Part shown: one piece after another, positions 1 through 64,000 of the stretch
How the letters are laid out: each line of letters opens with the position of its first letter
Numbering within the stretch: position 1 is the first letter of the stretch
Sequence record: PZ452579.1
Length of the DNA: 64,000 nt
From: a phage
Reading direction: 5' to 3' (one strand)
Notes under the pieces: generated by a model
Told to the model about the DNA's origin: nothing
Seen by the model: only the letters and a program-made list of their open reading frames with translations
Database searches by the model: none
Position numbers and translations under genes: made by a program

Positions 1-631
1 CAAGGCCAAGCGCATAACGCTGAGCATATTTTAACATCAAAATATCTTTAGCACAATCATGAATACTATCATGGGCAACGAATCCTTTTAGCGTACCCAT
101 CGGTAATGGACACATACTTAATCCTCGTGTCAACGAGTAAGCTTCGATTGCCGTACGAATATCGCGTTGAGCCCAGAATTTAACCGGTTCTAATTTATCA
201 GTATCAATCTCTGGTTCAAGAACACCTTCATCACGATAGAGGTCACGAATCAAATCGACCAATATCGGGAAGTCAAAGCTCATACCACGGCACCACATCT
301 GTGATTTCCATTGGTCAACTTTATTAGCTCGACAATAATCTAAAAAGATTTTAATGCCTTCAAGCGTAGTGACATCGTCTTCAGACGGAGCCAAGTTTTT
401 ACGCGCTTCAGTCGATTGTTCTTTCCACCATTTCATAGTGGATTTAGCGAAAACTCGCTTCCCTTTCTGAGAAGCTAAATTAAATTTAATTCGCTTACCT
501 CGTTGAACAAGTTCTTCAAATGATTCAACAACTTCAGGGTCAGAATTATATGCAATAACCGCAAGGTCGATAACAGCCGCTTTTGATGTATTGCCGAATG
601 TTTCAAAATCTATAATAACATCAGTGCTCAT
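1..631 (-). CDS. dexA: Exonuclease A (DexA), partial; N-terminus at 631, C-terminus runs past window start
   Basis: Manual minus-strand translation from ATG at 631..629 gives MSTDVIIDFETFGNTSKAAVIDLAVIAYNSDPEVVESFEEL..., closely matching remembered T4 DexA; not in ORF track because no stop lies in window. Confidence 0.8.
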   Translation of the reverse strand, partial: MSTDVIIDFETFGNTSKAAVIDLAVIAYNSDPEVVESFEELVQRGKRIKFNLASQKGKRVFAKSTMKWWKEQSTEARKNLAPSEDDVTTLEGIKIFLDYCRANKVDQWKSQMWCRGMSFDFPILVDLIRDLYRDEGVLEPEIDTDKLEPVKFWAQRDIRTAIEAYSLTRGLSMCPLPMGTLKGFVAHDSIHDCAKDILMLKYAQRYALGL

Positions 632-640
632 AATTTTCTC

Positions 641-1954
641 TCAAATAAAATGGACGTCAAAACGACCACGAGTCGTGCCGACATACAATAACTGTTTAGC
701 TAATTCTGAATCAGCATAATGGATACACGGTGTATAAACAAAGGCCGTGTCAACAGACATACCCTGGGCCTTATGGAAGGTTGATACCGGTAGTGCCTTC
801 ACCTTAGTGAACATACGTTTAGCATCCCAGAATTCGCTCCATGGGGCTTTACCACCTTTATTCCAGAATTTGTATGTTTCTGCGGTCTTAGCCAAAAACA
901 AATTGAATTTATAAAGCTCTTCTTCAGAAGAAATAACCTTTATATCTTCGCGGATGTATTCTTCATCATCGCCATATGTTTCTACTGTAAGATTCCAGTA
1001 TCGTATCATATACTCGCCTGAAACACCACGTGCTTTAACGAATGTAGACGTTTCTACAGCATCTCGAATACGAACGAATTGCCCGTTATTGAAAAGCATT
1101 TCGGTCATATTTTTACCATCTAGCTTATATGTCTTAGTAAATGGCTCTTGTAGAACAATGACTTCGTCTTTAATAAATGGTTTTTCTGTTTCAAAAAGTT
1201 TTCGTCGAATAATTGAATTTAACTTGTCCACCGACTTATTTGTGAATGCCATCATTCGATTTTCGAAAAGGTCTTCAGGAGTTTTAACGACGTTAAAATA
1301 GTTCATCATATACGATTTAAGGTCTGTATATCCATGAACACCGTGCCCATCAACTACTTTATCGTAAATCCATTTGCCATTACGAATATCAGTCGCAACA
1401 TCAATAATTGGTGCATTGCTACGTTTAACTTCTGTAAGGTCGCATTGCACGAAGTCTTTGTGAGTGAAGAAAGGACTTAGATACGCAGTTGATTCGCCTG
1501 GGTCTACCGGTCGAATCTGGCATCGGTCACCAATTCCAATTACTGTGCACCATTTAGGGATACTAGCTAACATTATTTTAAACAGAGAACGGTCGCACAT
1601 TGACGCTTCATCAAATAACAGTACACGACACAAGGCTAAGTCGGGAACCTTTTTCTGTTCAAACAATACGTTTTCTTCGTATGTAGTTGGGTTGATTTTA
1701 AGAATGCTATGAATAGTCGATGCTTCTTGACCCGCAAGTTTGCTTAGAACCTTTTTAGCAGCATGTGTAGGGGCTGCTAAAATAATACCTGATTCTCCAG
1801 AAGAAATAAGGGCTTCAACGATGAATCTAGTAAGGGTTGTTTTACCTGTACCAGCGGGACCATTAATAGTTACGTGATGTTTCTTTTCTTTAATAGCGTT
1901 CATAACAACGTTGAAGGCGTTTTTCTGGCCTTCAGTCAAATCATCAAATGTCAT
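641..1954 (-). CDS. dda: Dda DNA helicase (SF1)
   Basis: 437 aa; MTFDDLTEGQKNAFN... and Walker A GPAGTGKTT; near-identical N-terminus to T4 Dda. Confidence 0.93.
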   Translation of the reverse strand: MTFDDLTEGQKNAFNVVMNAIKEKKHHVTINGPAGTGKTTLTRFIVEALISSGESGIILAAPTHAAKKVLSKLAGQEASTIHSILKINPTTYEENVLFEQKKVPDLALCRVLLFDEASMCDRSLFKIMLASIPKWCTVIGIGDRCQIRPVDPGESTAYLSPFFTHKDFVQCDLTEVKRSNAPIIDVATDIRNGKWIYDKVVDGHGVHGYTDLKSYMMNYFNVVKTPEDLFENRMMAFTNKSVDKLNSIIRRKLFETEKPFIKDEVIVLQEPFTKTYKLDGKNMTEMLFNNGQFVRIRDAVETSTFVKARGVSGEYMIRYWNLTVETYGDDEEYIREDIKVISSEEELYKFNLFLAKTAETYKFWNKGGKAPWSEFWDAKRMFTKVKALPVSTFHKAQGMSVDTAFVYTPCIHYADSELAKQLLYVGTTRGRFDVHFI

Positions 1955-2262
1955 CGTAAAGTCCCTGCAATTGGAATACTAACAATACGGCCTGTGTCCA
2001 GAATTCGTTGATACAATCTTTGCGTCTCCGCATCTAGTTTAACGTGTTTCATTTCAAGCTTATTAAACCAGAACTTACGCGGAGTTTCGACCATTCTTAG
2101 AACTCCCATTTTTAAATCTGTTTTATACTGTGTTTTCAAAGTATCGAAAACTTTATCTGCAATATCCTTTCTAAAAAATACTGCAGGACGATGCTCATCA
2201 AGTGGAACCGGGACAGTAAATCCTTCCATATCTCGATAAACTATTGCATATACATAAACCAT
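1951..2262 (-). CDS. Hypothetical protein (dda.1 position)
   Basis: 103-aa ORF in T4 dda.1 syntenic slot; 4-nt stop/start overlap with dda. Confidence 0.5.
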   Translation of the reverse strand: MVYVYAIVYRDMEGFTVPVPLDEHRPAVFFRKDIADKVFDTLKTQYKTDLKMGVLRMVETPRKFWFNKLEMKHVKLDAETQRLYQRILDTGRIVSIPIAGTLR

Positions 2263-2264
2263 AA

Positions 2265-3011
2265 TTAACCTTTAATCAGTTGGAATAATGATGCGCTAAG
2301 TGGTAAGCCACGTTTCAATTTTAATTTACCAATGAAACCAATCTTTTCAAAACGTTGCAGACCTTGGATAACTTTATCATATGTATCGAAAAGCGATTCA
2401 GCGTCAGTTAATTTAGTTTTAGTTTTCCAGTCAGAGCCTTTAAGAAGAACGTTGAGTTTAGTAAGTTCATGGCCTTCTGCTTGATGTGAGCCATTAATGC
2501 GTGCTTTCAAAGCAACAATTCTAAGTTTAGATTCGTTAGATAAAGGTTGATTTTTCATCATGTTCGCCATATGCTTAACACGATTTTCACGTTTTGCTCG
2601 GATTTTTAAAATAGTGTCATAAACCTTTTTAATTTGGGCCCATTTCTTCTCGTCGAGATTAAGTTTCTCTACTTTACGGGCAGAAGGATTAGCGATACGT
2701 CTTGCAATGGCATCACGTTTCCTAATAAGTTCTTCTAATGTTAAATCAGAACGAGCCGTGTTATATTTTTTCTTAACTGGGATAACATTACCTTTAATGT
2801 AGCCTATATCATTATTAAAACGTTCTAAGGATAATTTCTCACCTTCAACAGAGTTATTAAAAGATTCACCTGAGTAAGCGCAGACCTTTTGATCAAGAAT
2901 GTTTTTAAGGTAATTAAAGTCTAAGTTAAAATCCTTAGAGCGTCTCTTCGCAGAAGCTCTGGTGTGGTCAAGACGACGATTGATTTTGTTAATTTTATTA
3001 TTTGATAACAT
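2265..3011 (-). CDS. Srd-like protein (assigned by synteny and size)
   Basis: 248 aa, basic, between dda.1 and modA as T4 srd (about 250 aa); no motif check possible. Confidence 0.45.
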   Translation of the reverse strand: MLSNNKINKINRRLDHTRASAKRRSKDFNLDFNYLKNILDQKVCAYSGESFNNSVEGEKLSLERFNNDIGYIKGNVIPVKKKYNTARSDLTLEELIRKRDAIARRIANPSARKVEKLNLDEKKWAQIKKVYDTILKIRAKRENRVKHMANMMKNQPLSNESKLRIVALKARINGSHQAEGHELTKLNVLLKGSDWKTKTKLTDAESLFDTYDKVIQGLQRFEKIGFIGKLKLKRGLPLSASLFQLIKG

Positions 3012-3164
3012 AATATTTTCCTCTGTCTTATGGACGTTAGGTCATTTAGCTGATAAGCTTTATAATATCATGCCCTCAGGTAGTGTACACTCTTTTTTCG
3101 TAAAATGCTTTAATTTTTTATGTGTTATAATGGTTCTGAGTTCCATCCGGTTATTCCAATTCAG

Positions 3165-3773
3165 TCAGTAACTGACAATAGACAGATTCCAGATTGTATA
3201 ACGCCCATCTTGAATAATAGAATCTACACGCAGTGTAGTCCCTATAGGGAGCATAAATTCACATTCGTCAGATATAAGTCTAGCATTAGACCGTCTTGTC
3301 GCTTCAGGGAAAGCTCCATTGAACTCACAAGATGGCGCAGCCAGAATCATGTTAAGCATATGTTCACGGAAGTTGAAAGCAAATGGTGCATCTTTGATGC
3401 AGAACATATTAAATGTTCCGTAAAAATTATACGAAGCAAAGTTACGTGCTACACCGAACACTGGACTGAAGCTCATTACTCTGTCAAATTTAATAATACT
3501 ACCAATGCCTTTATCATCGAGTGTGGCCATAGTTTTCTTAGAGATTCCACGATACATTGTCTCAGGAACAGAAGACGACCAATTTCTACGAACAATTGCA
3601 CTTAAATCTTGTTGGATGCTATCAGGCTTGTTTTCCATACACTGCCACAGTACACTTTGTTCAATGTCGCTGAATTGCTCATCGATTTTGTACTGAAGCA
3701 TATCTTGATAATCTGGACATTGAGCACGACGAACCATTTCTTCAATTTCACACTCGTTATACGGCATAAACAT
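3165..3773 (-). CDS. modA: ADP-ribosyltransferase, ModA-like
   Basis: 202 aa; R-S-E ART signature (YRG ... SFS ... DECEF); T4 modA position. Confidence 0.7.
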   Translation of the reverse strand: MFMPYNECEIEEMVRRAQCPDYQDMLQYKIDEQFSDIEQSVLWQCMENKPDSIQQDLSAIVRRNWSSSVPETMYRGISKKTMATLDDKGIGSIIKFDRVMSFSPVFGVARNFASYNFYGTFNMFCIKDAPFAFNFREHMLNMILAAPSCEFNGAFPEATRRSNARLISDECEFMLPIGTTLRVDSIIQDGRYTIWNLSIVSY

Positions 3774-3830
3774 TTAGGTTTCTCCTGTGGTTGATAAAGG
3801 TATAGTATCATCGTCTGTAGAGTTTGTACA

Positions 3831-4412
3831 CTAAAAATTCAACATTTTCAAATGAATGATTTTGTATAATCGAGATAAAGGGTCATATTCTAAGTCTTCA
3901 ATTTCCACAATCTCAAATCGAGAGATGCCTGAGACCATGTACTCTTGTTCAGATTCAATCATATCTAGGACGTCAACACGCGTTTCTTCCATAACATGCT
4001 TAGGGTTCTTTCCGGCAAGTACAATGTTAATCATGTTTTGGTAGTAATCAAAAATGAATGGAGCATTCCTGAGACTAAGAATAGTGTACGTCTGATATTC
4101 CCATCTCCCGGAGAATTGACGAGCTGTACTGAAATCAGTTGTGAACGATGTTACTCGTCCAGGAGACCAATGGCATCCAACAGAAAGAAGGGAAAGACGT
4201 TCTACTTCTTCTGGAGTTACACCACGGTAGAGTTCTACTGGTACTGTAGAAGTCATATGCTTACGAACAAGATGGTCTAATTCATAGTGGAAATCCGGGT
4301 CTTCCTTAGAATCGGTGCAAGCCCAGAGAATGTTTTGTTCTTGGCGGGTGAATTTGCTATCAATCAGATTTGTTAGGTATTCGCGTTCTTGAAGTTCAGA
4401 TTGACATGTCAT
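3831..4412 (-). CDS. modB: ADP-ribosyltransferase, ModB-like
   Basis: 193 aa; paralogous to preceding ORF with LYRG, SFTTDFS and ExE-type motifs. Confidence 0.7.
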   Translation of the reverse strand: MTCQSELQEREYLTNLIDSKFTRQEQNILWACTDSKEDPDFHYELDHLVRKHMTSTVPVELYRGVTPEEVERLSLLSVGCHWSPGRVTSFTTDFSTARQFSGRWEYQTYTILSLRNAPFIFDYYQNMINIVLAGKNPKHVMEETRVDVLDMIESEQEYMVSGISRFEIVEIEDLEYDPLSRLYKIIHLKMLNF

Positions 4413-4809
4413 GATAGACCTCCATTTAAAGATAAGCCTATCATAACATGAGAGGAGGGAATGTAAACTACTTTTTAAGCTTTCCTACTAAAGGTCCATC
4501 AGGGCCAGGTTGTTCTAACATGAATAAGGACGCTTTAAAAAGCAATGTCAACCCTTTCACCATTCGATACCATGTCTCAAAGTCTTTTTCCTTGATTTCT
4601 AGTAAGAATTTCTCTTTAAATTTCTCTTTCATTTCCAAGGACTCCATGGTGGAGGGTCGTCATAATAAGAGGCAAGGTCTTTCAGGGCTTCAACAGGTAA
4701 ACTAAAGCCGTGTCGTTGTATAATACTATCTAGTTCATCAACAAGTTCACTACGATGCACTTTAGGAGCCTCAACTTCAGGCTCGTCAAACATACTCATA
4801 AGGTCCATA

Positions 4810-5274
4810 TTATTCACCTAAATAAAAACTAGGCTGCTCGGAGAATGTTTCTAGCGCTACACCTTTTGTCTTAAAAAATTTCCAAATAGCTCGTTGCAAA
4901 TGGATTAAATCTGCTAATGATGTAATAAAGTATTTTTTGGCAAAATACTTGTGGTCTCGCTTTTCAAACAAGTCTAAACGCTTTTCAGGATTCGCATAAA
5001 CGGCATTTTCCGTAGATTCATAACCTAAGTCCTTTATGCCTTCTTCAAGACTAAACGGAGAATTTTTAGAATGAGTAATAGCTCCAACTCGCTCTACACG
5101 AATTTTGTAACCTTTAGGAATCTGCAATTTGCAGAATTCTTCTACGATATATTGCGGATTATTTAGACTTTTGTTAATGAGAATAGCTATTTCTAGTGGA
5201 GTCTTATCTTCCACTGGTATATGTTTAAATGACTTGGCTTCAAGCAAATACATTTTAAATAACATAGCATCCAT
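4810..5274 (-). CDS. Hypothetical protein (mrh locus)
   Basis: 154-aa ORF between modB-like and soc. Confidence 0.45.
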   Translation of the reverse strand: MDAMLFKMYLLEAKSFKHIPVEDKTPLEIAILINKSLNNPQYIVEEFCKLQIPKGYKIRVERVGAITHSKNSPFSLEEGIKDLGYESTENAVYANPEKRLDLFEKRDHKYFAKKYFITSLADLIHLQRAIWKFFKTKGVALETFSEQPSFYLGE

Positions 5275-5957
5275 TATAATTTCCTCGATGGTTCACCCAT
5301 ATAAAGTTTTACAATACGTTCGCCTTCATCTTCGACGAGCTTTTCTTCATGTTTCTGGAATTCTTTAGCCATATTCTCTTCAAGAACATCCAGCCAATCT
5401 TCTGGACCGACACCATCGTCCCAGCTTTTAAACCATTTAACTATCTTGTTCATTCGCAGCTCCCTGAGCTTGAACCACAATCAGAATAACTTGACCCAGA
5501 ATCACCAGGCCAAGACGATACGTATGAATGATTATAACTTGAAGAGCTTGAAGCATTAACATGTTTTGTTTTTGGACGAACAACTTCTTCCATCATTCCG
5601 TCACCGATATATTCCCAACTTTTTTCGTGTGTATCAGGAATAGGCATCATACCTTCGCCTGGCTTAACAGCAAACAACTTCTTCAGTATCGTAAGCATTA
5701 ATTGTTCCTCGAACAAAACGAACACCACCATCATCCCAACGGATTTCGGCATTAAATTTGACGTCTTCACCATCCATCATGAATGAGTGTACGACTACAT
5801 CATCATAATATCCAAGACCGTATTTCAACGAAACTTCTTGAGCAATCAAAGCACCTAATGTGTTATTAGGTTTAATCCAACGATTTACCATATTGTTCTC
5901 CTCTTGAGTAAGTAAGAATATCTTAACACAGTTTTTAGTGGTTGTAAACTATAGAAA

Positions 5958-5987
5958 CAAAAAAAAAAAGGAATCCCGAAGGATTCC
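5958..5987 (-). terminator. Intrinsic terminator after soc; C(UUCG)G tetraloop hairpin plus U-run
   Basis: Plus strand A12 then GGAATCC-CGAA-GGATTCC; on minus strand a 7-bp stem, UUCG loop and T-run just 3' of soc stop. Confidence 0.7.
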
Positions 5988-5996
5988 TTAAATTAT

Positions 5997-6233
5997 TTAA
6001 CCACTTACTGGTGTAGGGGTAAACATTGCAGCGTTCTTAGTTTTCCAGTCAGCTGCATCAGAAACTACAGTAGAATATGCCGCCTTTTCAGAAGGAAAGG
6101 TCTGATAATGAGAATCTGCAATCCGATGTTCGTTTGAATAAATTTCAAACGGTACAGAAACTTCCATACCTTTAACTTCTTTGCCTTCACCAGCCGGACG
6201 TGTAAAGGTTTTGATATTAACGTAACCACCCAT
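5997..6233 (-). CDS. soc: Small outer capsid protein Soc
   Basis: 78 aa; GYVNIKTF...HYQTFPSEKAAYSTV matches remembered T4 Soc. Confidence 0.9.
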   Translation of the reverse strand: MGGYVNIKTFTRPAGEGKEVKGMEVSVPFEIYSNEHRIADSHYQTFPSEKAAYSTVVSDAADWKTKNAAMFTPTPVSG

Positions 6234-6264
6234 AATTAACTCCTTTGTTGTTTAATTACAGGTG

Positions 6265-6272
6265 TATTTATA
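6265..6272 (-). promoter_or_regulatory. T4-type late promoter TATAAATA upstream of soc
   Basis: Plus-strand tatttata = minus TATAAATA, about 32 nt upstream of soc ATG. Confidence 0.6.
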
Positions 6273-6278
6273 ACTCAA

Positions 6279-6800
6279 TCAGTAACCATTATCCTGACGT
6301 TCAAAGTTGTGTTGGTTTTTCAAGTAGTAAAGTTTAAAGATTTCTTCAGCAGAAAGACCCAGACCTTGGAACATATTCAGAACAAAGTGGAGGATATCAA
6401 TCATTTCAAATTTAATTTCAAGCTGGTCTTCAGGAGACAGTTCATCGATACGACGATTTCGATATTCAGTATGTTGTGCTTTCCAAGGCTTCCATACAGA
6501 GCTAGCGGCTTTTTCACCATTGCTCATACCGCCGAGAGAAGTCAGCAGTTCACGGAATTCATCATCAATATAATCTTTCTGATTACGCAGCCAATCAACA
6601 ACATCACCGGCAGTAGCCAATTCATCAGGATGTTTGTTATGTTCAGGCTTGTCATTTGCCAGACGAACCTGTAAAGATTTCTGCATATCAAGCATTACCT
6701 GCAGTGGGTCTTTATCTTCGTGAATAAGAGCATTAAAATAAGCTTCTTCTGCTTTATCAACACCAGAAATAAGTTGTGAACATTCGTTAAAGTGCGCCAT
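6279..6800 (-). CDS. 56: dCTPase/dUTPase gp56 (dCTP pyrophosphatase)
   Basis: MAHFNECSQLISGV... matches T4 gp56 start; track start at 6815 is upstream of the homologous Met. Confidence 0.85.
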   Translation of the reverse strand: MAHFNECSQLISGVDKAEEAYFNALIHEDKDPLQVMLDMQKSLQVRLANDKPEHNKHPDELATAGDVVDWLRNQKDYIDDEFRELLTSLGGMSNGEKAASSVWKPWKAQHTEYRNRRIDELSPEDQLEIKFEMIDILHFVLNMFQGLGLSAEEIFKLYYLKNQHNFERQDNGY

Positions 6801-6888
6801 TATTTTTCCTTTCAATTCAGTATAAGAGAGTTAATTCTAACATTAATTTTATAAAGCGTAATAAATAATAGGTAACTAAGGAGATATT

Positions 6889-7086
6889 ATGTTTAAACTT
6901 CCATCGTTAATCAACGCTATTAAAGGCAATAAAAAGAAAACTGCTATCGCTGCAATAGTTGTAGGTGGCATTATTTCATGGAACTTCGGGATTGCACCAT
7001 TGTTAGTTGCCCATGGTATTATAGTTCCTTCTGTTCCATTGGATACTGTAGTTGATTTGGCCTTTGCTATTATAGGGCTTGTTTAA
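6889..7086 (+). CDS. Small hydrophobic (two-TM) protein, plus strand
   Basis: 65 aa with strong SD AAGGAG 5 nt before ATG; intergenic between 56 and 61; 4-nt overlap with gene 61 3' end. Confidence 0.45.
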   Translation: MFKLPSLINAIKGNKKKTAIAAIVVGGIISWNFGIAPLLVAHGIIVPSVPLDTVVDLAFAIIGLV

Positions 7087-8105
7087 ATCTTCGAATAACG
7101 AGATAATCTCATTTTAGCATGCAACCCACTTGAAATATTCTGTTTCATATATTCTAAAATTTCTTGTGGTGTTGCATTTTCTTTCATTACCATATCATTC
7201 ACATCCTTTGATCTCCATGGAGCTCGATCCCAGAACATGACACGTTCGCCTGCATCAACTAATCGCTTCATACGAGCTATAGTATCCGGATGCCTAGGTT
7301 CATTATCCATTACCCATACCCGACGTTCTTTAAATGGTACCACATCTAAATCTATTGAGCCGCCTGTAATAGCGATTGCATTGGGTATGAATAAACTATC
7401 AATAGGACCTTCCATTACCCAGACGTCTCCTTCCTTAACACGTTCAACACCATAAATTTTTGTTGCAGACTCAAACGCTTTAATAGTGATATATTTCTGA
7501 GGAGCATCTTTACGAAGTGCACGTCCTTGGAATGACTCGGCCTTCCCATCTTTATTAAAAATAGGAATCACTAAACGCGGTTCAGGAATCTCTTTCTTAT
7601 ACGTACCCGGTTGAATCTTGTTGACCAATTTAGGCCATTCTAATGTGAACCATAATCTGTTCCATGATTCTTTAGGAATACACCGAGACTTAACATATTT
7701 CACAATAGGATGCTCTTCAGGCAGCTTGTCCAGACGAGAACAAGACGGCAAAGAATTTATAGTCTTTTTCTCCGGTTCTGGTTTATGTTCAGGAACCTTT
7801 TCAATCTTTGGTTCCATTCTAGCTTTTTCTTTACGAACTTCCATTAGATATTCGCGATAAAGCTCTTCATCATACTCTTTTAAGTATCCGGAAATTGTAT
7901 TGTGGTATTGACAATTATAGCAATGTACATTACCAGGAGTACCACCGTAATACCATCCGCGGGCTTTCATTGCATCTGTCTGAGAGTCGCCACAAACTGG
8001 ACAACGAAACGTTAATTTAAATGTGCTTGAATTATTGATTTGTCTAAAACGAGGGAGGTGAGAAAACGCACGATAAGCAAATTCATTATCTATCCATTCA
8101 GCCAT
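7083..8105 (-). CDS. 61: DNA primase gp61
   Basis: 340 aa; zinc ribbon CPVCGDS...CYNCQYH and TOPRIM-like core; T4 gp61 length and position. Confidence 0.9.
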   Translation of the reverse strand: MAEWIDNEFAYRAFSHLPRFRQINNSSTFKLTFRCPVCGDSQTDAMKARGWYYGGTPGNVHCYNCQYHNTISGYLKEYDEELYREYLMEVRKEKARMEPKIEKVPEHKPEPEKKTINSLPSCSRLDKLPEEHPIVKYVKSRCIPKESWNRLWFTLEWPKLVNKIQPGTYKKEIPEPRLVIPIFNKDGKAESFQGRALRKDAPQKYITIKAFESATKIYGVERVKEGDVWVMEGPIDSLFIPNAIAITGGSIDLDVVPFKERRVWVMDNEPRHPDTIARMKRLVDAGERVMFWDRAPWRSKDVNDMVMKENATPQEILEYMKQNISSGLHAKMRLSRYSKI

Positions 8106-8144
8106 AGTATTCTCCAGAGGCCTTAAATTAATAAGGCCATCATA

Positions 8145-8639
8145 TCACAACTTATTAATATTTACTTTAATTCGCTTTCTTTTCTTGGAAGGAATTTGTT
8201 CTGGACCTTTATTTACGACTGCACCTGTAGTTGTTCCTGATGCAATAGCTTGAGGACTACCGCCTGAATCACCAGCAACCATATCCTCAAATAAAGGGAG
8301 TTCTTTAAATATTTCTTTCTGTTGTTCTTCCGTAATGTTATAGCGTGAAGCTACAGCACTCCAGGCAGACATCATTGAGGCCATTCCATTAAGACCTGGA
8401 ACAGTGCTCATCATTCGCTTCATTGAACGAACTGAAGCATGAAAAGGTGTATACGCCGCTTTTTCTTCGGGAGTAGAAGGACGTTTAAGAACACTTCCAC
8501 GTTCATCGATGATTTTGGCTTCGTATGCTTTCCATTCGGTAAAAGGTTTTTGCATTAGTCGAATAAACTTATATGCATAAACAGAATCTATTGCAGTGTT
8601 AATAATACCCATAGGTACCTCCTGAGTATATTTAATCAA
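8145..8639 (-). CDS. Hypothetical protein (61.1 region)
   Basis: 164-aa ORF; synteny only. Confidence 0.5.
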   Translation of the reverse strand: MIKYTQEVPMGIINTAIDSVYAYKFIRLMQKPFTEWKAYEAKIIDERGSVLKRPSTPEEKAAYTPFHASVRSMKRMMSTVPGLNGMASMMSAWSAVASRYNITEEQQKEIFKELPLFEDMVAGDSGGSPQAIASGTTTGAVVNKGPEQIPSKKRKRIKVNINKL

Positions 8640-8829
8640 TTACAAAGATTGCTTTGTCACCATTTATATCTGTGACTTCATATGTAGTGCCTTCATACTG
8701 TGGAATATTCCAAATTACACCATCATTAGCTTTTACACTAATATGGTATTGGTGTTTTGAAACAACTTCATAATCTTCAAAACTTGTAAAAACACTAATT
8801 TTAGAACCAGTGCAAATTGCAGTAGTCAT
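8632..8829 (-). CDS. Hypothetical small protein
   Basis: 65-aa ORF tightly packed between neighbours. Confidence 0.4.
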   Translation of the reverse strand: MTTAICTGSKISVFTSFEDYEVVSKHQYHISVKANDGVIWNIPQYEGTTYEVTDINGDKAIFVID

Positions 8830-8830
8830 T

Positions 8831-9490
8831 TTAACCTCGATTCATAAATGCATTAAATATTTGGTCATCAACAGAAATTTCTAATTCGACTTCAATTGCT
8901 TCAGCCTTTTCTTCAGGTGGTAATTCGTATCCACACACTACAATTTTTTCATCGATATCAAAATATACAGAAGCAATACGATTAATGTTATTTTCAGTTA
9001 AGTCTAAATCAACATCAACATCTTTTTGACCTACACTTAAAGGATAACTAATACGGGTTATTTTATTATCTTTAACAAAGAGACCACCAACATACTCTGT
9101 ACTACGTTTGAAGTTTACACGTTTCCGAATCGAAAGATATGATGCATCTTTACCGTGAGCTCGGCTCATAGGACATAATGAATAGCTAGAATAAGAGATG
9201 TCAAATCCTACACCTTCAATATGAGCCAACGTGTCATGATTAAACCAATTATAGTCATATGCCAAATCCATTATATTGTAATATGTGAAAGGCACAGGAT
9301 TAACATCATATGTTGTACCTTTAAAATCTGCCCAGGCAACGATTTCGTTATCTTTAACAATTACAAAAATTACACCGAGATGGTATCCGTTATTATTTTC
9401 ATTCGGCGTTATATTATAACATTGTGCATTAGGAAATTTACCATATTTAAATGGCGCATTTTTGTGCATATAATAAATCATATTATTCAC
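8831..9490 (-). CDS. Hypothetical protein
   Basis: 219-aa ORF; no recognisable motif. Confidence 0.5.
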   Translation of the reverse strand: MNNMIYYMHKNAPFKYGKFPNAQCYNITPNENNNGYHLGVIFVIVKDNEIVAWADFKGTTYDVNPVPFTYYNIMDLAYDYNWFNHDTLAHIEGVGFDISYSSYSLCPMSRAHGKDASYLSIRKRVNFKRSTEYVGGLFVKDNKITRISYPLSVGQKDVDVDLDLTENNINRIASVYFDIDEKIVVCGYELPPEEKAEAIEVELEISVDDQIFNAFMNRG

Positions 9491-9776
9491 CTGTGATTTC
9501 GGTTACGATATCTTTGTTATCGAAATTAGGGTCACAATACAAAACATAGTTGTACTGCATGATACCGCCAGACTTAAGTTGTTCAACAACTTTATTAACC
9601 ATATTAGGACGGTCTCGTTTAGTGATGTTCATGATATCAGAGAAGATTTGTTGTTCAACATCTTCTTGATTTGCAGTCATTGACCACTCACAGAGGTCTT
9701 TATCATAACCTGCCGTAACTGGAGCCGGTGCACATGATACTGCAAGTAAGATTGCTGCCAATGATAACTTTTTCAT
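9483..9776 (-). CDS. sp: Spackle periplasmic protein Sp
   Basis: 97 aa with N-terminal signal peptide MKKLSLAAILLAVSCAPAP; T4 Sp is 97 aa in this position. Confidence 0.75.
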   Translation of the reverse strand: MKKLSLAAILLAVSCAPAPVTAGYDKDLCEWSMTANQEDVEQQIFSDIMNITKRDRPNMVNKVVEQLKSGGIMQYNYVLYCDPNFDNKDIVTEITGE

Positions 9777-9839
9777 TTTAACTCCTTAGTTGATTTGATA
9801 GGACTACTATACTATAGTCCATCTATAATGTAAACAAGT

Positions 9840-10088
9840 TTATTCTTTTTCGCGAATAATAATTACTTGTTGAGGCTGCTGAGCAGATTTCTTTTCGGCA
9901 ACGATAGACCAAATTAAAGTTCCAATCCAACCAATCATCGTCCAGTTAAAGAGTAAAGATACAAAGAAGATTGCTGTTGTGCTTTTTGTGCCACGAATAA
10001 GTGCGATTACCCAAGGCAACATGTAAATGATGATTGAACCAATACCTGCGATTAAAACTGCTACTGAACTAGCTACGAATAATTCCAT
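9840..10088 (-). CDS. Small membrane protein (two TM)
   Basis: 82 aa, hydrophobic. Confidence 0.5.
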   Translation of the reverse strand: MELFVASSVAVLIAGIGSIIIYMLPWVIALIRGTKSTTAIFFVSLLFNWTMIGWIGTLIWSIVAEKKSAQQPQQVIIIREKE

Positions 10089-10149
10089 GTTAATTTCCTC
10101 TTGATTTGTTATGTTTATAGTATCTTGTTTTAACTTTGGTGTAAACCAA

Positions 10150-10518
10150 TTAATTAAATTTGTTTAAACGTTCAATACGCTGGACGTAGTTATTCGCGAT
10201 TTGTTTCTGGGTAGGCTCTTTACCAGTTGTTTCAACATAGCGAATGAATGCGATTTCAGTAGCCTGTAAGCAATGTTCTTTAACGCGCTGTTCTTTTGAC
10301 ATAGCTACAGTATCAGAATCACGATAACGTTGAGCATGAGCATCAGCTTGAATCATTCGATTACCTACAGTAACCGGGTCTTCCACTTCAACTTTAGGTT
10401 GTTCATATTGTTTAACATTCGGATTGTAAATCAGTTGGCCAACGTTATTAGGAATAAAGCCATGGGCACCACATCCGGTTAATCCAAATACCATTGCTAA
10501 AGCGATTAATTTTTTCAT
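10150..10518 (-). CDS. Putative lipoprotein
   Basis: 122 aa; signal peptide with lipobox LTGC. Confidence 0.55.
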   Translation of the reverse strand: MKKLIALAMVFGLTGCGAHGFIPNNVGQLIYNPNVKQYEQPKVEVEDPVTVGNRMIQADAHAQRYRDSDTVAMSKEQRVKEHCLQATEIAFIRYVETTGKEPTQKQIANNYVQRIERLNKFN

Positions 10519-10589
10519 TTCAATTTCCTCTGTAGTTGATAGAAAGATAGTAACACAGTATGCGGTGCTTGTAAACAGTTATTTTAAAA

Positions 10590-10778
10590 TTATCGAAAAT
10601 CTGCTTCGAAAACTTTCTCGTCATTAACAAATGCTTTAACTAATGCGTTGTTCACTTCAGCAAGTTGTACCGCAACCCACTCGATTTCTTCGCGATCACC
10701 TGATAACATGATATCTTTAGTGAACATATTATCATTTTTAAACCAGCCAATAAAAGTAACTTTAGTTAATTTGCTCAT
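10590..10778 (-). CDS. dmd: Dmd, discriminator of mRNA degradation (antitoxin against RnlA/LsoA)
   Basis: MSKLTKVTFIGWFKNDNMFTKDIM... resembles T4 Dmd (60 aa); start moved to homologous Met. Confidence 0.8.
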   Translation of the reverse strand: MSKLTKVTFIGWFKNDNMFTKDIMLSGDREEIEWVAVQLAEVNNALVKAFVNDEKVFEADFR

Positions 10779-11092
10779 ATTTCCTCGCAAAATGCCCATT
10801 CAGCGTGATAAACTGTAGCGCCTTTAGTATCATTCATTTGAACTACGTCTACCGGAGAAATTACTCGATAGAGACGTGGTTCACCTCCATAAGAGCGTGC
10901 TGCTCGTCCTGCATAAATCTTTGCTAAACCGATATCTTCAGTAAAGAATACACGATCCAAGTTTTTCTTACGTCCAGTTTCAGACAGAACTCCTGTTTCC
11001 TCAGGAGGACAAAGCATGTTTTCGATGTTAGCTGAACTACTTGAACCGTGATAAAAAATCTTAAATTCTGCTTTACAATCGATGGTTTTCAT
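10775..11092 (-). CDS. Hypothetical protein
   Basis: 105-aa ORF; early-promoter cassette immediately upstream. Confidence 0.5.
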   Translation of the reverse strand: MKTIDCKAEFKIFYHGSSSSANIENMLCPPEETGVLSETGRKKNLDRVFFTEDIGLAKIYAGRAARSYGGEPRLYRVISPVDVVQMNDTKGATVYHAEWAFCEEI

Positions 11093-11098
11093 TTTGTT

Positions 11099-11147
11099 CT
11101 CCAGTAGTTGATAGGTCTATAATAACACAACTACTGGAGAAGTAAAC
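11099..11147 (-). promoter_or_regulatory. Early-promoter/inverted-repeat cassette (PeSL-like)
   Basis: Minus strand GTTTAC (-35), 12-bp perfect inverted repeat CTCCAGTAGTTG / CAACTACTGGAG around TGTTATTATAGACCTAT; 36 bp identical to 52932..52968. Confidence 0.6.
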
Positions 11148-11522
11148 TTAAAAACGTAATTTAGATATATCTGCGTTGATTTCGTTTTGGTTTGCATCGT
11201 ATGCAATTAAACGAACCGCTTTAGATGGGTCATTCAATGCATAGAAATGATGGAACATTGCTCGAACGATATCACCATTTACGAGTTCTACTTGGATAGG
11301 AGAACCTTTTTCGAGTTGGAAATGTTCATAAGCTTTGATGGTTCGTAGATAATCAAGTTTTTGATTTCCGGCTCCAACTATTTGTACGATACGTTTGCCC
11401 ATGTTTTCCATACGAGATACAATAGTTTTAGGAGCAAGAATAACGTAGGTTGCCAGTGGAGAAACTACTTCAACAGTTGTGTTTTCGGTGATTGCAGTAA
11501 AAATTGCTTGAGACATATTCAT
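11148..11522 (-). CDS. Hypothetical protein
   Basis: 124-aa ORF. Confidence 0.5.
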   Translation of the reverse strand: MNMSQAIFTAITENTTVEVVSPLATYVILAPKTIVSRMENMGKRIVQIVGAGNQKLDYLRTIKAYEHFQLEKGSPIQVELVNGDIVRAMFHHFYALNDPSKAVRLIAYDANQNEINADISKLRF

Positions 11523-11588
11523 AATGTTTTCCTCTTGGTTGGTGTAAGTTCATCATATCATGCCTAGAGGAAGATGTAAACACCGAAA

Positions 11589-11610
11589 GGAGACCGAAGT
11601 CTCCTTTTTA
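11589..11610 (-). terminator. C(UUCG)G hairpin immediately 3' of gene 41 (possibly bidirectional)
   Basis: GGAGAC-CGAA-GTCTCC palindrome followed by T5 on plus strand; abuts gene 41 stop. Confidence 0.5.
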
Positions 11611-13053
11611 TTAAAATTTTAACTCATTGGCTAAGCTATCTAGGTCAGCACGTGTTGCTTTGGCTTTACCTACGCGTTCCGTACGATTCACCTCTGCCTG
11701 ACGCATCTGAGCACCTGCGTTTTCATTTACTGTGTTAGGTGTGTTCATGCCTTCTTGCTCAATCTCAATCCATTTCTGGTTGCCTTTACGTACACCCATC
11801 AGGAATTTATTCCACTTATTCTTATCGCCGTATCGTGATTTGATTTGTTTGATAAGTTGTTGTTCAGCTTGTGCAAGTTCTTCGGTTTCAATTACGGCCA
11901 ACATGAAATCTGCCGTTGCTGGTAAACCTGCTGATTCTGCAATATCACTCATGTTCATATCCGAAGCATCCCATGCTGCACGTCCTACTTGAGCTGCAGT
12001 CCATAGAACTGTTTCAGATTCTACTGCTAATGCACGAAGTTCTTCTGCGATAGCTTTAACTAATGTGTAGCTATTTTCAGTGTAAACTCTGATACGACAA
12101 GACCCACAAATACCTAAGTAATCAACCATGATTACAGATGGCACAAAGTTCTTCTTAAGTTTTAACTCATTAAGCAATGCACGAAATGTATTAGCATTAG
12201 CTCCACCAGTAGGATACTGTTTAACTACTAAACGTCCTAATGTTGTTTTTGAACGCCATTTTTCCATCTTGGCTTTATATTCAGCATAAGATACGTTACC
12301 ATCATCGATATCATCGAGCGATACGTCAAGCATGTTTGCATCTATACGCTTAGCACAAACTTCTTCAGCCATTTCCATAGAAATATAAAGAACGTTATGA
12401 CCTGTTTGAAGATAATCTGCAGCAAGTGAACAAAGGCCTAAAGATTTACCAACGTTAACACCGGCCATTAAAACATTCAGTGTACCGGTTTCAGCACCAC
12501 CTTTAGTGATTTTATTTAGAATGTTTAATTTGAACGGGACCTTACGTGCTTTGTTCAGATAAGAAAGCCAGCGTGCTTCATAGTCTTCCATCCAGTCGTG
12601 TCCAACATAACTATCGAACGAAATTGAAAGTGCTTGACGCATAATATCAGGAATAGCTCCTACATCAGGCATTTTCTTGTTACGTTGTTCTGGAGGTAGT
12701 TCAGCATTAGACTGAATCTCAATGATTTTGGATGTAGCATTATACATCGCTTTTTGCTGGACATATTTCTCAGTTTCTTTAACCAACCATTCGTGGTCTT
12801 CAGGAGTATCAGCCAATTTTTCAATTAGGTCTGAAGTTCCTTTATATTCGGCTTCAGTTAAAGAACTGTTATCTAAAGCCACCTTTAATGCATTGATAGA
12901 TGGCATTGCATTATATTCGTTAACGTGGCTCTTTATAATTTTAAAGACATTTTTTGCCGGTCCACGCTCAAAATACTCAGAATCCATATAAGGCCAGACC
13001 TTAGAAAAATAAGCCTGGTCATATACTAGATGAGACAAAATAATTTCTACCAC
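11611..13053 (-). CDS. 41: Replicative DNA helicase gp41
   Basis: 480 aa; MVEIILSHLVYDQAYFSKVWPYMDSEYFE... and Walker A GVNVGKS; matches T4 gp41. Confidence 0.95.
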   Translation of the reverse strand: MVEIILSHLVYDQAYFSKVWPYMDSEYFERGPAKNVFKIIKSHVNEYNAMPSINALKVALDNSSLTEAEYKGTSDLIEKLADTPEDHEWLVKETEKYVQQKAMYNATSKIIEIQSNAELPPEQRNKKMPDVGAIPDIMRQALSISFDSYVGHDWMEDYEARWLSYLNKARKVPFKLNILNKITKGGAETGTLNVLMAGVNVGKSLGLCSLAADYLQTGHNVLYISMEMAEEVCAKRIDANMLDVSLDDIDDGNVSYAEYKAKMEKWRSKTTLGRLVVKQYPTGGANANTFRALLNELKLKKNFVPSVIMVDYLGICGSCRIRVYTENSYTLVKAIAEELRALAVESETVLWTAAQVGRAAWDASDMNMSDIAESAGLPATADFMLAVIETEELAQAEQQLIKQIKSRYGDKNKWNKFLMGVRKGNQKWIEIEQEGMNTPNTVNENAGAQMRQAEVNRTERVGKAKATRADLDSLANELKF

Positions 13054-13062
13054 GATAACTCC

Positions 13063-13404
13063 TTAAAAGAATTTAAATTTTTTCTTGGTTCGTTCATTAA
13101 AAGCTTGTTGTACTTGCATTGTAACACATTTTTCAACATGTGGTGCAAGTTCTGCTTTTCTGTCCTGGTCAAGAACTGCAAAGTCCATTACGATTTTACC
13201 ATCAACCCAGTCTAGTTTTGTAATATAGACTATATGATGGGAACCGTCTTCAAGTGTAATCAGAATCTCTTGAATGACATTTTCCATTGCTGAACGGATA
13301 ATTTTAAGAGATTCATTAAACACTCGTTCTTTGCGAATGTCTTCCCCTTCCGAAGAAGGGGATTCATCAACGATTTCTAGATTTAAATCATCGAGATTAT
13401 TCAT
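13063..13404 (-). CDS. 40: gp40 head vertex assembly protein (by synteny)
   Basis: ORF between 41 and uvsX; track start is TTG at 13425, first ATG at 13404. Confidence 0.6.
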   Translation of the reverse strand: MNNLDDLNLEIVDESPSSEGEDIRKERVFNESLKIIRSAMENVIQEILITLEDGSHHIVYITKLDWVDGKIVMDFAVLDQDRKAELAPHVEKCVTMQVQQAFNERTKKKFKFF

Positions 13405-14569
13405 CGAAATCTTCCATTTCGTCAAGGTCGTTTTCTATATCTGCTGCAGACGGAGCATCAGAAGTTTTAACCGGAACTTTAGTTGTTGCTTTGCAATTAA
13501 TAAGGTCGTTAACAGCGTCATCAACTTCTTTAATAGAAGAGATAGCACCTAGTTTATATTTAGTTTCAATTGCATCTCGGAAAGGTTTGTGTTTAAACAA
13601 AGGTCCCCAGAATTCTACACAATCAGTAGCTTTAGCACGCCATGATTTTTCTTCACGAATCATTTCACCTGTTTCTTCGTCAAGGAATTCGCGAGCATAC
13701 CAACCGGCTTTAGGCTTAACTACAAAACCAATTTCAGTTGCCATTTCTAACAAGCCACTGAATGGGTCAATACCGCCATCAAAATTAACCGTGATCGGGA
13801 AAGTAGATTTCTCTTTAACTGTGCGAGATTTTTCTGCTTTCAACGTGAAGTCATAACCGGTCAATTCTGTACCTTCTTTAACCTGACGTTTAGAGATAAA
13901 AAATACCGTGTTGGCAGAATAAAGAATACCTGTACCACCGCCCATAATCTCTTTAGGATACAATCCGCCGATTTCCATTGCTGTATGGTTAATTGCAACA
14001 CACGGAATATCTTTAATAGTCAAATACGGGGTCACAATACGGAAAAGAGATTTAAGTGCCTTAGCACGAGACATATCACCTACGACTTTCTCGTTCAATG
14101 CATCTTCGGTTTCTTTCTTAGATGCAGTATTACCAATCGAGTCAATAAAGATAATAACTTTATCACCGCGTTCAATAGCGTCAAGCTGATTAGTCATATC
14201 AACTTTAAGTTGTTCGACAGATTGAATCGGAGTATGAACTACACGGTCTAAATCAACACCCATTGAACGAAAATAAGATTCTGAAGCACCGAATTCTGAG
14301 TCATAAAACAAACAGATTGCATCTTTATATTTCTTCATATACGCTGCAACCATAGTTAGTCCAAACAACGTTTTAAAGTGTTTAGAAGGAGCAGCAAAAA
14401 TAGTTAAGCCTGATTGCAACCCTGCATTCAGAGCACCACCTAGTGCAATATTCAACATCGGAATACGAGTAGGGACTTCATCACGATTATTAAACAGCTT
14501 AGACTTAGTCAAGTCTGCAGTCATTTTAGAAGTAGAAGCTTTAATCAGACGAGATTTTAAATCAGACAT
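13397..14569 (-). CDS. uvsX: UvsX recombinase (RecA-like)
   Basis: 390 aa; MSDLKSRLIKASTSKMTA... and RecA fold motifs; matches T4 UvsX. Confidence 0.95.
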   Translation of the reverse strand: MSDLKSRLIKASTSKMTADLTKSKLFNNRDEVPTRIPMLNIALGGALNAGLQSGLTIFAAPSKHFKTLFGLTMVAAYMKKYKDAICLFYDSEFGASESYFRSMGVDLDRVVHTPIQSVEQLKVDMTNQLDAIERGDKVIIFIDSIGNTASKKETEDALNEKVVGDMSRAKALKSLFRIVTPYLTIKDIPCVAINHTAMEIGGLYPKEIMGGGTGILYSANTVFFISKRQVKEGTELTGYDFTLKAEKSRTVKEKSTFPITVNFDGGIDPFSGLLEMATEIGFVVKPKAGWYAREFLDEETGEMIREEKSWRAKATDCVEFWGPLFKHKPFRDAIETKYKLGAISSIKEVDDAVNDLINCKATTKVPVKTSDAPSAADIENDLDEMEDFDE

Positions 14570-14667
14570 TGTATTTTTCCATAGGCATCATTATATTTTA
14601 CTCATGTTTAAAAGATAAGATGATTATATACTAAGGGTTATACAGCATTTAAAACTTTAAATGGCTC

Positions 14668-15216
14668 TTAACGAGCCCATTTGATGATTTCTGTAATCAA
14701 ATCATTACGTTCGCTTGCATTAAATCCTATAACTTTGTTAGCACCATCATGATTAAGTAATTGATACGTTTGGATTTTGTTATGAATTGCAAACTCTTCA
14801 AAATGTGAAATGACTGTATTAAAACCGAATGAAGACAAAGTAATAAGGTCGTCTTCAAAACTTTCAGTCATTTCGTTACGTGTTAAAATAATTGTGAACA
14901 CATCATGGTTTTGGCAAAGACGAATATAATCCTGTTCATAAACGTCAAGAACCGAGTCCGCATCTTGTCGAATACGTCCATAAACCCAGTTACTAATATA
15001 TCCACGGTCTAACAGATAAATCTTAGTAGGGTCTAAATAATTCAACATCGTTTCGAAACAGCCAACTTCGTTTCGAGACTTAACATCGAAACGTCCATCA
15101 ACTGTTCGTTTAGGGAAATCAATCTTTACATATCTTTCACTAATTTCCATTATGTCATTAATGAAAGTTGTTTTACCAGCATTATCCGGGCCATCTACTA
15201 AAATAATTTTAGCCAT
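14668..15216 (-). CDS. P-loop kinase (dNK/dNMP-kinase or small sugar-kinase-like)
   Basis: 182 aa; Walker A GPDNAGKTT and LLDRGY (DR motif); occupies part of T4 beta-glucosyltransferase slot. Confidence 0.6.
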   Translation of the reverse strand: MAKIILVDGPDNAGKTTFINDIMEISERYVKIDFPKRTVDGRFDVKSRNEVGCFETMLNYLDPTKIYLLDRGYISNWVYGRIRQDADSVLDVYEQDYIRLCQNHDVFTIILTRNEMTESFEDDLITLSSFGFNTVISHFEEFAIHNKIQTYQLLNHDGANKVIGFNASERNDLITEIIKWAR

Positions 15217-15217
15217 T

Positions 15218-16117
15218 TTATTCCTCGATTACGACATCTTCGTATTTAGGTATATTATACGGCGAAGAAATTAAAGCATTAAAGTAGATGAACTCACCAA
15301 GACCTGGATGGAATACTTCTTCAGGATTTTCGAAATATTGAATCTTCGGACGTCCTTTAAGAATTTGATAGTACTCAGTTTTAGTCGGTTTAAAAATTCG
15401 AATCAGCGCTTCTTCAGGATACTTATTTCTGTCGAAGCTATTATTTGGATCGGTTATATAAAGCGGTTGACCTAATTGAATTGCACATTCAACCACTTGT
15501 TCAAAACGATAGCATGGGTCACTAATTCGAAATGGATGAAAAATACCATCTAGATGAATAGGAGCCAAATCACCTACAAGACGCTGCATGATGGAAGGAC
15601 GTATAACTTTCTGGGTTATGATAATCTTATTACCATCGGCACCAGCGTTAACCAGCACTTCCTTTTGACGTTTATTCAACACAGTTGTTTGGATTGAACG
15701 ATTAACCGACAACATGTCGGTTTTTAAGAATTCGTCAATATAAAAACGTGGTTTATTAGGGTCTGCGGTGATATTGAAATTGAATTCTACATCAAAAGCG
15801 CCGTCATATCCAGTGATATCTGTGATTAGAAAATCACAATCATAATAAGCAATTAATGAATCAACCACAAATTCATTTTCAGACCAGAAATATTTACGAG
15901 TGTTATACGCGTTATCTTTATACCATAATGGAACAAACTTAAATTCTGGGAAAAGACGTTCACATTCTTTAATATCAGATGCATTACGTGGATATGTAAT
16001 CACATCACCTGGATTAGCACGGTGCAAATGAAGTTGGAAGTTGCCATCCTTAAGGATAGCATACTGTCCAGTTTCATAAGACCGCATACTCAAGATAGGT
16101 ACGCGGAAAATAGCCAT
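15218..16117 (-). CDS. Hypothetical protein at bgt locus (candidate hmC sugar transferase)
   Basis: 299-aa ORF, tightly coupled to flanking genes; no recognisable motif; function inferred only from position. Confidence 0.5.
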   Translation of the reverse strand: MAIFRVPILSMRSYETGQYAILKDGNFQLHLHRANPGDVITYPRNASDIKECERLFPEFKFVPLWYKDNAYNTRKYFWSENEFVVDSLIAYYDCDFLITDITGYDGAFDVEFNFNITADPNKPRFYIDEFLKTDMLSVNRSIQTTVLNKRQKEVLVNAGADGNKIIITQKVIRPSIMQRLVGDLAPIHLDGIFHPFRISDPCYRFEQVVECAIQLGQPLYITDPNNSFDRNKYPEEALIRIFKPTKTEYYQILKGRPKIQYFENPEEVFHPGLGEFIYFNALISSPYNIPKYEDVVIEE

Positions 16118-16833
16118 TAGTCAAGGAATCCTTTAACATAATCAAAATCACGTTCAAACACATGGGCACTTACCATGGTATGAGTATAATCACCAACTTC
16201 TACACCACATTCGTTAGCGATATAATGAAGTAATTTTCCTTGGAGATAAAAATCCAACTGCATAACAACAGCACAGTTCTGAGAACGCATATGACAGTGG
16301 GTATAAAGCTTACCATCGCGAATATAATAAGTCACTGAGTCAGTACATGGATATTCAAGTGTTTCGTCCGAATCAAGCAAAGCCTGATCAGAACTTTCTA
16401 GAATTTGGAACACAACTCTTCGAGAGTTAGGCTTCTCTTTAAGTTCTTTTAGAAGAGCTGGTAATTGGGCTGCAATGCGAGGACCATAGAAAGTGTTGAA
16501 GTTCGCAGGCAAAGCATCTGATTTTGGTTTAGAAATAAATTTAGCGACATTAGGATATGCCTTAAACGCTTCTTCTGCATCAGTACCACCAGAAATCATA
16601 AATTTCCAGAAGTCTTCGGCATATTCATAAGAGATGCGGTTAATACGTGGGTCGGTCATTTTGAATGATGATGGAGTGTCAACAACTACTGTCATAGACC
16701 CAATTTCATTACAACGTCCAATACGAGAATCAGTTACGAATTCCGGGTTTTCTAAAATTTCACGATTGACTGCTTTAAATGCGGCTTGAAAATCTGCGGC
16801 TTTGATATATTTCATTGTGTTATGTTTTCCCAT
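16117..16833 (-). CDS. 42: Thymidylate-synthase-fold pyrimidine hydroxymethylase (gene 42-like dCMP hydroxymethylase)
   Basis: 238 aa; catalytic Cys in YPCTDS, RSQN...QLDFY segment alignable to T4 gp42 RSND...FRNDYA with Asp retained at the cytosine-specificity position; divergent from T4. Confidence 0.75.
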   Translation of the reverse strand: MGKHNTMKYIKAADFQAAFKAVNREILENPEFVTDSRIGRCNEIGSMTVVVDTPSSFKMTDPRINRISYEYAEDFWKFMISGGTDAEEAFKAYPNVAKFISKPKSDALPANFNTFYGPRIAAQLPALLKELKEKPNSRRVVFQILESSDQALLDSDETLEYPCTDSVTYYIRDGKLYTHCHMRSQNCAVVMQLDFYLQGKLLHYIANECGVEVGDYTHTMVSAHVFERDFDYVKGFLD

Positions 16834-16874
16834 GTTTACCTCAATACAGTTATTATATACTCAATTCATAAAGC

Positions 16875-17114
16875 TTATTTGAATTTCTTGGCAATGTTGA
16901 TATAACGTAAAGCTTCAGCATCGATACTTCCAAGAACACTATGAAGAAATGCATCAGCGTAATATTCTAGTTGAACAGGTTCTTTAATCACTTTAGCCGC
17001 TTTGGTTTCAAACAGGCCCATAAGGGCCTTTTTAAGAATTTGTTCGTTAGTGTTCAGTTTCATAGTCAAAATCTCTTCATTAAGTTGGTGGTTAAAAGTT
17101 TTTCTAGAAATCAT
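16875..17114 (-). CDS. Hypothetical soluble protein (imm position, not Imm-like)
   Basis: 79 aa, no TM segment. Confidence 0.45.
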   Translation of the reverse strand: MISRKTFNHQLNEEILTMKLNTNEQILKKALMGLFETKAAKVIKEPVQLEYYADAFLHSVLGSIDAEALRYINIAKKFK

Positions 17115-18271
17115 TCTGGGTACCTCAAAGCGTCGTCAGAGTTAGTTATATCAATAATAGATATAGAATTTTCTGATAACCCGTTTTTAGATAACTGACG
17201 TTTATAATATCTTTCACAATATGTACACGTCGTCCCGCAGATTTCATTAGCACAATCGAAATCTGGATGTCTGAACCACCTTTTTTCTAAAAAGCCATCT
17301 AACAAAGAGGTTTCAATATTTACTGTATGTGAAAACTCGGTCTCATTTTCAAGAGTGAAAATAGTCTCTAAAGGCTTCCACAGTTCTAACAAATTACCTT
17401 CAAACTTTTCAGAAGCGTATGCTTCAAGAACTTTCAAAATGTAGTCTGTGCTACCTGTACGTCCTGAAACTTTGAATTGAGTGATACCGATATCATTATA
17501 AAGTTTCAAATCTTGAGGACGAACAAAACGAGTTCTCAACCAGTTAAATGGGTCTGTATCACGAGCTTTAATACAGTGCTGCATTGGATATCCGTTTAAG
17601 GATTTAGCATCATCAGCTGTAACATCAGTACTATGGAAAATATAGCAAGAGTCACGATAGCTACAATGTGTTGTATACCCTTTACCAGCATTAGAACAGA
17701 ACTCATTTACAAGAACTTCAAATATTATATTGTTCTTATTGCAAAACTCTGCTGCACGCTTCAGGAAAGAAACTGAACGGTTCTTATGAATTCCGCAACA
17801 GACCTTTTTGATATTATATTGGTCATGCAAGTATTTGATTTGAGTTACAGCATCGACATGTAGAATTGTTGAAACTTCAATCTCAATGTCTTTATTGACT
17901 TCACGAACAATTTCCATAACAACAGGGTTAGCGATAGTAATACGCCATACGCCTATTGACCAAAGATACTGAACATAATCCTGAATAGCTTTCTTCTTCC
18001 ACTCAACTAGTTCTCTTTTTGAACCAGGATTTATCGTGTTGAGCGTATAGTTAAAGCAAATACCTAATTCGTTACAACGTTTAACGTAATCTTCTAACAT
18101 CTTTTTGTCAACGTCAGGAAGCCTAAAATCAGGTCTGGCTGCTACAAAAGCCATTTCTCTTGTAGAGCCGTATACTTCGTTTATCAAGCTATTAGGATAA
18201 GTTTTATTGAGCTCTACGATTTTATCAAGAAGAGCTAAATCAAAATTCGTTCCGATTTTAAAAGTATTCAT
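17111..18271 (-). CDS. Hypothetical Cys-rich protein within sugar cassette (candidate transferase)
   Basis: About 386 aa from MNTFKIG...; C-terminal CANEICGTTCTYC cluster; no confident family. Confidence 0.5.
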   Translation of the reverse strand: MNTFKIGTNFDLALLDKIVELNKTYPNSLINEVYGSTREMAFVAARPDFRLPDVDKKMLEDYVKRCNELGICFNYTLNTINPGSKRELVEWKKKAIQDYVQYLWSIGVWRITIANPVVMEIVREVNKDIEIEVSTILHVDAVTQIKYLHDQYNIKKVCCGIHKNRSVSFLKRAAEFCNKNNIIFEVLVNEFCSNAGKGYTTHCSYRDSCYIFHSTDVTADDAKSLNGYPMQHCIKARDTDPFNWLRTRFVRPQDLKLYNDIGITQFKVSGRTGSTDYILKVLEAYASEKFEGNLLELWKPLETIFTLENETEFSHTVNIETSLLDGFLEKRWFRHPDFDCANEICGTTCTYCERYYKRQLSKNGLSENSISIIDITNSDDALRYPE

Positions 18272-18327
18272 TTTTTTGCATCTCACGTTAATTGATGCGA
18301 TGGTTTTTGCAGGTCTTACTTAAATTA

Positions 18328-18714
18328 TTATAGATTCGGTTTATATGATTTAAATGTTTCGAATTCGCCTTTATTCATAAGAGCTTTGAATTCGTCAGGA
18401 CGCATAGCTTTGTCGTCGATAATCCAATCATATACTGGTTTATGTGTTAGCAAATTATGGTACTTTAAGCCAATGTTTGCCAAGTTCTGGATCAGACTTG
18501 GGAGAATGTCAATTGCTATACGACCAGGACCTACTGACTTCATACCGCGAGCAGTGTAAAGCGTTATGGTATGCCCTGCATCATACAGGGCATTAATGGC
18601 AGACACCATTTCGACGTCTGGTTTGAAGTTCACGTAATCACGATTGTTATTCCACTCTGTTATACAATCATCGACATCAAAACAAAGATTAAGCATGTTT
18701 TCTACACGGTGCAT
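18328..18714 (-). CDS. HAD-superfamily phosphatase (small, C0-type)
   Basis: FDVDDCIT (motif I), YTARG (motif II), KP...IIDDK (motifs III/IV); start ATG shares a base with upstream stop (TAATG). Confidence 0.7.
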   Translation of the reverse strand: MHRVENMLNLCFDVDDCITEWNNNRDYVNFKPDVEMVSAINALYDAGHTITLYTARGMKSVGPGRIAIDILPSLIQNLANIGLKYHNLLTHKPVYDWIIDDKAMRPDEFKALMNKGEFETFKSYKPNL

Positions 18715-20399
18715 TAGATTCGTTCCCATTGATGAGTGATATCGCCACCGATTGGACGATAGGAAACACCAGTTTCTTTATCAGTTAGTACCCATTTACC
18801 AGGATTTTTTGTAATCAGAGTAGCCGTTACAGGTTCTGCTACGTCATAACTAATAGAGCCGTCTTGAAGTACACGGCCCATATTACGTAATTGCTTAGTC
18901 AGAAGTTCCATACCTTTATAATATGCGGCTACCGCTTTAAGTGGATTATTCTTGAAATAACCACCTAATGCAATCCAGATAATTGCCACTGCCAAATGAT
19001 GATACTCGTTAAACGAACTCATCTTTCCATATTTGTAAACTAATGGATTGATGTTAATAGTCACATTACAAGTTGTTTCATCAATAGTAAACTGTCCCCA
19101 GGTCGGATTAGCGTTGAATTCATCATAACCTGAAACAGCATAAAGCACTTTAGCTTCATCGTACAATTTTGGCCCGTAAATCTTGGTTTCGCCAAAATAT
19201 CCACGAGGGTCGATAAACTTGACTTCGCCGTTATCAGTAATCATAGTATTACTGAAGTTCGGGTCACCATGAATAACAGAGTACTGTCCCTGAGAACGGT
19301 TATGATAACGAATAAGGTGTTCTAAAGCTTGTTTCAGCATTGGCTTCAGACGTCCAATCTTAGTGTAGTTCACATGTGTGATTTTACCAAATGAATCAAT
19401 CAATGGTTGAATGCTTTCACAACGATCAATAACTTTCGTATAGAATTCTTTAGTGAAATCACGACGAACAGTTTCAGGACTTACAAAATAAGTGTCTGTG
19501 CTGAATTTCAGTGCATCTAAAATTGCATCAACAATTTGTGGACGAGCAAGACTTGATTTGGATTTAATATATTCAAATGCCGGCTTACCTTTAATGCGTT
19601 CCATTTCAAAGTTATTTTCATTAACAGAAACTAACTGAGGAACTGAATCTGATTTCACTTTAAGATACCATGAAATCTCATCTTTCTGAAGAGCTCGGCC
19701 CTGTTCGGTTAATGCGAATTTAGTTACAGTTTCTTCACCAATTTCAACTGCATTAAAACTACGATTAAGTTCACGAACTTCATGAGCTTTTTCAAGTTTA
19801 GGCATATCACCTAAATCAATTAGATTCATAAGCTCTGATTTATTGAATGCACTGCCGTAAAGGAATTCTACGAAATCACGTCCTTTGCAGTATTCGTGAA
19901 TTTCCTCATCAGTAGAACCCATGTAGAATTCCCAGTCTTTGAACTGATAAATTCCTACAACATTACCACCTGTTGAACCTACGTTAGTGATATTTTCACC
20001 GTCGAAATTATATCGACATTCGTCACCCTTAACATAGATTGCGTTAACATTCCAAGACCATGAACCAAAATCAGGAATAATATCACACCAGTTAACAATT
20101 ACATTATGGCCGTCTAAATCTTTGTGTAATTTAGCAAGAGCATAAGCAGAACCATACGCTTCATCAACTGTACGAATAGTCACATTGAACCCTTCTTGCT
20201 CACAATAAGCTCGAACAGTTTCAGCAAATTTTGAATGAACTACTACAATAATTTCATCTGCGCCAAGGTCAGAATAAATTGTATACAAATTGCTCAGAAT
20301 AGTGTCTTGTTTATAGTTCACAAGAACTTTTGGAATATGGTGAGTAATTGGATATAAACGAGTTGCCAGTCCAGCACCAAGAATAACAGCTTTTTTCAT
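18714..20399 (-). CDS. Bifunctional sugar-1-phosphate nucleotidyltransferase / sugar kinase
   Basis: 561 aa; N-terminal ILGAGLATRL (GxGxR NTase motif), C-terminal IHGDPNFSNTMITDNGEVKFIDPRGYFG (APH/choline-kinase-like catalytic loop). Confidence 0.75.
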   Translation of the reverse strand: MKKAVILGAGLATRLYPITHHIPKVLVNYKQDTILSNLYTIYSDLGADEIIVVVHSKFAETVRAYCEQEGFNVTIRTVDEAYGSAYALAKLHKDLDGHNVIVNWCDIIPDFGSWSWNVNAIYVKGDECRYNFDGENITNVGSTGGNVVGIYQFKDWEFYMGSTDEEIHEYCKGRDFVEFLYGSAFNKSELMNLIDLGDMPKLEKAHEVRELNRSFNAVEIGEETVTKFALTEQGRALQKDEISWYLKVKSDSVPQLVSVNENNFEMERIKGKPAFEYIKSKSSLARPQIVDAILDALKFSTDTYFVSPETVRRDFTKEFYTKVIDRCESIQPLIDSFGKITHVNYTKIGRLKPMLKQALEHLIRYHNRSQGQYSVIHGDPNFSNTMITDNGEVKFIDPRGYFGETKIYGPKLYDEAKVLYAVSGYDEFNANPTWGQFTIDETTCNVTININPLVYKYGKMSSFNEYHHLAVAIIWIALGGYFKNNPLKAVAAYYKGMELLTKQLRNMGRVLQDGSISYDVAEPVTATLITKNPGKWVLTDKETGVSYRPIGGDITHQWERI

Positions 20400-20426
20400 G
20401 TTGAAGTCCTCATTGGTAAGTAGGAG

Positions 20427-20453
20427 TATTGTACACTATTCTAGTTAAAGCAT
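20427..20453 (-). promoter_or_regulatory. Candidate T4 middle promoter (MotA box + -10) upstream of the NTase/kinase gene
   Basis: Minus strand aATGCTTTAa then 11 nt then TACAAT, about 20 nt before RBS GAGGA and ATG at 20399. Confidence 0.4.
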
Positions 20454-20584
20454 TCATACTTTGCTTGTAGTCCAATCATAATCCATCCAATTACAAGTGT
20501 TGGAATCATTACTGGAGCCGTTAAGCTCCAGTAGATAGTCATGACAAGCATCAATAGTAAAAGTCCTATTGTTATTGCTTTCAT
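20441..20584 (-). CDS. 47-aa hydrophobic peptide (single TM)
   Basis: Manual translation MKAITIGLLLLMLVMTIYWSLTAPVMIPTLVIGWIMIGLQAKYECFN; ATG overlaps SIS gene stop (ATGA); below track size cut-off. Confidence 0.35.
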   Translation of the reverse strand: MKAITIGLLLLMLVMTIYWSLTAPVMIPTLVIGWIMIGLQAKYECFN

Positions 20585-21216
20585 TGTTCGCCTCGTAACA
20601 TGGCACCTAGTGCACCGCCTGGATGGAACTTAAGGAAATCATTAGAGGTAAATCCGCGTTCAGACGAAAGGTTGATAGCGAACGTATCGATAAGCGCTAA
20701 CAACAATGTAGTAGACATTGTCGGAGCTAAAGAGTTCTCGTCAACTTCTACCGCGATACCGGTACAGAACGTATAATCAAAAAGAGCTTCGTATTCTTGT
20801 GGAATGTCAGGGTTACAATGTAACAGAATCTGTTTAACCTGAGGACGAATCATACGAAGATGTTTAGCAACACCTATCATTTCTTCAGTCTTACCAGAAC
20901 GACTGATGTGAATCAACACATCATTAGGTGCAATAAATCCTGCGTCACCATGAGAATAATGCCCAGTGTTCAAATACATGCTAGGAATACCTAGTGAAGC
21001 AAAAGTCTCGGAAGCTTTAGTTGCGATATTAGCATTCTTACCAACACCTGTAATAATTACACGACTTTCATAATTACTCAGTCCAGGGCGACGAAGAGTT
21101 TCAAGAATAGCATTATATCGGGCAGGGTTTTGACTAATTACTTTAGCCATAGTGGCAAGAGATGAAGCTTGTTTTACGATTGCGTCAATAGCGATAGTGA
21201 TTGGTGTAGTTTTCAT
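20581..21216 (-). CDS. SIS-domain phosphosugar isomerase (KdsD/GutQ-like arabinose-5-phosphate isomerase, SIS domain only)
   Basis: 211 aa; ITGVGKNANIATK ... HGDAG ... SRSGKTEE pattern matching KdsD SIS domain rather than GmhA. Confidence 0.75.
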   Translation of the reverse strand: MKTTPITIAIDAIVKQASSLATMAKVISQNPARYNAILETLRRPGLSNYESRVIITGVGKNANIATKASETFASLGIPSMYLNTGHYSHGDAGFIAPNDVLIHISRSGKTEEMIGVAKHLRMIRPQVKQILLHCNPDIPQEYEALFDYTFCTGIAVEVDENSLAPTMSTTLLLALIDTFAINLSSERGFTSNDFLKFHPGGALGAMLRGEQ

Positions 21217-21256
21217 ATTTCTCTCATTTAATTAGTTGGCCGTCCTTGGCATTATA

Positions 21257-23968
21257 TCAAAAATCAAACATATCGAACAGAGATGCTTTCTTCTCGTAAT
21301 CGAGTTTCGCTGCTGATGTGAATCCTTCAAGCGGTTTAATAAATGTCTTCTCAAGGAGAACAGTGTAGTCCATCCAATGAAGTACATCATCTTTGATTAA
21401 ATCAGTGATTTCCGTACCAGAAGGCCATGCGATACATTTATCACCGAATGGGTTTCCTTCACGTAAAGGCAGAACATATACTTTTTCACCTTCTACAACT
21501 TGTGGAGCATCAATATTACCTTTGATAGCCCGGTTATATGTCAGAATTCCACGAATATGGAACGGGCATTTAGGTCCTGGATATCCACCTACATCATATT
21601 TAGCAATGTTATTCGCAGAAGATACCGACGCGATGCTAATATAATTCAATTGACGGAATTCTTTTTCAAACTCTTTAAAATATTCTTGTAATGATTCTTC
21701 ACCTTCTTGAAGCATACGACGAATACATTCTTTAAGAGCTTTCTGTACTGCTTTAGGAGTCGAAGATTTCTGAGTCTCTAGACCCATGATTTTGAGTTTA
21801 GGCTCAGCGTATCTGGTTCCTTCCATATCCCACACGTTTAATGCATAACGTTTCTTACCAGTCCAGAATCCACCAATACCTTTAGAACCGAGCGGAGGAC
21901 CAGCGATAGCTTCTCGGTCCATGAACATTAAGTGTTGTTTATTGTTCATGTATTCACACATTTCACGGAAACCTTTATCAATAGCTGGTTCCATACGTTC
22001 ACGTGCAAACTTATCTAAGAAGTCTACCCAATGGTTGGTATCACGGAATTTAGATTCACCAACCTTATCGATAATTTTATCAGCAGATACGTAAATAGAG
22101 TCTGTATCACCATAAAGAACGAAAGCTTCACCTTCTGTACCACAAACTTCATTCAGATATTCATTAACTTTACGTTCAATCCACTGTAAAGCCATTTGAC
22201 CAAATGTTGTGATTGCAGTAGCATTACGCAAATCATAATAACGGAACCAAACGTTGCCAAGTGCACCATAAAGTGAGTTGATAAGCAATTTACGGTTAAT
22301 CTGTGCAGTCATACCTGCAACTTCAGTACGTTGAGCTCTAAACAACATTTCATTAAGAGATTTAGCAGACAACTTTTTAATCTTTTCTTTAATCTCATCA
22401 CTGAAGTCGAAACGATAATCAACATCTAATGGTTCGTCAACAGAAAGATTAGGATTATGTAAGGCCTCTTTAATTATTTCACCATTACGTTGAGCCGCAA
22501 GCATATAACCTTTATGTTCTTTACGTTGATTAAAGACTTTAGTGATTTCAGTTGGAACAACACCGTCACGGTCTTTATAATACATCATGCCGTTAGGAGA
22601 ACAACTGTACACATCAGAAGGACGTTCAGCAACAGCGTTAATATAATCATGTAATGGAGCTACTTTAAACGTTCCTGCTATTGTTTCTGGGCTAATATTC
22701 ACTTGGCGAATGATGCTTGGATACAGAGATGTTAGGTCGAAGCTCATCACATATTTGTATCGATTTGGAATAGGTTCCTTAACAAAAGCACCCGGGTAAG
22801 GTTGAACTGGATGCGAACGACCTTGTGGAATCACCTTGTTTTGTTCTTTAAGGCTATTAAAAATAATAGCGTCCCACGTTTTAATTGGGCTAAACACAGA
22901 TTGAATCTGTATCTTAGCATAATAACCCATGTCCAAGCTCAAGTTAATGAACTGACGCTTAGCATCAATTTGCAATACACGATACACGTCGATAATGTTA
23001 TAAGAAATATATCGTTGGTGATTGCTTTCACGAAGCTTAGAAATAGGGCCATCATATTTCAGTTTACCAACGTTCAATTCAAATTCTGAAATGTAATCCA
23101 GAGAATACGACGGTTGATTGGTAAAAGAGAATTTTTTGTAAAGGTCGATGTAATCAAGAACAGAGATACCGAACAATGTAATGATTTCTCGTGAACCATA
23201 CATGTTTTCAATAACTTTAACACGAGTCTTGCGATGTGGTGACAACCGTTTTGCTGTGGATTCGCCAAAAATATTCTTGATTCGGTTATACACATATGGA
23301 ATATCAAATGACTCAACGTTCCATCCAGTCAAAATGACAGGAGTTTTCTGTTGCCAGAAGTTGAGATATTCCATCAACAATTCTTTTTCGTTATCGAACG
23401 GCATATAAATGATTTTATCGATAATTTCAGATGGAACTTCATCACCGCCTTGTTCTTGAAGCTTAGCAGCGATTTCAATAGACCATTCTTCTACATTACC
23501 ATATGGAGAATTCAATAGATCAAATACGTAGAACCTGTCGTCAATTGAGTCATAATGGGTGATAGCATCAATCGGATGTTTTGCTTGTGACGGCTCAGGG
23601 AACCCGTCCGGAGATGTTACTTCGATGTCGAAGTTAGCCACACGAATTTTTGTATGGTCGTATTTGATTTCATAGTTATAAGTGTCAGACAAATACGCCA
23701 ATTTGAAATCGTCCATGCCAAGTGCTTCAAGTCCGATATCTTCCATGCGTTTAATCCATTGTGAGGCATCACGCATATTAGCGAACAACTTACGAGTACA
23801 CGGCTTACCGTAGATATCGAAATATTTCGTAGCCTGACTTTCTGGACAATGAGCAAACAGTGATGGTTTATATTCTACTTCACGAGTACGTTCACGGCCG
23901 TTAGAATCGATGTAACGTTCAAAAATTGAATCACCGATCTGTTCAACCGTTAAGTAAAATTCTTTCAT
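21257..23968 (-). CDS. 43: DNA polymerase gp43 (family B)
   Basis: 903 aa; exonuclease and polymerase motifs including YGDTDS; T4 gp43 size and position. Confidence 0.95.
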   Translation of the reverse strand: MKEFYLTVEQIGDSIFERYIDSNGRERTREVEYKPSLFAHCPESQATKYFDIYGKPCTRKLFANMRDASQWIKRMEDIGLEALGMDDFKLAYLSDTYNYEIKYDHTKIRVANFDIEVTSPDGFPEPSQAKHPIDAITHYDSIDDRFYVFDLLNSPYGNVEEWSIEIAAKLQEQGGDEVPSEIIDKIIYMPFDNEKELLMEYLNFWQQKTPVILTGWNVESFDIPYVYNRIKNIFGESTAKRLSPHRKTRVKVIENMYGSREIITLFGISVLDYIDLYKKFSFTNQPSYSLDYISEFELNVGKLKYDGPISKLRESNHQRYISYNIIDVYRVLQIDAKRQFINLSLDMGYYAKIQIQSVFSPIKTWDAIIFNSLKEQNKVIPQGRSHPVQPYPGAFVKEPIPNRYKYVMSFDLTSLYPSIIRQVNISPETIAGTFKVAPLHDYINAVAERPSDVYSCSPNGMMYYKDRDGVVPTEITKVFNQRKEHKGYMLAAQRNGEIIKEALHNPNLSVDEPLDVDYRFDFSDEIKEKIKKLSAKSLNEMLFRAQRTEVAGMTAQINRKLLINSLYGALGNVWFRYYDLRNATAITTFGQMALQWIERKVNEYLNEVCGTEGEAFVLYGDTDSIYVSADKIIDKVGESKFRDTNHWVDFLDKFARERMEPAIDKGFREMCEYMNNKQHLMFMDREAIAGPPLGSKGIGGFWTGKKRYALNVWDMEGTRYAEPKLKIMGLETQKSSTPKAVQKALKECIRRMLQEGEESLQEYFKEFEKEFRQLNYISIASVSSANNIAKYDVGGYPGPKCPFHIRGILTYNRAIKGNIDAPQVVEGEKVYVLPLREGNPFGDKCIAWPSGTEITDLIKDDVLHWMDYTVLLEKTFIKPLEGFTSAAKLDYEKKASLFDMFDF

Positions 23969-24023
23969 TTAATTTCCTTTAGACGAGTTATTGTCTTTTG
24001 TTTGTTGATGAACTTATTATACT

Positions 24024-24046
24024 CCAAATGGGACCGAAGTCCCATT
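24024..24046 (-). terminator. C(UUCG)G hairpin between regA and 43
   Basis: AATGGGAC-CGAA-GTCCCATT 8-bp stem; immediately 3' of regA stop. Confidence 0.5.
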
Positions 24047-24049
24047 GCT

Positions 24050-24418
24050 TTAATTACCAATTGTATATTTTGCTTTCAAAGTCCAGTCATCTTTCTGTTT
24101 AAAAGAGATAACTCGGAAGTTATTAGTCAGGCTAAATAGATCTTCACGAGCAGAGTCTTCAATAACAATCAATCCCCAGTCTTCAAGCAACTGGGCAATC
24201 GAATCACGTCGCTGATAGTCTTCACCGTCAATATCAACCTGACGTCCATCCATACGCAACATTTCTTTAAAGTGGACGATATAGTACTTACCTTGCTTTT
24301 GGAGGATATGACAAGACTGGTAAAGGACTTTATCCTTGTTATTAGCGATGCCCATACGGGTCAAAGTCTCTTTGACTTTCAGAAAATCTTCAGGGTTCTT
24401 CAATTTAATTTCAATCAT
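24050..24418 (-). CDS. regA: Translational repressor RegA
   Basis: MIEIKLKNPEDFLKVKETLTRMGIANNKDKVLYQSCHILQK... near-identical to T4 RegA; start at homologous Met. Confidence 0.9.
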   Translation of the reverse strand: MIEIKLKNPEDFLKVKETLTRMGIANNKDKVLYQSCHILQKQGKYYIVHFKEMLRMDGRQVDIDGEDYQRRDSIAQLLEDWGLIVIEDSAREDLFSLTNNFRVISFKQKDDWTLKAKYTIGN

Positions 24419-24420
24419 TT

Positions 24421-24984
24421 TTACCATTCCAATGCTATTTTTTTAAATTGTTTTTGTTCTTTCACATTTTTTGTAACTTCTTTGAGAAACTCATCAGTGA
24501 CCATGGCCTTCAGTTCTTTAAGGACTATTGGCAACTTGTTATTTTTTTCAAGGAGCCGCTTATACTCGGTAGCATCATTCATGTTGATTGTGTAATGTTT
24601 CATCAACAGTTTGATAACTAGTAACTCTGAAGTGTCTTCGACTAGTTTAGCCCATTTAGAGAATCGACGACCACGCGGAATTGCCGCCATCATATAGTTG
24701 AAGTGCGCTTCATCACTTAATTCAGAACCGACTAAGTTCATCATGTAAACAGCTGGCATACATTCTGGGAACTGTGATAATGAGTTCTCAACCATAAATT
24801 TTGAGTAGTCGACCTGAGCAATTGACATAGATTTCTTTTCATTAATAGCATTAATGATTTTAAAGAATTCATTCTCAGGTTTTTCTTTAAACATATCAGC
24901 ACATTTTTGAATCGCATCAGCGTCATTAGACTTCCATGCAATTTGGTGCTCGTTAAGCCGGACGTCATCATCAAATAAGTTCAT
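24421..24984 (-). CDS. 62: Clamp loader subunit gp62
   Basis: 187 aa; matches T4 gp62 along its length. Confidence 0.88.
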
Positions 24985-24985
24985 A

Positions 24986-25948
24986 TTATTTCCAAGTCAG
25001 TTCGCAGGTCAGTTGAAGAAGCATATACATAACATGTAATTCAATATTACTTGCTAATCCATGAAACTTATTGTTTTCGCCTGCAATTTCATAAAGCGAA
25101 ATAATACTTTTACCAGGTGCAACTTGGTCATAACATTCTGAAACTAATTTATCGATGAACCATGAATAATCTGCAGCGTATTTTGGAGCTAATGCACGAA
25201 GCTGTTTGATATCTTTGTTCTTCATTGCTTCGATAACATCAGAGACTGTGCCACGGTCATTAGTTACGATAGACAAAATACCCGCATCAAGAACACCTTT
25301 AGACGAGTACTGGTCTAATTGACCAATTGTACGACGAAAGTCCGGGAAGTTCTTTTTAACCAGAGCTGCAACAACTTTCATATCGGCGATTTCGATATTT
25401 TCATTCTTACAGATTTCAACCATACGATGAATCATTTTCTTCATCATCGAGATTTTATCTTCTTCGGTTGGACGACCGAATTCGATAACTCGACAACGAC
25501 TACGTAATGGTTCAATAATTCCATCGATGTTGTTAGCAGTAATAACAATAGAGCAGTTACTAGAGAATTCTTCCATAAACGTACGAAGGTGTCGTTGTGA
25601 TTCGGCGAGGCCACTACGGTCAAATTCATCGATAACGATAACTTTAGGCTTGCCTTCCATTGAGACCGAACGAGCGAATGCAGTTAACGGACCACGCACA
25701 AAATCAATCTTACAATCAGAACCGTTGACGAACATCATTTCGGCATTGATATCATTACATAATGCTTTTGCTACGGTTGTTTTACCTGTACCAGGAGAAG
25801 GAGAGTGCAAAATAATATGAGGAAGTTTTCCTTTAGATACTAAAGACTTGAATGTTTCATGGTCATACTCAGGCAGAATACATTCGTCAATGGAAGAAGG
25901 ACGATATTTCTGTTCTAGAATGTGTTCTTTGGAATTGATAGTAATCAT
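24986..25948 (-). CDS. 44: Clamp loader ATPase gp44
   Basis: 320 aa; Walker [14 protein letters not shown]+ motifs. Confidence 0.92.
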
Positions 25949-26023
25949 GTAATTTTCCTCATTATCATTAAACTGGAGGATTTCTCCTCCATAATCGTAT
26001 CACAATAAACGTAAAGCTTTGAC

Positions 26024-26710
26024 TTAGAAGTCGTGAGTAGAATCGGCTTCCATCGCAATAACATAACTTACTTGAGAGCTTTCAAACTTGGCTGCAACTT
26101 TATCACCAGCTCCCCACAACATTACTTTATAGTTACCTGGCTGGATTTTCATATTAGCCATATTGATTACGAAGTTAAAGTTGTTAGAACCATCATAATC
26201 GGTAAGAGTCAAAGAATACTTAGGACGAGTTAGTCCAGAATCTTCAACTTTATTATAGCCATTGATAACAATTTTACCATCTTTATTTGTAATAGCAATT
26301 GTATCAATCTGAAGACCACGTGAAACTCGAAGTAATTGTTGAAGGTCTTCAGCTTTAATTTCAGTAATCACAGAAGCCACTGGGAATTGAATTGGCTTAT
26401 TAGGAAAAACAATGGTGCTCTTGTCAGCGGCAGGCCAATAAACTGTGGAACGTGTATCTGCAATTTTAATATTGCCATCAGTGTGCATTGAAATTTCAGC
26501 ATCGTCAGACACTAGACTCAAAATGCTTAAGAAGCTATTCAAATCATAAAGTGCTACGTCAAAATCAATTTCATCGGAGATATTTGCTTCCGCATAAGTG
26601 GTGCCATTAACTGCACGAGTCATAATAAATTTACCTTGACTCAGCAGAATGCCGGAGTTAATAGAGGCAAAGTTTTTCAGAATAGCGATAGTATCTTTAG
26701 ACAGTTTCAT
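26024..26710 (-). CDS. 45: Sliding clamp gp45
   Basis: MKLSKDTIAILKNFASINSGILL... matches T4 gp45; start at homologous Met. Confidence 0.92.
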   Translation of the reverse strand: MKLSKDTIAILKNFASINSGILLSQGKFIMTRAVNGTTYAEANISDEIDFDVALYDLNSFLSILSLVSDDAEISMHTDGNIKIADTRSTVYWPAADKSTIVFPNKPIQFPVASVITEIKAEDLQQLLRVSRGLQIDTIAITNKDGKIVINGYNKVEDSGLTRPKYSLTLTDYDGSNNFNFVINMANMKIQPGNYKVMLWGAGDKVAAKFESSQVSYVIAMEADSTHDF

Positions 26711-26752
26711 TTTATTTCCTTTCAAGACAATTCAAAGTTTATAACAAATTTA

Positions 26753-27169
26753 TTATGCAGCAACCATCTGCTTTTTAATAGCTTCAGGCAGTGATTCAAT
26801 ATATTCTGGAATTTTAGAAGCAACAATTTCGCCAGCTGCAATTAGTTGTTCGTCGGCATCAACACAGTAGAAATCTTCTAGACGCTCAGAACCGTCTTTA
26901 TCAAGAACGATTTTTCCGCCAGCTTCAATAGAATCTTTATAGTGCTTACGCATTAGATGAATCCACATATCAGATACATCGTTATCAATAAAACCATAAA
27001 TCATAAAACGAGTTTCTTGTGGCAAAGATTGGAGTTTTTTAGCACTTGCGTCATCACAATGCAGGACCCATGCTTTACGAACACGATTATGGTTATGTGG
27101 GTTAGAGTCAGTACGGATAGAAGTAACTTTCAGATCAGCAGCAGTGAAACCTTTAGCAGTAGTAAACAT
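26753..27169 (-). CDS. rpbA: RNA polymerase binding protein RpbA (by synteny and similarity)
   Basis: 138-aa ORF directly downstream of gene 45. Confidence 0.65.
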   Translation of the reverse strand: MFTTAKGFTAADLKVTSIRTDSNPHNHNRVRKAWVLHCDDASAKKLQSLPQETRFMIYGFIDNDVSDMWIHLMRKHYKDSIEAGGKIVLDKDGSERLEDFYCVDADEQLIAAGEIVASKIPEYIESLPEAIKKQMVAA

Positions 27170-27181
27170 ATTATTTCTCTC

Positions 27182-27373
27182 TTATTCGTAGAAGTCGGTA
27201 ACTGTCCATGCGGTATTGCGATTAGACATTATTTTATTATACTCGTCTTTAAAAGCAGATTTGAGCATTTGTTCAGTAACAATATGTTCTTCACCTGAAA
27301 ACGTATTGGTCAAAACATATTTTTTAATTTCAGGGACAACGAGAAGATGTTGGCCGGTTGAATACTCCGCCAT
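27182..27373 (-). CDS. Hypothetical protein (45.2 position)
   Basis: 63-aa ORF. Confidence 0.45.
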   Translation of the reverse strand: MAEYSTGQHLLVVPEIKKYVLTNTFSGEEHIVTEQMLKSAFKDEYNKIMSNRNTAWTVTDFYE

Positions 27374-27393
27374 TATAAATCTCCGAGATTAAA

Positions 27394-27401
27394 GCAATAT
27401 A
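27394..27401 (+). promoter_or_regulatory. Plus-strand late promoter TATAAATA upstream of the HNH endonuclease gene
   Basis: Exact tataaata about 50 nt upstream of ATG at 27451. Confidence 0.5.
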
Positions 27402-27450
27402 AATAGGTTTATCAATTTATCTGTTGCTGTATCAAATAAGGATTTAGTAA

Positions 27451-28167
27451 ATGAATTATAACTCAATATACGAAAAGCTTATCACCAATGCTAAATCAAG
27501 AAGTTTAGATGGTTATACAGAACGTCATCACATTATACCACAATGTTTAGGTGGAAGTGATGATGCTTTAAACTTAGTAGACTTAACACCGGAAGAACAT
27601 TATTTGGCACATCAACTGTTGGTAAAAATCCATCCAGATAATGCCTCTTTAATATATGCCGCTCGTATGATGACCATATCATCTCCTAAAGCAGATAGAA
27701 GCAAAAACAAATTATTTGGATGGCTTCGACGTAAGAATCAAGAAGTTCAAAAGAACAAAGAATTCACTGCTGAAACCCGTAAGAAAATGTCTGAGTCTGC
27801 AAAAAATAAACCAAAGATTACATGTCCACACTGCGGTTTAACCGGCACTGAAGGAAACATGAGACGTTGGCATTTTGATAACTGTAAACAAGGCCCTACG
27901 CCTAAAATAGTAAAACTTGATCAAGAAACAAAAGATAAAATAATTAAAACCATGGCCACGAAAATTTGGAAAGAAGATTCTTGCCCGTTTTGTGGCTTAA
28001 CTACTAAGTTATCGGCGTTAAAGCCACATATAAAATTCTGTAAATCAAATCCTAACAGAAAGAAAAAAGAGGACAAGAAAATTAAATGTCCTCATTGCGA
28101 TAAAATAGGGATCCCTGCTAATATGCATCGTTGGCATTTTGATAACTGTAAACATAAGCCTCATTAA
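27451..28167 (+). mobile_element. Free-standing HNH homing endonuclease with three C-terminal zinc-binding repeats
   Basis: 238 aa; ERHHIIPQCLGGSDDALNLVDLTPEEHYLAHQ (HNH); three CxxC...RWHFDNCK-type modules; only sizeable plus-strand gene in this block. Confidence 0.8.
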
Positions 28168-29852
28168 GAGGCTTTCATTACAGTAAATCGTCCAACTTTG
28201 CTCATTTGCAAATGTTGTCCATAAGCTTGTGGGTCATGGTCTCTGTGACTAATTATAAACACGTTTGCATCGGTTAGAGAGTTAAGAATTGTTGAAATAG
28301 CTTTAATACCTTCAGAATCAGTCGCGGAATCCATGACTTCGTCCATAATTAATGTATTGATTCTAACACCAGAGACCTTTTCAGCAATATCTCGCCATGT
28401 AAACAACAATGCGATATCGATACGTGCCTTTTCACCTTGACTAAACGAAGCATAACTGAATTCTTCACGACCACGTGATTTTATAGATTCATTGAATTCT
28501 TCGTCAATAGAAAACACGTAATCAGCTTCCATGATTTTAAGATAATGGTTAATCTGCTTATTGAACAAAGGCACATATTTTTTAATGATAGCACCTTTAA
28601 TACCAGAATCTTTTAACATATCTGTGATAATACCACGATGGTATTTTTCAAGAACGATATCCGATTTTGTTTTAATGATTTTATCAAGTTCTTTTTGAAG
28701 CAAAGCTATCTCATCGGCATGGTCGATAAATTCCGCCGAGGCTTGTTCTATTGCCGCTTTAACTTTCTTAGCTTTATCAATAGTGGCAATCATTGCTTGT
28801 TTCTTGGTACGAATATCAGATGCAAGGTCCTGTTTAGTCTTAACATTAGCTCTATATTCGTCCACTAGGACACTCAGATTATCTCTGTGACATGTAAGTT
28901 GCTCGAATGAGTGATTACATTCGTGAAGCTTATCGGTAATCTTAGAGACAATAGGATCACCCTGGTGTAACTGTGATGCACAAGTAGGACATGTACCGCC
29001 ATCATGATACATCTTAATAACTTTGTTATATGAGTCAATTTTAGATTTAATCAAGAATGCTTCTTGTCCTATCTTGTTGAATGCCTCAGTAGGGTCTTCA
29101 TCAAGAACGATATTAAGTAGTCGCTCATTAGCTTCTTCGATTTCTGCTTTTAATGAACGAGCTTCTTTGGCTAGGTCGTCATACATATTCTGTAGACGCG
29201 CTACATTATCACCAGATAATTTCTTTTGACGTTCGATATTCTCGTTATAAATCTTAATTTGTTGGATAACACCATCTTTCTTGGCATCAAGAACTTGTCC
29301 CTGAGAATTAAGTTCGCGAACTTGAGACTTATTGATTTTATCCATTTCAGCGAGTGTGCCGACTTCTAAAAGGTCTTCGACAAGTTTTCTACGAGCAGGG
29401 GTGCTAAGAGCCATGAAAGGGGTATACCCTGCCGTCCCAAGCACAACGATTTGTTTAAAAGACGCGTATGACATTCCGATGCTACGTTCAAATTCTTCTT
29501 GGAAGTCACGACTGCTGGCAGATTCATCAAGACGAACGCCGTCAACGGAGATTTCGAAAATATTGGGCTTTTGACCACGTCTAATGAAGTATTTTTTATC
29601 ATCGAATTCCATCCAAAGCTCAACTAAGAGCTCTTTCTTGTTCGTGCTATTAATGATTTGCCCTTTCTTAACATCACGAAATGGTTTACCGAAAAGTCCG
29701 AAAGTAATGGCTTCTAACATCGTAGATTTACCGCCGCCATTTTTACCGGTGATTAATGTCTTTTGGACTTTATCTAATTGGATATCAATAGGATTCCCAC
29801 CTACCGACATGATGTTTTGATAACGAACACGATTTAATTTAAATGATTTCAT
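28164..29852 (-). CDS. 46: Recombination nuclease subunit gp46 (Rad50/SbcC-like)
   Basis: 562 aa; Walker A GKNGGGKSTMLEAI, coiled-coil middle, signature/Walker B at C-terminus. Confidence 0.92.
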   Translation of the reverse strand: MKSFKLNRVRYQNIMSVGGNPIDIQLDKVQKTLITGKNGGGKSTMLEAITFGLFGKPFRDVKKGQIINSTNKKELLVELWMEFDDKKYFIRRGQKPNIFEISVDGVRLDESASSRDFQEEFERSIGMSYASFKQIVVLGTAGYTPFMALSTPARRKLVEDLLEVGTLAEMDKINKSQVRELNSQGQVLDAKKDGVIQQIKIYNENIERQKKLSGDNVARLQNMYDDLAKEARSLKAEIEEANERLLNIVLDEDPTEAFNKIGQEAFLIKSKIDSYNKVIKMYHDGGTCPTCASQLHQGDPIVSKITDKLHECNHSFEQLTCHRDNLSVLVDEYRANVKTKQDLASDIRTKKQAMIATIDKAKKVKAAIEQASAEFIDHADEIALLQKELDKIIKTKSDIVLEKYHRGIITDMLKDSGIKGAIIKKYVPLFNKQINHYLKIMEADYVFSIDEEFNESIKSRGREEFSYASFSQGEKARIDIALLFTWRDIAEKVSGVRINTLIMDEVMDSATDSEGIKAISTILNSLTDANVFIISHRDHDPQAYGQHLQMSKVGRFTVMKAS

Positions 29853-30103
29853 ATGTATTCTCTTCGAATGAAGTCCTCTACATATTTTAACATGTCATCC
29901 CTATCAGCAAAATATTCATCTAGTTCTGCATACATAACAACACCTGGTGCGTACTCACAGGTAACATACATTGTTCCAAAGAAACGAGGAGTTGATTCCT
30001 CGTAATTCTCAGTCCATTCAACGATACCAATATAACCGTCACCAATACTAAATTCATGACGATGGATTTCATAATCAGTCTTCGTCATTATACGCATCCT
30101 CAA
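29849..30103 (-). CDS. Hypothetical protein (46.1 position)
   Basis: 84-aa ORF. Confidence 0.45.
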   Translation of the reverse strand: MRMRIMTKTDYEIHRHEFSIGDGYIGIVEWTENYEESTPRFFGTMYVTCEYAPGVVMYAELDEYFADRDDMLKYVEDFIRREYI

Positions 30104-30332
30104 TACACGCTTCAGCCATTTTAAGAATAGAGCCAGGAGTATCGTTGTCCATTATATTAAAGCTAAATTCAATAGCCCAGTCGGTGCAGACATGAACTGC
30201 TTTAACTTCATTGCCTTCAACGCGTAATGGCTCAATCCAATACTTGATAGTGTTCTCGAATCCATCATCATCTTTAACGTCCATTTCAACTTCAAGCCTG
30301 AGTCCAGCATTGTTAAATTCATCTAAAGTCAT
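30075..30332 (-). CDS. Hypothetical acidic protein (46.2 position)
   Basis: 85-aa ORF. Confidence 0.45.
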   Translation of the reverse strand: MTLDEFNNAGLRLEVEMDVKDDDGFENTIKYWIEPLRVEGNEVKAVHVCTDWAIEFSFNIMDNDTPGSILKMAEACIEDAYNDED

Positions 30333-31348
30333 TGTGTTGCCTCAATATAAAGTTCGTTGGAATATTTGACCAGCGCTTCTCTGTCTTCGTCTGAGATATC
30401 TGGAATCGCGTCAATATATTCTTTAATGATATCTTGAAGTGATTTAATCTCGATTTCCTGGTCGTCATCAGATTCAACACTGTTATCAACTTTAGAAACC
30501 ATACGAAGAGAGTGAACTACTTTTTCAAGTTCAGATTCAAACTTAGTCAACTCTGAATCAATTTCTGATACTATAACACGTACGGCTAGATTGGTATAAT
30601 CAGAATAATTGATTTTGCCTTTAAATGGATAAGTGATTCGTCGATGCCATGTTGTTTCATTAGGAATAAATTCCATACGTTCAACATCAGTGTCAAATAC
30701 CCAGAATCCGCGCGGGTCGTTCTCATCACCTGCAGTAAGGGTCCATGGTGTCCCAATATATTTGACGTTAGCAGCTTCAGAGATTGTGTGGAAGTGGCCG
30801 GACCAGACTTGTTTATAGGTCTTTAAGAAATCAGGTTCAAGCCCATGAGACTTCATTCCTTTATAGAAATAAAAGCCATTCAGTTCCCAGTGACCAACAC
30901 AATACGCAGCAGAAGAAGTCTTGATGTGCTCTAAGATTTCACCTGTATTTTCTTCACACATCCATGGAACGATATCAATCAGACATCCATCAAAATCTAC
31001 AGTAGTTGGATGCTCGTAAATAGTAAAGTTTTCAAATTGAGTTAACAATTCAGAAACAGTGTTAGGTGTTATTGTATTCTTAAACGCCATGTCATGGTTT
31101 CCTATCGTGACATGAACGTGAATGCCTGCTTTAGAAATCATATCAACGATTTCACGATTGAATTCCATTGTACGATGTGTTATTGCTTTACGGACGTCAA
31201 ACCAATCACCGTACTGAATCCAAGTTTTAATCCCGTGTTTCTTAGAGTATTCAATTGCTTGTCGAATACCATCACGTTGAATATCTTGAACCCATGGGTC
31301 GTCTTGTTTGACTCCGATATGGAAGTCGCCTAAGTGCAAAATTTTCAT
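30329..31348 (-). CDS. 47: Recombination nuclease subunit gp47 (Mre11/SbcD-like)
   Basis: 339 aa; phosphoesterase motifs MKILHLGDFH, GNHD. Confidence 0.92.
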   Translation of the reverse strand: MKILHLGDFHIGVKQDDPWVQDIQRDGIRQAIEYSKKHGIKTWIQYGDWFDVRKAITHRTMEFNREIVDMISKAGIHVHVTIGNHDMAFKNTITPNTVSELLTQFENFTIYEHPTTVDFDGCLIDIVPWMCEENTGEILEHIKTSSAAYCVGHWELNGFYFYKGMKSHGLEPDFLKTYKQVWSGHFHTISEAANVKYIGTPWTLTAGDENDPRGFWVFDTDVERMEFIPNETTWHRRITYPFKGKINYSDYTNLAVRVIVSEIDSELTKFESELEKVVHSLRMVSKVDNSVESDDDQEIEIKSLQDIIKEYIDAIPDISDEDREALVKYSNELYIEATQ

Positions 31349-31394
31349 ATTATTTCCTCATTAGTTAATTCATTCTATCATCCGTTTATAAAGC

Positions 31395-31422
31395 AAAAAA
31401 AAAAGGAACTCCGAAGAGTTCC
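31395..31422 (-). terminator. Intrinsic terminator, C(UUCG)G hairpin plus U-run
   Basis: A10 then GGAACTC-CGAA-GAGTTCC on plus strand; sits between a small upstream ORF and gene 47. Confidence 0.65.
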
Positions 31423-31815
31423 TATCCACATAGTACACCGTACAGAGGCTCATTTGAACTTTTAAATCGAATGGGCTTGTATGTAATAGTTCCTTCGGCT
31501 TTAGCTTTATCATAAGACTCTTTAAAACGTCTCATTCTTTCTGCTTTGCCTTTACGGATTTTATCGAAATTTTCAGAAGTCGGGATGTTCGTCATGCATA
31601 AGCACCTCTCAGAAAATGCCTAAATCAATTTCTCTCATCGTTTCCACCATTTCTTAACTTGAAACGAATCAACCCACACGAGTTGTTTTGGGTCTGCCTT
31701 TACAATAGGCGGACAAATTTCTGTAATAGAACCGTCGTGATATTCCTTTTCAGAAATTTTAACACAAAGAGGACCTCCCAATTTAAGGGTGAACCCTGCG
31801 TTCAGCTTCAGACGT

Positions 31816-32139
31816 TTAAACTTTGTTTGAACTAGCGCCATTAATGATGTCCTCAATAGCCTGACGAGTAGTAACCCACTGGATTTTAATTAACTTGTCA
31901 TTATATGGTTGTCGTAGAATATCCCGAGATTTCTTAATAGCATATTCGTAAGCTTCGAAGTTGTTTTGAATTGCTGCTTCTTGAGCATGAGCATAAAGAC
32001 GGTTTAGTTCAAAACGATTCTTTTTAAGAATCTTTTCGGATTTTTTACGTGCTTCAGCTTCATTTTTCTTTTGGATTTCTTGTAGCATTTTAGCTACTGC
32101 ATCTTCTGCTTCTTTATTTTCAATAATCTCGGTAGTCAT
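31816..32139 (-). CDS. Hypothetical protein
   Basis: 107-aa ORF in the T4 alpha-glucosyltransferase interval. Confidence 0.45.
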   Translation of the reverse strand: MTTEIIENKEAEDAVAKMLQEIQKKNEAEARKKSEKILKKNRFELNRLYAHAQEAAIQNNFEAYEYAIKKSRDILRQPYNDKLIKIQWVTTRQAIEDIINGASSNKV

Positions 32140-32140
32140 A

Positions 32141-32350
32141 TTATCTCATTAAATTAAAATAAAAACGTCCATCCTCTTCAATACAGAACTCGTACTCAAC
32201 CGGAGTCCCATTTATTGAAAATGACACGTCATGTGGGTTCAAAGGGTCGATGTCAAAATTAATTTTAAATTCTCGACCCAACAGTTTTACCAAATAAGGG
32301 ATTGCTTCGTCAAAAGGTTCTTCTAAGTAGTTAGAGATGTCAATTGTCAT
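32141..32350 (-). CDS. Hypothetical protein
   Basis: ORF upstream of gene 55; start moved to an internal Met near the gp55 stop. Confidence 0.4.
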
Positions 32351-32897
32351 CCTCATATAAAAAATCCAAACTAGGCGAATCGCTAACAACTTCCTTCTTT
32401 TCAGCCCCAGGAGCTTTATAAGCGGATTCTTCATAATGCGTCATTTTATCGTAGATGTCTTGAATAAACGTTTCATCTACCAACGCTACCATATCATCGT
32501 CATGACTGTCGTAGACATTATGAACGAAGTAACTATATTTCTTTGCAACTTCCTTACGTTCTTTTTTGATACGTTGGACAAAAGCATTAAAACAAGCTCG
32601 AGTTATGTATGCATGTGGGTTATTGTACTTAGTTTCGTCGAAATTATGAAGTCCCTTAATAGAGGCTTCAATCCCATCTGCAATCATCTCCTGCTTCCAA
32701 GACTGGGTATATCCTGAAAAGTTGAAACGTTTGGACAGGCCTTCGGCGATAAGCATAATTGCTAAACCGATGGTATCATTCTGACGAATAATTTTGTTTG
32801 GGTCTTTATTATTTAAGAGCTCCTTTTTCCACTCGATTATAGCGGCGAGAAGCTCTTTATTATTCACATAGTTATTTTTAGGTTTTTGTTCAGTCAT
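32340..32897 (-). CDS. 55: Late sigma factor gp55
   Basis: [27 protein letters not shown]... matches T4 gp55; track start appears non-ATG so start set at 32897. Confidence 0.9.
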
Positions 32898-33459
32898 AAG
32901 TACCTCTTGGCTCAATTCATAGGTCTATTATATCATAATATTTAGAGACCTATCTTAAAGCACGAGATACTATCGGAGCAAACAATAAGCCTGAAACACT
33001 TTTTCCATTAAACGTTTGAACTCATGGATATCGATATAAAGATCAGTAAGACCGGCATTATAAAGAAAATCTAAAAAGTTCTCATGTGTTTCGTTATAGT
33101 CGCCTTCGTTTAATTGAGATACATGAGTTTCCCAAAAACCAACACCTTTAACGAATGGAAAATACGTGACTTTCATGTATTCGTCAACATAAAATTCGCC
33201 CAGCTTTTCTTCAGTTATACTGATTCGAGTTAATTTCATTCTAGTTCCTTTGCTGCTTCAAGAGCAGCATCCAGCGAATCAAATTGGTCAACGAAATCAA
33301 TATTCAACGCATCGTCAACCGTAGCATATAACCACCATTGTTTGAATTCATATTCTAGGATAAATCCAGGCCCTTCAATCTGAGGAAGACCTAGGCTATT
33401 TGTACCAACTTCGTAACCAGCTAGACGCAGGTCATTAATCAAAGTTTCTGTTAATACGC

Positions 33460-33792
33460 TCATTTTACCGCCTTAACAATTTTCAGGTCAACGAATTTTT
33501 TCTTACGTTGATTTTTCATACGACGGATAGTCTTTTCAGAGATTTCATGTTTCTGATAAGCTTTAGATTCAACACCAAATGCAGCAACGTCAAATTCAGA
33601 AAGAATATATTGTACTAGAATTTCACGAATAGAATTACGTCCAATTTTCTGGTCGTGTTTTTGCATGATTTCATAAAGACGGAATTCCCACGCGTCAAGA
33701 ACTTGAGGAGTAACAATATTGCCGGATTCCAGAAGAGCAACAACTTTATCGAAAGCGAAAGAATTAACTACGTTTTTGATTTTAGTAGACAT
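33460..33792 (-). CDS. Hypothetical protein
   Basis: ORF with ATG at 33792 and GAGG RBS; promoter cassette at 33813..33855 upstream. Confidence 0.45.
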   Translation of the reverse strand: MSTKIKNVVNSFAFDKVVALLESGNIVTPQVLDAWEFRLYEIMQKHDQKIGRNSIREILVQYILSEFDVAAFGVESKAYQKHEISEKTIRRMKNQRKKKFVDLKIVKAVK

Positions 33793-33812
33793 ATTATTTT
33801 CCTCGGTTATTT

Positions 33813-33855
33813 TATTATCCAACGAGAGAATTATACTCATCTCTCAAGAGTTTGT
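33813..33855 (-). promoter_or_regulatory. Early-promoter/inverted-repeat cassette (GAGAGA/TCTCTC type)
   Basis: Near-identical to 63361..63405 except a compensatory arm change; minus strand TTTACA ... TATAAT. Confidence 0.5.
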
Positions 33856-35395
33856 ATACTATTTTTTAAGCATGAAAAGTAAGTAATTTGTATCACGTGG
33901 AGTAATATCAACACCCATATCAAAGATGCCTTTATAGATTGGGTATTTGTTTTCGGTTGTATCGAAGCTGAAACTATTTCCATCACAACTAACAGTAATA
34001 GCATCTGTTAAAATGTCATACTCAATCCTAACAATTGAATCCCCAATTTTAACGTCGAGGTGTTTTTTGAATTTGATAAAATCTAATTCTTGGGCCATGA
34101 TATTTTCCTCATTTTAAGACGATAGGAAGATAATAACATGTCTTCCTATCGTTGTACATTATTAACCGAACTTTTTAGCGCCTTTCCAGCCTTCATACAT
34201 AACTGCGCAAGTCAATAGCACAGCATGTTGGCATTCTTTGTATTTGTAAATCCAGAACCAGCGTAAGAAGTCTTCGTCCTCAACACCGTTGAGTTTCATA
34301 TTGGCAAAGAATTCGGCACGTTCTTCACGAAGCTTTTGCGATAACATAGATTCAGGATTCATTTTGTGTTCCACGCCCCATTTTCATCGATGAACTTAAT
34401 CCAGTCATTTACAGACCATTTAGTTGTATCACCCTTTGGATTAACATTTAAAGTATATAATCCCTGCTTAAAAAGCATTCGTTTGATATTCATAATTTCC
34501 TCAACTGTAACGATAACATTCGTTAGCTTTACGTTTGGCTTCAGTATGAGAAGTATTATAATCATAATCTTCTTTACTGTAAACATCTTTTTTCAACTTA
34601 CGAACTTCTTTGCGGAGTTGTCGATTCATTTCATTCTTGACTTCAGAATCAACGCCTTTCATACGTTTCCATTTATCTGAGCGGAAAATGTTTTCAACCA
34701 TGTCTTTGTGGCTAACACCGTCAGGAGCTTTACGCTTACCAAAATAGTCGTAATCGCGAACTTTCAAATCTTTACGACGATATGTTTTACCCATAAGTAC
34801 CTCAGAGGTTGATTGATACAATGCGTTTGATAAAATTCACTTCACTTACTGAAAGGTCTTTAAGACCGATTGATTCTAAACGCTGAGTAAGCGTCAACAT
34901 CGGGATATAGTCCCAATGTGTTTTAGACGTTTGATAAGTACGGACGCCATTAGCAATTTCAACATGCAAATCGGAAATGGTAACGAATACCGGTCGCTCG
35001 TCATTAACTTTAAGGGTTAGAACAACTTTCTTTGAATCTAAACTAATCATGACTTAATTTCCTTCGCAATTGAACAGAAGATACCACGGTCACAAAGCAT
35101 TTCGCCAATTTCTGGATATTTGATTGAACGGTACCAAACATCCAGGCTTGAAACTCTGGTTATCTGTACTGCATTACCGTTGACAGAATAGTACTGGTCA
35201 ACCTTAATTTCTTTATCTTCAATTGTCATTTTTATTTTCCTCTATAGTAGATGGTTTAATCTTAACACATCTATTGAGGATGTAAACTGTTTTATGAAAA
35301 TATTTTTGATTTGAGAGTGGCACAAGGAGATAGTGAAGTGAAGATTCCAATGGATTATATTAGAAATGGGATAAAGAAGACCAGGCGGCACCTGG

Positions 35396-35716
35396 TCAAT
35401 CTTCTATGATATCAGAGTCATATCCTAATGAAATCAAGGACTTTTTAAACTCTGCAATATTCTTTTGTTTCTTATCATTTAAAAATATGACAGGATAACG
35501 AATATTAAGTGAAGTGAATCCTGCACGTTTAGCAAGAGATACGATTAAAGGACGGTCATATTCAATCTTACCATTATTAGTGAGGACTTTATAAAATGTA
35601 TAAGGAGCGTTGAGCTCCTTTAAAAGTTTTGTAACAGTATAACATCCTGGACAACGTCCAACTTCTTCAGGGATGCCATAGATTTCAATCTTGTTCTTTA
35701 AGTTCGAGTTTTGTTC
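35396..35716 (-). CDS. Glutaredoxin-like NrdH-type redoxin (start uncertain)
   Basis: IEIYGIPEEVGRCPGCY redox CxxC motif; no in-frame ATG near the domain start, GTG at 35716 proposed. Confidence 0.5.
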   Translation of the reverse strand, partial: EQNSNLKNKIEIYGIPEEVGRCPGCYTVTKLLKELNAPYTFYKVLTNNGKIEYDRPLIVSLAKRAGFTSLNIRYPVIFLNDKKQKNIAEFKKSLISLGYDSDIIED

Positions 35717-36002
35717 CACGAGAAATAATTCCTTGGTAAGCCCAATAAGGAGGATTAACAGAATCCTCACCAGAGTTTTCTTCAGGAAAATAAACCTGGA
35801 TAACAAATCCAGATGCATCAAAGGTAAAATAAACCGTAGGTAGTTCACCTAACAATTCGGCACGAGCATTAATTTCTTCGAGATCTCGTTCACGTCCAGC
35901 CCAAAAACTAGGATTTAGATTACATTCGTAAAAATAATAGTCATTACCGAACATATCAAAACCCTTCCAACTCTCTACCACATACCGCTCAAAACTAATC
36001 AT
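35685..36002 (-). CDS. Hypothetical protein
   Basis: 105-aa ORF overlapping the nrdH-like upstream region. Confidence 0.4.
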   Translation of the reverse strand: MISFERYVVESWKGFDMFGNDYYFYECNLNPSFWAGRERDLEEINARAELLGELPTVYFTFDASGFVIQVYFPEENSGEDSVNPPYWAYQGIISRGTKLELKEQD

Positions 36003-36004
36003 AA

Positions 36005-36220
36005 TTAAGCCTTTTTATCAAGAACAGAATTCAGCTTGTTAGTAATTTTATCCAAACGTTCATTGAATTCGCTGGAGGATAAACCCTTTTCCGGAGAAAT
36101 TAAACTAATCACGAAAAATACACCAGTAAAAGGAATAAGAAAAATAACTCCAACTGCCATAAACAAAAAGAACGTTACAGTTGTAAGAAAATCAGCTAAA
36201 CCTTTACGAAATTTATACAT
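36005..36220 (-). CDS. Small membrane protein
   Basis: 71 aa with one long hydrophobic stretch. Confidence 0.45.
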   Translation of the reverse strand: MYKFRKGLADFLTTVTFFLFMAVGVIFLIPFTGVFFVISLISPEKGLSSSEFNERLDKITNKLNSVLDKKA

Positions 36221-36330
36221 ATTTACCCTTAATTAACTAAGCATTGATAAGCACTAAACTATATTGCGAATAAAATTCTGGACCAAAATGAAAAATCATA
36301 TCATTTATAGTATCCATAATGTAATTCAAT

Positions 36331-36801
36331 TTAATCATGTTTCCACACCCCATCGGTATTTGACCAAAGTCTCTGATTATCTGATCCTCGCCACAGTTTT
36401 TTGGTCGGAAGATTTTTCTCATACTTCCCATCAATAATAACATCAACATATTTAAGCATTTCTAGTTGTTTAATATCTTCAAACTTATATCCTGTCCACA
36501 ACCAAATGCTTTTATTGGGATAAAGATTTTTTACTGTTTGAACAATGCAATGAATGACGTCTCGATTGTCAGGATAGAGAGGGTCTCCTCCGGTTATAGT
36601 CAATCCTTCTATATAATCATTATTCAAATATTCAATCAATTGTTCTAGTGTTTCACCGGTGAATGGAATACCATTTCTAGCATTCCATGTTGATTTATTA
36701 TAACACCCTTCGCATTTATGCAAACAACCTGTAACGAAAAGAACGACCCTGCAACCAGGGCCATTCACAAAATCGCAAGGATAAAATCTATCATAATTCA
36801 T
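36331..36801 (-). CDS. nrdG: Anaerobic ribonucleotide reductase activating protein NrdG (radical SAM)
   Basis: 156 aa; CDFVNGPGCRVVLFVTGCLHKCEGC cluster; T4 NrdG size. Confidence 0.9.
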   Translation of the reverse strand: MNYDRFYPCDFVNGPGCRVVLFVTGCLHKCEGCYNKSTWNARNGIPFTGETLEQLIEYLNNDYIEGLTITGGDPLYPDNRDVIHCIVQTVKNLYPNKSIWLWTGYKFEDIKQLEMLKYVDVIIDGKYEKNLPTKKLWRGSDNQRLWSNTDGVWKHD

Positions 36802-38615
36802 TGATGCTTAACCCTATGCATGATTTCTTTATTTTTACCGAGATTAAATCCGCGTTCGTTCGGATTTCCCAAATAACCGCATGTTCTTCTTATGGTGTTC
36901 ATCTTTTTAGGATCAGTTTCTCCGCAAACTGAACAAACAAATCCGTTTTCAGTAGGAGTCATTTCATGGGTACTTCCACATGTAAAACATTTATCTACCG
37001 GCATGTTAACACCAAAATAATCTAAATGTTGTGCAGCATAATCCCATACGGCCTCAAGACCTTTTAAGTTATTTTTCATATCGGGAAGTTCAACATAAGA
37101 AATGTGACCGCCGGTCGCAATGAAATGATATGGTGCTTCACGAGAAATCTTTTCAAACGGAGTAATATTTTCTTCTACTGAAACATGGAAACTGTTAGTG
37201 TACCAGCCTTTATCGGTAACATCCTTTACACTTCCATATTTTTCTGTATCGAGTTTACAGAAGCGATAACAAAGGTTTTCAGCAGGAGTCGAATATAAAC
37301 TAAAAGCAAATCCAGTTCTTTCAGTCCACTGTTTAAGATGAGCATTCATTTTAGTTAAAATTTCTCGTCCAATATCACGTCCGACAAGAATATTCAATTC
37401 GTGAATACCAATGTATCCCAAAGACACTGAACTTCTACCGTTTTTAAATAACTCAATTATGTCGTCATCAGGTTTAAGACGGACCCCGAATGCACCTTCT
37501 TGGTAAAGAATAGGAGCAACAGTAGCTTTAACTCCTTTTAGGGAACTAATTCTACACATCAAAGCTTCAAAACACAAATCCATTCGTTCATTGAATAATT
37601 CAACAAATTTCTGTTCATTGAACTGTGTTCCAATATAAGAATCTAACGCGATGCGAGGAAGATTCAGTGTTACAACACCAAGATTATTACGTCCATCAAG
37701 AATTTCATTACCAGTCGAATCTTTCCATACGCTCAAGAAACTACGGCAACCCATTGGAGAAACAGGAACAGATGAACCAGTGATAGCTTTATTGTTCTTA
37801 GCTGAAATAATATCAGGATACATTCTTTTGCTTGCGCACTCTAGAGCAAGCTGTTTAATATCATAGTTCGGATCATCTTTATAAAGATTAACACCTTCTT
37901 CAACAAACATAACAAGTTTAGGAAAAATAGGAGTTATTCCATCACGACCAAGACCTTTAACACGATTTTTCAGAATTGCTTTCTGAATCATTCGTTCAGT
38001 CCAGTCAGTTCCCGTACCAAATGTAATTGTTACAAAAGGAGTCTGTCCGTTTGAACTAAAGAGAGTATTTACTTCATATTCATAAGCTTGGAATGCATCG
38101 TATACGTCTTTTTCTGTTTTAGATTGAGCATAATTCAACGTATCAGCGATTTGCCATTTTTCTGCATCCTCAATATGTTTTGCATAGGTGCGTTTAACAT
38201 AAGGAGAAAGTACTTTATCTACATTAGCAAAAGTCGTTCCGCCGTATTGGTGAGAAGCAACCTGTGCAGTAATTTGTGCCATAATTGCAGTAGCAACACC
38301 AATCGATTTAGGCGTTTCAATCTGCGCATTACCTAGCTTAAATCCGTTTTCAAGCATTCCTTTTAAATCTACTAAACAGCAATTAGTAAATGGAAGAGCA
38401 GGGGAATAATCAATATCATGGAAATGGATAATTCCGCTTTCATGCGCTTTCATAATAAAAGACGGGACCATATTTTTGGCAATGTGTTTAGACACAATAC
38501 CAGCCATAAGGTCCCGTTGAGTTGGAAAAACACGAGAATCTTTATTAGCATTCTCGTTTAAAAGGTCTTTATTAGTTTTATGAATCAATCCTTCAATTTC
38601 TTTTTCAATTGTCAT
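36798..38615 (-). CDS. nrdD: Anaerobic ribonucleoside-triphosphate reductase NrdD (glycyl radical)
   Basis: 605 aa, continuous ORF; C-terminal zinc ribbon CFTCGSTHE...CSVCGETD and glycyl-radical motif RTCGYLG. Confidence 0.95.
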   Translation of the reverse strand: MTIEKEIEGLIHKTNKDLLNENANKDSRVFPTQRDLMAGIVSKHIAKNMVPSFIMKAHESGIIHFHDIDYSPALPFTNCCLVDLKGMLENGFKLGNAQIETPKSIGVATAIMAQITAQVASHQYGGTTFANVDKVLSPYVKRTYAKHIEDAEKWQIADTLNYAQSKTEKDVYDAFQAYEYEVNTLFSSNGQTPFVTITFGTGTDWTERMIQKAILKNRVKGLGRDGITPIFPKLVMFVEEGVNLYKDDPNYDIKQLALECASKRMYPDIISAKNNKAITGSSVPVSPMGCRSFLSVWKDSTGNEILDGRNNLGVVTLNLPRIALDSYIGTQFNEQKFVELFNERMDLCFEALMCRISSLKGVKATVAPILYQEGAFGVRLKPDDDIIELFKNGRSSVSLGYIGIHELNILVGRDIGREILTKMNAHLKQWTERTGFAFSLYSTPAENLCYRFCKLDTEKYGSVKDVTDKGWYTNSFHVSVEENITPFEKISREAPYHFIATGGHISYVELPDMKNNLKGLEAVWDYAAQHLDYFGVNMPVDKCFTCGSTHEMTPTENGFVCSVCGETDPKKMNTIRRTCGYLGNPNERGFNLGKNKEIMHRVKHQ

Positions 38616-39085
38616 TTTAAACTCTTTCTAAGCTGCTTCTTAAATGAAGCTATTAACTGTGTTTTTGTGTCAGATTCATTATATTCAAATCCTCTTTGAA
38701 GCATCTCAGCCATCATTTCCTCTTTACCTAGTCTTGAGAACTCTTTAGTTTTGTCTGGAACAAAATTAGGATGGATATTATTATCAGAATAATCTTGTTT
38801 CAAATAAGCAAGAAGAGCTTCAAGCCATTCTAGGTAGTCGACATCACGTCCTTTAAGACCGGAACGATTGAACTTATGCTTCATTTGGCCTTCTGCTGCG
38901 TTGCACAGATTACAGAGTAATCCACGAACTCTACCGGCTTTTAGCCCGTTTAATTCATGGTCGTGGTCAAGATGGTTACCTTGAACGTCAGGGTCTAATT
39001 CACGGTGGCAAATAGGACACTTACCATTCTGTGCATCATAAAATTTTTGTTTTTCTTCTTTATATTTTGCGCCTGATAATAACAT
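38612..39085 (-). CDS. 49: Endonuclease VII gp49 (Holliday junction resolvase)
   Basis: 157 aa; zinc motif CPICHRELD...HLDHDHE...CNLCN; T4 gp49 is 157 aa. Confidence 0.9.
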   Translation of the reverse strand: MLLSGAKYKEEKQKFYDAQNGKCPICHRELDPDVQGNHLDHDHELNGLKAGRVRGLLCNLCNAAEGQMKHKFNRSGLKGRDVDYLEWLEALLAYLKQDYSDNNIHPNFVPDKTKEFSRLGKEEMMAEMLQRGFEYNESDTKTQLIASFKKQLRKSLK

Positions 39086-39114
39086 GATAAACCCTTACCT
39101 TAAATAGATAAGGG

Positions 39115-39122
39115 TATTTATA
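39115..39122 (-). promoter_or_regulatory. Late promoter TATAAATA upstream of gene 49, followed by a 5' UTR hairpin
   Basis: Plus tatttata; hairpin CCCTTA...TAAGGG at 39092..39116 lies between promoter and the gene 49 start. Confidence 0.55.
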
Positions 39123-39755
39123 ATTTAGTAAACGTTATAAAAGTTACGATGAGAACGTTTAGCTTTGCGAAGCTGACGTTTAGTAGGACGAACTGTAAAT
39201 GGTTGTCCAGAGAAAAAATTCGGATCGGTTTTAATAAGCAAATACCAATCATGTTTGCCATTTTTTAATAAACGGTACAATAATTTAACTTGCATAATAA
39301 TCTCTTCCCATTTCCATATCAATTAATTCATTTATTGAAGGTTCATCATAACACGTTTCTTCGTCGTTGTAAACTGTTTCGACGTCTGGCTCGACTGTCT
39401 CCCATCGAGCCGAATACCATGGTTTAACCGCGGAGCTTATTGAGCTCTTCATAATCAACCCAGGATTCTAGCCCAGATGGCAAATCAGATTCAACATTCC
39501 ACAGAAGCTCTTCGATGGCTTGTAGGCGATTATATTCTTCAACAGTAATAGTAACCATTGTTTCAGGCTTTTTAACCATCATGTCATTCATCAGAATGTA
39601 CAGGTCTTCACAAACAGCTGGGTCGTCCCATGTCCATATTTCAGCATCTCTAACCAATGAAGTCGGAATCGAATTTAAAACTTCAAGCTTAGTAGGAGCG
39701 TCAGGGCCGAGAAGAGTTGCTACAAATTTATATGCTTTGGCGAAATCAATATTGT

Positions 39756-40019
39756 TCATTTAAAATATTCTCGCAGTTGGTCAAATCCACCAATGTGACT
39801 TCCGTCAGGAGCAAACACTTGAGGCATAGTCAATCCGACTTGTGATTCACGTCCAAGCTTAACCAGAAGCTCAGCAATTTTCTCATCATCAAAAACACCT
39901 TTTTCTGGCATAACATTAATGAATTCGAATGGCTGTTTCTTAACAGTCAGCAATCGTTTCGCATTATCACAGAAAACGCAACGGTGAATAGTAGAGTCAT
40001 ACCCGTACACTTTAAACAT
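39756..40019 (-). CDS. nrdC: Thioredoxin/glutaredoxin NrdC
   Basis: MFKVYGYDSTIHRCVFCDNAKRLLTVKKQPFEFINVMPEKG... near-identical to remembered T4 NrdC; start at homologous Met. Confidence 0.88.
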   Translation of the reverse strand: MFKVYGYDSTIHRCVFCDNAKRLLTVKKQPFEFINVMPEKGVFDDEKIAELLVKLGRESQVGLTMPQVFAPDGSHIGGFDQLREYFK

Positions 40020-40425
40020 TATTTTTCCTTTCATCGATTAAATATGCAACACCAAATACAATACATGTAATAAAACCTGTTATACAGATAGAAACCAACA
40101 ACACTGTACCAAAGAACCAAATCAGGTTATCTTTAGTAGTTTGTTTGATATCCATCTCACGAATTTCTATAGCTATCGTATCACCTTTATTCAGAAGCGT
40201 ATAAAACGACGGTGATACATGCCTGTCAAAAACACGACCTTGTTCATCTTTATAAACTGCAATAAATTCTAATTTAGAATATTTTCCTGTAGATTGACCT
40301 GAAATTAATTCCACCACCTCCACAGGAATTACTTTAGTTTCCATGTAAGTATTCTGGCTGTTCCAAATGAATGGAATGATGGCAAAAACTAAAGCTGCAA
40401 TAAAACAACGAAGGCTATATCTCAT
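40012..40425 (-). CDS. Membrane protein (two TM)
   Basis: 137-aa ORF with N- and C-terminal hydrophobic segments. Confidence 0.5.
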   Translation of the reverse strand: MRYSLRCFIAALVFAIIPFIWNSQNTYMETKVIPVEVVELISGQSTGKYSKLEFIAVYKDEQGRVFDRHVSPSFYTLLNKGDTIAIEIREMDIKQTTKDNLIWFFGTVLLVSICITGFITCIVFGVAYLIDERKNNV

Positions 40426-40730
40426 TATAATGTTCTCTCAAATTTGTGGAAGCATTTACGGCATTTCAATTTCAAGTTATCAGTGGTCCAGTTAACCAGT
40501 TGGACTTGGATAGTTCCACATTCCGGGCATGGATGTTTTGCTGCCGATTTGGCAGCATTTTCACGTCGTTCAACCATTTTCATGATTTCGTTCCATGCCG
40601 GAGGAACGAACTCTTCTTCACCGTGGATTTTATCTCGCTGAACAAATTCAATCTTTGAACTATCGTCAATAAACTTAACCAAGCGGTGATTAGTGCTCAT
40701 ATCAATATCCTCTAAAAGACGTAGTTTCAT
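40425..40730 (-). CDS. Zinc-ribbon protein
   Basis: 101 aa; CPECG...CRKC. Confidence 0.5.
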   Translation of the reverse strand: MKLRLLEDIDMSTNHRLVKFIDDSSKIEFVQRDKIHGEEEFVPPAWNEIMKMVERRENAAKSAAKHPCPECGTIQVQLVNWTTDNLKLKCRKCFHKFERTL

Positions 40731-41680
40731 TATAACACCTCAATGGCATTTCGTAAACCATCCGCTTTCGCATTCAGAGCTTTTAACGATTTAGTCTGTT
40801 CTGCAATCTGGGCTTCGACTTCTTTCAGACGAGATTTGAGATATTCGCGTTCTTCTCTTAAGTTATCAACTTTTTCTACTTTAGGTTCTTTAATAGGCTT
40901 AGGCTTAAACACATTAGGGTTCTTCAGTTTAATTTGAATTCGAGAACTGAATAACATTGAACCGTTATCTTCGATTTCGTCAAACATTTCAACAACATCC
41001 ATAGTCTGTAACATCATGCGAAGTTTATAAGACAACGAACGAACGGTTTTGTTGCGCTTATTAATTTCTTCGGCTTTCATGGTACCGAGATTACGTGAGT
41101 AGTAATAAGGAACCTGGATATCAATTGATAATGATGCGTTACCATTACCGGTTGGTTTGAATACTGCAGTAACCCAATCTTTAACATGAACTTTATTTGT
41201 ACGACCATCACCGCCTGTGAATAATTTACGAGAATGTTTAAAAAGCATATTCACTTGGTTATTGAATTCACAAGCAAATTTATCAGCAAATTTAGTTTCA
41301 GGAATGGTAGAGAACCAATCAGCCAAATGAGTCTTTTTAACATCATTAACAATAGTGAATTCAACCAAATCGGTTTTAGATGTCACAGATTTAATAAAGT
41401 TCGGCTTCATAAAGTTTTTGATGTTATCACGAGCCACAGTAGAAGATAATAAACGAGAACGTTTGAACCATTGAAGCAGTGTCCCTAATGAATGAGAATA
41501 CGCATTTTGAGTATCTTTACAGATATGATTTTCTTGACCTGTGTATGTACCAAAATCACGAAGAATACCACTTACTACATCTCGGTGTTGAACATCAAAT
41601 CCTAGTGCACCAGCAGCGCGCTGAGCATGAACGTTAGCGATAAGACCGGCAAAGTATTCAATGTAATGTGAACGTGTCAT
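40730..41680 (-). CDS. Hypothetical protein with C-terminal coiled coil
   Basis: 316-aa ORF, own promoter cassette upstream. Confidence 0.55.
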   Translation of the reverse strand: MTRSHYIEYFAGLIANVHAQRAAGALGFDVQHRDVVSGILRDFGTYTGQENHICKDTQNAYSHSLGTLLQWFKRSRLLSSTVARDNIKNFMKPNFIKSVTSKTDLVEFTIVNDVKKTHLADWFSTIPETKFADKFACEFNNQVNMLFKHSRKLFTGGDGRTNKVHVKDWVTAVFKPTGNGNASLSIDIQVPYYYSRNLGTMKAEEINKRNKTVRSLSYKLRMMLQTMDVVEMFDEIEDNGSMLFSSRIQIKLKNPNVFKPKPIKEPKVEKVDNLREEREYLKSRLKEVEAQIAEQTKSLKALNAKADGLRNAIEVL

Positions 41681-41708
41681 AATATTTTCCTCTCGTTAAG
41701 ATAGAAAG

Positions 41709-41738
41709 ATTATACTCCAACCATCCTTGGTTGTAAAC
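41709..41738 (-). promoter_or_regulatory. Early promoter with spacer hairpin (CCATCCTTGG family)
   Basis: Minus strand GTTTAC-AACCAAGGATGGTTGGAG-TATAAT; same palindrome at 42713..42730 and 63875..63890. Confidence 0.6.
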
Positions 41739-41742
41739 TGAT

Positions 41743-42678
41743 TTATGATTTTAATGCATTCATTGCGTTAAAAAGTTTAGAGTACTGCAACTGGAGCTTG
41801 GTAACTACTTGTTGAGCATCACGAAGCTTAGCTTGTGCTTTGTCAAGTTCAACAGACAGTTGGTCCATAGTGGCCTTGATTTGATTATAATAGTAATCTT
41901 CAGCAGGAAGAAGACCGTTAGAGATTTCCAATTTAGTCGACGGTGAAGTGTATATAGATGGAGCAGTAGAATATGCACCTAGAACTTCAGCATTGCCAAT
42001 TGGGGTTGCAGTAATTGATGCTTCGAACGTTGCATTTTCCTTTTTAAGATTTTGATAGTATTCAGAGTCTTTGTGCCACCATGGCGCAGGAACCTTTTTA
42101 CCAATAGATACACGAGCCTGGATAGCGATATGGCCCTTATTCTTGATAGGGTCGATAATATTAAGCTCACGAGAATAAATTGCTTTAATCTGGTGGATAT
42201 TATCACCTAAAACTTCCAACGCTTGGTGGAATACACGAGCAACGTTATCATTCTTAGGTTTATACGTAAGAGTGAACTCGTTCTCACTGATAACCATGAT
42301 TTCTAACTTATCGTAAGTATATTTCAAATGTTTCATGTTAATTGCTTGAGGACGAATACGAGAAGCAATGGCCATCAGATTGTTAAGGTTATTTCTGAAC
42401 TGTTTAGCAAAATATTGTCCGTAACCGCCAATACAAAAATTACGAAGTTTCTGCTTGGCTAATAAACGGCTGAACTCACCATTTTTAATGAACTCTTTAA
42501 CGGGTGTGTTAGTAACGCATTCAAATTGAGTAAACTTACGAGAAGTAATCCCATAATATGAACAGATTTCCTCAATCTCTTCAGGAGTCTTTACAGGCAT
42601 ACGGATGGGATTAGGTCCTGGGGTATATGCATTCGAGGTAAATTCTTTGATAAGTTCTCTACGTGTAATAGAAGCCAT
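41743..42678 (-). CDS. Hypothetical protein with C-terminal coiled coil
   Basis: 311-aa ORF. Confidence 0.55.
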   Translation of the reverse strand: MASITRRELIKEFTSNAYTPGPNPIRMPVKTPEEIEEICSYYGITSRKFTQFECVTNTPVKEFIKNGEFSRLLAKQKLRNFCIGGYGQYFAKQFRNNLNNLMAIASRIRPQAINMKHLKYTYDKLEIMVISENEFTLTYKPKNDNVARVFHQALEVLGDNIHQIKAIYSRELNIIDPIKNKGHIAIQARVSIGKKVPAPWWHKDSEYYQNLKKENATFEASITATPIGNAEVLGAYSTAPSIYTSPSTKLEISNGLLPAEDYYYNQIKATMDQLSVELDKAQAKLRDAQQVVTKLQLQYSKLFNAMNALKS

Positions 42679-42704
42679 TTTATATTCCTCATGTTGAAAA
42701 ATTT

Positions 42705-42733
42705 ATTATACTACAACCATCCTTGGTTGTACA
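42705..42733 (-). promoter_or_regulatory. Early promoter with spacer hairpin (CCATCCTTGG family)
   Basis: Minus strand TGTACA-ACCAAGGATGGTTG-TAGTATAAT. Confidence 0.55.
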
Positions 42734-43729
42734 TCATTCCTTAAGAAGTTTTACTACTTGAATAAGATTAGCTCGTTCTGTTTTATTTTTACCGTTTAAG
42801 CCTGCTAATCGTGAGATTTCATCGTCAGTCTGTTGAATAGTTACATTAAGTTCGTTAATCAAAGCTTCAAAGTATTTGATTTGCTCAGCATGTTTTGATT
42901 CAAATTTCTGAACCGGAATAACGTCTTGGTTCAGTTCATCAATAAGGTCTTTAAGAGCATCTTCTTGGTTGATATCATATTCAACTTCTTTTATTTCTTC
43001 AGCGAGCTCGTCTTTATATCTAACATCTTTTAGTCCTGGAGCTGGACCTAAAATCTCTTCTTTAAGAGTACAAACATATCCAATACGATATCCAATGCCG
43101 TCTCGCTTGATATCAACTTCGTCGATAAATCCACAATGTTTAAGCCCGGAGCCAATTAGGTCAAAATATCCTTGACGACGTCCTTCAAACGTTACACGAA
43201 CTACTAAGACGGTTTTGCCACCGACCTTTTGAAGCTCACATTTATAAAAGTCTGTTGAACCTGAATAACGTGGATGAGTTTTAAAGTTCATCTGACGATC
43301 TAGGCCCATTTGTAAGCGTGCTGATACGGCCAGAAAACGTGTTTGGTTCTCGTTAAGATGAGCAACAATCCATTTCAAAGGCATTTTACCATGTTCACGA
43401 CCGAACAAATCAGTACGTCCTAAATTACGCAGGATATTGTTAGAGTTAATCATCGACAGAACGTTAAGTTTATTCAGCGCGCTGAAGATTCCATCGGCCA
43501 TTGATTTTCCGTAACCTTTACATGCTTTAATAAGCGCTCGCGGTAGATTAGTATAGATTTCAGACGGCATATGAAAATCAAATTTACTAACCAGTAATTG
43601 ATGAACTTGGATAGCAATTTGTTCATAATTAAGTGCTCTGCGATCATTATGGTCTTTAAACCACACTTTAATCTGTGAAGCACATAAACCGTTAATTTCA
43701 TGTTTTACCGCATCAGATGTAATGCTCAT
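42734..43729 (-). CDS. Hypothetical protein with C-terminal coiled coil
   Basis: 331-aa ORF. Confidence 0.55.
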   Translation of the reverse strand: MSITSDAVKHEINGLCASQIKVWFKDHNDRRALNYEQIAIQVHQLLVSKFDFHMPSEIYTNLPRALIKACKGYGKSMADGIFSALNKLNVLSMINSNNILRNLGRTDLFGREHGKMPLKWIVAHLNENQTRFLAVSARLQMGLDRQMNFKTHPRYSGSTDFYKCELQKVGGKTVLVVRVTFEGRRQGYFDLIGSGLKHCGFIDEVDIKRDGIGYRIGYVCTLKEEILGPAPGLKDVRYKDELAEEIKEVEYDINQEDALKDLIDELNQDVIPVQKFESKHAEQIKYFEALINELNVTIQQTDDEISRLAGLNGKNKTERANLIQVVKLLKE

Positions 43730-43791
43730 AACTATTTCCTCAGATTGAATTGGAACTCAAAACCATTATAACCCGTCCTTGGGTAAAGCGT

Positions 43792-44319
43792 TTATGCGTG
43801 AACCGTCTTTAAACGTTCTTCAAATTTCCGAAGAGTACTAATACGTTCTGCTTTCTGTTTTGTATAGTTTGCAATACGTTCTGAAGTGAGAGCGTATCGT
43901 TCGTTTACTGTTTCTTTCATGAAGTCAGGGATTTCACGAGAAGCTTTAATTTCATCAAACTTATCGAGTACTGCCTGGTCTTCAGCGATTAAATTTTCGT
44001 ACATCTCGATATCTTTCTTAATGAAGTCGATATCTTCCTGGGTTACTTTGGATAAACGAGATGCTTTATCCTTTTTGTACTGCTCGTTAGTTTCGCGAGA
44101 CCAGAATAACGTACGTTTTTTGTTAGTGTTTTTGTAGACTTCCACAATTCCAACTGAATCGATGATAACAATCCAATTCCAGCGAGATTTGAAAATCTGA
44201 CCTCCGTCCACGGTAATCTCGTTACCATAAGCAACGTCGTTAAAGAACTTGCTTTGTGCTTCAGATTTAAATTTACCGTCGTTATAATTTACCAGGTTGA
44301 AAATATCTTTAGCGTTCAT
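43792..44319 (-). CDS. Hypothetical protein
   Basis: 175-aa ORF. Confidence 0.5.
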   Translation of the reverse strand: MNAKDIFNLVNYNDGKFKSEAQSKFFNDVAYGNEITVDGGQIFKSRWNWIVIIDSVGIVEVYKNTNKKRTLFWSRETNEQYKKDKASRLSKVTQEDIDFIKKDIEMYENLIAEDQAVLDKFDEIKASREIPDFMKETVNERYALTSERIANYTKQKAERISTLRKFEERLKTVHA

Positions 44320-44922
44320 GTTTTACCTCCAGTAGTTGATAGGTCTATAATAACATAACCATAGACCTTGTAAACAACTAAAAGAAACTTTTTTCGGTAT
44401 TTTTTCCACTGAACCAAACCGACTTCGGTATTTTCTGTAATTTTTCAGATTTAAGTTTCTCTTCCTGTTCTTTCTTATATACACCCTTGTCGTACTGGAG
44501 CATCTCTATGGCATTCTTTTGCAAACGATCTAAGGTAATTAAGGCTTTAGTTTTTCCTTTCAAGGAAGAGTCCTGGCGAACCTCCTCGCTATATTGCATC
44601 GTAGAACTAACCATACGATGAGCATAGAGTTCGACTGCGGCTTTAATTTTTTGCATAAAATCCATAACATATCCTCTTTGATTTGTACATCATTATTTTT
44701 AAATATTTCTATGCCCTCAGTAGGTTCCTGGTGTCCTTCTTTGAGGTAAGCCATATGATTATTCATCTTTATGGCTTTTGTTACCTCAGAACTTCCTATA
44801 AGCTTATTTCAGTAAAGTAACTTCCGAGATTTCTTCCCAACCATCTTTATCAGTTGAAATAAAATCTGCTACATAAAGAGCCGTACGTAATGATACATTG
44901 CGAAGACGAGATACGTTAGCCT

Positions 44923-45774
44923 TCATCCAGGACAATGCTTTATACGTTTCTGCATCATGTCAGTAGATAATATTACATCTTCAACTCGAACCATAATCTC
45001 TTCATTAGAGTGTACTCCAAGGTCCAAATACACTGAACGAGATACTAAAGCTTGAAGGTGGGGAGCAAGTTTCGAACCGCGTTCTAACTCTTTATCGATA
45101 TCAACGTTTGTAATGAAAACAATAGTACCTTCAAACTCAAATTCTTTATCAATACCCTTATCATCGAGATAAGATGACGCAGTGCTCCAACAAACTTTGC
45201 GTTTATCTCCGGTATCTAATGCTGCTTTAAGAAGGTTCAAGATGTCCATATCTGAGAATACGTCAACGTCGTCGATTAAGAGAACGCTGTCTGCATCACG
45301 GTTGAGCCAAAGTTGTTCGTAAAGGCCAATACCAGAGATTTTACCATTAATACTTTTGTATTTGATGAAACCATTATCATTAGCATTATTAAGTGCTTTA
45401 TCCAGAGAATACGTCTTACCAATACCGGCTGCACCTGAAATAATGAGTGAACGAATTTTGCCATCGATAATACCATTCGTCATCATGTTCATTACTTTAA
45501 AGCGTTTGTTGATACGAGTTTTCATATCTTCAGTGCTTTCAACAACTGCAACTGGTGATGTCTCAACTCCTTCCATTACGATGTCTGATTTGAAGACCCA
45601 TACTCCACGTTCAGAACCATCAATCATAACGAAAATTTTACCGTCACCTAAGTGGGAACATTCAGGATTAAGCTTTGCCGGGAACCATGTCTTTGTGGCA
45701 ACATAAGAACCAGAGATTTCGTTATTACGATAGATACCTTTTTTGATTTGAACGTTGAACATTTTATTCTCCAA
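44923..45774 (-). CDS. P-loop ATPase
   Basis: 283 aa; Walker A SGAAGIGKTYS and Walker B-like LLIDDVD. Confidence 0.6.
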   Translation of the reverse strand: MENKMFNVQIKKGIYRNNEISGSYVATKTWFPAKLNPECSHLGDGKIFVMIDGSERGVWVFKSDIVMEGVETSPVAVVESTEDMKTRINKRFKVMNMMTNGIIDGKIRSLIISGAAGIGKTYSLDKALNNANDNGFIKYKSINGKISGIGLYEQLWLNRDADSVLLIDDVDVFSDMDILNLLKAALDTGDKRKVCWSTASSYLDDKGIDKEFEFEGTIVFITNVDIDKELERGSKLAPHLQALVSRSVYLDLGVHSNEEIMVRVEDVILSTDMMQKRIKHCPG

Positions 45775-45832
45775 ATTTACTCATTTCGTTTCGATAGGTC
45801 TATAATAACATGTTTAAAGCAAAAGTAAACAA

Positions 45833-46051
45833 TTATTTGCGACGAGATTTTTTGGTAAGAGGTTGAAAGAACACTGCTTTACCAGCAGGAGTCAAAGTGA
45901 CTCGTAATGCATTACCGATTCCCAAGGATGCTTTAACAAGACCTTTAGATTTCAGTTCACCGAATGCTTGACGTTGGTCTGCATCACGAGTGTTAACCAT
46001 AAGACCTTTATCACCAGCTTCACGAATCATTTCTAACATTTTGGTTTTCAT
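45833..46051 (-). CDS. Small basic protein
   Basis: 72-aa ORF. Confidence 0.45.
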   Translation of the reverse strand: MKTKMLEMIREAGDKGLMVNTRDADQRQAFGELKSKGLVKASLGIGNALRVTLTPAGKAVFFQPLTKKSRRK

Positions 46052-46138
46052 TTTGTTTTCTCCTCTTGTTTTGATAGGTCTATAATAACATATCCTAAAA
46101 GCATGTACACTACTTTTTAAAAATATTTTGACCCCCTA

Positions 46139-46156
46139 AAGGGCCCGAAGGCCCTT
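46139..46156 (-). terminator. C(UUCG)G hairpin 3' of the nucleotidyltransferase gene
   Basis: AAGGGCC-CGAA-GGCCCTT; directly after stop at 46158. Confidence 0.5.
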
Positions 46157-46157
46157 A

Positions 46158-47156
46158 TCATTTATAATACGAATTGTGGTTTTCTAAGTAGACTTGCTCA
46201 AGGAAATCATCCCAGAAACTCATATCTACTTTTTGTTGCATACCGTTCTTAGCGGCTTGTTCTGATGCTTGTTCAACTTGTTCAACTTGTTCAACGATAT
46301 CTTCTAGGAATTCTTGCACAGTTTTAAACGTATGTTTACCAAGCTTAACATCGAGAATAAATGGAGCATCCTGAAGTGGGTAAACCAGGTCGCCGGTTTT
46401 GTAAATTTCCAATAGTTGAAGTCCACCACGGCATGCATGACTCAATGCTTTCCAATCAATACCTTCATTGGCTTCTGCCTTACGAGCACGTTCACCGTAG
46501 TTCTCTTCAAGTTTAACCAGGATGGCATTGAACTCTTTGTTAGTTAACGTATCTTGGAATTTACGGTCCAACAGACTATAGAATGTTTGCTTACCTGTTT
46601 TCTCGTTTTCAGTTTCAACCCATGAAGCAAATTCACCTATAGGCAGAACATTCTTCATATGTGATAAACGAATTACTGCACCGTTATCAAAGTATTGTCC
46701 CCATTCATTAGAACGTTTAAGGGCTTGACGAAGAACAGCCAGTCGAGAACCCTTGACACCGTATTTAGAAGCTTGCTTACGGACATACCCTAAATAAGAT
46801 TTCATGTTAGTGGTATAGAAACGAGACCTGTTATCTTGAATATACTTCCATACATCAGGCAAATCAGATTTAACTACTAGACTTTGTGGAGTGTGAAGCA
46901 TATCTAATGCGACGGTTTCACCATCCGCAGCTAGTTTAAAGAAATATTTGAGACTATACAACTCATGGTCTACGTCGTCTTTTGTGTTCTTAGAAGATGT
47001 GTTATTCGTGTTCTTGCTCATGTGTTCTTTAACGTTACCGGTCAAGATATCACGAGCATGAGGGACATAAATTTCTTTAAAATCGACGTCAGATTCAGGA
47101 GTAGACGTTCCATAAAGGTGGCTACCAAAGTAGCCTTTCATAATTGTTTTCATCAT
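46158..47156 (-). CDS. Pol-beta-superfamily nucleotidyltransferase-like protein
   Basis: 332 aa; N-terminal GSHLYGTSTPESDVDF (GS-x10-DxD) minimal NTase motif. Confidence 0.55.
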   Translation of the reverse strand: MMKTIMKGYFGSHLYGTSTPESDVDFKEIYVPHARDILTGNVKEHMSKNTNNTSSKNTKDDVDHELYSLKYFFKLAADGETVALDMLHTPQSLVVKSDLPDVWKYIQDNRSRFYTTNMKSYLGYVRKQASKYGVKGSRLAVLRQALKRSNEWGQYFDNGAVIRLSHMKNVLPIGEFASWVETENEKTGKQTFYSLLDRKFQDTLTNKEFNAILVKLEENYGERARKAEANEGIDWKALSHACRGGLQLLEIYKTGDLVYPLQDAPFILDVKLGKHTFKTVQEFLEDIVEQVEQVEQASEQAAKNGMQQKVDMSFWDDFLEQVYLENHNSYYK

Positions 47157-47626
47157 TTAGCCTTATATTCAATAACAGGACACACTTTAGCTTTACGAGC
47201 TTTTAAAAATTCAACGATAATCGATTTCTTGGGTTGAATAGGCTCAAGTCCATTTTTGATTCGTTCTTCGTTTTGTACAATGATCTCAATTTCTTTATTG
47301 AGCTTTCGGTCGTTATATTTGTCTAACAACCAGGAAGGACCAATTACCGCCCCGACAGCAATAAGAACCATTACTGATAATGTTAAAATGCCTATACCAA
47401 TTGAAGCCGGAACTAATGTCCATAGACTACTAAAGACAAAGAATTTAATTAAAATTTCTTGGCCAATGATTGCGGCACCTGCTAAAGTTGCAAATCCAAC
47501 AATTGAAACAGCTAATACCGGGAGAAACGTTTTCCAAAAATAAGCACACAACGTTTTCGGACGATTCCATGTACTATTGAACGCGGCATAAATTTTAAAG
47601 TGCCAAGAGTTTTCATTGATAATCAT
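47153..47626 (-). CDS. Membrane protein (multi-TM)
   Basis: 157-aa ORF. Confidence 0.5.
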   Translation of the reverse strand: MIINENSWHFKIYAAFNSTWNRPKTLCAYFWKTFLPVLAVSIVGFATLAGAAIIGQEILIKFFVFSSLWTLVPASIGIGILTLSVMVLIAVGAVIGPSWLLDKYNDRKLNKEIEIIVQNEERIKNGLEPIQPKKSIIVEFLKARKAKVCPVIEYKAK

Positions 47627-47635
47627 AATAATTCC

Positions 47636-48178
47636 TTATTTCAAAGTTGGGATAATAGAATCAAGATAAGCTTTAAGAGCAACTGCTTCATCTTTGTCTA
47701 ATGTAATGATATGTTGACGAAGGTCATCAATTTGGCGAATAACTACGACATCACCGTCTTCATAAGAAGGATTAACTCCCAGGACTGTTGTATAGTCAGG
47801 GCGGTCCTGATTTGTAATAAAAGCATTACGGCATTTAGCCCATTGAAGTTTGGCCTTTTTGGCTGTTTCAGATTCCATGAATTCTTTCACCTTAGCGACA
47901 AATGTTTTCCAATTATTAATAGAAAAACATTCATCTTCGGTTTCGATATTAACCCCACTATAAAGTCCGTGATAAAAACGAACTTGAAGGTCTTCATCAA
48001 TGTTAATTACAGATGCATGACCGGGTGGATTGAGTTTCAAAATCTTGTCTAGTTCCATAGGAAGAATAGTAACAACATCATCTTCTTGCGTCAGAACGTA
48101 CGCATAACCACGTTTTTCGATACATAAATCACCAAACAACTCAGTCGTTTCAATTACAGTTTTCATATTATTCACCAA
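47636..48178 (-). CDS. Hypothetical protein
   Basis: 180-aa ORF. Confidence 0.5.
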   Translation of the reverse strand: MVNNMKTVIETTELFGDLCIEKRGYAYVLTQEDDVVTILPMELDKILKLNPPGHASVINIDEDLQVRFYHGLYSGVNIETEDECFSINNWKTFVAKVKEFMESETAKKAKLQWAKCRNAFITNQDRPDYTTVLGVNPSYEDGDVVVIRQIDDLRQHIITLDKDEAVALKAYLDSIIPTLK

Positions 48179-48402
48179 TTAAAGTTTCAACAAAATTCAC
48201 CAAATCATTCTGACGAGCATCAATCTGATTTCTATAAAAATTAAATAAGATCCATCAATTTATTAGCTTGTTCACAGGTCATTTTACCATACTCGCTTCA
48301 ATAAGATTCATTACACCATTTACCATGTTATACGTAAACATCGGATAATTGTATTGTACTACAACATAAGCAATAAGCAAAAGTTTCATTTTGTTCTCCG
48401 TT

Positions 48403-48445
48403 TGTTTTGGTAGGACTACTATAACATAGTCCTACCAAGATGTAA
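48403..48445 (-). promoter_or_regulatory. Early-promoter/inverted-repeat cassette
   Basis: Minus strand GTTTAC, inverted repeat TTGGTAGGACTA / TAGTCCTACCAA bracketing GTTATAG. Confidence 0.55.
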
Positions 48446-48910
48446 ACTACCGATTGTGTTTTAAATGTTGATAAAGTTCTTCAACTTGTTTAGGGTCCAA
48501 AACAATTAAGTCATTTTCTTGGCGAAGATAAATCCATCCCTTATCCCCAGGGCCATTTTTACAAAACATCACTGCCGCCATATCATCATCTTCAGCGCTT
48601 TCAGGTAAAAGTTCAAGTACACCGTCTTCAGATTTTCCAGTATAATCGTAAAGCATAATATCCTCACATAATCTCGTTAACATACATTTGCAATTCAGTG
48701 TGCGTATCAGCCATCTTTTTCATTGCCTTATTGATATCGATATCACCGTCTTCACACCCGTGGGCATTTTCCCAATCGGATACAGCGTTAGCGTACTCTT
48801 CAATCAAAAACATTAACTTAGAAATTTTTTCTTTACGTGACATAACGTTCTCCTCTAGTAAGTAAGGTCTACTATAACACAACCTGAGGAGAAGTAAACT
48901 GCTAAATGCA

Positions 48911-48940
48911 AAAAAGCCCCAACCTTTCGGAAGGGGCTTT
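48911..48940 (-). terminator. Intrinsic terminator (GAAA-loop hairpin plus U-run), repeat copy A
   Basis: AAAAAAGCCCCAACCTTTCGGAAGGGGC; 28 bp identical to copy at 49533..49562. Confidence 0.65.
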
Positions 48941-48942
48941 GA

Positions 48943-49500
48943 TTAGTTTTTGTAATATCGTAAAGGGTTGATATGGAATGAAAGCATTGCGCGTGGAATA
49001 GGACGACTCAAAAGACTCTTAAGTTTCCAACCACAGTAAACACGCAGATAAAATGTAATACCACCAACCTTAAGATAAGGTATAGCAGCGAATAATCCCC
49101 ATGCAGACTCGTTCCAAACTAAAAGATATCCATGATGTGCCGGATCAGGAGATCCAGATTTAGTTTCGGCGTTGCCTTTATAGTGCCATTCTGATGAAGC
49201 TTCGCGACCTAAAACATGATACGAAAAATTATATGCTTTGTTGCGCCATAGCCAAGCTACGCGTTGAGCATATTTACCTATAACAGGAATTTTACGTATT
49301 TTAGACCAACGTTCAACATGGCCGTGGTCACCATCGATAGGATTATCGTAAGTCATCATCCAGTCAAAGCCATAAGGTAGTTTACCGGTTTTTTCACTAT
49401 GGAATGGAACTACAAATGGTGCTAGAATAATTGCTAAAATCGCTGCGATCCAATCTATAGGAACAAGAACAACCCAACTTATGTATTTTAAAAATTTCAT
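48943..49500 (-). CDS. Membrane protein
   Basis: 185-aa ORF with N-terminal TM segments; flanked by identical terminator repeats. Confidence 0.55.
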   Translation of the reverse strand: MKFLKYISWVVLVPIDWIAAILAIILAPFVVPFHSEKTGKLPYGFDWMMTYDNPIDGDHGHVERWSKIRKIPVIGKYAQRVAWLWRNKAYNFSYHVLGREASSEWHYKGNAETKSGSPDPAHHGYLLVWNESAWGLFAAIPYLKVGGITFYLRVYCGWKLKSLLSRPIPRAMLSFHINPLRYYKN

Positions 49501-49525
49501 ATATCCTCTCTTAGTTTACAAGGAT

Positions 49526-49533
49526 ATTTATAC
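49526..49533 (-). promoter_or_regulatory. Late promoter TATAAATA
   Basis: Plus tatttata about 26 nt upstream of ATG at 49500, immediately after terminator copy B. Confidence 0.55.
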
Positions 49534-49562
49534 AAAAAGCCCCAACCTTTCGGAAGGGGCAG
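49533..49562 (-). terminator. Intrinsic terminator (GAAA-loop hairpin plus U-run), repeat copy B
   Basis: CAAAAAGCCCCAACCTTTCGGAAGGGGC directly 3' of the ORF ending at 49568. Confidence 0.65.
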
Positions 49563-49567
49563 GTAAA

Positions 49568-49870
49568 TTAGATAGATGTAGGCTCTAATTTTATTTTCAT
49601 GAACTCGGCAAATTGTCTGGCAGTTTTTATGCCTTGTTCATGACATTCAAATGCATCATCACAGGGGCTATTTTTGTAATGCTTTGCCATATACTTATAA
49701 AATTTTTCAGAATTCTCAACATTTTGAATTTCGAACAAAGTATATACGTTTTTAATCCCTGATTCCATAAAGTTGTCAAAGTACGGGTCGACATATGCAG
49801 TGCCAACGATAGGAGTTGTTGCTGCAAAAAACCCCAGCATCGCCACAATGGCTATCGCTCTTAAGGCCAT
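49568..49870 (-). CDS. Secreted small protein
   Basis: 100 aa with signal-peptide-like N-terminus. Confidence 0.5.
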   Translation of the reverse strand: MALRAIAIVAMLGFFAATTPIVGTAYVDPYFDNFMESGIKNVYTLFEIQNVENSEKFYKYMAKHYKNSPCDDAFECHEQGIKTARQFAEFMKIKLEPTSI

Positions 49871-50119
49871 ATAGGCCTCCTGTTAATTTTGGCCAGTATT
49901 TATTTTTCGCCTTTGGACGGCCTTAACATCTGCGAGGTATTTTTCCAGCTTACGCTTACGAGTATAATCTGCTTTAGAACCAGTTTGACGGATATCCTCA
50001 TTTAAATGAGAAATAGAATGTCCTAATTCTCTTCGGATTTCATCCAATTGGGTTACAGTAAGATTACGAAGTTGTCTTTCGTTTAATTGCTGCATATATA
50101 CCTCTTGGTTAGATATTAG

Positions 50120-50127
50120 TATTTATA
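50120..50127 (-). promoter_or_regulatory. Late promoter TATAAATA
   Basis: Plus tatttata about 25 nt upstream of ATG at 50095. Confidence 0.5.
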
Positions 50128-50704
50128 ACAACCCTGTCAAATCATTCCAATGCTTCCGGCATAATGACACATATTTATCGGTATCACCAATTTCAATTTG
50201 TCCGCCATCTATAATTGGAAGTCCATCTTCCGTGACTCTAGCTACCATTGTGGCTTTTTTACCGCAATGACAGACACCTTTAAGTTCAACAAGCTTATCG
50301 GCGATAGCCATTAATGCTTGAGAACCTTCAAATAGATTACCTTTAAAATCTGTTCGTAGCCCATATGCCATTACCGGCACATTGTATACGTCAACAATGC
50401 GACTAAGTTGATACACCTTTTCAGTAGTTAAGAACTGAGCTTCGTCAACAAATACACAGTGAATATCCTTTTGTGCTGCGGCCCATTTATAGAATTCAAA
50501 GATATCCATGTCTTTTGTAATTATATTGGCATCCTGACGAATACCAATACGAGAGACTATTTCACCTTTTGAATCACGAGTATCAATAGCCGGTTTAAGA
50601 ACTAATACACCCATGCCACGTTCTTTATAGTTATGTGCGGCGGTAAGTAATGAAGCAGACTTACCAGCGTTCATAGCGGCATAGGTAAAAATTAAACTAG
50701 CCAT
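50123..50704 (-). CDS. tk: Thymidine kinase
   Basis: 193 aa; MASLIFTYAAMNAGKSASLL P-loop and C-terminal zinc motif CHCGKKA; T4 Tk is 193 aa. Confidence 0.92.
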   Translation of the reverse strand: MASLIFTYAAMNAGKSASLLTAAHNYKERGMGVLVLKPAIDTRDSKGEIVSRIGIRQDANIITKDMDIFEFYKWAAAQKDIHCVFVDEAQFLTTEKVYQLSRIVDVYNVPVMAYGLRTDFKGNLFEGSQALMAIADKLVELKGVCHCGKKATMVARVTEDGLPIIDGGQIEIGDTDKYVSLCRKHWNDLTGLL

Positions 50705-51095
50705 AAGAGCCCCTTATAGTGAATTCACATAGTCAATGAGTTCTTGTTCTTTCCTGTCAAATGATTCCATCAATGCTTGATATTCTTCATCTGTTAAAGG
50801 AGCATATTCATCGTACGCATTGGTGGCTGTTTGCTCATCCAATAGGTCATGGATAAGTTCGAACAGTTTAGTTTTCTCTTCTTTAGTCAATTTCATTTAG
50901 GTTCACCTTCTTTAACGAAATCTGGGTAAGGGTAAAATCCTGAGTAAAACCCTTCACCTTTATGATTGCTACAACCTTTGTTCGAACAGTAACACCAATA
51001 ATCAAAATCACAAGCCATTTCGTCATTGCATAAAGCAAAAACTACAGGCCATTCGCATTTTTCGCATTTAGCACCTGTAAGAATTTTTGTTTGGC

Positions 51096-51593
51096 TCATA
51101 ACAATGGTTCCCAATCAACAATCACAATTTCTAGTTTAGTGGAATATGTATCTAAAATCTCTTCGATGACATCCCAATTTCCACCACCGATACCTGCACC
51201 AATTCTTGGCATATAAATTACAGGCTTTGTTATCTTATTCTTTCCGAATTCATTTAATTCTATTATACAATTCATTAAAGCAGAGTACTCAAAATTAGGT
51301 CCCGGCTCAAACTGTGTATAAAGATTAAAGCAATAAGCTTTATGGGTCTTAAAATATTTTTCATAAACCGAATAAGTCCCGAGTTTAGACTCGTCTCCGA
51401 ATTCGGTTTGAAGTTTATCGGCTTCCAGAATTTTTGGATAAGCCTTTGCTAATTGTCCTGCCACACCGGCGCCCATTGTATGAAAACAATTACACCCATG
51501 AGCAATATTATTACCTTTAGAAAACAGGGCGACAATATCGCCCTTGATATAGTTTTTAATCACTTGCTGCAAGTCCTCTAGTATAAGAGTCAA
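51096..51593 (-). CDS. Macro-domain protein (ADP-ribose binding/hydrolase)
   Basis: 165 aa; NCFHTMGAGVAG and RIGAGIGGG glycine-rich loops typical of macro domains. Confidence 0.7.
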   Translation of the reverse strand: MTLILEDLQQVIKNYIKGDIVALFSKGNNIAHGCNCFHTMGAGVAGQLAKAYPKILEADKLQTEFGDESKLGTYSVYEKYFKTHKAYCFNLYTQFEPGPNFEYSALMNCIIELNEFGKNKITKPVIYMPRIGAGIGGGNWDVIEEILDTYSTKLEIVIVDWEPLL

Positions 51594-51903
51594 CTAGACG
51601 GTCCACCATAGAATTGCATGCTGCCTTATCTTTAGGTTCCGCCACCGAGCATTCTAATATTTGCCATTTTTTATAGTATCTTTTAATTAAGGTAGACGCC
51701 TTGAACCTACTAGACGCCCCATCTTTTTCTCCGTCTTTATATGCGTATAACAATTTTTGTGAAAAATCTACTTTACACTCTTGACTTTTACCACAATAAT
51801 CAGACGCCGTTCTGTTTGTATACTCCGTTACATCAGTATATGTAGTATTAGCAAGAGCGTTAAATGAAACCAAGCCAACTATTAAAGCCAACATTTTGGT
51901 CAT
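51556..51903 (-). CDS. Secreted Cys-containing small protein
   Basis: 115 aa with signal peptide MTKMLALIVGLVSFNALA. Confidence 0.5.
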   Translation of the reverse strand: MTKMLALIVGLVSFNALANTTYTDVTEYTNRTASDYCGKSQECKVDFSQKLLYAYKDGEKDGASSRFKASTLIKRYYKKWQILECSVAEPKDKAACNSMVDRLVDSYTRGLAASD

Positions 51904-52442
51904 TCTTTTATTTCCAGTAGTTTATTTGATTTAAGGTAATTAGCCTTTTCTAGGACTTCAGAAGCATATTTACTTCCAGCACTTGTCTTCCATCCCGCAT
52001 TATATGAGGATATAGCTTTTCTTATATCCCCATTATGTATATTTAACCAATAAGAAAATTCGATATAAGCCCATCTGGCTGAATTAGACCGCTTAGATAG
52101 CATTTTCTTAATTTGGGCATCAGTCATATTATAACCAAGCTGGTTAATTCTTTCCCTCATTGTTGGTAGATAGTTTTGGAACATTCCATACGCATGGTGA
52201 CCTTTCTTATCTTTAAGATTAATACCGGCAGATGATTCCTGCCATAGTATTGCGGCCATTATGTATCCAAGTCCTTTCTTATGCATATTTTCATGCGTTT
52301 TAAATTTTCCATCCTTAGAAAACTGTTCCCCAAACTGATAAGCATAATTCAAGTTATCGAGTTGGACATTACTAAAAGTATGCTCGGAGCCATGTGCTGA
52401 TAACGAAAGAGCAAATAGACCAGCGAGTAGTGCTTTTCTCAT
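51900..52442 (-). CDS. Secreted lytic-transglycosylase-like protein (SLT domain)
   Basis: 180 aa; signal peptide, then WQESS, AYGMFQ, YNAG motifs. Confidence 0.6.
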   Translation of the reverse strand: MRKALLAGLFALSLSAHGSEHTFSNVQLDNLNYAYQFGEQFSKDGKFKTHENMHKKGLGYIMAAILWQESSAGINLKDKKGHHAYGMFQNYLPTMRERINQLGYNMTDAQIKKMLSKRSNSARWAYIEFSYWLNIHNGDIRKAISSYNAGWKTSAGSKYASEVLEKANYLKSNKLLEIKE

Positions 52443-52450
52443 GTTTACCT

Positions 52451-52909
52451 CTAGATTTTAATCACTGCTTTAGAAGCTTTTCCTGGTAGTCGTTTACTGT
52501 TAATAATAGCCATTCTGCATTGAAGAGTCTTCATTTTGAATGCTGGATTTTCGCGACAAACTGTAAGTCCTAACCAAAGATTTCCATCAGTTATTTCTAA
52601 ACGGCCTGGGCGATATTCGACACCTTCGACAAAATCTTCATCAACATCTGGACGTGCCGGCATTGATAAAAATTCTGCAACTTCTTTAACATGATTTTTT
52701 ACTTTACGAAATAATTCAAAAACGTAATTCTCATCTATTTCTCTCTGGATGGCACGATCTAAGAGATGTTGAGAATACTTGATATGAAAGCCTGGTAGTC
52801 CAAGAGACTTTGCAGCATCTTTTATACAGGCATTGATTTGACGAAACTCCGTTTCAAAGATTCGACGGAGTTTATTGCGACGGATAAAAACTTCCGAATT
52901 GATAGTCAT
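52451..52909 (-). CDS. regB: Endoribonuclease RegB
   Basis: 152 aa; MTINSEVFIRRNKLRR... consistent with T4 RegB size and sequence as remembered. Confidence 0.75.
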   Translation of the reverse strand: MTINSEVFIRRNKLRRIFETEFRQINACIKDAAKSLGLPGFHIKYSQHLLDRAIQREIDENYVFELFRKVKNHVKEVAEFLSMPARPDVDEDFVEGVEYRPGRLEITDGNLWLGLTVCRENPAFKMKTLQCRMAIINSKRLPGKASKAVIKI

Positions 52910-52918
52910 TTTTATTTC

Positions 52919-52968
52919 TCCTCTAGTTGACAGGTCTATAATAACACAACTACTGGAGAAGTAAACTA
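52919..52968 (-). promoter_or_regulatory. Early-promoter/inverted-repeat cassette, second copy of the 11099..11147 element
   Basis: AGGTCTATAATAACACAACTACTGGAGAAGTAAACT identical to 11113..11148. Confidence 0.6.
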
Positions 52969-53185
52969 CTTTATTGATAAAATGGAGTTAAAGCCCAAGA
53001 TTCTTTAGATACCATATCGGCGAAATGCCTCATCTCTTCGATTTGGCGACGACGCTGGTCAGCATAGTCTTCTTCGCCTTCTTCCTTACAGTCTTCAAGG
53101 TCTTCTTCAAGATACTTTAAGTATTCACTACAAATTTTGTTGACCTTTTCTTGAAAGTCCAATAACCCAGTAATAGTAGAAGCCA

Positions 53186-53620
53186 TTAGTATTTTTCCTC
53201 AGGTCGAAATACTGCACGACACGCCCACATGCTGGCTTCTTTTAGATGTTGCTTAGCATACTTAAGAGCCTGCACTGCATCCATATCTTCTTTGGTTTGT
53301 TGCTCTGTTTCATTTTCTTTCAAGATATATGCTTCTTCAATCAGAGCATCAAACATCAATCCAAGACGGACTTCTGCATCTTTAATAGCGTTCACTTTAC
53401 CGATTTTATCGTCGGTATGTGGCTTGTAGCCTTTAATATCTTCAATCGACATAAGGAATTTCCTCATCTGTGGCAAGGTCATATTCGACCAATTGGATAG
53501 GCTCATTAATACCATATCCACGTACAGTGATATCAGTTGTCGGATAGTTTCCAGTAATATCACCCGTTCTAAATGCTTCAATGAATGATTGCTCGCCTGA
53601 GCAACTAAACCAGGCGGCAA
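53186..53620 (-). CDS. Hypothetical protein
   Basis: 144-aa ORF. Confidence 0.5.
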   Translation of the reverse strand: MPPGLVAQASNHSLKHLERVILLETIRQLISLYVDMVLMSLSNWSNMTLPQMRKFLMSIEDIKGYKPHTDDKIGKVNAIKDAEVRLGLMFDALIEEAYILKENETEQQTKEDMDAVQALKYAKQHLKEASMWACRAVFRPEEKY

Positions 53621-53665
53621 AACATTTTAAAACATCTTCAGACCCTTCTATAATCAATTTAGACA

Positions 53666-54028
53666 TTATAGACTCTCAGTAAAGGTACGAGCGATAACGT
53701 CGCGCTGCTGTTCTGGAGTCAGAGAGTTAAAGCGAACTGCATAACCGGATACACGGATGGTCAGCTGCGGATATTTTTCCGGATGCTTAACTGCATCTTC
53801 CAGAGTTTCACGACGCAGAACGTTAACGTTCAGATGTTGACCACCTTCAATTTTAACTTTAGGTTGATGTTCAATTTCAATTTCACGGGCATTCAAACCG
53901 TAGAAAATTTCCGGGTCTACAATAGCGTCTTCTTTAAAAGTCTTAGAGACAATAATCCGGGCTTGAGTGCCGTCTTCAAAATAAATAGTGCCTTTATGTG
54001 CACCTTCAAGAATTTGATATGCTTTCAT
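53666..54028 (-). CDS. Autonomous glycyl-radical cofactor (GrcA/YfiD-like)
   Basis: 120 aa; C-terminal half ...[59 protein letters not shown] matches remembered E. coli GrcA; glycyl-radical motif RVSGYAV. Confidence 0.85.
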
Positions 54029-54339
54029 ATAACCTCAATTAGAAAATAAATTTATCCAAGTTTTTTCTTTAATCAAAAATGGGTCGGAATTAAACGCCAT
54101 TAAACTTTGAGTGATTAATCCCTTAAATGGCCCATCAATAAATTCCATTTTGAAATGCGGAATACTAGTCATCAACCGTGCATTAGGAGCAGTACAAAGA
54201 ACTTGCTGCCCTGCGAACGGACCTTTAGTCAAACGATATCGTTTAGGTTTAAAATGGTAAATCTCATAATTTTCTACAAGGGCCCTTTTATTGCATACTG
54301 GGCTGTTATATCAATACTCAAAAACTTCAATAGTGGTCA

Positions 54340-54879
54340 TCATTGCATTCCAATCACAAAAAATTGAGGACGAGCATTACCGCCGATGCAATATTTGCTT
54401 TTGCAGCAGTGCTGTAATGTTTTAATGTGGACGTTGTAAATCTTATCCATATCAGGAGCTTTAATAGGCTCGTCAATTATATACAGAATACGAGAAAGCG
54501 TTAATCCACGGAATTTAGAACCTTCATTGCCAATAAAACTACGAACAGAATCAGTAAATAAACGGAATCGAATATCATCGCTAGAATAACGAGAAAATTC
54601 TTTTTCAATGTTGCCAGCAGAAATTTTAGCATAAGCTGAAGTATTAGAAAGAACAATAACTGTTCCGCCATCATACAACCAATTAGCAGCAAAGTTAGTC
54701 ACAGCAATTGATTTACCGGATTGACGTCCACCGTCTAAACGAAGTGTACAGTACTGTTTGAGTACGTCTTCAAACGGTGGGATATAACCATTCTTACAAA
54801 TTTCTTCTACTCTAGCATCAGAATGGTGTGTAAAAGCATTCATCAGGGATAGATAAGGACCAGTTAAAAATGTTCTCAT
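54340..54879 (-). CDS. Small P-loop NTPase
   Basis: 179 aa; Walker A GGRQSGKS, Walker B-like LYIIDEP. Confidence 0.55.
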   Translation of the reverse strand: MRTFLTGPYLSLMNAFTHHSDARVEEICKNGYIPPFEDVLKQYCTLRLDGGRQSGKSIAVTNFAANWLYDGGTVIVLSNTSAYAKISAGNIEKEFSRYSSDDIRFRLFTDSVRSFIGNEGSKFRGLTLSRILYIIDEPIKAPDMDKIYNVHIKTLQHCCKSKYCIGGNARPQFFVIGMQ

Positions 54880-55052
54880 TTAGTTTCTCTTTTAGGTTGG
54901 GGCCATTCCGTGGCACATGTTAGGTCCTTCGACTCGCTATGTAAACCCATTACCGCATTGCGCTCGACCTTATTACAGGTTGGAAAAGGTACATCACTCA
55001 GAGGACTCGACGTTCATGAGGAGAGGTTGCGTTTCCCTTTATTAGGCAAGAA

Positions 55053-55382
55053 TTATACTCTAGGCTTTTGAGCTTGTTTGGTATTGGATTCCCATGCGGC
55101 TTTGGTAATTTTGTTAGCGGCATAACCAAAGGCATTAGATAGAACACCTTTAGAGTTGAATACATCCAATCCAATAAGTACACCGGCTGTGTTAAATTTA
55201 GGAGCAAAGTACGCATTAGTTTTAGAAAGAGCTTTTTTCAATTCAGGGTCTTGAACCAAGCCATCAAAAACGCCTTTACTATTTACTTTATATGTTACTT
55301 TGGGATTTTTACCTTCTTCGATAGCAGCTTTCTGTTCCGCAGATAATGTAACTTCAGTGATAAACTCTTGATACGTTTTCAT
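55053..55382 (-). CDS. Internal head protein (IP) with capsid targeting sequence
   Basis: N-terminus MKTYQEFITE matches T4 IP CTS (MKTYQEFIAE). Confidence 0.7.
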   Translation of the reverse strand: MKTYQEFITEVTLSAEQKAAIEEGKNPKVTYKVNSKGVFDGLVQDPELKKALSKTNAYFAPKFNTAGVLIGLDVFNSKGVLSNAFGYAANKITKAAWESNTKQAQKPRV

Positions 55383-55407
55383 TTTGTTCCTATTGTTTTA
55401 ATTTATG

Positions 55408-55722
55408 TTATTCTTTAGGGAAGTTTTTAGAGTATGCGTCATAAAGTTTATTACCGATGCGACGGAAGACTTTAGCTGCAAAACGGTTTTCAGGGTTTTT
55501 AATCATGATTTGCATCATGTAAGTTCCTGCATCCGAAAGAGCTTCTTCGTAGTACCCATTAATTTCTTTAAGAGTCCTACGTTTACCACCAGGACCATCA
55601 ACAGTAATTTTCCATTTACCTGTAGAAGTGCGGCTCGGTGGCTCAACTTGTTCAATCCAAATATAACCACCTTCAACGCGTTGGTTGGCGGATTCTGCAA
55701 TAAATTCTTTATATGTTTTCAT
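55408..55722 (-). CDS. Internal head protein (IP) with capsid targeting sequence
   Basis: N-terminus MKTYKEFIAE. Confidence 0.7.
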   Translation of the reverse strand: MKTYKEFIAESANQRVEGGYIWIEQVEPPSRTSTGKWKITVDGPGGKRRTLKEINGYYEEALSDAGTYMMQIMIKNPENRFAAKVFRRIGNKLYDAYSKNFPKE

Positions 55723-55786
55723 TTTTTGTTTCCTTGTTTGTTTTGATAGAGTAATTATACCATATTAATACTTAAGCGTAAACAAT

Positions 55787-56047
55787 TTAAGCTTTACCGC
55801 CAGAAATAATTCCGAAGTTGTTAAAATCGTATCCAATATCGTCAACATCTACTTTAGGACTTACTACAACATAAGCAATTTCACTACGTTTTGCATAGGT
55901 GTTGATTTCTTTACCATCGCCACCTAAGAAAGAATACCCATTACGTTTTAATGAGCCAAAGTCTTCCGCATCACCAATGAAAGCTTTAACTTTAAATTTG
56001 GGGTCTTTGGCATCTGCTTCAGCTATAAATTCTTGATACATTTTCAT
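55787..56047 (-). CDS. Internal head protein (IP) with capsid targeting sequence
   Basis: N-terminus MKMYQEFIAEA. Confidence 0.7.
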   Translation of the reverse strand: MKMYQEFIAEADAKDPKFKVKAFIGDAEDFGSLKRNGYSFLGGDGKEINTYAKRSEIAYVVVSPKVDVDDIGYDFNNFGIISGGKA

Positions 56048-56053
56048 TTTTCC

Positions 56054-56467
56054 TTAGTAAATTGATTTACCATAGTATTTGTACCAAGTCGGACGTTGAG
56101 CAATTTTTTCATCTAAGCGTGCTTGACTTATCGCAATGGACGCTTCGGACGGGACGTAATTATTACGAAATTCTACAGGGATGTCGGAAATATCCTGGAC
56201 AGTCGTGTCCTTGATTTTGAAACCACGTTTCAAACATTCGGCGATTAGCTCGATTTGTCGTAAACGTAAAAATTCAAGTTTGTCGTAAAAGAATGTTACG
56301 TGACCTGTGCCTAAGATAAATGTTGGAGAGATTTTAAAATCCTTTACACGTTTACCGTTTTGAACATGTTTACGGACTGCACCAAATACGCGTGGTAATT
56401 CACGATACTCAGCCATAAGATGTTGGTCGGTCAGTTCAGAAACAAGTGTTAAATTGATACGGGTCAT
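56054..56467 (-). CDS. denV: Endonuclease V (pyrimidine dimer DNA glycosylase) DenV
   Basis: [35 protein letters not shown]... near-identical to T4 DenV; start at homologous Met. Confidence 0.92.
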
Positions 56468-56477
56468 AATTTCCTCC

Positions 56478-56525
56478 AAGTAGTTGATGAATGTATAGTA
56501 TCAAAACCCTTGGAGGAAGTAAACA
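56478..56525 (-). promoter_or_regulatory. Early-promoter/inverted-repeat cassette upstream of denV
   Basis: Minus strand GTTTAC, inverted repeat CCTCCAAG / CTTGGAGG around TACTATACA. Confidence 0.55.
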
Positions 56526-56807
56526 CTATTTTTCTGAAGCGCCTGAAATATATTTTTCAAGTCGTTGCTTCATTAGCGAGCCGTTCTTAGCGATTTCTTC
56601 CGGTTTATCGCACATACGTAACAAGGCTTCAAGCTTAGCGATATCGCTGGTACGTTCAAATTTGCGAGTATCTATCTTACTAGCAAGTTCAGAAATACGT
56701 GCTAATAGACTTTCGGCTTCAACCAAAGCTGCACCTAGCTTAGTTGCAAATGTGTCAGTAGCTTCGTTAAGAATAGATTCTGATAAAAATTCACTATATG
56801 TTTTCAT
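56526..56807 (-). CDS. Internal head protein (IP) with capsid targeting sequence
   Basis: [10 protein letters not shown] from ATG at 56807; its ATG overlaps the e stop codon (ATGA). Confidence 0.65.
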
Positions 56808-57292
56808 ATATACGCTTTCCAAGTTCCTGTTTTAAATGTTGAGATTACGCGTTTCGCGCGATTAGGTGTCTGACGATACCATTTAGATTGGGCTAGATTT
56901 ACTGCCGCCTCGTCCCAACGTTTCTGTTGAAGCATACGAAGAGAATTAGTAAAACCGGCGACGCCTGCTACACCCATTTGGAAGACCATATTGACCAATG
57001 CACATCGACGAACCGCATCTAAAGAATCATATACCGGTTTAAGTTTAGCATTACCCAAGATTCCGCGAACGGCTTTATCAACGTCTTCATTAAATAGCTT
57101 TTCAGCCTCATCAAGGGTAATTGTACCGTTGCATTTACGTCCGATCATTCTGTCAAGTTCAGCTTTAGCTACGGCTAAAGACGGGTTCTTTGTTACTAAA
57201 TGGCCTATGCCAATCGTCCAAAAGCCTTCAGTGTCTTTGTATAAAGTCAGTCTAAGACCTTCGTCATTACGAAGCATTTCAAATATATTCAT
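56804..57292 (-). CDS. e: Lysozyme (endolysin) e
   Basis: [32 protein letters not shown]... near-identical to T4 lysozyme; start at homologous Met. Confidence 0.95.
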
Positions 57293-57296
57293 AATA

Positions 57297-57316
57297 CCTC
57301 CCACGTTTATAGGAGG
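57297..57316 (-). promoter_or_regulatory. RBS-sequestering hairpin in the lysozyme 5' UTR
   Basis: CCTCC...GGAGG inverted repeat where the GGAGG arm is the SD 4 nt before the e ATG; matches the known T4 e regulatory arrangement. Confidence 0.5.
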
Positions 57317-57326
57317 TATTTATTAC

Positions 57327-57785
57327 TTATAGGAGGGTAGTGAGCACCTTATATAATGATTTGCCCATTACATATTCCCATTGAGAAGGTTTAATTAAAG
57401 CGAATGCATCAAATTCAGGAATCTGTCGTCCGTCTGGGAATGTATGATAGGAATTACAAACACTGTTTCTGAATTGCTCGTGCTCTACAGGGATGGTATA
57501 TTGGAACAGATGAATATTCTTATTGTCTGAGTAATGATGTTCACCTAGGTCTTTCAGGAAGGCAGGGTCATATTGTGTAAACCCAGTTTCTTCTTCGCAT
57601 TCACGAATAGCGGCTTCAATAGGAGATTCGCCAGGTTCGACACGGCCTTTAGGAATATCCCACCGATGAGCTAATGCACCTTTAGGACGAGAACCAGTTA
57701 CACGCCCCATGAATAATTCTTTATCTTCGGTAAGGAAAATAATACCGGCTGATAGTTCTTTCACTTTATTTTTCTTACTCATCAT
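57327..57785 (-). CDS. nudE: Nudix hydrolase NudE
   Basis: 152 aa; Nudix box GRVEPGESPIEAAIRECEEETGF. Confidence 0.8.
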   Translation of the reverse strand: MMSKKNKVKELSAGIIFLTEDKELFMGRVTGSRPKGALAHRWDIPKGRVEPGESPIEAAIRECEEETGFTQYDPAFLKDLGEHHYSDNKNIHLFQYTIPVEHEQFRNSVCNSYHTFPDGRQIPEFDAFALIKPSQWEYVMGKSLYKVLTTLL

Positions 57786-58026
57786 CTCGGTCCCATGATT
57801 TGGCCATTAATTCGGACATAAATTCTTCAATACGCGTTTCTTTAGATGGACTTTCACTATTAGAGACCGCAAGTTTGTAATCTGCAATAGGACAGAACAT
57901 ATCAAGGTCCATATTAAGGTCGTCTTTGATTTTTTCTTCTGACACATCTTTATCGTATGTGTACAGATAACTATCACATGATTCTGATTTAATGTAAATT
58001 GCTATACTCATCTCAAATTCCTGCAT
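57775..58026 (-). CDS. Hypothetical acidic protein
   Basis: 83-aa ORF. Confidence 0.45.
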   Translation of the reverse strand: MQEFEMSIAIYIKSESCDSYLYTYDKDVSEEKIKDDLNMDLDMFCPIADYKLAVSNSESPSKETRIEEFMSELMAKSWDRDDE

Positions 58027-58487
58027 TCGGTAATAAAACGTTCAACTTCATTATTCTTGGCTTTTATCTTGTCTTTATGTTCTTGTAAACTACTTTTAAC
58101 AAGATTAATAATGATGCCTACAGCACCTCCACCAATAATACCACCAATAATACTTACGATAGTAGATGCTAATACGATAGCGATAATATCTAGTACAGCA
58201 AAGGCACTTACTTTAGTACTAAAAAACCATACCGACGGTACAAATATAATCCATCCTGTTATCCATTGACACTTATTGAAAAACTTTTCAAGCTCAGCTT
58301 GAGTTGTTCGTATTACTTCATCGATAGGTTGATATCCATTAATGTATCTGTTCACGATAATACCTGCTGGCTGGTCGATTTTAAATTCTTGGCAAATATG
58401 TTTCACTAAGTAGGATGGACATCCTGTCCAATCTACTGAATAATACGAAATACCTTCGTTGCCATCATCTATATTATTGTTAATCAT
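58008..58487 (-). CDS. Membrane protein
   Basis: 159 aa; central hydrophobic segments with glycine-zipper-like IIGGIIGGGAVGII. Confidence 0.5.
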   Translation of the reverse strand: MINNNIDDGNEGISYYSVDWTGCPSYLVKHICQEFKIDQPAGIIVNRYINGYQPIDEVIRTTQAELEKFFNKCQWITGWIIFVPSVWFFSTKVSAFAVLDIIAIVLASTIVSIIGGIIGGGAVGIIINLVKSSLQEHKDKIKAKNNEVERFITECRNLR

Positions 58488-59173
58488 TACCAGCCTTCCA
58501 TAGGGAATTCCAGATAAACTTGAGCGTTGACACGAATTTCATTGGTAATCTTTTTAACTCGGTCTGTATTACGAGATACACGCCCGAACCAACGCCATCC
58601 ATTACTAATTGCACGAGAACCAGTGTGCCATGTTTGCCAATCAAACTGAAGAAGAGTACGGTCTGGAGCTTCCCATTTCTCTAGTTCGCCTTTTTCGATT
58701 TTTTCGAGGACTTCTTTGTGCCACTGACGATAGATAAGTTCGCCATCAGGAATCTGACTGAACTCTGCAGTTCCTGTTGCAAAATGAGTAGGACACACAT
58801 CAGCGTTAACAAGACCAAGAATATGTTCAGAATGGTAACGAGGGTTGTCATAATCAGGTTGTCCTGCAGTAATAAAGTGTTGACCAACCGGAATATCCGG
58901 GCGTGGTACATCGTCATGGTGATATCCAGGAATAGCAGGGTACCAACCAGGCATCAGCATGTGGACTCGTGAATCAAATACAACCTGGTCGGTGTTCCAA
59001 TCATCCGGCAAGTTCATGATAAAGCTACGAGTAATTGGGCCGCCATTATCAAAAGCAAAATTCAAATCGCAGTTAAAGAACATAGGCTCGTTTTTAATCT
59101 GGTCGTTTTTAATCGCATGAGCAAAACCACCTACTGCACGAGCTTGACTATTAAACACTTTAGAACTATTCAT
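58487..59173 (-). CDS. Hypothetical protein
   Basis: 228-aa ORF. Confidence 0.5.
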   Translation of the reverse strand: MNSSKVFNSQARAVGGFAHAIKNDQIKNEPMFFNCDLNFAFDNGGPITRSFIMNLPDDWNTDQVVFDSRVHMLMPGWYPAIPGYHHDDVPRPDIPVGQHFITAGQPDYDNPRYHSEHILGLVNADVCPTHFATGTAEFSQIPDGELIYRQWHKEVLEKIEKGELEKWEAPDRTLLQFDWQTWHTGSRAISNGWRWFGRVSRNTDRVKKITNEIRVNAQVYLEFPMEGW

Positions 59174-59174
59174 A

Positions 59175-59480
59175 TTATTTTCCTCGACATTCTTTAATGA
59201 AATTTTCTAGATTGGTAGATTCAATAGCTTTTTTACGAGCTTCTGCGTGTTCTTCTTCAGACAATTTACGTTTATAATTGACCCAGACATTATGGTCGAA
59301 ACTAGTCGTGGCATATAATAACAAAGCTCCGACGAATAATAAAAACGGTGATAAGAATACAAAACCAGGAACACCATCCATACTGTAAGCCTTTTGTAAT
59401 ACTGCAACAGAAAGAGTTGCGTAAAAAAGTGATGCAAATATTGTTAAAAGACCAATTCGGTTGGTTTCGCCTAATTTCAT
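59175..59480 (-). CDS. Membrane protein
   Basis: 101 aa, two TM. Confidence 0.5.
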   Translation of the reverse strand: MKLGETNRIGLLTIFASLFYATLSVAVLQKAYSMDGVPGFVFLSPFLLFVGALLLYATTSFDHNVWVNYKRKLSEEEHAEARKKAIESTNLENFIKECRGK

Positions 59481-59550
59481 AATATTCTCCTCATGTTTTA
59501 ATAGGACTACTATAACATAATCCTATAATTGTGTAAACAGTTTTGCGAAA

Positions 59551-60507
59551 TTATTTGAAAGGTTTTACCATATGGAAATTTTGTTTGAAACGTTTGACGT
59601 AATCGTCATGTCCTAAGCTTTGGTACATACTTACTACTTTGCTGTAGTTTTCCCAGGCATACTCACGGAACCAACCGGAGGTGATGCTTGTACAGACTTT
59701 TTCCAATGCCATCATGAAACTGGCTTCAGGGTTAATTTTAAAGTCATTAGGAATTTGAGAACGTTCTAATGCTAGTACACATGATTCTTCGTATACACCA
59801 GCCAGTTTAATCATTTCCGGTAACGATTCGAACTTCTCGCGTGAGGTCATGACTTCAGAACCGTCTTTCATATAAAATGTATACGCTGGACGGTCTGTTA
59901 GTGCAATGGCTTCGTGAATAGTATCATGGTCATATGTATAGATGTCATCTTTAAAGAACGCACTTTTAGAAGTGTCAAGAACTGGGTGAGCATAGTTCAA
60001 GGTTTCTTTCTGGCGTTTCAGCATAATTTCAGTAAGTTCATCGTTCAGTGTAACACCTTTACCACGAAGATACTGAATATGGTTCATAGTCTTTAAAAAG
60101 AATGGATTATTTTTCTTGAAACGATGAGACATCTTAATTGCAAGACATATCTCAGGAGTTGCCCAGTAAAACCCGTTCAAACGGTCTTTAGTCAAATTTT
60201 TCTTGGCGTATTTTAAAAGGTCATAAGAAGACGTGAAATCTTCGGGAGTGAGTTCACCAACTAATTCACGGACATTAGTGATTGCCGGAACAATATATGC
60301 TTCAAAATGAGTTTCGCGTCCATTATGGAAGCATTTGAAAACTTGGACATCAGGGTTATCTTGGTGGACATATACACCCATCATTTGATTTTTGAATGCA
60401 TTCCAAGAACATTGGTCCGCAATAAAGTCCCAGTCACTATTTTTGATAGCGCTAGAATCAATAAGACCATGATAGTGAAGTGCACGAGAACCAATAACTA
60501 ACATCAT
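59551..60507 (-). CDS. Hypothetical protein
   Basis: 318-aa ORF. Confidence 0.5.
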   Translation of the reverse strand: MMLVIGSRALHYHGLIDSSAIKNSDWDFIADQCSWNAFKNQMMGVYVHQDNPDVQVFKCFHNGRETHFEAYIVPAITNVRELVGELTPEDFTSSYDLLKYAKKNLTKDRLNGFYWATPEICLAIKMSHRFKKNNPFFLKTMNHIQYLRGKGVTLNDELTEIMLKRQKETLNYAHPVLDTSKSAFFKDDIYTYDHDTIHEAIALTDRPAYTFYMKDGSEVMTSREKFESLPEMIKLAGVYEESCVLALERSQIPNDFKINPEASFMMALEKVCTSITSGWFREYAWENYSKVVSMYQSLGHDDYVKRFKQNFHMVKPFK

Positions 60508-60535
60508 AATATTTTCCTCGGATTAATTCATTAAC

Positions 60536-60787
60536 TTAAATTTCACGACATGCGATATTATATTCATCCCAGAGGTCATCATGTGAAGCCTCTACCAATG
60601 GAACGATTGTACCGTTTATGTCTTCATTATAAGGGCAAATTGTACAGTGCGCATCTTCGAATCGGATGCCTTTGTGTTCAGATTTTTTATAACGCATATC
60701 GAATATCTTTGCAAACTTTTCACGAGTAATGGTTTTAGCAACCACTTCGGTTCCAATACTTTCGTAATAAATCATTGTGGACTCCAT
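60536..60787 (-). CDS. Hypothetical Cys/His-containing small protein
   Basis: 83-aa ORF. Confidence 0.45.
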   Translation of the reverse strand: MESTMIYYESIGTEVVAKTITREKFAKIFDMRYKKSEHKGIRFEDAHCTICPYNEDINGTIVPLVEASHDDLWDEYNIACREI

Positions 60788-60837
60788 TTAATTTGATAGG
60801 ACTACTATAACATAGCCCTATCTTGTTGTAAACTGTT

Positions 60838-61035
60838 TTAGCAAGAATAACTAGATGATACCCAGCCTTGAACAGTAATACTATTATTTGATAACGAGAT
60901 TGCGTCCTGGAGATTCAGACCTGCGTTATCTTCAATCCATAATGTAACTTCTTCGCGTTCTTCTGTTGCAATTTGGAACAGGTTTTCCAGAGCAGCTACT
61001 GCCGTACGTACAGCACAATCTAATTCACGAGACAT
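60838..61035 (-). CDS. Small protein, WVSSSxxC C-terminal family (paralog 1)
   Basis: 65 aa ending QGWVSSSYSC. Confidence 0.5.
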   Translation of the reverse strand: MSRELDCAVRTAVAALENLFQIATEEREEVTLWIEDNAGLNLQDAISLSNNSITVQGWVSSSYSC

Positions 61036-61044
61036 ATGGTTTCC

Positions 61045-61317
61045 TTAGCAAGTGTGAGAAGATGCAACCCAACCGCCATCTTCAAGGCTCAAGTTGTAGT
61101 CGTATTGGTAAACGTCAGCCCATTCAGCATAGCCGTTTTTTGTACAACGTTCAAGATCGGCTTTAAGATGTCCGGGTGAATGATAGGTTCCACCCATACC
61201 ATAAGCTGGATACAAGTCGAATGTTGTGTTTTGTTTATCAGCAATTTCTTTGGCGGCCTCAATAGCTGCATAGATTTTTGCTACAGCTTCAGCCAGTTCG
61301 GTTTGTTCTTTAGACAT
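61045..61317 (-). CDS. Small protein, WVSSSxxC C-terminal family (paralog 2)
   Basis: 90 aa ending GGWVASSHTC. Confidence 0.5.
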   Translation of the reverse strand: MSKEQTELAEAVAKIYAAIEAAKEIADKQNTTFDLYPAYGMGGTYHSPGHLKADLERCTKNGYAEWADVYQYDYNLSLEDGGWVASSHTC

Positions 61318-61326
61318 AATAATTCC

Positions 61327-61632
61327 TTAGCACAACGCAGAAGACGAAACCCAAGCACCTTCAGTAATAACGTAACCATTACCTTCACGCTTAACATCGC
61401 CACCATTATTTTCAATTTCATCTTTCATCCACTGGGATACGATTTCACCCTTAGGATAATAAGTACGACCGCTACCATAATCACCTACAGAAAATGATAC
61501 GGCATATTGGTCTGCGATCTTTGTTGCTTCTTCTTCGATACGTTCAGCTTGATTCAGAAGTTTATAAATTGCATCTGAAGCGGATTTGGCATCATTAAAC
61601 TCTGGCACTTTAATTTCAATAATCTTACTCAT
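61327..61632 (-). CDS. Small protein, WVSSSxxC C-terminal family (paralog 3)
   Basis: 101 aa ending GAWVSSSALC. Confidence 0.5.
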   Translation of the reverse strand: MSKIIEIKVPEFNDAKSASDAIYKLLNQAERIEEEATKIADQYAVSFSVGDYGSGRTYYPKGEIVSQWMKDEIENNGGDVKREGNGYVITEGAWVSSSALC

Positions 61633-61730
61633 TTTCTACATTCCTTAATAAAGTTTTCGATTGTTTCATTTTCACGTTTAGCTAGGAGTTCATTATAACT
61701 AATCATTTGAGAAGCGTAAACAGCATAAAT

Positions 61731-62153
61731 TCAGTTCAGGCTTTTGCATCTTATCTCCTTAACGAATTCCATGGCTTCGTCATATTCATACTTTTTAACA
61801 GCTTCATCATACTGAGCTTGGGCTTTTGCACATTGAATTTTCCATTCGCGTACTCGAGCTCTATAATGACGTCCTTGGTACCAATATCCCACCCAATTAA
61901 TAGGCATTAATAAAAATGGCACAATAAACGACCCGGCTATAATAAGTAAAAACACTGCATCAGACGATATAACTTCACTAGAATCTAAAACAGCTCCTAT
62001 AATCATAAGGATTAAAAATGCTAAAGCTAAAATAGGGCCAAATAGTACTTCGTTTGGGATTAATTTACGTTTGTATTCGTATGCCCAGGGCTTAATTGGC
62101 ATGTACAGGGTTGGCTTTGACATATTCTCTACATTCCATAATAAATTGCTCAA
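61731..62153 (-). CDS. Membrane protein
   Basis: 140 aa, two TM. Confidence 0.5.
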   Translation of the reverse strand: MSNLLWNVENMSKPTLYMPIKPWAYEYKRKLIPNEVLFGPILALAFLILMIIGAVLDSSEVISSDAVFLLIIAGSFIVPFLLMPINWVGYWYQGRHYRARVREWKIQCAKAQAQYDEAVKKYEYDEAMEFVKEIRCKSLN

Positions 62154-62715
62154 GGATTAAATTGTTAGTGAAATTAGGACTAACAACCATAGTTTCATAA
62201 AGCGCATCAATAGCACTTAAAGCATCAACTCTTTTAAGCAAAGGCTTGCCTTCATACATAGTTTCAGAATCGATGATTAACGTAAAGTAATATTTTTTAT
62301 TATCGACTAGAACTTCTGTATCAATATAAAACATATTAGACCTCAGAAGCTTATCTCTAAAACCATAATAATCTTTAGAGCGTTCGCTGATATATTCCCA
62401 TTCAGTGTTTAAACAACAAACAGACCATGTAGGAGCAACGAAATCGGTGAATCTAATATCATGGTCTGCAACTAGTTTAGCAATAGCTCCGATATCATGA
62501 ATCATAATACCTGGGGCTAATAAAGATTTTCTGCTATGGCTAGCCGTTTTCTCAGTAGTCTCATAAGAAGACGACCAGTACCATTTACGTCCAGTTGCAA
62601 CATATCGTAATGAATCAACTAAAGACGTAGGTGGATTTACCTTATCTCGGAACTCTTCGAACATTGAGTCAATATCATTATTTTGGTTTCGCATGTTAAC
62701 TCCTTTATTATCCAA
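62092..62715 (-). CDS. Hypothetical protein
   Basis: 207-aa ORF; true start probably internal. Confidence 0.45.
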   Translation of the reverse strand: MDNKGVNMRNQNNDIDSMFEEFRDKVNPPTSLVDSLRYVATGRKWYWSSSYETTEKTASHSRKSLLAPGIMIHDIGAIAKLVADHDIRFTDFVAPTWSVCCLNTEWEYISERSKDYYGFRDKLLRSNMFYIDTEVLVDNKKYYFTLIIDSETMYEGKPLLKRVDALSAIDALYETMVVSPNFTNNLILEQFIMECREYVKANPVHAN

Positions 62716-62743
62716 AAGGAGGACCGGAGTCCTCCGTATTATT

Positions 62744-63337
62744 TTATTTCAAAGAGTTAATATATTCTTGTACATCAGCAGAAGTGGTTTCGACACCGGC
62801 TGGAGTGCCATTGAACGTTTCAACACGAGTCAGAGTGTCTTCGATATCAACCTTAGTCAGTGCAGCGATTTCAATTACATCATCAGCCGTAGAGATACCA
62901 AGGGCATTGGCTGCTCGAGTTTCACGAATGTATTCGAGTTTGATTGCCAGGTTCTGACGAGCATCGTCAAGTTCAACCACCTTACGAGCAATTTCAATTC
63001 GCATAGCGGCATACCCGTCAGCTTTTGTATTAAGTTGTTCGGCAGTTCGACGATACAGAAGACCAAGCTTAGCATGCATGGTAACATCTTGTCCTTCGGC
63101 CAGGAGCTTACGAATTTCACGTTCCTTAGAAGCGGCTTGCTTGTTCTTTTCATTAACAAGTTCGCGAATACGTTTTTCTTCATTAATAGATTTAACAGAA
63201 GCCGTTTTTAGTTCTTTGATTTGGGTAATCAACTTATCTGCAGCTGCGTTATACTGTTCTTCGACAGTCAGATTTTTAGCCATAGCAGTACCCAGTTTAG
63301 TGCGGATGAATTCAACAAGTTTCTTCAGTGTGTTCAT
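62744..63337 (-). CDS. Coiled-coil protein (possibly PspA/IM30-like)
   Basis: About 197 aa, predominantly heptad-like helical sequence; promoter cassette 63361..63405 upstream. Confidence 0.5.
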
Positions 63338-63360
63338 ATTATTACCTTTCAATTGGTGGT

Positions 63361-63405
63361 TTATTATCCAACGAGAGCATTATACTCTGCTCTCAAGAGT
63401 TTGTA
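63361..63405 (-). promoter_or_regulatory. Early-promoter/inverted-repeat cassette (GAGAGC/GCTCTC type)
   Basis: Copy of 33813..33855 with compensatory arm substitution. Confidence 0.5.
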
Positions 63406-63407
63406 AA

Positions 63408-63635
63408 TTATTTTTTAATCAAATTGACATAAAACTTGGCGTCTTCGGGGTGCATGCCTTCGCAGTATTCTTCAACCATGAACTTCTTAATAGCTTCATA
63501 AGGACCACTCAGATTAAGCTCAGTTGTCCAGAACTTGGAATCTTGGGCTGAATCGATACGAACTTCAGGGTGGCGGTTGCGAATAACTTCTTCAGTGTAT
63601 TCATAATCAACGACATCAATACTAACTTTAGCCAT
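63408..63635 (-). CDS. Hypothetical small protein
   Basis: 75-aa ORF. Confidence 0.45.
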   Translation of the reverse strand: MAKVSIDVVDYEYTEEVIRNRHPEVRIDSAQDSKFWTTELNLSGPYEAIKKFMVEEYCEGMHPEDAKFYVNLIKK

Positions 63636-64000
63636 TTTGTTTTCCTCTTGATTTGATGTGATTACTATAACATAAACTTACTTAGATGTAAATTATTTCA
63701 ACGTCACCTTTAGCTGCTTTATAACCTTCAGCCCAAGATACAACAGAGTTTTTATCTGAGGATTCAAATTCAGGCATTGGACTTTCACCAATATTCACAC
63801 AATATGTTTCTTCATTTTCATCGAACCAAATAATTAAAGTAGTCATTTTGTTTACTCCTCTGTAGTTGATAAGTCTATAGTATCACCATCCTTGGTGCTT
63901 GTACATCATTATTTTTAATTTTTCCAACTTAACAACTTGTAGTGTCCTTCATTCATACGTGGTTTATCCCAAGAAATACTAATATATGATTCGCTGTCAA

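Follow-up and report, generated by a model that had tools for sequence, protein, structure and literature searches.

A stretch of phage DNA (64,000 nucleotides of sequence record PZ452579.1, hereafter the window) contains short, near-identical repeats dispersed between its genes, and one 36-mer among them is present in two exact copies located 41.8 kb apart. These repeats raise the questions of what they encode, how a perfect duplicate came to lie at two distant loci, and what role is played by the inverted repeats found in about half of them. The features described below suggest that the repeats are, very probably, sigma70-dependent early-promoter and ribosome-binding-site cassettes of the T4 type and of the promoter-early stem-loop (PeSL) kind, that they recombine via their conserved cores, and that a patch of one was recently copied into another.

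Predicted promoter cassettes between early genes

The window is approximately 98% identical to many Mosigvirus genomes (RB69-like, T4-type coliphages), which places it with the RB69-type phages and not with the RB49 type suggested in an earlier note on this DNA. No record identical to the window was found in the phage collection. Nearly all genes of the window are on the minus strand, and the genes downstream of the cassettes are minus-strand genes of the early region, including regB, denV, nrdC.x, imm and others. Pfam searches with the cassette-flanking ORF040c, ORF041c, ORF102c and ORF117c homologues gave no family match, and Rfam likewise gave none when all of the window was scanned with gathering thresholds.

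The exact copies of the 36-mer AGGTCTATAATAACACAACTACTGGAGAAGTAAACT are located at 11113-11148 and 52932-52967 (0 expected); the perfect repeat is thus as first described, except that the end of the second copy had been placed at 52968, one nucleotide too far. No third match with 3 or fewer mismatches is present in the window, and 100 shuffles gave 0 matches. The close variants reported near 44330, 45795, 46068 and 48862 are real; they are positioned at 44341, 45796, 46076 and 48865, correspond to repeat families D2/D3, and have the core AGGTCTATAATAACA in common. On the minus strand, all six copies have the layout, position and strand originally assigned to them, reading GTTTAC, a 17-nt spacer, TATTAT or TATAGT, and then AGACCT, with GTGTAC at 46110 as the exception to the -35 sequence. 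The motif search called for in the earlier note indicates that this layout extends well beyond the six sites. The pattern GTTTAC-N16-18-TANNAT is matched 18 times in the window against 0.94 expected, with 18 of 18 matches on the minus strand, and a simple scan identifies 24 intergenic cassettes, each with a Shine-Dalgarno (SD) sequence and an ATG. A generic sigma70 scan found promoter-like sites without enrichment (71 found, 65 expected). One perfect GTTTAC-N18-TATAAT sequence (P61721) was rejected as a cassette because it falls within what is left of an e.3 homologue after a partial deletion, instead of between genes, and it is probably not a true intergenic promoter. At 61721-61733, this e.3 homologue lacks about 250 bp relative to RB69, Shf125875, ZQ3 and EP02SG, and LF82-7 has the same deletion.

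Each cassette occupies the short gap between two minus-strand genes and contains, in order, the stop codon of the upstream gene, GTTTAC (-35), a 17-18-nt spacer, TAnnAT (-10), the conserved start region AGACCTATCAA, an SD and an ATG. In the 24 cassettes the SD and ATG are located 25-40 nt downstream of the -10. The sequence hallmarks of T4-type early promoters are present: TGT before the -10, an AT-rich stretch upstream of the -35, the GTTTAC box, and the spacing between the boxes. The composite PeSL layout (stop codon, promoter, stem-loop, SD and start codon) is found in P11147 and in approximately 12 of the 24 cassettes. In P11147, GTTTAC directly adjoins the stop codon of the upstream gene, and the cassette ends with GGAG, 6 nt and the ATG. 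The 5'UTR AGACCTATCAACTACTGGAG is identical in P44375 and P11147, while P45830 and P46110 share the core ATGTTATTATAGACCTATC. Small genes are bracketed by cassettes, for example the ORF041c homologue by P11581 and P11147 and the ORF102c homologue by P46110 and P45830. The coordinates of the cassettes discussed here are given in Table 1.

Table 1. Positions of cassettes, cassette parts and associated hairpins in the window.
Feature	Position	Strand	Description
Cassette P11147	11093..11147	-	Whole 55-nt gap between RB69ORF041c homologue (11148-11522) and RB69ORF040c homologue (10775-11092)
P11147 parts	11142-11147; 11119-11124; 11090-11092	-	-35 GTTTAC; -10 TATTAT; ATG
P11147 arms	11128-11139; 11099-11110	-	5' arm CTCCAGTAGTTG; 3' arm CAACTACTGGAG, including SD GGAG 11099-11102
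Cassette P52966 (regB promoter)	52910..52966	-	Second exact 36-mer copy; regB ATG 52907-52909
P52966 parts	52961-52966; 52938-52943	-	-35; -10 TATTAT
P52966 arms	52947-52958; 52918-52929	-	CTCCAGTAGTTG; CAACTAGAGGAG
Minimal conversion patch	52941..52954	-	AG 52953-52954 and T 52941 differ from all other Mosigvirus regB promoters examined
Cassette P44375	44320..44375	-	Upstream of nrdC.8 homologue; stem AGGTCTATGGT/ATTATAGACCT, 11 bp, two G-U
Cassette P45830	45763..45830	-	Upstream of nrdC.10 homologue; no convincing stem
Terminator hairpin, then P46110	46052..46156	-	Hairpin GGGCCTTCGGGCCC + T-run (~46130-46156); -35 GTGTAC; upstream of RB69ORF102c homologue (45833-46051)
Terminator hairpin, then cassette P48899	48844..48933	-	Hairpin GCCCCTTCCGAAAGGTTGGGGCTTTTT (48905-48933); anti-SD arm CTCCTC pairs with GAGGAG
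Second copy of terminator hairpin	49535..49560	-	GCCCCTTCCGAAAGGTTGGGGCTTTTT
Terminator hairpin, then P11581	11523..11609	-	Hairpin GGAGACTTCGGTCTCC + TTT (~11586-11609); -35 11576-11581; anti-SD arm TTCCTCT pairs with AGAGGAA; upstream of ORF041c homologue
Cassette P48447	48390..48447	-	Perfect 10-13-bp stem GGTAGGACTA/TAGTCCTACC around -10 TATAGT; family D1; RNA fold -20.6 kcal/mol, z = -4.8
Cassette P56524	56468..56524	-	Upstream of denV homologue; anti-SD arm TTCCTCCAAG pairs with CTTGGAGGAA; RNA fold -19.1 kcal/mol, z = -4.2
Cassette P59538	59481..59538	-	Stem TAGGATTA/TAGTCCTA

Promoter activity and start sites are predicted here from the sequence, and the prediction agrees with published work on RB69. 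Nolan et al. (2006) predicted 58 early promoters in RB69 (PMC1524935, Additional file 3), and the RB69 orthologues of all six sites named in the earlier note are already among them, in line with its promoter reading. In that list, Pe:20537, 20971, 53683 and 55018 are the orthologues of P11147, P11581, P44375 and P45830, respectively, and Pe:55296, 57689, 58138 and 61376 are those of P46110, P48447, P48899 and P52966 (PMC1524935). The T4 regB gene has also been reported to possess a typical early promoter (PMC3014915). The cassettes of the window are therefore the same sites, by orthology, as the RB69 early promoters of Nolan et al., who make no mention of inverted repeats, hairpins or recombination (PMC1524935).

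The PeSL was defined for RB49/phi1 (Arbiol et al. 2010, PMC2839356), and later work applied the concept to T4/PST (Comeau et al. 2014, PMC4122927) and KVP40/nt-1; the RB69 group was outside the analysis in these papers. The likeness to PeSLs proposed in the earlier note is borne out by the arrangement described for RB49/phi1, as in both cases an intergenic unit presents a stop codon in an AT-rich stretch, a sigma70-type -35/-10 promoter, a stem-loop, an SD and an ATG in the same order (PMC2839356). The stem-loop is likewise mostly found between the boxes or overlapping the -10, small accessory genes are bracketed, and hybrid cassettes are found where a close relative lacks the gene. RB49/phi1 are Krischviruses, however, with a TTGACA -35 and polyG/polyC stems, whereas the Mosigvirus window has GTTTAC and AT-rich, cassette-specific stems. 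In the window, furthermore, the 3' arm is often the SD itself and a terminator-like tail is absent. Further traits ascribed to PeSLs are a concentration in hyperplastic regions, an association with insertions, deletions and replacements among close relatives, and the formation of encapsidated minicircles when neighbouring cassettes recombine. The T4/PST PeSLs share the promoter consensus TTTACW-N17-TAYWAT (PMC4122927), their AGNA-loop-TCNT stems resemble the TAGGACTA/TAGTCCTA class of the window, and a T4/PST-like separate stem-loop is located just upstream of the promoter at P48899, P46110 and P11581. The T4/PST paper, in a figure legend, locates the stems directly upstream of the promoter, whereas the selected stems found by the present scan in the window and in T4 enclose the -10.

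Stems enclosing the -10 box

The inverted repeat of P11147 is perfect over 12-14 bp. Its spacer CTCCAGTAGTTG is perfectly complementary to the 5'UTR segment CAACTACTGGAG, the SD is within the 3' arm, and the RNA fold has an energy of -21.5 kcal/mol (z = -5.7). A 2-nt internal mismatch divides the stem of P52966 into 6+6 bp (z = -3.2), and that of P48899 consists of 6+3 bp. Folds of single cassettes gave z-scores from -3.2 to -5.7 in five of six cases, the sixth, P44375, having a z-score of -1.9. An inverted repeat had been described at each copy of the motif; it is present at four of the six sites and weak or absent at 45830 and 46110. Approximately half of the 24 cassettes possess a strong stem, and the rest, including P45830 and P46110, have no meaningful one. 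In the stemmed cassettes the spacer can pair with the 5'UTR of the same cassette to form a hairpin of 7-14 bp, and because of this pairing the -10 and the predicted start are located inside the hairpin loop. An anti-SD sequence directly after the -35 serves as the 5' arm in 7 of the 24. The arm classes (anti-SD/SD, TAGGACTA/TAGTCCTA, AGGTCTAT/ATAGACCT and GAGAGC/GCTCTC) are mutually unrelated.

The pairing between spacer and 5'UTR has been probed by comparing each cassette with the others. Spacers pair with their own 5'UTR with a mean energy of -9.6 kcal/mol and with the 5'UTRs of other cassettes with a mean of -6.9 kcal/mol (permutation p ~5e-5, n = 24). Own pairing also exceeds cross pairing in RB69 (25 cassettes) and T4 (16 cassettes), again with p ~5e-5. 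Since the window, RB69 and T4 all show this signal, it characterizes T-even early promoters in general.

The regB promoter permits the same comparison across phages. A 12-13-bp hairpin is maintained there with lineage-specific arms in five T4-like lineages (CTCCTCTAGTTG/CAACTAGAGGAG; TCCTCTTGACTG/CAGTTAAGAGGA; TCTCCTCTTTATG/CATAAAGAGGAGA; TCTCCTGTAAGT/ACTTACAGGAGA; and, in lineage L026, a nested 7+7-bp pair, GGGCCAT/ATGGCCC). Each lineage's regB spacer pairs best with its own 5'UTR, with a mean over the five lineages of -17.6 kcal/mol for own pairings versus -10.2 kcal/mol for cross pairings. RNAalifold on a MAFFT alignment of nine regB cassettes recovered the 7-bp anti-SD/SD core alone, since indels shift the arms out of register; the arms were judged instead from per-lineage folds and the own-versus-cross matrix. 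Taken together, the own-versus-cross pairing, the z-scores and the compensatory regB arms demonstrate that the stem-loops are selected structures and not chance complementarity.

The same architecture, with the -10 inside a hairpin, was also observed in T4 (L013, 36478-85058) and in distant T4-like contigs (L014-L029, L063-L078). Examples of the arms are TTCCTCTTGACT/AGTTAAGAGGAG at T4 regB and GGTGGGGCTAT/ATAGTCCCATC in more distant contigs. No mention of this architecture of T4-like early promoters was found in the reviews searched.

Conversion and recombination at the cassettes

The origin of the perfect duplicate can be traced at the regB promoter. In six other Mosigviruses, as well as in Av-05 and p000v, this promoter reads CTCCTCTAGTTG...TACTAT, and CTCCTCTAGTTG is the perfect complement of the regB 3' arm CAACTAGAGGAG. 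CTCCAGTAGTTG...TATTAT is found at this position in the window only, a change of 3 nucleotides within 14 nt, and in an alignment of Av-05, p000v, RB69 and P11147 all three window-specific changes equal the P11147 state. The maximal tract identical between P52966 and P11147 is the 36-mer itself. Furthermore, none of the 140 phage records matching the 111-nt stretch around the regB promoter is 99% or more identical to it. The ancestral regB stem of 12 bp loses 2 bp to the patch, with a fold energy of -15.8 kcal/mol for the patched form versus -22.6 kcal/mol for the ancestral one, and the ancestral P52966 stem and the P11147 stem are a compensatory double change apart. The alignment indicates that a patch of 14-36 nt was recently copied from P11147, the ORF040c promoter, into P52966, in this lineage alone, and the 36-mer duplicate would be perfect because this phage copied the promoter patch. 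An assembly or polishing error at the repeat could in principle produce the same patch.

A related pair of cassettes, 29.5 kb apart at 33811-33872 and 63360-63421, shows 90% identity over 62 nt, and a compensatory change distinguishes the stem of one (GAGAGA/TCTCTC) from that of the other (GAGAGC/GCTCTC). At the 33859 locus, LF82-7 has the 63408-type version of the cassette, which suggests a second conversion between dispersed cassettes.

Comparison of flanking gene content across relatives, as had been proposed, revealed hybrid cassettes where ORF041c or ORF102c is lost or where genes are gained. ORF041c is absent from LF82-1 and QL01, which contain a single hybrid cassette with a P11581-like upstream half and a P11147-like downstream half. 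Similarly, LF82-7 lacks ORF102c and has a single cassette made up of the upstream half of P46110 and the downstream half of P45830, with the crossover within the shared ATGTTATTATAGACCTATC; in ZQ3, EP02SG and O157 typing phage 6 (O157tp6), the ORF102c position holds a different gene. At P59538, ZQ3 contains an extra 261 bp comprising one gene and one cassette, with the junction at the -35. The three hybrid cassettes in relatives (LF82-1; LF82-7/ZQ3 at P46110/P45830; ZQ3 at P59538) and the conversion patch of the window indicate that recombination occurs inside cassettes. The conserved cores would serve as short homologies, and recombination from core to core would delete, insert or swap the bracketed genes.

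The earlier note had proposed the cassettes as sites of module shuffling, and a statistical association with breakpoints was sought using local BLAST chains against RB69, Shf125875, ZQ3, LF82-7, EP02SG and O157tp6 over 39.4-64 kb. There are 26 clustered breakpoints relative to these six relatives, and 9 of the 26 are within 45 nt of a cassette, compared with 2.4 expected at random positions (p ~3e-4). In contrast, a junction-level Fisher test, which compares cassette junctions (breakpoint at 8 of 15) with other junctions (13 of 39), is not significant (odds ratio 2.3, p = 0.15), and consequently much of the enrichment reflects gene boundaries in general. The proposal is supported by the hybrids, the conversion patch and the comparison with random positions, and not significantly by the comparison with other gene junctions.

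Recombination in the window is also not confined to promoters. A 594-bp insertion that contains a DUF7338 gene (185 aa, 48943-49500) is flanked by the two GCCCCTTCCGAAAGGTTGGGGCTTTTT terminator hairpin copies (48905-49560); LF82-7 has it as well, but RB69, ZQ3, EP02SG and O157tp6 do not. This placement indicates that the insertion recombined at the duplicated terminator hairpins and not at promoters.

Several other differences from relatives were observed. An 806-bp segment (27368-28175), absent from RB69, lies between the gp45.2 and gp46 homologues and contains a 238-aa ORF on the opposite strand (27451-28167, +) with an HNH motif and two CPHC...WHFDNCK modules, which form a direct repeat (27814-27890 / 28078-28154). 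This ORF looks like a free-standing homing endonuclease insertion. In the internal-head-protein region (55053-56811), four adjacent small genes have a common 5' end (family D7, reverse complement of ATGAAAAC...), and this block is swapped among relatives with breakpoints at 54919/54983, 55693, 55798 and 56017/56047. At 10597-10598 the window lacks 203 bp that RB69 has (gp61.4 homologue), and this junction is approximately 20 nt upstream of the -35 of cassette P10576.

Possible roles of the stems

The function of the stems has been considered by predicting the folds of two kinds of transcript. For 12 of the 24 cassettes, the minimum-energy fold of the read-through RNA, which contains both arms, has every SD base paired, while in RNAs from the cassette's own promoter (start approximately 7 nt after the -10) the SD is paired in approximately 1 of 24, with fold energies of 0 to -3 kcal/mol. 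The predictions thus give the features of a sequestering hairpin, with the SD paired in upstream RNA and the predicted start between the arms. Anti-SD tetramers are present in 7 of 24 spacers versus a background of 7.5% (p = 0.0014), and at regB a hairpin with an early promoter inside has been kept by compensatory change in at least five lineages. These results point, tentatively, to SD sequestration in read-through RNA as the most likely function of the stems. Read-through RNA from upstream genes would carry both arms and fold, hiding the SD in about half of the cassettes, and RNA initiated at the cassette's own promoter would lack the 5' arm and have an open 5'UTR. In this manner, the hairpin would make translation of the downstream gene dependent on that gene's early promoter. 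The weakened regB stem of the window would, on this model, make regB translation from read-through RNA leakier. SD sequestration is not the whole story, however, since stems of the TAGGACTA/TAGTCCTA class do not reach the SD.

A precedent is known in T4, where genes e, soc, 49 and I-TevI have SD-hiding hairpins with an internal late promoter (PMC3014915). As proposed for the cassettes, the SD is hidden in the long transcripts from upstream, which contain both arms, and initiation within the hairpin gives translatable transcripts without the 5' arm. The internal promoter of the T4 genes is late and delays expression, whereas that of the cassettes is early and is predicted to restrict expression to the early burst. 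It is conceivable, if still speculative, that T4-like phages generally place many early promoters inside a hairpin whose arms are the spacer, often anti-SD, and the 5'UTR with the SD; read-through RNA, delayed-early or middle, would then be translationally silent and protected from cleavage by RegB at GGAG, and RNA from the own promoter alone would be translated.

The PeSL papers assign a different role to the stem-loops, namely that they are terminators or attenuators of upstream transcription that insulate each gene. One G/C-rich RB49 stem-loop cut lacZ expression as strongly as the T1 rrnB terminator (PMC2839356), and the cassette stems are likewise intergenic and stable (-14.7 to -21.6 kcal/mol). 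However, no T-run follows any cassette stem, the loops are 6-17 nt long, and a terminator scan flags 0 cassette stems. Canonical terminators, with a GC stem, a tetraloop and a T-run, are instead separate elements just upstream of some promoters (P48899, P46110 and P11581; Table 1). Where the arms are of the anti-SD class, 6-8 nt separate the end of the 3' arm from the ATG. Termination is considered an unlikely role for these stems.

The inverted repeats may also act in DNA, where a hairpin or cruciform at the -10 would tune melting or create cleavage sites that start recombination, with RNA folding being incidental. The complementarity is symmetric between the strands. Duplex energies showed no strand asymmetry (12 versus 12 cassettes; means of -9.60 kcal/mol for sense and -9.51 kcal/mol for antisense), and G-U pairs were not in significant excess over A-C pseudo-pairs (17 versus 13 in 41 distinct helices). 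Due to this symmetry, a DNA-level role fits these tests equally well. Recombination junctions map between the -35 and -10 or within the -10 core, and in RB49 one minicircle crossover occurred in the loop of a stem-loop (PMC2839356). The crossovers are, however, equally explained by the 18-24 nt over which the -10 cores are simply identical, and a number of natural stems have G-T positions, which would be left mismatched in a DNA cruciform. Overall, a DNA-level function is considered improbable.

It might also be argued that the cassettes are ordinary strong promoters that resemble each other through a long shared consensus, and that the inverted repeats and the perfect duplicate are coincidental. 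The T4-type early consensus is unusually long, with an UP element, GTTTAC, a GT-rich extended -10 and a C-rich start region (PMC1524935), and half of the cassettes lack a stem. This explanation is very unlikely given the excess of own over cross pairing in three genomes (p ~5e-5), the lineage-specific and compensatory arms of the regB hairpin, the match of 3 of 3 window-specific regB changes to P11147, and the hybrid cassettes in relatives. Finally, the palindromes could be operators through which a dimeric DNA-binding regulator turns early promoters off; this idea is suggested by their centring on the -10, a classic repressor position, and by the incompletely understood shut-off of T4 early promoters (PMC3014915). 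It was rejected as extremely unlikely because the arms are wholly different among cassettes (CTCCAGTAGTTG, TAGGACTA, AGGTCTAT, GAGAGC, CCTCCAAG) and differ between lineages at the same gene yet stay complementary, so that pairing and not a recognition sequence common to one protein is conserved.

For annotation, the reading of the repeats as PeSL-like early promoters means that they should be labelled as early promoters and ribosome-binding sites and not as mobile elements or new RNA genes. The promoters were predicted previously and the PeSL idea has been published; the conversion patch and the conserved pairing between spacer and SD are new. In the window, two promoters separated by 41.8 kb offer a clear case of patch conversion, and its relatives add three cases in which genes were lost, gained or swapped at junctions that fall within promoter cassettes, which brings the RB69 group into the published account of PeSLs. 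Judged by the statistics, cassettes are less closely tied to breakpoints than the single examples suggest. The pairing of the spacer with its own SD, which is also present in T4, leads to the testable hypothesis that translation of early genes may be tied to their own promoters. If true, the promoter within a hairpin would be the early-gene counterpart of the control exerted by late promoters within hairpins at e, soc, 49 and I-TevI.

Follow-up and report, generated by a model that had tools for sequence, protein, structure and literature searches.

A Mosigvirus cassette for arabinosyl-5-hydroxycytosine DNA and its U32-family protein, a candidate oxygen-independent hydroxylase

Which modification of cytosine is encoded between uvsX and gene 43 of this phage, and how could a gut phage make a base whose oxygen derives from O2 in the anoxic gut? 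The window analyzed here is a stretch of 64,000 nucleotides (record PZ452579.1). As a first-pass annotation had described, nine ORFs, all on the minus strand, lie between uvsX (13397-14569) and gene 43 (21257-23968). They lie close together, with four overlaps (4, 16, 4, and 1 nucleotides). In a nucleotide search, 154 phage records matched this 6.5-kb block with 95-99% identity, and such recurrence shows that the arrangement is not due to chance. The region is 98.4% identical to that of Bas46. The source is a Mosigvirus; its cassette proteins share 97-100% identity with their homologs in phage HY126 and 99-100% with those in Bas46. The annotation could not verify from sequence whether these are the genes of RB69-type phages; they are the same genes in the same order at 97-100% identity. 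Family or domain matches were obtained for every cassette enzyme. With a probability of about 0.93, the region is the RB69-type cytosine hypermodification cassette for arabinosyl-5-hydroxycytosine, a system already known from published work. For proteins with 97-100% identity to those encoded in the window, published work has shown the DNA chemistry and the activities of the hydroxylase and (relayed second-hand) of AfhE and AfhF; the window proteins probably share them.

In T4, the corresponding interval holds segA, beta-gt, 42, imm, and imm.1, and it had been claimed that the glucosyltransferase and imm loci were replaced here. The first half of the claim holds for the window: neither T4 alpha-gt nor beta-gt gave a tblastn match at E <= 0.01 within the 64 kb, and only small ORFs lie between genes 47 and 55, as had been noted. 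However, an imm homolog lies at 9843-10088 (65% identity) and an imm.1 homolog at 10165-10512 (32% identity). Thus, the imm locus has been relocated, not lost.

What is the modified base? The 238-aa thymidylate-synthase (TS) homolog at 16117-16833 (Pfam PF00303, 2.4e-15) had been taken for a gp42 making hydroxymethyl-dCMP, with arabinose then attached to 5-hydroxymethylcytosine (5-hmC). Such an ara-hmC model was proposed for RB69 in 2018, when arabinose in its DNA and the candidate genes of the cassette were reported (PMC6024577), and the TS homolog does have the dCMP-specifying N177D substitution, as does T4 gp42. The other residues point elsewhere. Aligned with E. coli ThyA and T4 gp42 (ThyA numbering), the protein has E143, C146, N169, and D177; thus Asn replaces the D169 that T4 gp42 retains. 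It shares just 24.8% identity with T4 gp42, compared with 62-91% between the neighboring replication proteins and their T4 counterparts, and 235 of its 238 residues are identical to the enzyme of PDB 9IQC/9IR2/9IQU. The ECRSND signature is common to the window and 65 TS homologs of related loci; one locus (L115) has Ser at position 169, and the TS homolog of another (L037) is of the canonical ThyA type. The hydroxylase activity of RB69 gp48 has been demonstrated, the structure of 5-hydroxycytosine (5hoC) with an ether-linked arabinose was determined by LC-MS and NMR, and 18O was incorporated from 18O2 (PMC13326640). The DNA of Mosigvirus NP contains 5-ara-dC and 5-ara-ara-dC, and the hydroxymethyl assignment was called erroneous (PMC13390438). 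Arabinosyl-5-hydroxycytosine has been shown in the virion DNA of RB69, NP, and Bas46 (PMC13326640, PMC13390438). The ara-hmC model is therefore very unlikely: the arabinose predicted by the annotation stands, but the base in RB69-type DNA is 5-hydroxycytosine, not 5-hmC. The TS homolog is predicted from its sequence to be a flavin- and O2-dependent 5-hydroxy-dCMP synthase, not a dCMP hydroxymethylase.

The arabinose activation set is complete in the window, as judged from domain matches: a SIS isomerase, a bifunctional nucleotidyltransferase/kinase, and a HAD phosphatase. The 211-aa isomerase (20581-21216; RB69 gp55 homolog) matches SIS (4.1e-10), KpsF/GutQ (5.1e-32), and KdsD (2e-30). It has no CBS pair, and its residues 48-207 match positions 47-202 of the 328-position KdsD model with scores below the curated cutoffs. 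This SIS-only protein is predicted to be a D-arabinose-5-phosphate isomerase acting on ribulose-5-phosphate. Its stop codon is overlapped by 4 nucleotides by the ORF of a 47-aa peptide (20441-20584), nearly all of whose residues are hydrophobic and which belongs to PHROG 3610, a family without a function label. The fusion enzyme (561 aa, 18714-20399; AfhE, RB69 gp52:53 homolog) is 97% identical to that of HY126 and has an NTP_transferase match at residues 3-99 (8.5e-10) and kinase-family matches at residues 344-409, including an HGDPNFSN motif. Its RB69 counterpart was verified as a single 561-aa ORF (PMC6024577). By these domains it is a putative N-terminal sugar-1-phosphate uridylyltransferase joined to a C-terminal APH-like arabinose-5-phosphate 1-kinase. 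The 133-aa HAD-type phosphatase (18328-18729; AfhF, RB69 gp51 homolog) has a DVDD motif, is 100% identical to that of HY126, and has the capsule-biosynthesis phosphatase TIGR01689 as its best NCBIfam match (4.3e-13). AfhF removes the 5-phosphate from arabinose-1,5-bisphosphate (relayed in PMC13326640).

The last match and the KdsD/KpsF-like isomerase could suggest that the cassette serves host-surface polysaccharide metabolism (Kdo, capsule, or LPS) rather than DNA modification. Yet within the replication module these genes are mixed with those for the hydroxylase and a GT-B transferase of the DNA type, and arabinose is carried by the DNA of RB69, NP, and Bas46 (PMC13326640, PMC13390438), which leaves this explanation a negligible probability. 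For DNA hypermodification, the published order of the route is isomerase, 1-kinase giving arabinose-1,5-bisphosphate, HAD 5-phosphatase, and uridylyltransferase giving UDP-arabinofuranose (PMC13326640). The order given in the annotation needs correction: the phosphatase acts after the kinase, not before it, and the product is UDP-arabinofuranose. Contrary to the annotation, which regarded the enzymology as not established, most of it was published together with the DNA chemistry in 2018-2026.

The 182-aa P-loop kinase (14668-15216; RB69 gp45 homolog) has the Walker A motif GPDNAGKT and matches PHROG 761, "thymidylate kinase" (1.9e-45). It is 99.5% identical to its Bas46 homolog and 97.8% identical to that of HY126, and is a putative thymidylate-kinase-like nucleotide kinase. 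The 299-aa protein (GT1, 15218-16117; RB69 gp46:47 homolog) is encoded directly downstream of the hydroxylase; kinase, hydroxylase, and GT1 form a conserved triad in nearly all related loci. PDB sequence searches with the 299-aa protein and the 386-aa U32 protein described below gave no matches; thus, only fold comparison was informative. The annotation had suggested that one or both of two proteins, of 299 and 391 aa, are glycosyltransferases. The fold check supports this for the 299-aa protein, which has a GT-B fold, but the 391-aa ORF encodes a U32 fold. GT1 is proposed to be the first arabinosyltransferase onto 5-hydroxycytosine, and its acceptor may be the mononucleotide or DNA. Isolated DLP3 transferases had no activity on 5hoC DNA, and the first glycosylation step was not reconstituted there (PMC13326640). 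The second arabinosyltransferase (RB69 ORF003c, Aat) has no homolog within the 64-kb window (best tblastn E = 1.2); it is presumably encoded outside, since in Bas46 the gene is located some 5.4 kb ahead of the point that corresponds to the window start.

These assignments suggest the following scheme. The TS homolog would hydroxylate dCMP at C5 with flavin and O2, and the resulting 5-hydroxy-dCMP would be phosphorylated and enter DNA in place of dC. In parallel, the SIS isomerase would convert ribulose-5-phosphate to arabinose-5-phosphate, the kinase domain of the 561-aa enzyme would phosphorylate it at C1, the HAD phosphatase would then remove the 5-phosphate, and the N-terminal domain would uridylylate the product to UDP-arabinofuranose. 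GT1 may transfer the first arabinose to the 5-hydroxyl, and the transferase encoded elsewhere the second. The outcome would be mono- and di-arabinosyl-5-hydroxycytosine DNA resistant to many restriction enzymes. That the cassette accounts for the resistance of RB69-type phages to many restriction enzymes and some CRISPR systems has already been published.

What, then, does the U32-family protein, a putative iron-sulfur protein, do in this cassette? The gene (RB69 gp50 homolog) was called as a 391-aa ORF from a GTG codon (17111-18286), but homologs and public annotations use the ATG at 18271, giving 386 aa (17111-18271). The protein matches PF01136 with 42.2 bits against a Pfam gathering cutoff of 22.4. 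Its AlphaFold2 model has a pLDDT of 91, with the U32 protein 5D88 as the best Foldseek match (TM 0.70, target-normalized). Ten Cys residues are invariant among 34 homologs; the Cys spacing is C-x10-C-x5-C-x23-C with a C-terminal C-x4-C-x3-C-x2-C. The CX5C motif (C203-x5-C209) aligns with the first two Cys of the canonical CX6C in UbiU/RlhA/TrhP, and C233, within a GYP..C motif, corresponds to UbiU C232. The phage protein has no counterparts of the canonical third and fourth Cys, but C192 and six further Cys do not vary within its clade. The protein is 100% identical in HY126 and Bas46, and it is the most conserved cassette protein, with 86% identity where the sugar enzymes have 42-43%. A profile of the phage clade gave marginal scores with the four E. 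coli paralogs, the highest being 13.5 bits for TrhP, which ruled out assignment to the subfamily of any one of them. A 79-aa ORF (16875-17114; PHROG 8601, without a function label), whose start overlaps the U32 stop by 4 nucleotides, occurs in 163 phage records, in each of them next to the U32 gene. This ORF is absent from the Klebsiella, Dhakavirus, and Acinetobacter relatives.

RlhA (ho5C2501), TrhP (ho5U34), and UbiU/UbiV are U32 factors of O2-independent hydroxylation, and the family chemistry is prephenate-dependent C5 hydroxylation of C and U (PMC5727448, PMC6599085, PMC6747719, PMC10990095). From the gene neighborhoods described below, from its conservation, and by analogy with these proteins, I slightly favor the reading that the phage protein hydroxylates pyrimidines at C5 in a reaction that depends on prephenate but not on O2. 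Such an enzyme would provide gut phages with a second route to 5-hydroxycytosine in the absence of O2, and a wide set of uncultured phages without the flavin enzyme with their sole route.

Three other roles make up the rival explanation: reduction of a sugar or heterocycle, supply of electrons to the flavin hydroxylase as its redox partner, or hydroxylation of host rRNA or tRNA. This is possible but distinctly less probable. The U32 protein was labeled a sugar or heterocycle reductase in Table 1 of PMC13326640, and direct hydroxylase activity has been reconstituted for no U32 protein so far (PMC10990095). It also shares an operon with arabinose-activation genes in many loci outside Straboviridae. 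The genomic context argues otherwise. At about 100 viral loci, the GT1 family adjoins the D169N hydroxylase (31), a U32 gene (about 20), or both (15), and never neither. Roughly 20 loci combine the transferase and U32 but have no D169N TS homolog, and so no flavoenzyme to partner; U32-type loci yielded a single TS homolog, and that one is a regular ThyA. A redox partnership is thus disfavored. Some loci consist of kinase, GT1, and U32 without adjacent sugar genes, which speaks against a role in sugar metabolism. Arabinosyl-5hoC occurs both in RB69, with U32, and in DLP3, without it (PMC13326640), which also counts against the rival and indicates that U32 is dispensable for making that base.

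A DAHP synthase gene adjoins or lies just upstream of the U32 gene in seven viral loci, fused to chorismate mutase in four of them. Chorismate mutase makes prephenate, and this neighborhood thus points to prephenate use by an O2-independent hydroxylase rather than to the rival roles. These enzymes might instead feed carboxymethylation via CmoA and Cx-SAM (PMC12783734), but no CmoA or CmoB homolog was found in the seven loci. The U32 gene is absent from all 57 Acinetobacter-phage records with the nucleotidyltransferase/kinase fusion. Acinetobacter is a strict aerobe. However, the cassette of E. coli Dhakaviruses also lacks U32, a point for the rival, and host lifestyle is weak support at best for an anaerobic role. 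No link between U32 or prephenate and phage DNA hydroxylation was found in the literature covered, a scope that excluded He et al. 2026 and Mahler et al. 2025. If the hydroxylase reading is true, the phage protein would be the first of the U32 enzymes with an assigned role in DNA metabolism, and it would offer a soluble model system with high expression for prephenate-dependent hydroxylation, a reaction never reconstituted in vitro. It would also give a reason for the shikimate-pathway genes of some phages.

Among known systems, RlhA, TrhP, and UbiUV have PF01136 and a U32 TIM barrel in common with the phage protein, some of whose conserved Cys line up with their cluster ligands. Each of these factors is paired in cells with an O2-dependent alternative (TrhO, UbiI/H/F); by analogy, the phage protein may be paired with the flavin enzyme. 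In contrast, the E. coli paralogs are only 17-20% identical to it, their canonical CX6CX15CX3/4C pattern is not conserved, and it lacks the RNA-binding extensions; it presumably acts on a deoxynucleotide or DNA. The isomerase is a short SIS-only form, while KdsD and GutQ have SIS and a CBS pair.

The ADP-heptose pathway uses GmhA, HldE, and GmhB. By analogy, its four-step logic and its protein families would be the same, with a SIS isomerase followed by a bifunctional kinase/nucleotidyltransferase, between whose two steps a HAD phosphatase likewise cleaves the distal phosphate of a 1,n-bisphosphate. The resemblance appears to be one of logic: heptose, ADP, and a ribokinase-like kinase there correspond to pentose, UDP, and an APH-like kinase here. 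The glycosyl-5-hydroxycytosine cluster of Rhizobium phage RL38J1 likewise has a D169N hydroxylase, a TMK-like kinase, and a glycosyltransferase, but its sugars are hexoses (Galf, Glc) and its sugar-activation genes differ (PMC13326640).

The T4 glucosyl-hmC system occupies the same genomic slot and follows a common logic: a C5-oxygenated form of dCMP is produced by a member of the TS family and then glycosylated from a UDP-sugar by a GT-B enzyme. T4 gp42 makes a hydroxymethyl group via methylene-THF, while the RB69-type product is a hydroxyl made via flavin and O2 (PMC13326640); the two enzymes are about 25% identical, and only T4 gp42 keeps Asp at position 169. T4 draws on host UDP-glucose, whereas the RB69-type phage produces its own pentose donor, UDP-Araf. 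The closest system is that of RB69, HY126, Bas46, and Bas47 (Afh and Aat genes; Thomas 2018, Mahler 2025, He 2026, Lee 2026). The gene order between uvsX and gene 43 is the same, the hydroxylase D169N signature is shared, and there is no substantive difference; the GT1 and nucleotidyltransferase/kinase genes, split by sequencing errors in the RB69 GenBank record, are intact single ORFs in the window.

All nine ORFs described by the first-pass annotation (14668-21216) were found on the minus strand, flanked by uvsX (13397-14569) and gene 43 (21257-23968); one of them encodes a hydrophobic peptide of 47 aa. The genes are closely packed, with overlaps of 4, 16, 4, and 1 nt, and the 79-aa ORF is coupled through a 4-nt overlap to the 391-aa ORF (17111-18271). 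The latter most likely starts with the ATG at 18271, giving 386 aa, because all homologs and public annotations use that start. In T4, the uvsX-gene 43 interval holds segA, beta-gt, 42, imm, and imm.1. The absence of the T4 glucosyltransferases was confirmed, since tblastn of T4 alpha-gt and beta-gt against the window gave no match; as had also been noted, only small ORFs lie between genes 47 and 55, among them a-gt.4 and a-gt.5 homologs. The superinfection-immunity locus had been regarded as replaced. It is not lost; it has moved about 5 kb upstream of uvsX, away from genes 42-43, where minus-strand homologs of imm (9843-10088, 65% identity) and imm.1 (10165-10512, 32% identity) were found.

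The 6.5-kb cassette block has matches in 236 phage records. Identity is 95-99% for 154 of these, and the best hit, with 98.4% identity, is to the Mosigvirus ChristianSchoenbein (Bas46), an Escherichia phage. One by one, the cassette proteins are 99-100% identical to those of Bas46 and 97-100% to those of phage HY126, and within the cassette the Bas46 record is already annotated with a "putative enzyme involved in UDP-arabinose biosynthesis". No homolog of the second arabinosyltransferase (RB69 ORF003c) was found within the 64-kb window. The Bas46 homolog lies at 72,047-73,147 and the window begins at Bas46 position 78,523; thus, this gene falls just outside the window. A 238-aa ORF (27451-28167, plus strand) between a 45.2-like ORF and gene 46, opposite in strand to all of its neighbors, encodes a homing endonuclease (PHROG 655, 6.9e-67) missing at the same position in Bas46. 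Escherichia phage dhabil and Klebsiella phage kv_tblp5 lack a phage arabinose-5-phosphate isomerase and presumably depend on host KdsD/GutQ for this step. In kv_tblp5, the P-loop kinase gene is shifted upstream of the 391-aa ORF homolog, while the order of the latter, a small ORF, the gene 42 homolog, and the GT-B transferase gene (hereafter GT1; 15218-16117 in the window) is kept.

Arabinose was found on RB69 DNA by Thomas et al. (2018), who proposed arabinosyl-hmC and suggested that ORF055c and ORF53_52c might make UDP-arabinose (PMC6024577). By LC-MS and NMR, Lee et al. (2026) identified the sugar linkage as an ether bond to 5-hydroxycytosine. They also found that RB69 gp48, the homolog of gene 42, binds a flavin and forms 5-hydroxy-dCMP whose oxygen is derived from 18O2; an Asn at ThyA position 169 is diagnostic of this activity (PMC13326640). 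A 2026 survey detected both 5-ara-dC and 5-ara-ara-dC in a further Mosigvirus and termed the hydroxymethyl assignment erroneous (PMC13390438). As far as He et al. (2026) are cited in PMC13326640, HY126 AfhE converts Ara5P to Ara-1,5-P2 and later makes UDP-arabinose, and AfhF takes off the 5-phosphate.

The window agrees with this chemistry. Its TS homolog (16117-16833, 238 aa) is identical at 235 of 238 positions to PDB 9IQC/9IR2/9IQU, probably the HY126 enzyme, since the identity to HY126 is equal and the neighboring entry 9IQZ is labeled HY126 glycosyltransferase. Aligned with E. coli ThyA and T4 gp42, it has E143, C146, N169, and D177, while T4 gp42 retains D169; it is only 24.8% identical to gp42, while uvsX, gp43, gp47, and gp55 share 62-91% identity with the T4 proteins. 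By domain and profile matches, the isomerase is a short KdsD/KpsF relative that has the SIS domain only, the 561-aa protein combines a nucleotidyltransferase N-terminus with an APH-type HGDxxxxN kinase motif, and the 133-aa protein is HAD-like. Thus, the central idea of the first-pass annotation, an NDP-arabinose cassette for DNA decoration, was right. The base is 5-hydroxycytosine, not 5-hmC, and the proposed order, with dephosphorylation before the kinase, is reversed in the published pathway (Ara-1,5-P2 formation, 5-phosphate removal, then UDP-arabinose). The cassette is real, but the system has already been characterized in near-identical phages. Lee et al. state that their data do not separate mononucleotide from DNA as the acceptor of the first arabinose (PMC13326640); since the hydroxylase-transferase-kinase triad is conserved, the mononucleotide is a candidate route worth testing.

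The remaining interest of the cassette is the 391-aa ORF. It had been put forward as a possible hmC glycosyltransferase, but it scores above the Pfam threshold for Peptidase_U32, and the closest solved structure to its model (pLDDT 91) is the U32 protein 5D88. Ten Cys residues are invariant among 34 homologs, the most distant of which are 46% identical. In the alignment with UbiU, RlhA, and TrhP, C203-x5-C209 falls on their first two cluster ligands, and C233 on UbiU C232. Lee et al. mention it in a table only, as "sugar or heterocycle reductase", with no discussion (PMC13326640). No other cassette protein is as conserved as U32, which is 86% identical in a Klebsiella phage; there, identity is 43% for the NT-kinase, 42% for the kinase, 68% for GT1, and 77% for the TS homolog. 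Acinetobacter phage DLP3 and the Dhakaviruses, including those of E. coli, have no U32 but keep the other cassette genes. DLP3 still makes arabinosyl-5-hydroxycytosine, and U32 is therefore dispensable for that base. Many contigs of uncultured phages carry U32 homologs with 40-58% identity, within replication and nucleotide-metabolism modules. In two very large contigs, which reach 466 kb and encode polymerases of the DnaE type, U32 lies right after a dCMP deaminase, near thymidylate kinase and UDG (L004 7447-9086; L007 7504-9083), with no GT1 homolog in view; there it may act on a uracil nucleotide.

In several uncultured contigs, the ORF immediately upstream of U32 is a GT1 homolog (hhalign probability 98.9%, E 3.6e-17). 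The scan covered 47 U32-anchored and 52 transferase-anchored loci from IMG/VR, together with other fetched contigs, a set that is incomplete because retrieval was pattern-based. GT1 neighbors a TS homolog in 31 loci and a TS homolog together with U32 in 15; about 20 loci have U32 beside GT1 but no TS homolog of the D169N type. These counts cover 10 kb on each side, so that a TS homolog could still be encoded farther along the contigs of the last group. Apart from two contigs ending at the gene, no GT1 gene in the scan had neither neighbor. Transferase-linked TS homologs carry an ECRSND signature in 65 loci; a single case has the variant ECRSSD, with Ser for Asn at ThyA 169 (L115 3615-4304). 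Among the U32-type loci, a TS homolog occurs only in L037, and it is of the canonical ThyA type (L143, D169, N177). Genes are arranged as TS-GT1-kinase in one class; the other class has kinase-GT1-U32 or GT1-API-NTkin-...-U32, where API is the isomerase and NTkin the nucleotidyltransferase/kinase; one U32-class contig has its cassette in the same slot as the window, polB ... HAD-GT1-API-NTkin-U32 ... RecA-DnaB-gp32. A radical SAM/SPASM protein recurs beside kinase-GT1-U32 (L019 5980-7011; L020 5972-7000; L005 12160-13185), consistent with oxygen-sensitive chemistry in those phages. Another locus (L018 5777-14179) has a Gly_transf_sug glycosyltransferase, a TMK-like kinase, a GT1 homolog, U32, dUTPase/DCD, UDP-galactopyranose mutase, and a TET-associated DNA glycosyltransferase (PF20691, above cutoff). 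It has no TS homolog and may represent a glycosyl-hydroxypyrimidine DNA modification of another kind.

A DAHP synthase gene adjoins U32 or sits just upstream in seven U32 loci, all on uncultured viral contigs (L046 8399-9430; L048 3-968; L049 7290-8354; L050 8323-9384; L017 9145-9891; L035 9384-10127; L060 11076-12194), fused in four to a domain of chorismate mutase, the enzyme that makes prephenate. No homolog of CmoA, the other known phage prephenate consumer, was found in these seven loci. The DAHP synthases, with or without chorismate mutase, resemble phage auxiliary genes that would supply prephenate. The only known functions of U32 proteins are O2-independent hydroxylations (PMC5727448, PMC6599085, PMC6747719, PMC10990095), although none of the enzymes has been reconstituted in vitro (PMC10990095). 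The evidence on the role of U32 is comparative throughout. Taken together, the conservation of U32, its dispensability in DLP3, the locus context, the TS signatures, the gene order, and the prephenate supply fit a non-orthologous displacement, in which a prephenate-dependent U32 hydroxylase would have replaced the O2/flavin hydroxylase. Mosigviruses would then hold both hydroxylases, the O2/flavin TS homolog and U32. Among the known U32 enzymes, RlhA makes 5-hydroxycytidine in rRNA and TrhP makes 5-hydroxyuridine in tRNA, both requiring prephenate and Fe-S clusters (PMC5727448, PMC6599085), and prephenate is the oxygen donor of UbiU/V (PMC10990095).

Follow-up and report, generated by a model that had tools for sequence, protein, structure and literature searches.

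The two genes that lie between the TS homologue and uvsX in this phage, encoding a 182-aa kinase and a 299-aa protein, probably form the downstream end of an arabinosyl-5-hydroxycytosine operon of the RB69 type, in which the kinase would act on a modified dCMP and the 299-aa protein would be the first arabinosyltransferase. The window, the whole 64,000-nt stretch of record PZ452579.1 that was analysed, is assigned on the basis of its sequence to an RB69-like Mosigvirus. It is 97.8% identical at the nucleotide level to RB69 positions 23379-26581 (3.2 kb) and its genes from gp43 to uvsX are arranged as in RB69; more than 150 Mosigvirus genomes, RB69 included, show 97.7-98.3% identity in the region. 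With this near-identity and collinearity, the genes belong to the cluster known as gp45-gp55 in RB69 and afh in HY126. The genes and junctions of the operon are as follows.

14668..15216, minus strand: 182-aa thymidylate-kinase-fold nucleotide kinase, RB69 gp45 homologue
15214..15226, minus strand: junction between the stop codon of the 299-aa gene and the kinase ATG, GAGGAATAAAATG, with 1 base between stop and ATG
15218..16117, minus strand: 299-aa GT-B fold glycosyltransferase, predicted base-proximal arabinosyltransferase on 5-hydroxycytosine, RB69 gp46:47 homologue
16115..16119, minus strand: overlap of the TS homologue and the 299-aa gene, stop/start TAATG, in gacTAATGgct (16119-16115)
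16117..16833, minus strand: 238-aa TS homologue, predicted 5-hydroxy-dCMP synthase and not dCMP hydroxymethylase (Pfam PF00303, RSQN...D signature)
16875..17114, minus strand: 79-aa conserved protein, RB69 ORF049c (phrog_8601, E 5.1e-52)
17111..18286, minus strand: 391-aa peptidase-U32-family protein, RB69 gp50 (Pfam PF01136, E 7.5e-11)
18328..18729, minus strand: 133-aa HAD-type sugar-phosphate phosphatase, RB69 gp51, AfhF analogue (TIGR01689, E 4.3e-13)
18714..20399, minus strand: 561-aa sugar-1-phosphate nucleotidyltransferase and kinase, RB69 gp52:53, AfhE analogue (PF00483 at the N-terminus)
20581..21216, minus strand: 211-aa SIS-domain phosphosugar (arabinose-5-phosphate) isomerase, RB69 gp55 (from annotations and a profile)

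Both reading frames are real, with ATG starts in the ORF listing at 14668-15216 and 15218-16117 on the minus strand, and the motifs pointed out in the initial annotation are present in the kinase (VDGPDNAGKTT at residues 7-17, within which GPDNAGKTT occupies 9-17, and LLDRGY at 68-73). On the minus strand the genes run gp43 ... TS homologue (16117-16833), 299 aa, 182 aa, uvsX (13397-14569), gp40 and gp41. In T4 the order is 42, b-gt, segA, uvsX, and the earlier placement of the pair in the T4 b-gt slot was thus correct. Translational coupling to the "gene 42" homologue, also proposed there, is borne out by the TAATG overlap and by the single base between the stop of the 299-aa gene and the kinase ATG. 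This ATG is preceded in the GAGGAATAAAATG junction by the Shine-Dalgarno-like GAGGAA, which was placed as the ribosome-binding site. A scan for promoters and terminators around the operon gave signal at or below chance level.

Work on the near-identical phages HY126 and Bas46 was reportedly carried out by He et al. 2026 and Mahler et al. 2025. In Bas46 and NRG-P0074, genes of the operon are annotated as "putative thymidylate kinase", "glycosyltransferase" and "UDP-arabinose biosynthesis", and the isomerase equivalents as phosphosugar isomerase or arabinose 5-phosphate isomerase. Names obtained by protein-cluster look-up were uninformative ("hypothetical" or a spurious "RNA polymerase binding protein"), and in many Mosigvirus records the genes are called "hypothetical", "RNA polymerase binding protein", "thymidylate synthase" or "dCMP hydroxymethylase". 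In RB69 the kinase gene is ORF045c (gp45) and the 299-aa gene corresponds to ORF046c plus ORF047c (gp46:47), whose frame is split by 1 extra base in the RB69 deposit, as is likewise the case for ORF052c/053c; the GenBank record of gp46:47 is broken by this 1-nt insertion, whereas the gene in the window is intact and encodes 299 aa. Both gene assignments are already known as published predictions for near-identical phages: a table in Lee et al. (NAR 2026, PMC13326640) gives "nucleotide kinase" for gp45 and "arabinosyltransferase 1" for gp46:47, the former appearing as a table entry only and being absent from the discussion in the text. The assignment as such re-discovers genes predicted in RB69, DLP3 and HY126 and alone adds little. 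Correct annotation is of practical value: Mosigvirus are candidates for phage therapy and have DNA that is resistant to restriction and to CRISPR.

The identity of the base follows from the neighbouring TS homologue, which carries the D169N/N177D signature (E. coli ThyA numbering) of 5-hydroxy-dCMP synthases, with RSQNCAVVMQLD in the window and RSNDVVFGFRND in T4, that is, RSQN...D where gp42 has RSND...D. The protein is nearly identical to PDB entries 9iqc/9ir2 (E 4.5e-162); these were deposited as "thymidylate synthase" and are taken to be the phage HY126 enzyme, as the GT entry 9iqz is titled "phage HY126". D169N is the hydroxylase diagnostic used by Lee et al. (PMC13326640). Because of this signature, which is the one expected of an arabinosyl-5-hydroxycytosine cluster, and the match to the HY126 enzyme, the "gene 42" homologue is predicted to be a 5-hydroxy-dCMP synthase and the acceptor base in the window phage to be 5-hydroxycytosine, not hmC. 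For RB69, gp48 (the TS homologue) was shown experimentally to make 5-hydroxy-dCMP using O2 and flavin, and the DNA was found to carry mono- and di-arabinosylated 5-hydroxycytosine and no hmC derivatives (PMC13326640). Arabinosylated 5-hydroxycytosine in virion DNA has been shown both for RB69 and for Mosigvirus NP. These observations speak against hmC as the base, which had been assumed at the outset.

We had initially recognised no motif in the 299-aa protein, in agreement with the lack of any match in Pfam, NCBIfam (E ≤ 0.1) or PADLOC, and a profile of its family gave nothing beyond a chance match (E 0.47) against PDB sequences. The description as an orphan did not survive, since the protein matches phrog_3891 at E 5.8e-156, its family occurs in 349 phage records and its assignment is already published. 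The family is nevertheless small in size, an exhaustive HMMER search of 1.84 billion proteins yielding 230 cluster representatives at E ≤ 0.001. Fold prediction, which had been suggested as a check, gave a confident AlphaFold2 model (59 homologues; pLDDT 95, pTM 0.89) with two Rossmann-like domains that superpose on known GT-B enzymes. The closest likeness is to GT4-type retaining GT-B enzymes (sucrose-phosphate synthase 6kih, BshA, PimA and WaaG) and to T4 alpha-GT, at 8-13% identity; unlike the GT4-type enzymes, the protein has no Pfam GT match, falls outside the CAZy GT4/Pfam Glycos_transf_1 profiles and has a shorter chain (299 aa versus 340-400). With T4 b-gt it shares the slot, downstream of a TS homologue and upstream of uvsX, the GT-B fold and, as predicted, the decoration of the C5-oxygen of a modified cytosine, while no similarity in sequence or close structure was found. 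PDB 9iqz is a homologue of RB69 gp3 and is different from the 299-aa protein. Fold and context are therefore consistent with the initial proposal in predicting a sugar transferase, though one that would act on 5-hydroxycytosine and not on hmC.

Homologues of the 299-aa protein include DLP3 gp79 ("arabinosyltransferase 1") and Thanatos TH1_063, and the family is found in phages of Klebsiella, Serratia, Enterobacter, Proteus, Yersinia, Edwardsiella and Shewanella, as well as in Rhizobium phages when a distant member serves as the query. The gp3-type transferase is confined to Mosigvirus, with one copy, and Acinetobacter phages, with two. The number of arabinoses reported is one for Thanatos, two for RB69 and three for DLP3 (PMC13326640), and LC53 and Bas46 were reported to carry mono- and di-arabinosylation, respectively. 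Across these phages the count of transferase genes equals the reported count of arabinoses, and the 299-aa family is the only one that they all share, which supports a role as the base-proximal transferase. Our search of the accessible literature found no biochemical demonstration of a substrate for either the 299-aa or the 182-aa protein.

The 182-aa protein is predicted to have a nucleoside-monophosphate kinase fold nearest to thymidylate kinases. By sequence it matches PHROG 761 ("thymidylate kinase") at E 1.9e-45, while PF02223 is not reported and TIGR00041 reaches 16.4 bits against a cutoff of 83; the family profile run against PDB thymidylate kinases gave a best E of 0.0035. The nearest solved protein by sequence is SPbeta YorR (PDB 2axp/3kb2), of unknown function, which has the motif DRFxYSNLVY in common with it. 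With thymidylate kinases and the prophage protein YorR the kinase shares the fold, the GxDxxGK(T/S)T P-loop, FPK(R) and DR(G/F)xxSNxVY, the last of these being common to the kinase and YorR, and it differs from them in lying below the family thresholds and in a chain shorter by ~30 residues. Invariant in 23 diverse members are G9, D11, K15, D70, R71, S75, N76, Y79, R113, F120, D122, D123, F132 and N133. The helix at 45-58 is shorter than in thymidylate kinases and the register of R48 against the O4-binding Arg is ambiguous from sequence; for this reason an argument about base specificity from the thymidylate-kinase alignment was dropped. Homologues are RB69 gp45, DLP3 gp78 and RL38J1_214 ("nucleotide kinase").

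To place the pair in context, we put together a set of 56 loci with a homologue of the transferase, drawn from IMG/VR and other assemblies, and scored these using profiles of the window genes; the profile from the 211-aa isomerase, for example, matches the PF01380 genes of L006. The kinase was detected in 52 of the 56, and of the four loci lacking it, three run into the edge of the contig. Several gene orders were seen (TS-GT-kin, kin-TS-GT, kin-U32-TS-GT, TS-kin-GT and kin-GT-U32), and the adjacent TS homologue carries the N169/D177 signature in all but L055, which has Ser at 169. A group of distant loci (L035-L048) consists of TS-GT-kin only, with the isomerase, nucleotidyltransferase and phosphatase absent within 10 kb, which argues against the pentose-kinase role that we had considered for the 182-aa protein. 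That role was rejected on this retention in modules devoid of sugar genes and on the assignment of the sugar kinase of the pathway to the C-terminal domain of the 561-aa protein. A role like that of the 5-hmdU DNA kinases of other phages, which are associated with a dUMP hydroxymethylase and phosphorylate a base substituent after replication, likewise has no support: the kinase has a thymidylate kinase fold, its associated TS homologue is dCMP-specific (Asp 177) and a hydroxylase, and glycosyl transfer from a UDP-sugar does not need activation of the acceptor. What stands of the initial proposal is a kinase linked to the modification pathway, probably not one acting on a sugar or a DNA substituent.

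A search from the kinase side revealed distant relatives that adjoin hmC-type TS homologues (RSxD...D) and are found without the transferase, suggesting that the kinase family travels with dCMP-modifying TS enzymes generally. Between its gp43 and uvsX, Morganella phage MP1 encodes a kinase of 54% identity, and we found no hydroxylase, transferase or sugar genes in its whole 163 kb genome. The simplest reading is that kinases of this family act on what dCMP-modifying TS enzymes make, adding a phosphate to it.

The association of the two genes extends to protein fusions. Among the 230 representatives of the transferase family, eight are fusions in which the transferase is followed by a kinase domain (P0274, P0284, P0287, P0291, P0296, P0312, P0315 and P0316), and P0297 has the reverse arrangement, with the kinase first. 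The kinase domain of the fusions is thymidylate-kinase-like (EGFDRIGKD..., ...SDxVY), and that of P0287 matches PF02223 at E 1.2e-4. At least eight further fusions in this set carry a KdsC-like HAD phosphatase before the transferase. One transferase-kinase fusion, in L109, adjoins an isomerase, a bifunctional enzyme, a HAD protein and a U32 protein. The fusions show partnership in a pathway; because the transferase is also fused to an enzyme of the sugar branch, they are no proof that the transferase and the kinase act directly one after the other.

Taken with the remaining genes of the operon, these data suggest the following scheme. The TS homologue would convert dCMP to 5-hydroxy-dCMP with flavin and O2, as shown for RB69 and HY126, and the 182-aa enzyme may be a kinase dedicated to the modified dCMP of the pathway, producing the diphosphate, possibly in parallel with a dNMP kinase of the T4-gp1 type. 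Host NDP kinase and then the phage polymerase would bring the modified base into DNA. Genes for UDP-arabinose synthesis are present in the same operon, namely the SIS isomerase, the bifunctional enzyme, which has APH-like kinase matches at its C-terminus, and the HAD phosphatase, whose TIGR01689 family is that of a capsule biosynthesis phosphatase. The isomerase, the bifunctional kinase/uridylyltransferase and the phosphatase would lead from ribulose-5-phosphate to UDP-arabinofuranose; the isomerase and phosphatase are predicted for RB69, the AfhE and AfhF steps are reported for HY126, and the roles of RB69 gp52:53/AfhE and gp51/AfhF are described in PMC13326640. The 299-aa GT-B enzyme, judged by fold, synteny and phyletic pattern, would then place the first, base-proximal arabinose on the 5-hydroxyl, and a second would come from an RB69 gp3-type transferase encoded outside the window. 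Four observations sit uneasily with this scheme. A second kinase for 5-hydroxy-dCMP looks redundant beside the RB69 gp1-type dNMP kinase, which phosphorylates 5-hydroxy-dCMP in vitro; MP1 keeps the kinase without the hydroxylase, transferase and sugar genes; Brandt et al. report formation of UDP-xylose by the Thanatos homologue of the 299-aa protein; and the DLP3 transferases, assayed singly, gave no product on 5hoC-DNA.

The first of these would be accounted for if glycosylation preceded replication, with the 299-aa transferase arabinosylating free 5-hydroxy-dCMP, the kinase being specialised for arabinosyl-5-hydroxy-dCMP and the polymerase using the glycosylated dCTP, since the gp1-type kinase handles 5-hydroxy-dCMP and would leave a distinct substrate for the 182-aa enzyme. 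In DNA, 5-hydroxycytosine is a substrate for excision by E. coli Nth (endonuclease III), Nei (endonuclease VIII) and Fpg, so that a base capped before incorporation would be advantageous; such a route would explain how exposure of 5-hydroxycytosine, an oxidative lesion, to host base-excision repair is avoided. The transferase-kinase fusions in both orders and the near-constant company of the two genes also fit. The individual DLP3 transferases, including the 299-aa homologue, did not arabinosylate 5hoC-DNA, and Lee et al. state that they are unable to distinguish addition of the first arabinose to the mononucleotide from addition to DNA (PMC13326640). The transferase family is acidic throughout (median pI 5.0, net charge -13, n=53), though pI is only weak evidence for a nucleotide over a DNA acceptor, as T4 alpha-GT is mildly acidic too (pI 6.1). 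Against this route, every phage DNA glycosylation characterised so far (T4 alpha/beta-GT and DLP3 gp76+gp77) takes place on DNA, the fusions with the HAD phosphatase point to a common pathway and not to successive reactions, distant relatives of the kinase stand beside hmC-type TS homologues where the transferase is absent, and MP1 has the kinase alone. We regard it as the main rival to the scheme above and as clearly less likely. If true, it would to our knowledge be the first nucleotide-level base glycosylation in phage DNA hypermodification. The fusions and the near-obligate co-occurrence sharpen both the question of nucleotide versus DNA acceptor and that of the second kinase, and both are directly testable.

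A kinase dedicated to modified dCMP also has to be weighed against a general dTMP/dNMP kinase that would increase the supply of nucleotides and have no specific role in modification. The thymidylate-kinase fold, the annotation as thymidylate kinase in many records and the retention of the kinase alone in MP1 are all compatible with such a function. We consider it unlikely, as the protein scores under the Pfam and NCBIfam thymidylate-kinase thresholds, accompanies the hydroxylase and the transferase almost invariably in phages of unrelated types, being sometimes fused to the latter, and would duplicate gp1, which T4-like phages already encode and which covers dTMP.

For the 299-aa protein, the report of Brandt et al. 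raises the alternative of a UDP-pentose pyrophosphorylase that makes the activated sugar. Thanatos TH1_063 is homologous at 46.8% identity and lies in the same position between a TS homologue and a kinase, and the purified protein gave UDP-xylose from UTP and xylose-1-phosphate. The predicted fold, however, is GT-B and not that of a nucleotidyltransferase; the 561-aa neighbour already has a PF00483 domain, and its HY126 homologue is reported to have UDP-arabinose pyrophosphorylase activity. Moreover, the family occurs in modules that have no other sugar genes, where a transferase would be needed and a pyrophosphorylase would not, and the absence of transfer in Brandt et al. was recorded with unhydroxylated acceptors (plasmid DNA, dCMP, dCTP and cytosine). 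This makes a pyrophosphorylase very improbable. Least credible, and in our estimation close to untenable, is the original version of an hmC sugar transferase with a kinase for a sugar intermediate or, as in 5-hmdU kinases, for a DNA base substituent: the position equivalent to T4 b-gt and the P-loop kinase nature of the 182-aa protein agree with it, but the neighbour is a hydroxylase and not a hydroxymethylase, RB69 DNA carries 5-hydroxycytosine derivatives, the kinase is found where sugar-activation genes are not nearby, and its fold is that of a nucleoside-monophosphate kinase.

Two further genes of the operon lie upstream of the TS homologue. The 391-aa U32-family protein has four C-terminal cysteines and a weak match to UbiU, and the 79-aa protein (RB69 ORF049c) occurs in some related clusters.

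The gene for the peptidase-U32 protein of the cluster lies on the (-) strand, separated from the hydroxylase gene by a small basic ORF.

17111-18286 (-), peptidase-U32 protein, 391 aa
16875-17114 (-), 79-aa basic protein, pI 9.3, phrog_8601

The U32 protein and RlhA are members of one family; RlhA is an enzyme that depends on Fe-S and prephenate and is required for the 5-hydroxycytidine of E. coli 23S rRNA (PMC5727448). The U32 protein also matched UbiU weakly. Four cysteines are found at its C-terminal end (DCANEICGTTCTYC). Lee et al. labeled the cluster's U32 protein a "sugar or heterocycle reductase" (PMC13326640). We suggest that it may provide a second, O2-independent path to 5-hydroxycytosine. 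The 79-aa phrog_8601 protein is retained in several enteric-phage clusters.

U32 genes were also detected in three viral contigs that are not T4-like.

L054 10954-12051, U32 gene
L056 5783-6865, U32 gene
L059 10885-11973, U32 gene

In all three, the module is ordered kinase-transferase-U32, and the encoded U32 proteins matched the U32 profile built from the T4-like cluster at ~1e-180. No TS homologue was found in the flanks of these modules, even at E<=0.1. Among the phages, U32 is present in most of those infecting facultative anaerobes, was not found within 10 kb in the Acinetobacter and Pseudomonas phage loci, and was not found in the E. coli Dhakavirus-like loci L016-L020.

Two further loci are in Morganella phage MP1 (NC_031020), which has the kinase, and L055, which carries a homologue of the transferase.

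L103 20500-21030, MP1 kinase, between gp43 and uvsX
L055 3615-5254, transferase-homologue locus with no kinase detected

The MP1 kinase is 54% identical to the kinase of the window, and a search of the whole MP1 genome did not reveal the hydroxylase, either transferase type or the sugar genes; its annotations include a dUTPase and a DenB-like endonuclease IV. L055 was the sole untruncated transferase-homologue locus without a detectable kinase, and its TS homologue reads RSQS...D, with Ser replacing Asn at the diagnostic position.

Finally, two genes are split in the RB69 record AY303349, and the cluster of one close relative, NRG-P0074, is interrupted by an insertion.

L003 7219-8119, RB69 transferase (ORF046c/047c)
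L003 10716-12402, RB69 bifunctional sugar enzyme (ORF052c/053c)
L002 10671-11432, NRG-P0074 homing endonuclease gene, with the phosphatase gene on one side and that of the bifunctional sugar enzyme on the other

Comparison with the window showed that both RB69 splits result from single-base insertions, in agreement with Lee et al., who attributed them to sequencing errors (PMC13326640). In NRG-P0074, which carries the homing endonuclease insertion, the 561-aa bifunctional sugar enzyme is wrongly annotated as dCMP deaminase.

Follow-up and report, generated by a model that had tools for sequence, protein, structure and literature searches.

The enzymes closest to the gene considered here share the thymidylate synthase (TS) fold and differ in the chemistry that they perform at C5 of the pyrimidine. 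T4 gp42 (PDB 1B5E family) moves a one-carbon unit from methylene-THF, whereas enzymes of the RB69 gp48/AfhB type bind flavin and insert oxygen from O2; assayed side by side, T4 gp42 yields 5hmdC and RB69 gp48 yields 5hodC (PMC13326640). RB69 gp48 together with a dNMP kinase gives rise to 5hodC in E. coli DNA, labelling with 18O2 makes its product heavier by 2 Da (i.e. the oxygen comes from O2), and the protein, yellow when purified, gives off a loosely bound, FMN-like flavin (PMC13326640). The substitution D169N has been described as diagnostic for hydroxylases versus hydroxymethylases, nine of nine diverse homologues carrying it having made 5hodC (PMC13326640), and in RB69 DNA arabinose is attached by an ether oxygen placed straight on C5. 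For the homologue from phage HY126, AfhB, structures have been deposited (PDB 9IQC, 9IR2 and 9IQU), the first under the title 'Monooxygenase dependent on riboflavin with dCMP and FAD' and the last as 'phage HY126 dCMP hydroxylase-AfhB with substrate dCMP'; the flavin species thus differs by source, being riboflavin and FAD in the PDB titles and FMN-like in PMC13326640. MilA, the CMP 5-hydroxymethylase of mildiomycin biosynthesis (PDB 5JNH and 5B6D), and E. coli ThyA complete the set used for comparison.

The window (the whole stretch of 64,000 nucleotides that was analysed, phage record PZ452579.1) is that of a Mosigvirus. Its TS-fold gene occupies exactly 16117..16833 on the minus strand and encodes 238 amino acids from an ATG start, with a GAGGT Shine–Dalgarno sequence 5 nt 5' of the ATG and a stop codon that shares the sequence TAATG with the start codon of the gene that follows. 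The protein is identical to RB69 gp48 at 237 of 238 residues (99.6%; the sole difference is at residue 17, Ala versus Thr) and to HY126 AfhB (PDB 9iqc) at 235 of 238, with three substitutions; 9iqu matches as well, and phage PTK carries a copy that is 100% identical. These differences from gp48 and AfhB (between one and three) are conservative and all lie outside the catalytic motifs, while length, genomic position and signature residues are the same. That the protein has the TS fold, as the preliminary description had proposed, is borne out by matches to Pfam PF00303 (Thymidylat_synt, E 2.4e-15) and phrog_160 (1e-46) and by an AlphaFold2 model (pLDDT 86.8) for which Foldseek returned 9iqc (TM 0.94), 9iqu (TM 0.88), MilA (TM 0.84, the closest solved structure outside the hydroxylase family) and ThyA structures (TM about 0.7). 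On these comparisons the gene almost certainly encodes a flavin-dependent dCMP 5-hydroxylase (5hodCMP synthase) on a TS fold, the same enzyme as RB69 gp48 and HY126 AfhB. This reading is already known, the enzyme type having been published in 2025–2026, and the gene is counted as already explained because near-identical phage proteins have been shown to hydroxylate dCMP.

The residues expected to set this enzyme apart were located in a MAFFT alignment of 123 sequences, including E. coli ThyA, T4 gp42 and 120 relatives. A YPCTDS motif holds Cys163, and the codons for Glu160-Tyr-Pro-Cys163 lie at 16345..16356 (minus strand); Cys163 is the catalytic nucleophile, as had been suggested from the motif, and aligns with Cys146 of E. 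coli and Cys148 of T4, and Glu160 stands at the position of E. coli Leu143 (L143E). The segment RSQNCAVVMQLD, which spans Arg183 to Asp194 and is encoded at 16252..16287 (minus strand), was placed by pairwise, HMM and MAFFT alignments, according to which Arg183 and the adjacent Ser are phosphate binders, Asn186 is the D169N residue, Val190 replaces Gly173 and Asp194 (N177D) is the cytosine-specificity residue. Alignment with gp42 and ThyA, which the preliminary description had called for, puts the predicted specificity Asp where it was expected, Asp194 pairing with Asn177 of E. coli and Asp179 of T4. BLASTP against gp42, HMMER against S. aureus TS and the 123-sequence MAFFT alignment all agree on this register. 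One pairwise BLASTP alignment with E. coli ThyA shifted the RS...D segment by two residues; it was outvoted by the HMM and multiple alignments, and the shifted register was rejected because in the other one the invariant Arg-Ser that binds phosphate falls opposite Arg166-Ser167. With Asp194 at the cytosine-specificity position, the substrate is therefore expected to be dCMP. Cys163, Glu160, Asn186, Val190 and Asp194 are each invariant in the relatives (120/120). The Ala97 codon (16543..16545, minus strand) falls at the position of E. coli ThyA Trp80, a conserved TS active-site residue that is Trp in both ThyA and gp42 and Ala (112/120) or Ser (8/120) in the relatives; taken together Asp169, Trp80 and Gly173, all kept by ThyA and gp42, are replaced in 120 of 120. 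It can be added that the alignment in the preliminary description had itself paired RSQN with T4 RSND, which is the D169N signature, and that this was overlooked there.

In the near-identical proteins the flavin sits at the site that folate occupies in TS enzymes, and dCMP is converted into 5-hydroxy-dCMP with an oxygen atom taken from O2; the same would hold for the protein of the window. By analogy with TS and flavin-monooxygenase chemistry, Asp194 would pick the cytosine ring and Cys163 would add to C6 of dCMP, making C5 nucleophilic; C5 would then attack a flavin-C4a-hydroperoxide made from reduced flavin and O2, and elimination of Cys163 would release 5hodCMP. The reduced flavin is presumed to be supplied by the host because the window has no recognisable flavin reductase: tblastn searches of the window with the flavodoxin-like neighbours of the homologous loci L005 and L007 gave no match below E 1. 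In distant myovirus contigs a Flavodoxin_2/FMN-reductase-like gene lies directly upstream of the hydroxylase homologue, which lends independent contextual support to the use of flavin. After the hydroxylase step, 5hodCMP would be taken to 5hodCTP by host kinases together with the dNMP kinase of the phage, the phage dCTPase would keep the pool free of dCTP, and the polymerase would put 5-hydroxycytosine into DNA, where the product of the adjacent glycosyltransferase gene would add arabinose from UDP-arabinose to the hydroxyl. The UDP-arabinose would in turn be made by the products of genes nearby, those for the isomerase, the kinase/nucleotidyltransferase and the phosphatase.

The hydroxylase gene lies inside the known arabinosyl-5-hydroxycytosine cassette, which here extends over 14668..21216 between uvsX and gene 43, is syntenic with that of RB69 and lies entirely on the minus strand as far as the genes named below are concerned. 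A thymidylate-kinase-like nucleotide kinase (14668..15216, 182 aa, phrog_761) is the RB69 gp45 homologue by synteny, and a candidate DNA arabinosyltransferase 1 (15218..16117, 299 aa, phrog_3891) occupies the RB69p046/047 position, the corresponding RB69 gp46:47 having been assigned that activity (Table 1 of PMC13326640). Beyond the hydroxylase come a 79-amino-acid protein (16875..17114, phrog_8601, RB69 gp49 homologue), a Peptidase_U32-family protein (17111..18286, RB69 gp50 homologue, 386 aa if the Bas46 start is used), a HAD-type sugar phosphatase (18328..18729, RB69 gp51/AfhF homologue, TIGR01689 E 4e-13), a bifunctional sugar-1-phosphate nucleotidyltransferase and kinase (18714..20399, RB69 gp52:53/AfhE homologue, with an N-terminal PF00483 match, weak C-terminal kinase matches and NCBIfam matches) and an arabinose-5-phosphate isomerase of the KpsF/GutQ family (20581..21216, RB69 gp55 homologue, SIS domain, TIGR00393 E 5e-32); the roles of the phosphatase and of the bifunctional protein follow those published (PMC13326640). 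Outside the cassette, a gp56-type dCTPase (6279..6800, minus strand, ATG start, PF08761 dUTPase_2) would supply dCMP and remove dCTP, and Bas46 has a dCTPase/dCDPase annotated at the matching position. Scans for promoters and terminators over 14400..21400 gave counts that were not above those for shuffled sequence. The suggestion that the gene moves together with the sugar genes holds up: the trio of hydroxylase, glycosyltransferase and thymidylate-kinase-like gene recurs in distant contigs in unrelated genomic contexts, the thymidylate-kinase-like gene likewise coming after the hydroxylase–glycosyltransferase pair in L005, and the glycosyltransferase at 15218..16117 is 46% identical to the neighbour in Acinetobacter phage KARL-1 and 36% identical to that in a distant myovirus contig.

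The hosts of these phages are gut bacteria, for which anoxia is common, although the TS-fold hydroxylase depends on O2. It is conceivable that the hydroxylase forms only the aerobic arm of the pathway, the U32 protein making the same 5-hydroxycytosine under anoxia with prephenate as oxygen donor. If so, the U32 gene would encode an O2-independent, prephenate-dependent cytosine C5 hydroxylase and a single cassette would hold both an aerobic and an anaerobic route; we put this forward tentatively, as an analogy that may well turn out not to apply. Enzymes of the U32 family carry out O2-independent, prephenate-dependent hydroxylations, including formation of 5-hydroxycytidine in rRNA by RlhA, and the U32 gene is in the cassette beside the hydroxylase, with a true chorismate mutase gene between the two in 42 related phage genomes. 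The family, found in 222 phage records of which none is from Acinetobacter, is absent from all hydroxylase-bearing Acinetobacter phages, which still make arabinosyl-5hoC. The protein itself matches PF01136 (E 7.5e-11) and, weakly, UbiU. U32 enzymes have a conserved Glu, and Cys residues have been shown to be essential in RlhA; in an alignment with UbiU, UbiV and RlhA, this Glu, the first Cys of the motif and one invariant Cys fall into register. Against the proposal, its identity to these three is just 16–20%, and where RlhA has Cys176 it has no Cys, although other Cys residues lie near that position and more are clustered at the C-terminus. The Dhakaviruses of E. coli have the hydroxylase without the U32 protein, the window has no recognisable chorismate mutase, and the sole published label of the RB69 homologue is 'sugar or heterocycle reductase' (PMC13326640). 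No PDB entry matched the sequence of the U32 protein at E 1, and the idea of an anaerobic route is not mentioned in the searchable literature, He et al. (2026) and Mahler et al. (2025) being beyond its reach. The arrangement recalls that of UbiI/H/F (flavin enzymes that need O2) and UbiU/V (U32 enzymes that do not) in E. coli, in that a flavin/O2-dependent hydroxylase and a U32 protein are here encoded side by side for one class of product and related phages add a chorismate mutase, but the likeness is one of analogy only. Were the proposal true, the U32/chorismate mutase route would explain how a gut phage could replace all of its cytosine without oxygen, and DNA precursors would join RNA and quinones as substrates of prephenate-dependent hydroxylation.

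The slot that is taken in related phages by the chorismate mutase, also of 79 amino acids, is filled in the window by the 79-amino-acid ORF (phrog_8601), a family confined to Mosigvirus relatives. The idea that this ORF is a cryptic chorismate mutase was not supported: it had no Pfam match at E 10, a BLASTP comparison with the chorismate mutase of the Klebsiella phage returned E 6.8, hhalign gave a probability of 0.1%, and the AlphaFold2 model (pLDDT 62, pTM 0.34) was too poor to use.

As to the TS-fold enzyme itself, it might instead depend on folate and make 5-hydroxymethyl-dCMP, as a divergent member of the T4 gp42 type of dCMP hydroxymethylases would; this is a common GenBank label and was the reading of the preliminary description. 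The similarities are real: the gene occupies the T4 gene 42 slot between uvsX and gene 43, its product would perform the opening step of a glycosylated-cytosine pathway as gp42 does, and the two proteins have in common the TS fold, the dCMP substrate, the catalytic Cys, the specificity Asp and, where E. coli has Leu143, an acidic residue. We nevertheless regard this account as highly improbable. RB69 gp48, one residue away, makes 5hodC and not 5hmdC when placed beside T4 gp42, it carries flavin, and AfhB, a 99% identical protein, was deposited as a flavin monooxygenase and has flavin in its solved structure; the arabinose of RB69 DNA on an ether oxygen at C5 is likewise at odds with a hydroxymethyl group. 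Where gp42 keeps Asp171, Trp and Gly, the hydroxylase has Asn186, Ala97 and Val190. Nor is there any specific relationship with gp42: against the hydroxylase-family profile MilA scores 66 bits, and gp42, with 48 bits, hardly differs from ThyA, with 45 bits. Of the earlier reading, then, dCMP as substrate stands by virtue of Asp194, and the chemistry does not, a hydroxyl being added rather than a hydroxymethyl. The accompanying remark that the protein is more divergent from gp42 than its neighbours are from their T4 counterparts was correct (25% identity in BLASTP, as compared with 85% for gp41, 82% for gp46, 79% for gp45, 77% for gp44, 68% for UvsX and 62% for gp43). The low figure, as judged from these sequence comparisons, reflects membership of another branch within the TS superfamily and not rapid divergence of gp42. 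MilA resembles the hydroxylase in being cytosine-specific, in its Asp at the specificity position and in matching the profile over its full length, but differs in being only 23% identical, a hydroxymethylase preferring a ribonucleotide, and about 80 residues longer.

That the gene encodes an ordinary thymidylate synthase converting dUMP to dTMP, as many database records say, is hardly credible, for despite the Pfam Thymidylat_synt match and the 'thymidylate synthase' or 'thyA' labels in numerous phage genomes, the specificity residue is Asp194 and not Asn, the ThyA C-terminal extension is missing, all NCBIfam equivalog cut-offs were failed (e.g. 68.4 bits, the best, versus 174.55, and 50 versus 108), and labels such as thyA_1 and thyA_2 suggest that the genomes bearing them encode a true thymidylate synthase as well, by another gene. 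E. coli ThyA shares with the hydroxylase the fold, the catalytic Cys and the phosphate-binding residues Arg126, Arg127, Arg166 and Ser167, but it has Asn177 in place of Asp194 and is 30% identical over the C-terminal half only; the hydroxylase has neither the ThyA C-terminal tail nor the conserved TS active-site residues, and Ala263 and Ile264 of E. coli are unmatched in it because that extension is missing. Searches of the window with T4 gp42 and E. coli ThyA for a second TS homologue or a true gp42 matched the hydroxylase ORF only.

The flavin-dependent hydroxylase reading has corrective value, since it makes of this TS-fold protein an enzyme that has gone from folate to flavin and from carbon transfer to oxygen insertion, a striking switch of cofactor. 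For TS homologues with Asp at the Asn177 position it suggests a rule, by which Asp at the Asp169 position would indicate a hydroxymethylase and Asn a hydroxylase. More than 300 phage genomes name the protein thymidylate synthase, dCMP hydroxymethylase or hypothetical protein, and the label of hydroxymethylase given to it in the preliminary description was a natural mistake, the same as is found in phage genome records.

The thymidylate synthase (TS) homolog is encoded at 16117..16833 (-), exactly where the preliminary description had placed it, as an ATG-initiated ORF of 238 aa with a GAGGT ribosome-binding site 5 nt 5' of the ATG and a stop codon overlapping the start of the next gene (TAATG). 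It has the TS fold claimed for it: it matches PF00303 (Pfam, E 2.4e-15) and PHROG 160 (E 1e-46), and its AlphaFold2 model (mean pLDDT 86.8) gives a TM score of 0.84 against MilA and about 0.7 against many ThyA structures. The motifs YPCTDS and RSQNCAVVMQLD are both found. Cys163 falls opposite E. coli Cys146 and T4 Cys148, and Asp194 opposite E. coli Asn177 and T4 Asp179, a register on which BLASTP against gp42, HMMER against staphylococcal TS and a MAFFT alignment of 123 sequences all agree and which bears out both the catalytic Cys and the Asp proposed at the cytosine-specificity position. In a single pairwise BLASTP the RS...D segment slips by two residues relative to E. coli ThyA; that alignment was discounted in favour of the register above, in which the invariant Arg-Ser that binds phosphate falls on Arg166-Ser167.

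The same description took the protein for a dCMP hydroxymethylase; the substrate stands but the chemistry does not, as the near-identical RB69 gp48 and AfhB (the dCMP hydroxylase of phage HY126) are flavin hydroxylases. The homolog is identical to gp48 at 237 of 238 positions and differs from PDB 9IQC/9IR2 at three residues; 9IQU also matches. Foldseek matches (both released 2025-07-16) are entitled "Monooxygenase dependent on riboflavin with dCMP and FAD" and "phage HY126 dCMP hydroxylase-AfhB with substrate dCMP". The near-identical proteins convert dCMP to 5-hydroxy-dCMP (5hodCMP) with flavin bound and oxygen taken from O2. In RB69 DNA arabinose is joined via an ether oxygen straight to cytosine C5 (Lee et al., Nucleic Acids Res 2026, PMC13326640). 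RB69 gp48 with the phage dNMP kinase placed 5-hydroxy-dC (5hodC) in E. coli DNA, whereas T4 gp42 in the same assay gave 5-hydroxymethyl-dC; the oxygen in the gp48 product derives from 18O2, and purified gp48 is yellow and released an FMN-like flavin (PMC13326640). For in vitro reconstitution and for the crystal structure of the HY126 enzyme with flavin, that paper cites He et al. (Nat Chem Biol 2026). The feature has thus been described before and is well characterised. The same protein appears in over 300 phage genomes, labelled thymidylate synthase, thyA, dCMP hydroxymethylase, deoxycytidylate 5-hydroxymethyltransferase or hypothetical, and none of its records among those listed names the experimentally supported function.

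Replacement of Asp by Asn at the position of E. coli Asp169 is the published diagnostic of 5hodCMP synthases, and nine diverse homologs picked by Asn at position 169 all made 5hodC (9/9). The alignment in the preliminary description itself set T4 RSND opposite RSQN of the homolog. In a survey of 120 relatives taken from the protein collection, Cys 146, Glu 143, Asn 169 and Asp 177 (E. coli numbering) were invariant, and every relative had Val at the Gly173 position and Ala or Ser in place of Trp80; T4 gp42, in contrast, retains Asp, Gly and Trp at positions 169, 173 and 80. As all three are replaced, the family no longer has conserved active-site residues of TS but retains the ligands of the nucleotide phosphate (Arg126, Arg127, Arg166 and Ser167), a pattern that fits a cofactor switch.

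With 25% identity to T4 gp42, the homolog is, as had been claimed, far more divergent from its T4 counterpart than are the replication proteins (gp41 85%, gp46 82%, gp40 81%, gp45 and RegA 79% each, gp44 77%, gp62 73%, UvsX 68% and gp43 62%). It is nevertheless 70% identical to its homolog in Acinetobacter phage KARL-1, of a different Straboviridae subfamily, as against 59% for the replicative helicase and 46% for the adjacent glycosyltransferase of the same phage pair, and the hydroxylase family is well conserved. Scored against a profile of 43 family members, MilA reached 66 bits across its whole length, compared with 48 bits for T4 gp42 and about 45 for ThyA. These scores and the conservation of the family indicate that the low identity to gp42 marks a separate TS-superfamily branch in the gene-42 slot; on these comparisons the slot has undergone non-orthologous displacement rather than accelerated divergence of gp42.

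The DNA of this region is 98% identical to that of Mosigvirus phages such as MM02, PhAPEC2, APCEc01 and Bas46 (ChristianSchoenbein), and is syntenic with RB69. The T4 genes separating uvsX from gene 43 are segA, beta-glucosyltransferase, gene 42, imm and imm.1. In their place, reading from uvsX, the window has a thymidylate-kinase-like kinase, a 299-aa glycosyltransferase candidate, the TS homolog and a 79-aa ORF, then a U32-family protein, a HAD phosphatase, a nucleotidyltransferase/kinase fusion and arabinose-5-phosphate isomerase; counterparts of T4 beta-gt and segA were not found in the window. Homologs of imm and imm.1, which in T4 lie between genes 42 and 43, are at ~9843..10512 (-), near dmd, and from this displacement the entire uvsX-to-43 interval has been remodelled around the arabinosylation cassette. 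Elsewhere, the homologs of 45.2 and gene 46, only ~55 nt apart in T4, are separated in the window by an opposite-strand 238-aa ORF amid minus-strand genes at 27451..28167 (+), possibly an insertion of mobile or homing type; its only matches were weak zinc-ribbon ones, all under Pfam cut-offs.

Two distant myovirus contigs (L005 and L007) carry counterparts 56-61% identical to the TS homolog, beside tail-sheath rather than replication genes and followed directly by a homolog of the window's glycosyltransferase (36% identical) and by a thymidylate-kinase-like gene. With this linkage kept, it is reasonable to suppose, as first suggested, that the homolog arrived with the sugar genes. Immediately upstream of it in both contigs is a Flavodoxin_2 / FMN-reductase-like gene (L005 7162..7668, L007 7475..7969; 51-71 bits) resembling the reductase component of two-component flavin monooxygenases, which provides independent contextual support for flavin chemistry; the arrangement looks like a compact module of reductase, hydroxylase, transferase and kinase. 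No counterpart of this gene was found within the window, leaving the host as the presumed source of reduced flavin. In the proposed mechanism Asp194 would read the N3/N4 face of cytosine, Cys163 would attack C6, the activated C5 would attack the flavin hydroperoxide, and elimination of the Cys would restore the ring and release 5hodCMP; dCTPase (6279..6800), dNMP kinase, polymerase and arabinosyltransferases complete the pathway downstream.

The neighbouring Peptidase_U32-family protein (391 aa, 17111..18286 (-); Pfam, with a weak UbiU match) raises the tentative and rather doubtful possibility of an anaerobic, prephenate-dependent route to 5-hydroxycytosine (5hoC). Known U32 enzymes are iron-sulfur proteins that hydroxylate independently of O2 with prephenate as oxygen donor, and one of them, RlhA, makes 5-hydroxycytidine in 23S rRNA. 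Prephenate is the product of chorismate mutase, and Klebsiella phage KLB31 encodes a genuine one: its 79-aa gene separating U32 from the TS homolog scores 38.5 bits for CM_2, above the cut-off of 27. By tblastn this chorismate mutase is present in 42 phage genomes spanning ten host genera, and it adjoins the TS homolog in the records listed among them. In these 42 related genomes the U32 gene is paired with it (L009 5983..7394). The distribution likewise favours such a route, the U32 gene being in 222 phage records (listed genera all Enterobacterales, plus Shewanella phage Thanatos) and absent from all hydroxylase-carrying Acinetobacter phages, which make up 57 of the 346 records with the hydroxylase. 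These phages still make arabinosyl-5hoC, so U32 is dispensable for the product when oxygen is present. Against the route, Dhakaviruses of E. coli lack U32 as well, and the phage protein shares just 16-20% identity with UbiU, UbiV and RlhA, has no Cys opposite RlhA Cys176, and in the window is accompanied by a 79-aa ORF (16875..17114 (-)) which has the slot and length of the chorismate mutase but no similarity to it detectable by sequence comparison. Members of this ORF's family occur only among Mosigvirus relatives, and some of the versions in databases are shortened to ~51 aa. Lee et al. label the RB69 U32 homolog only "sugar or heterocycle reductase" (PMC13326640), and no mention of an anaerobic U32 route was found in the searchable literature, outside which lie He et al. 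2026 and Mahler et al. 2025.

Across all 222 records, Thanatos included, the U32 protein never drops below 80% identity, whereas the hydroxylase ranges down to 38%; more distant phage U32 homologs were not found even at E 1e-3. So narrow a range suggests that the protein either is under very strong constraint or has spread recently. A C-terminal Cys cluster, DCANEICGTTCTYC (residues ~325-340, 18090..18140 region), to which UbiU has no counterpart in the alignment, recalls the essential C-terminal cysteines of RlhA and may be a second metal site.
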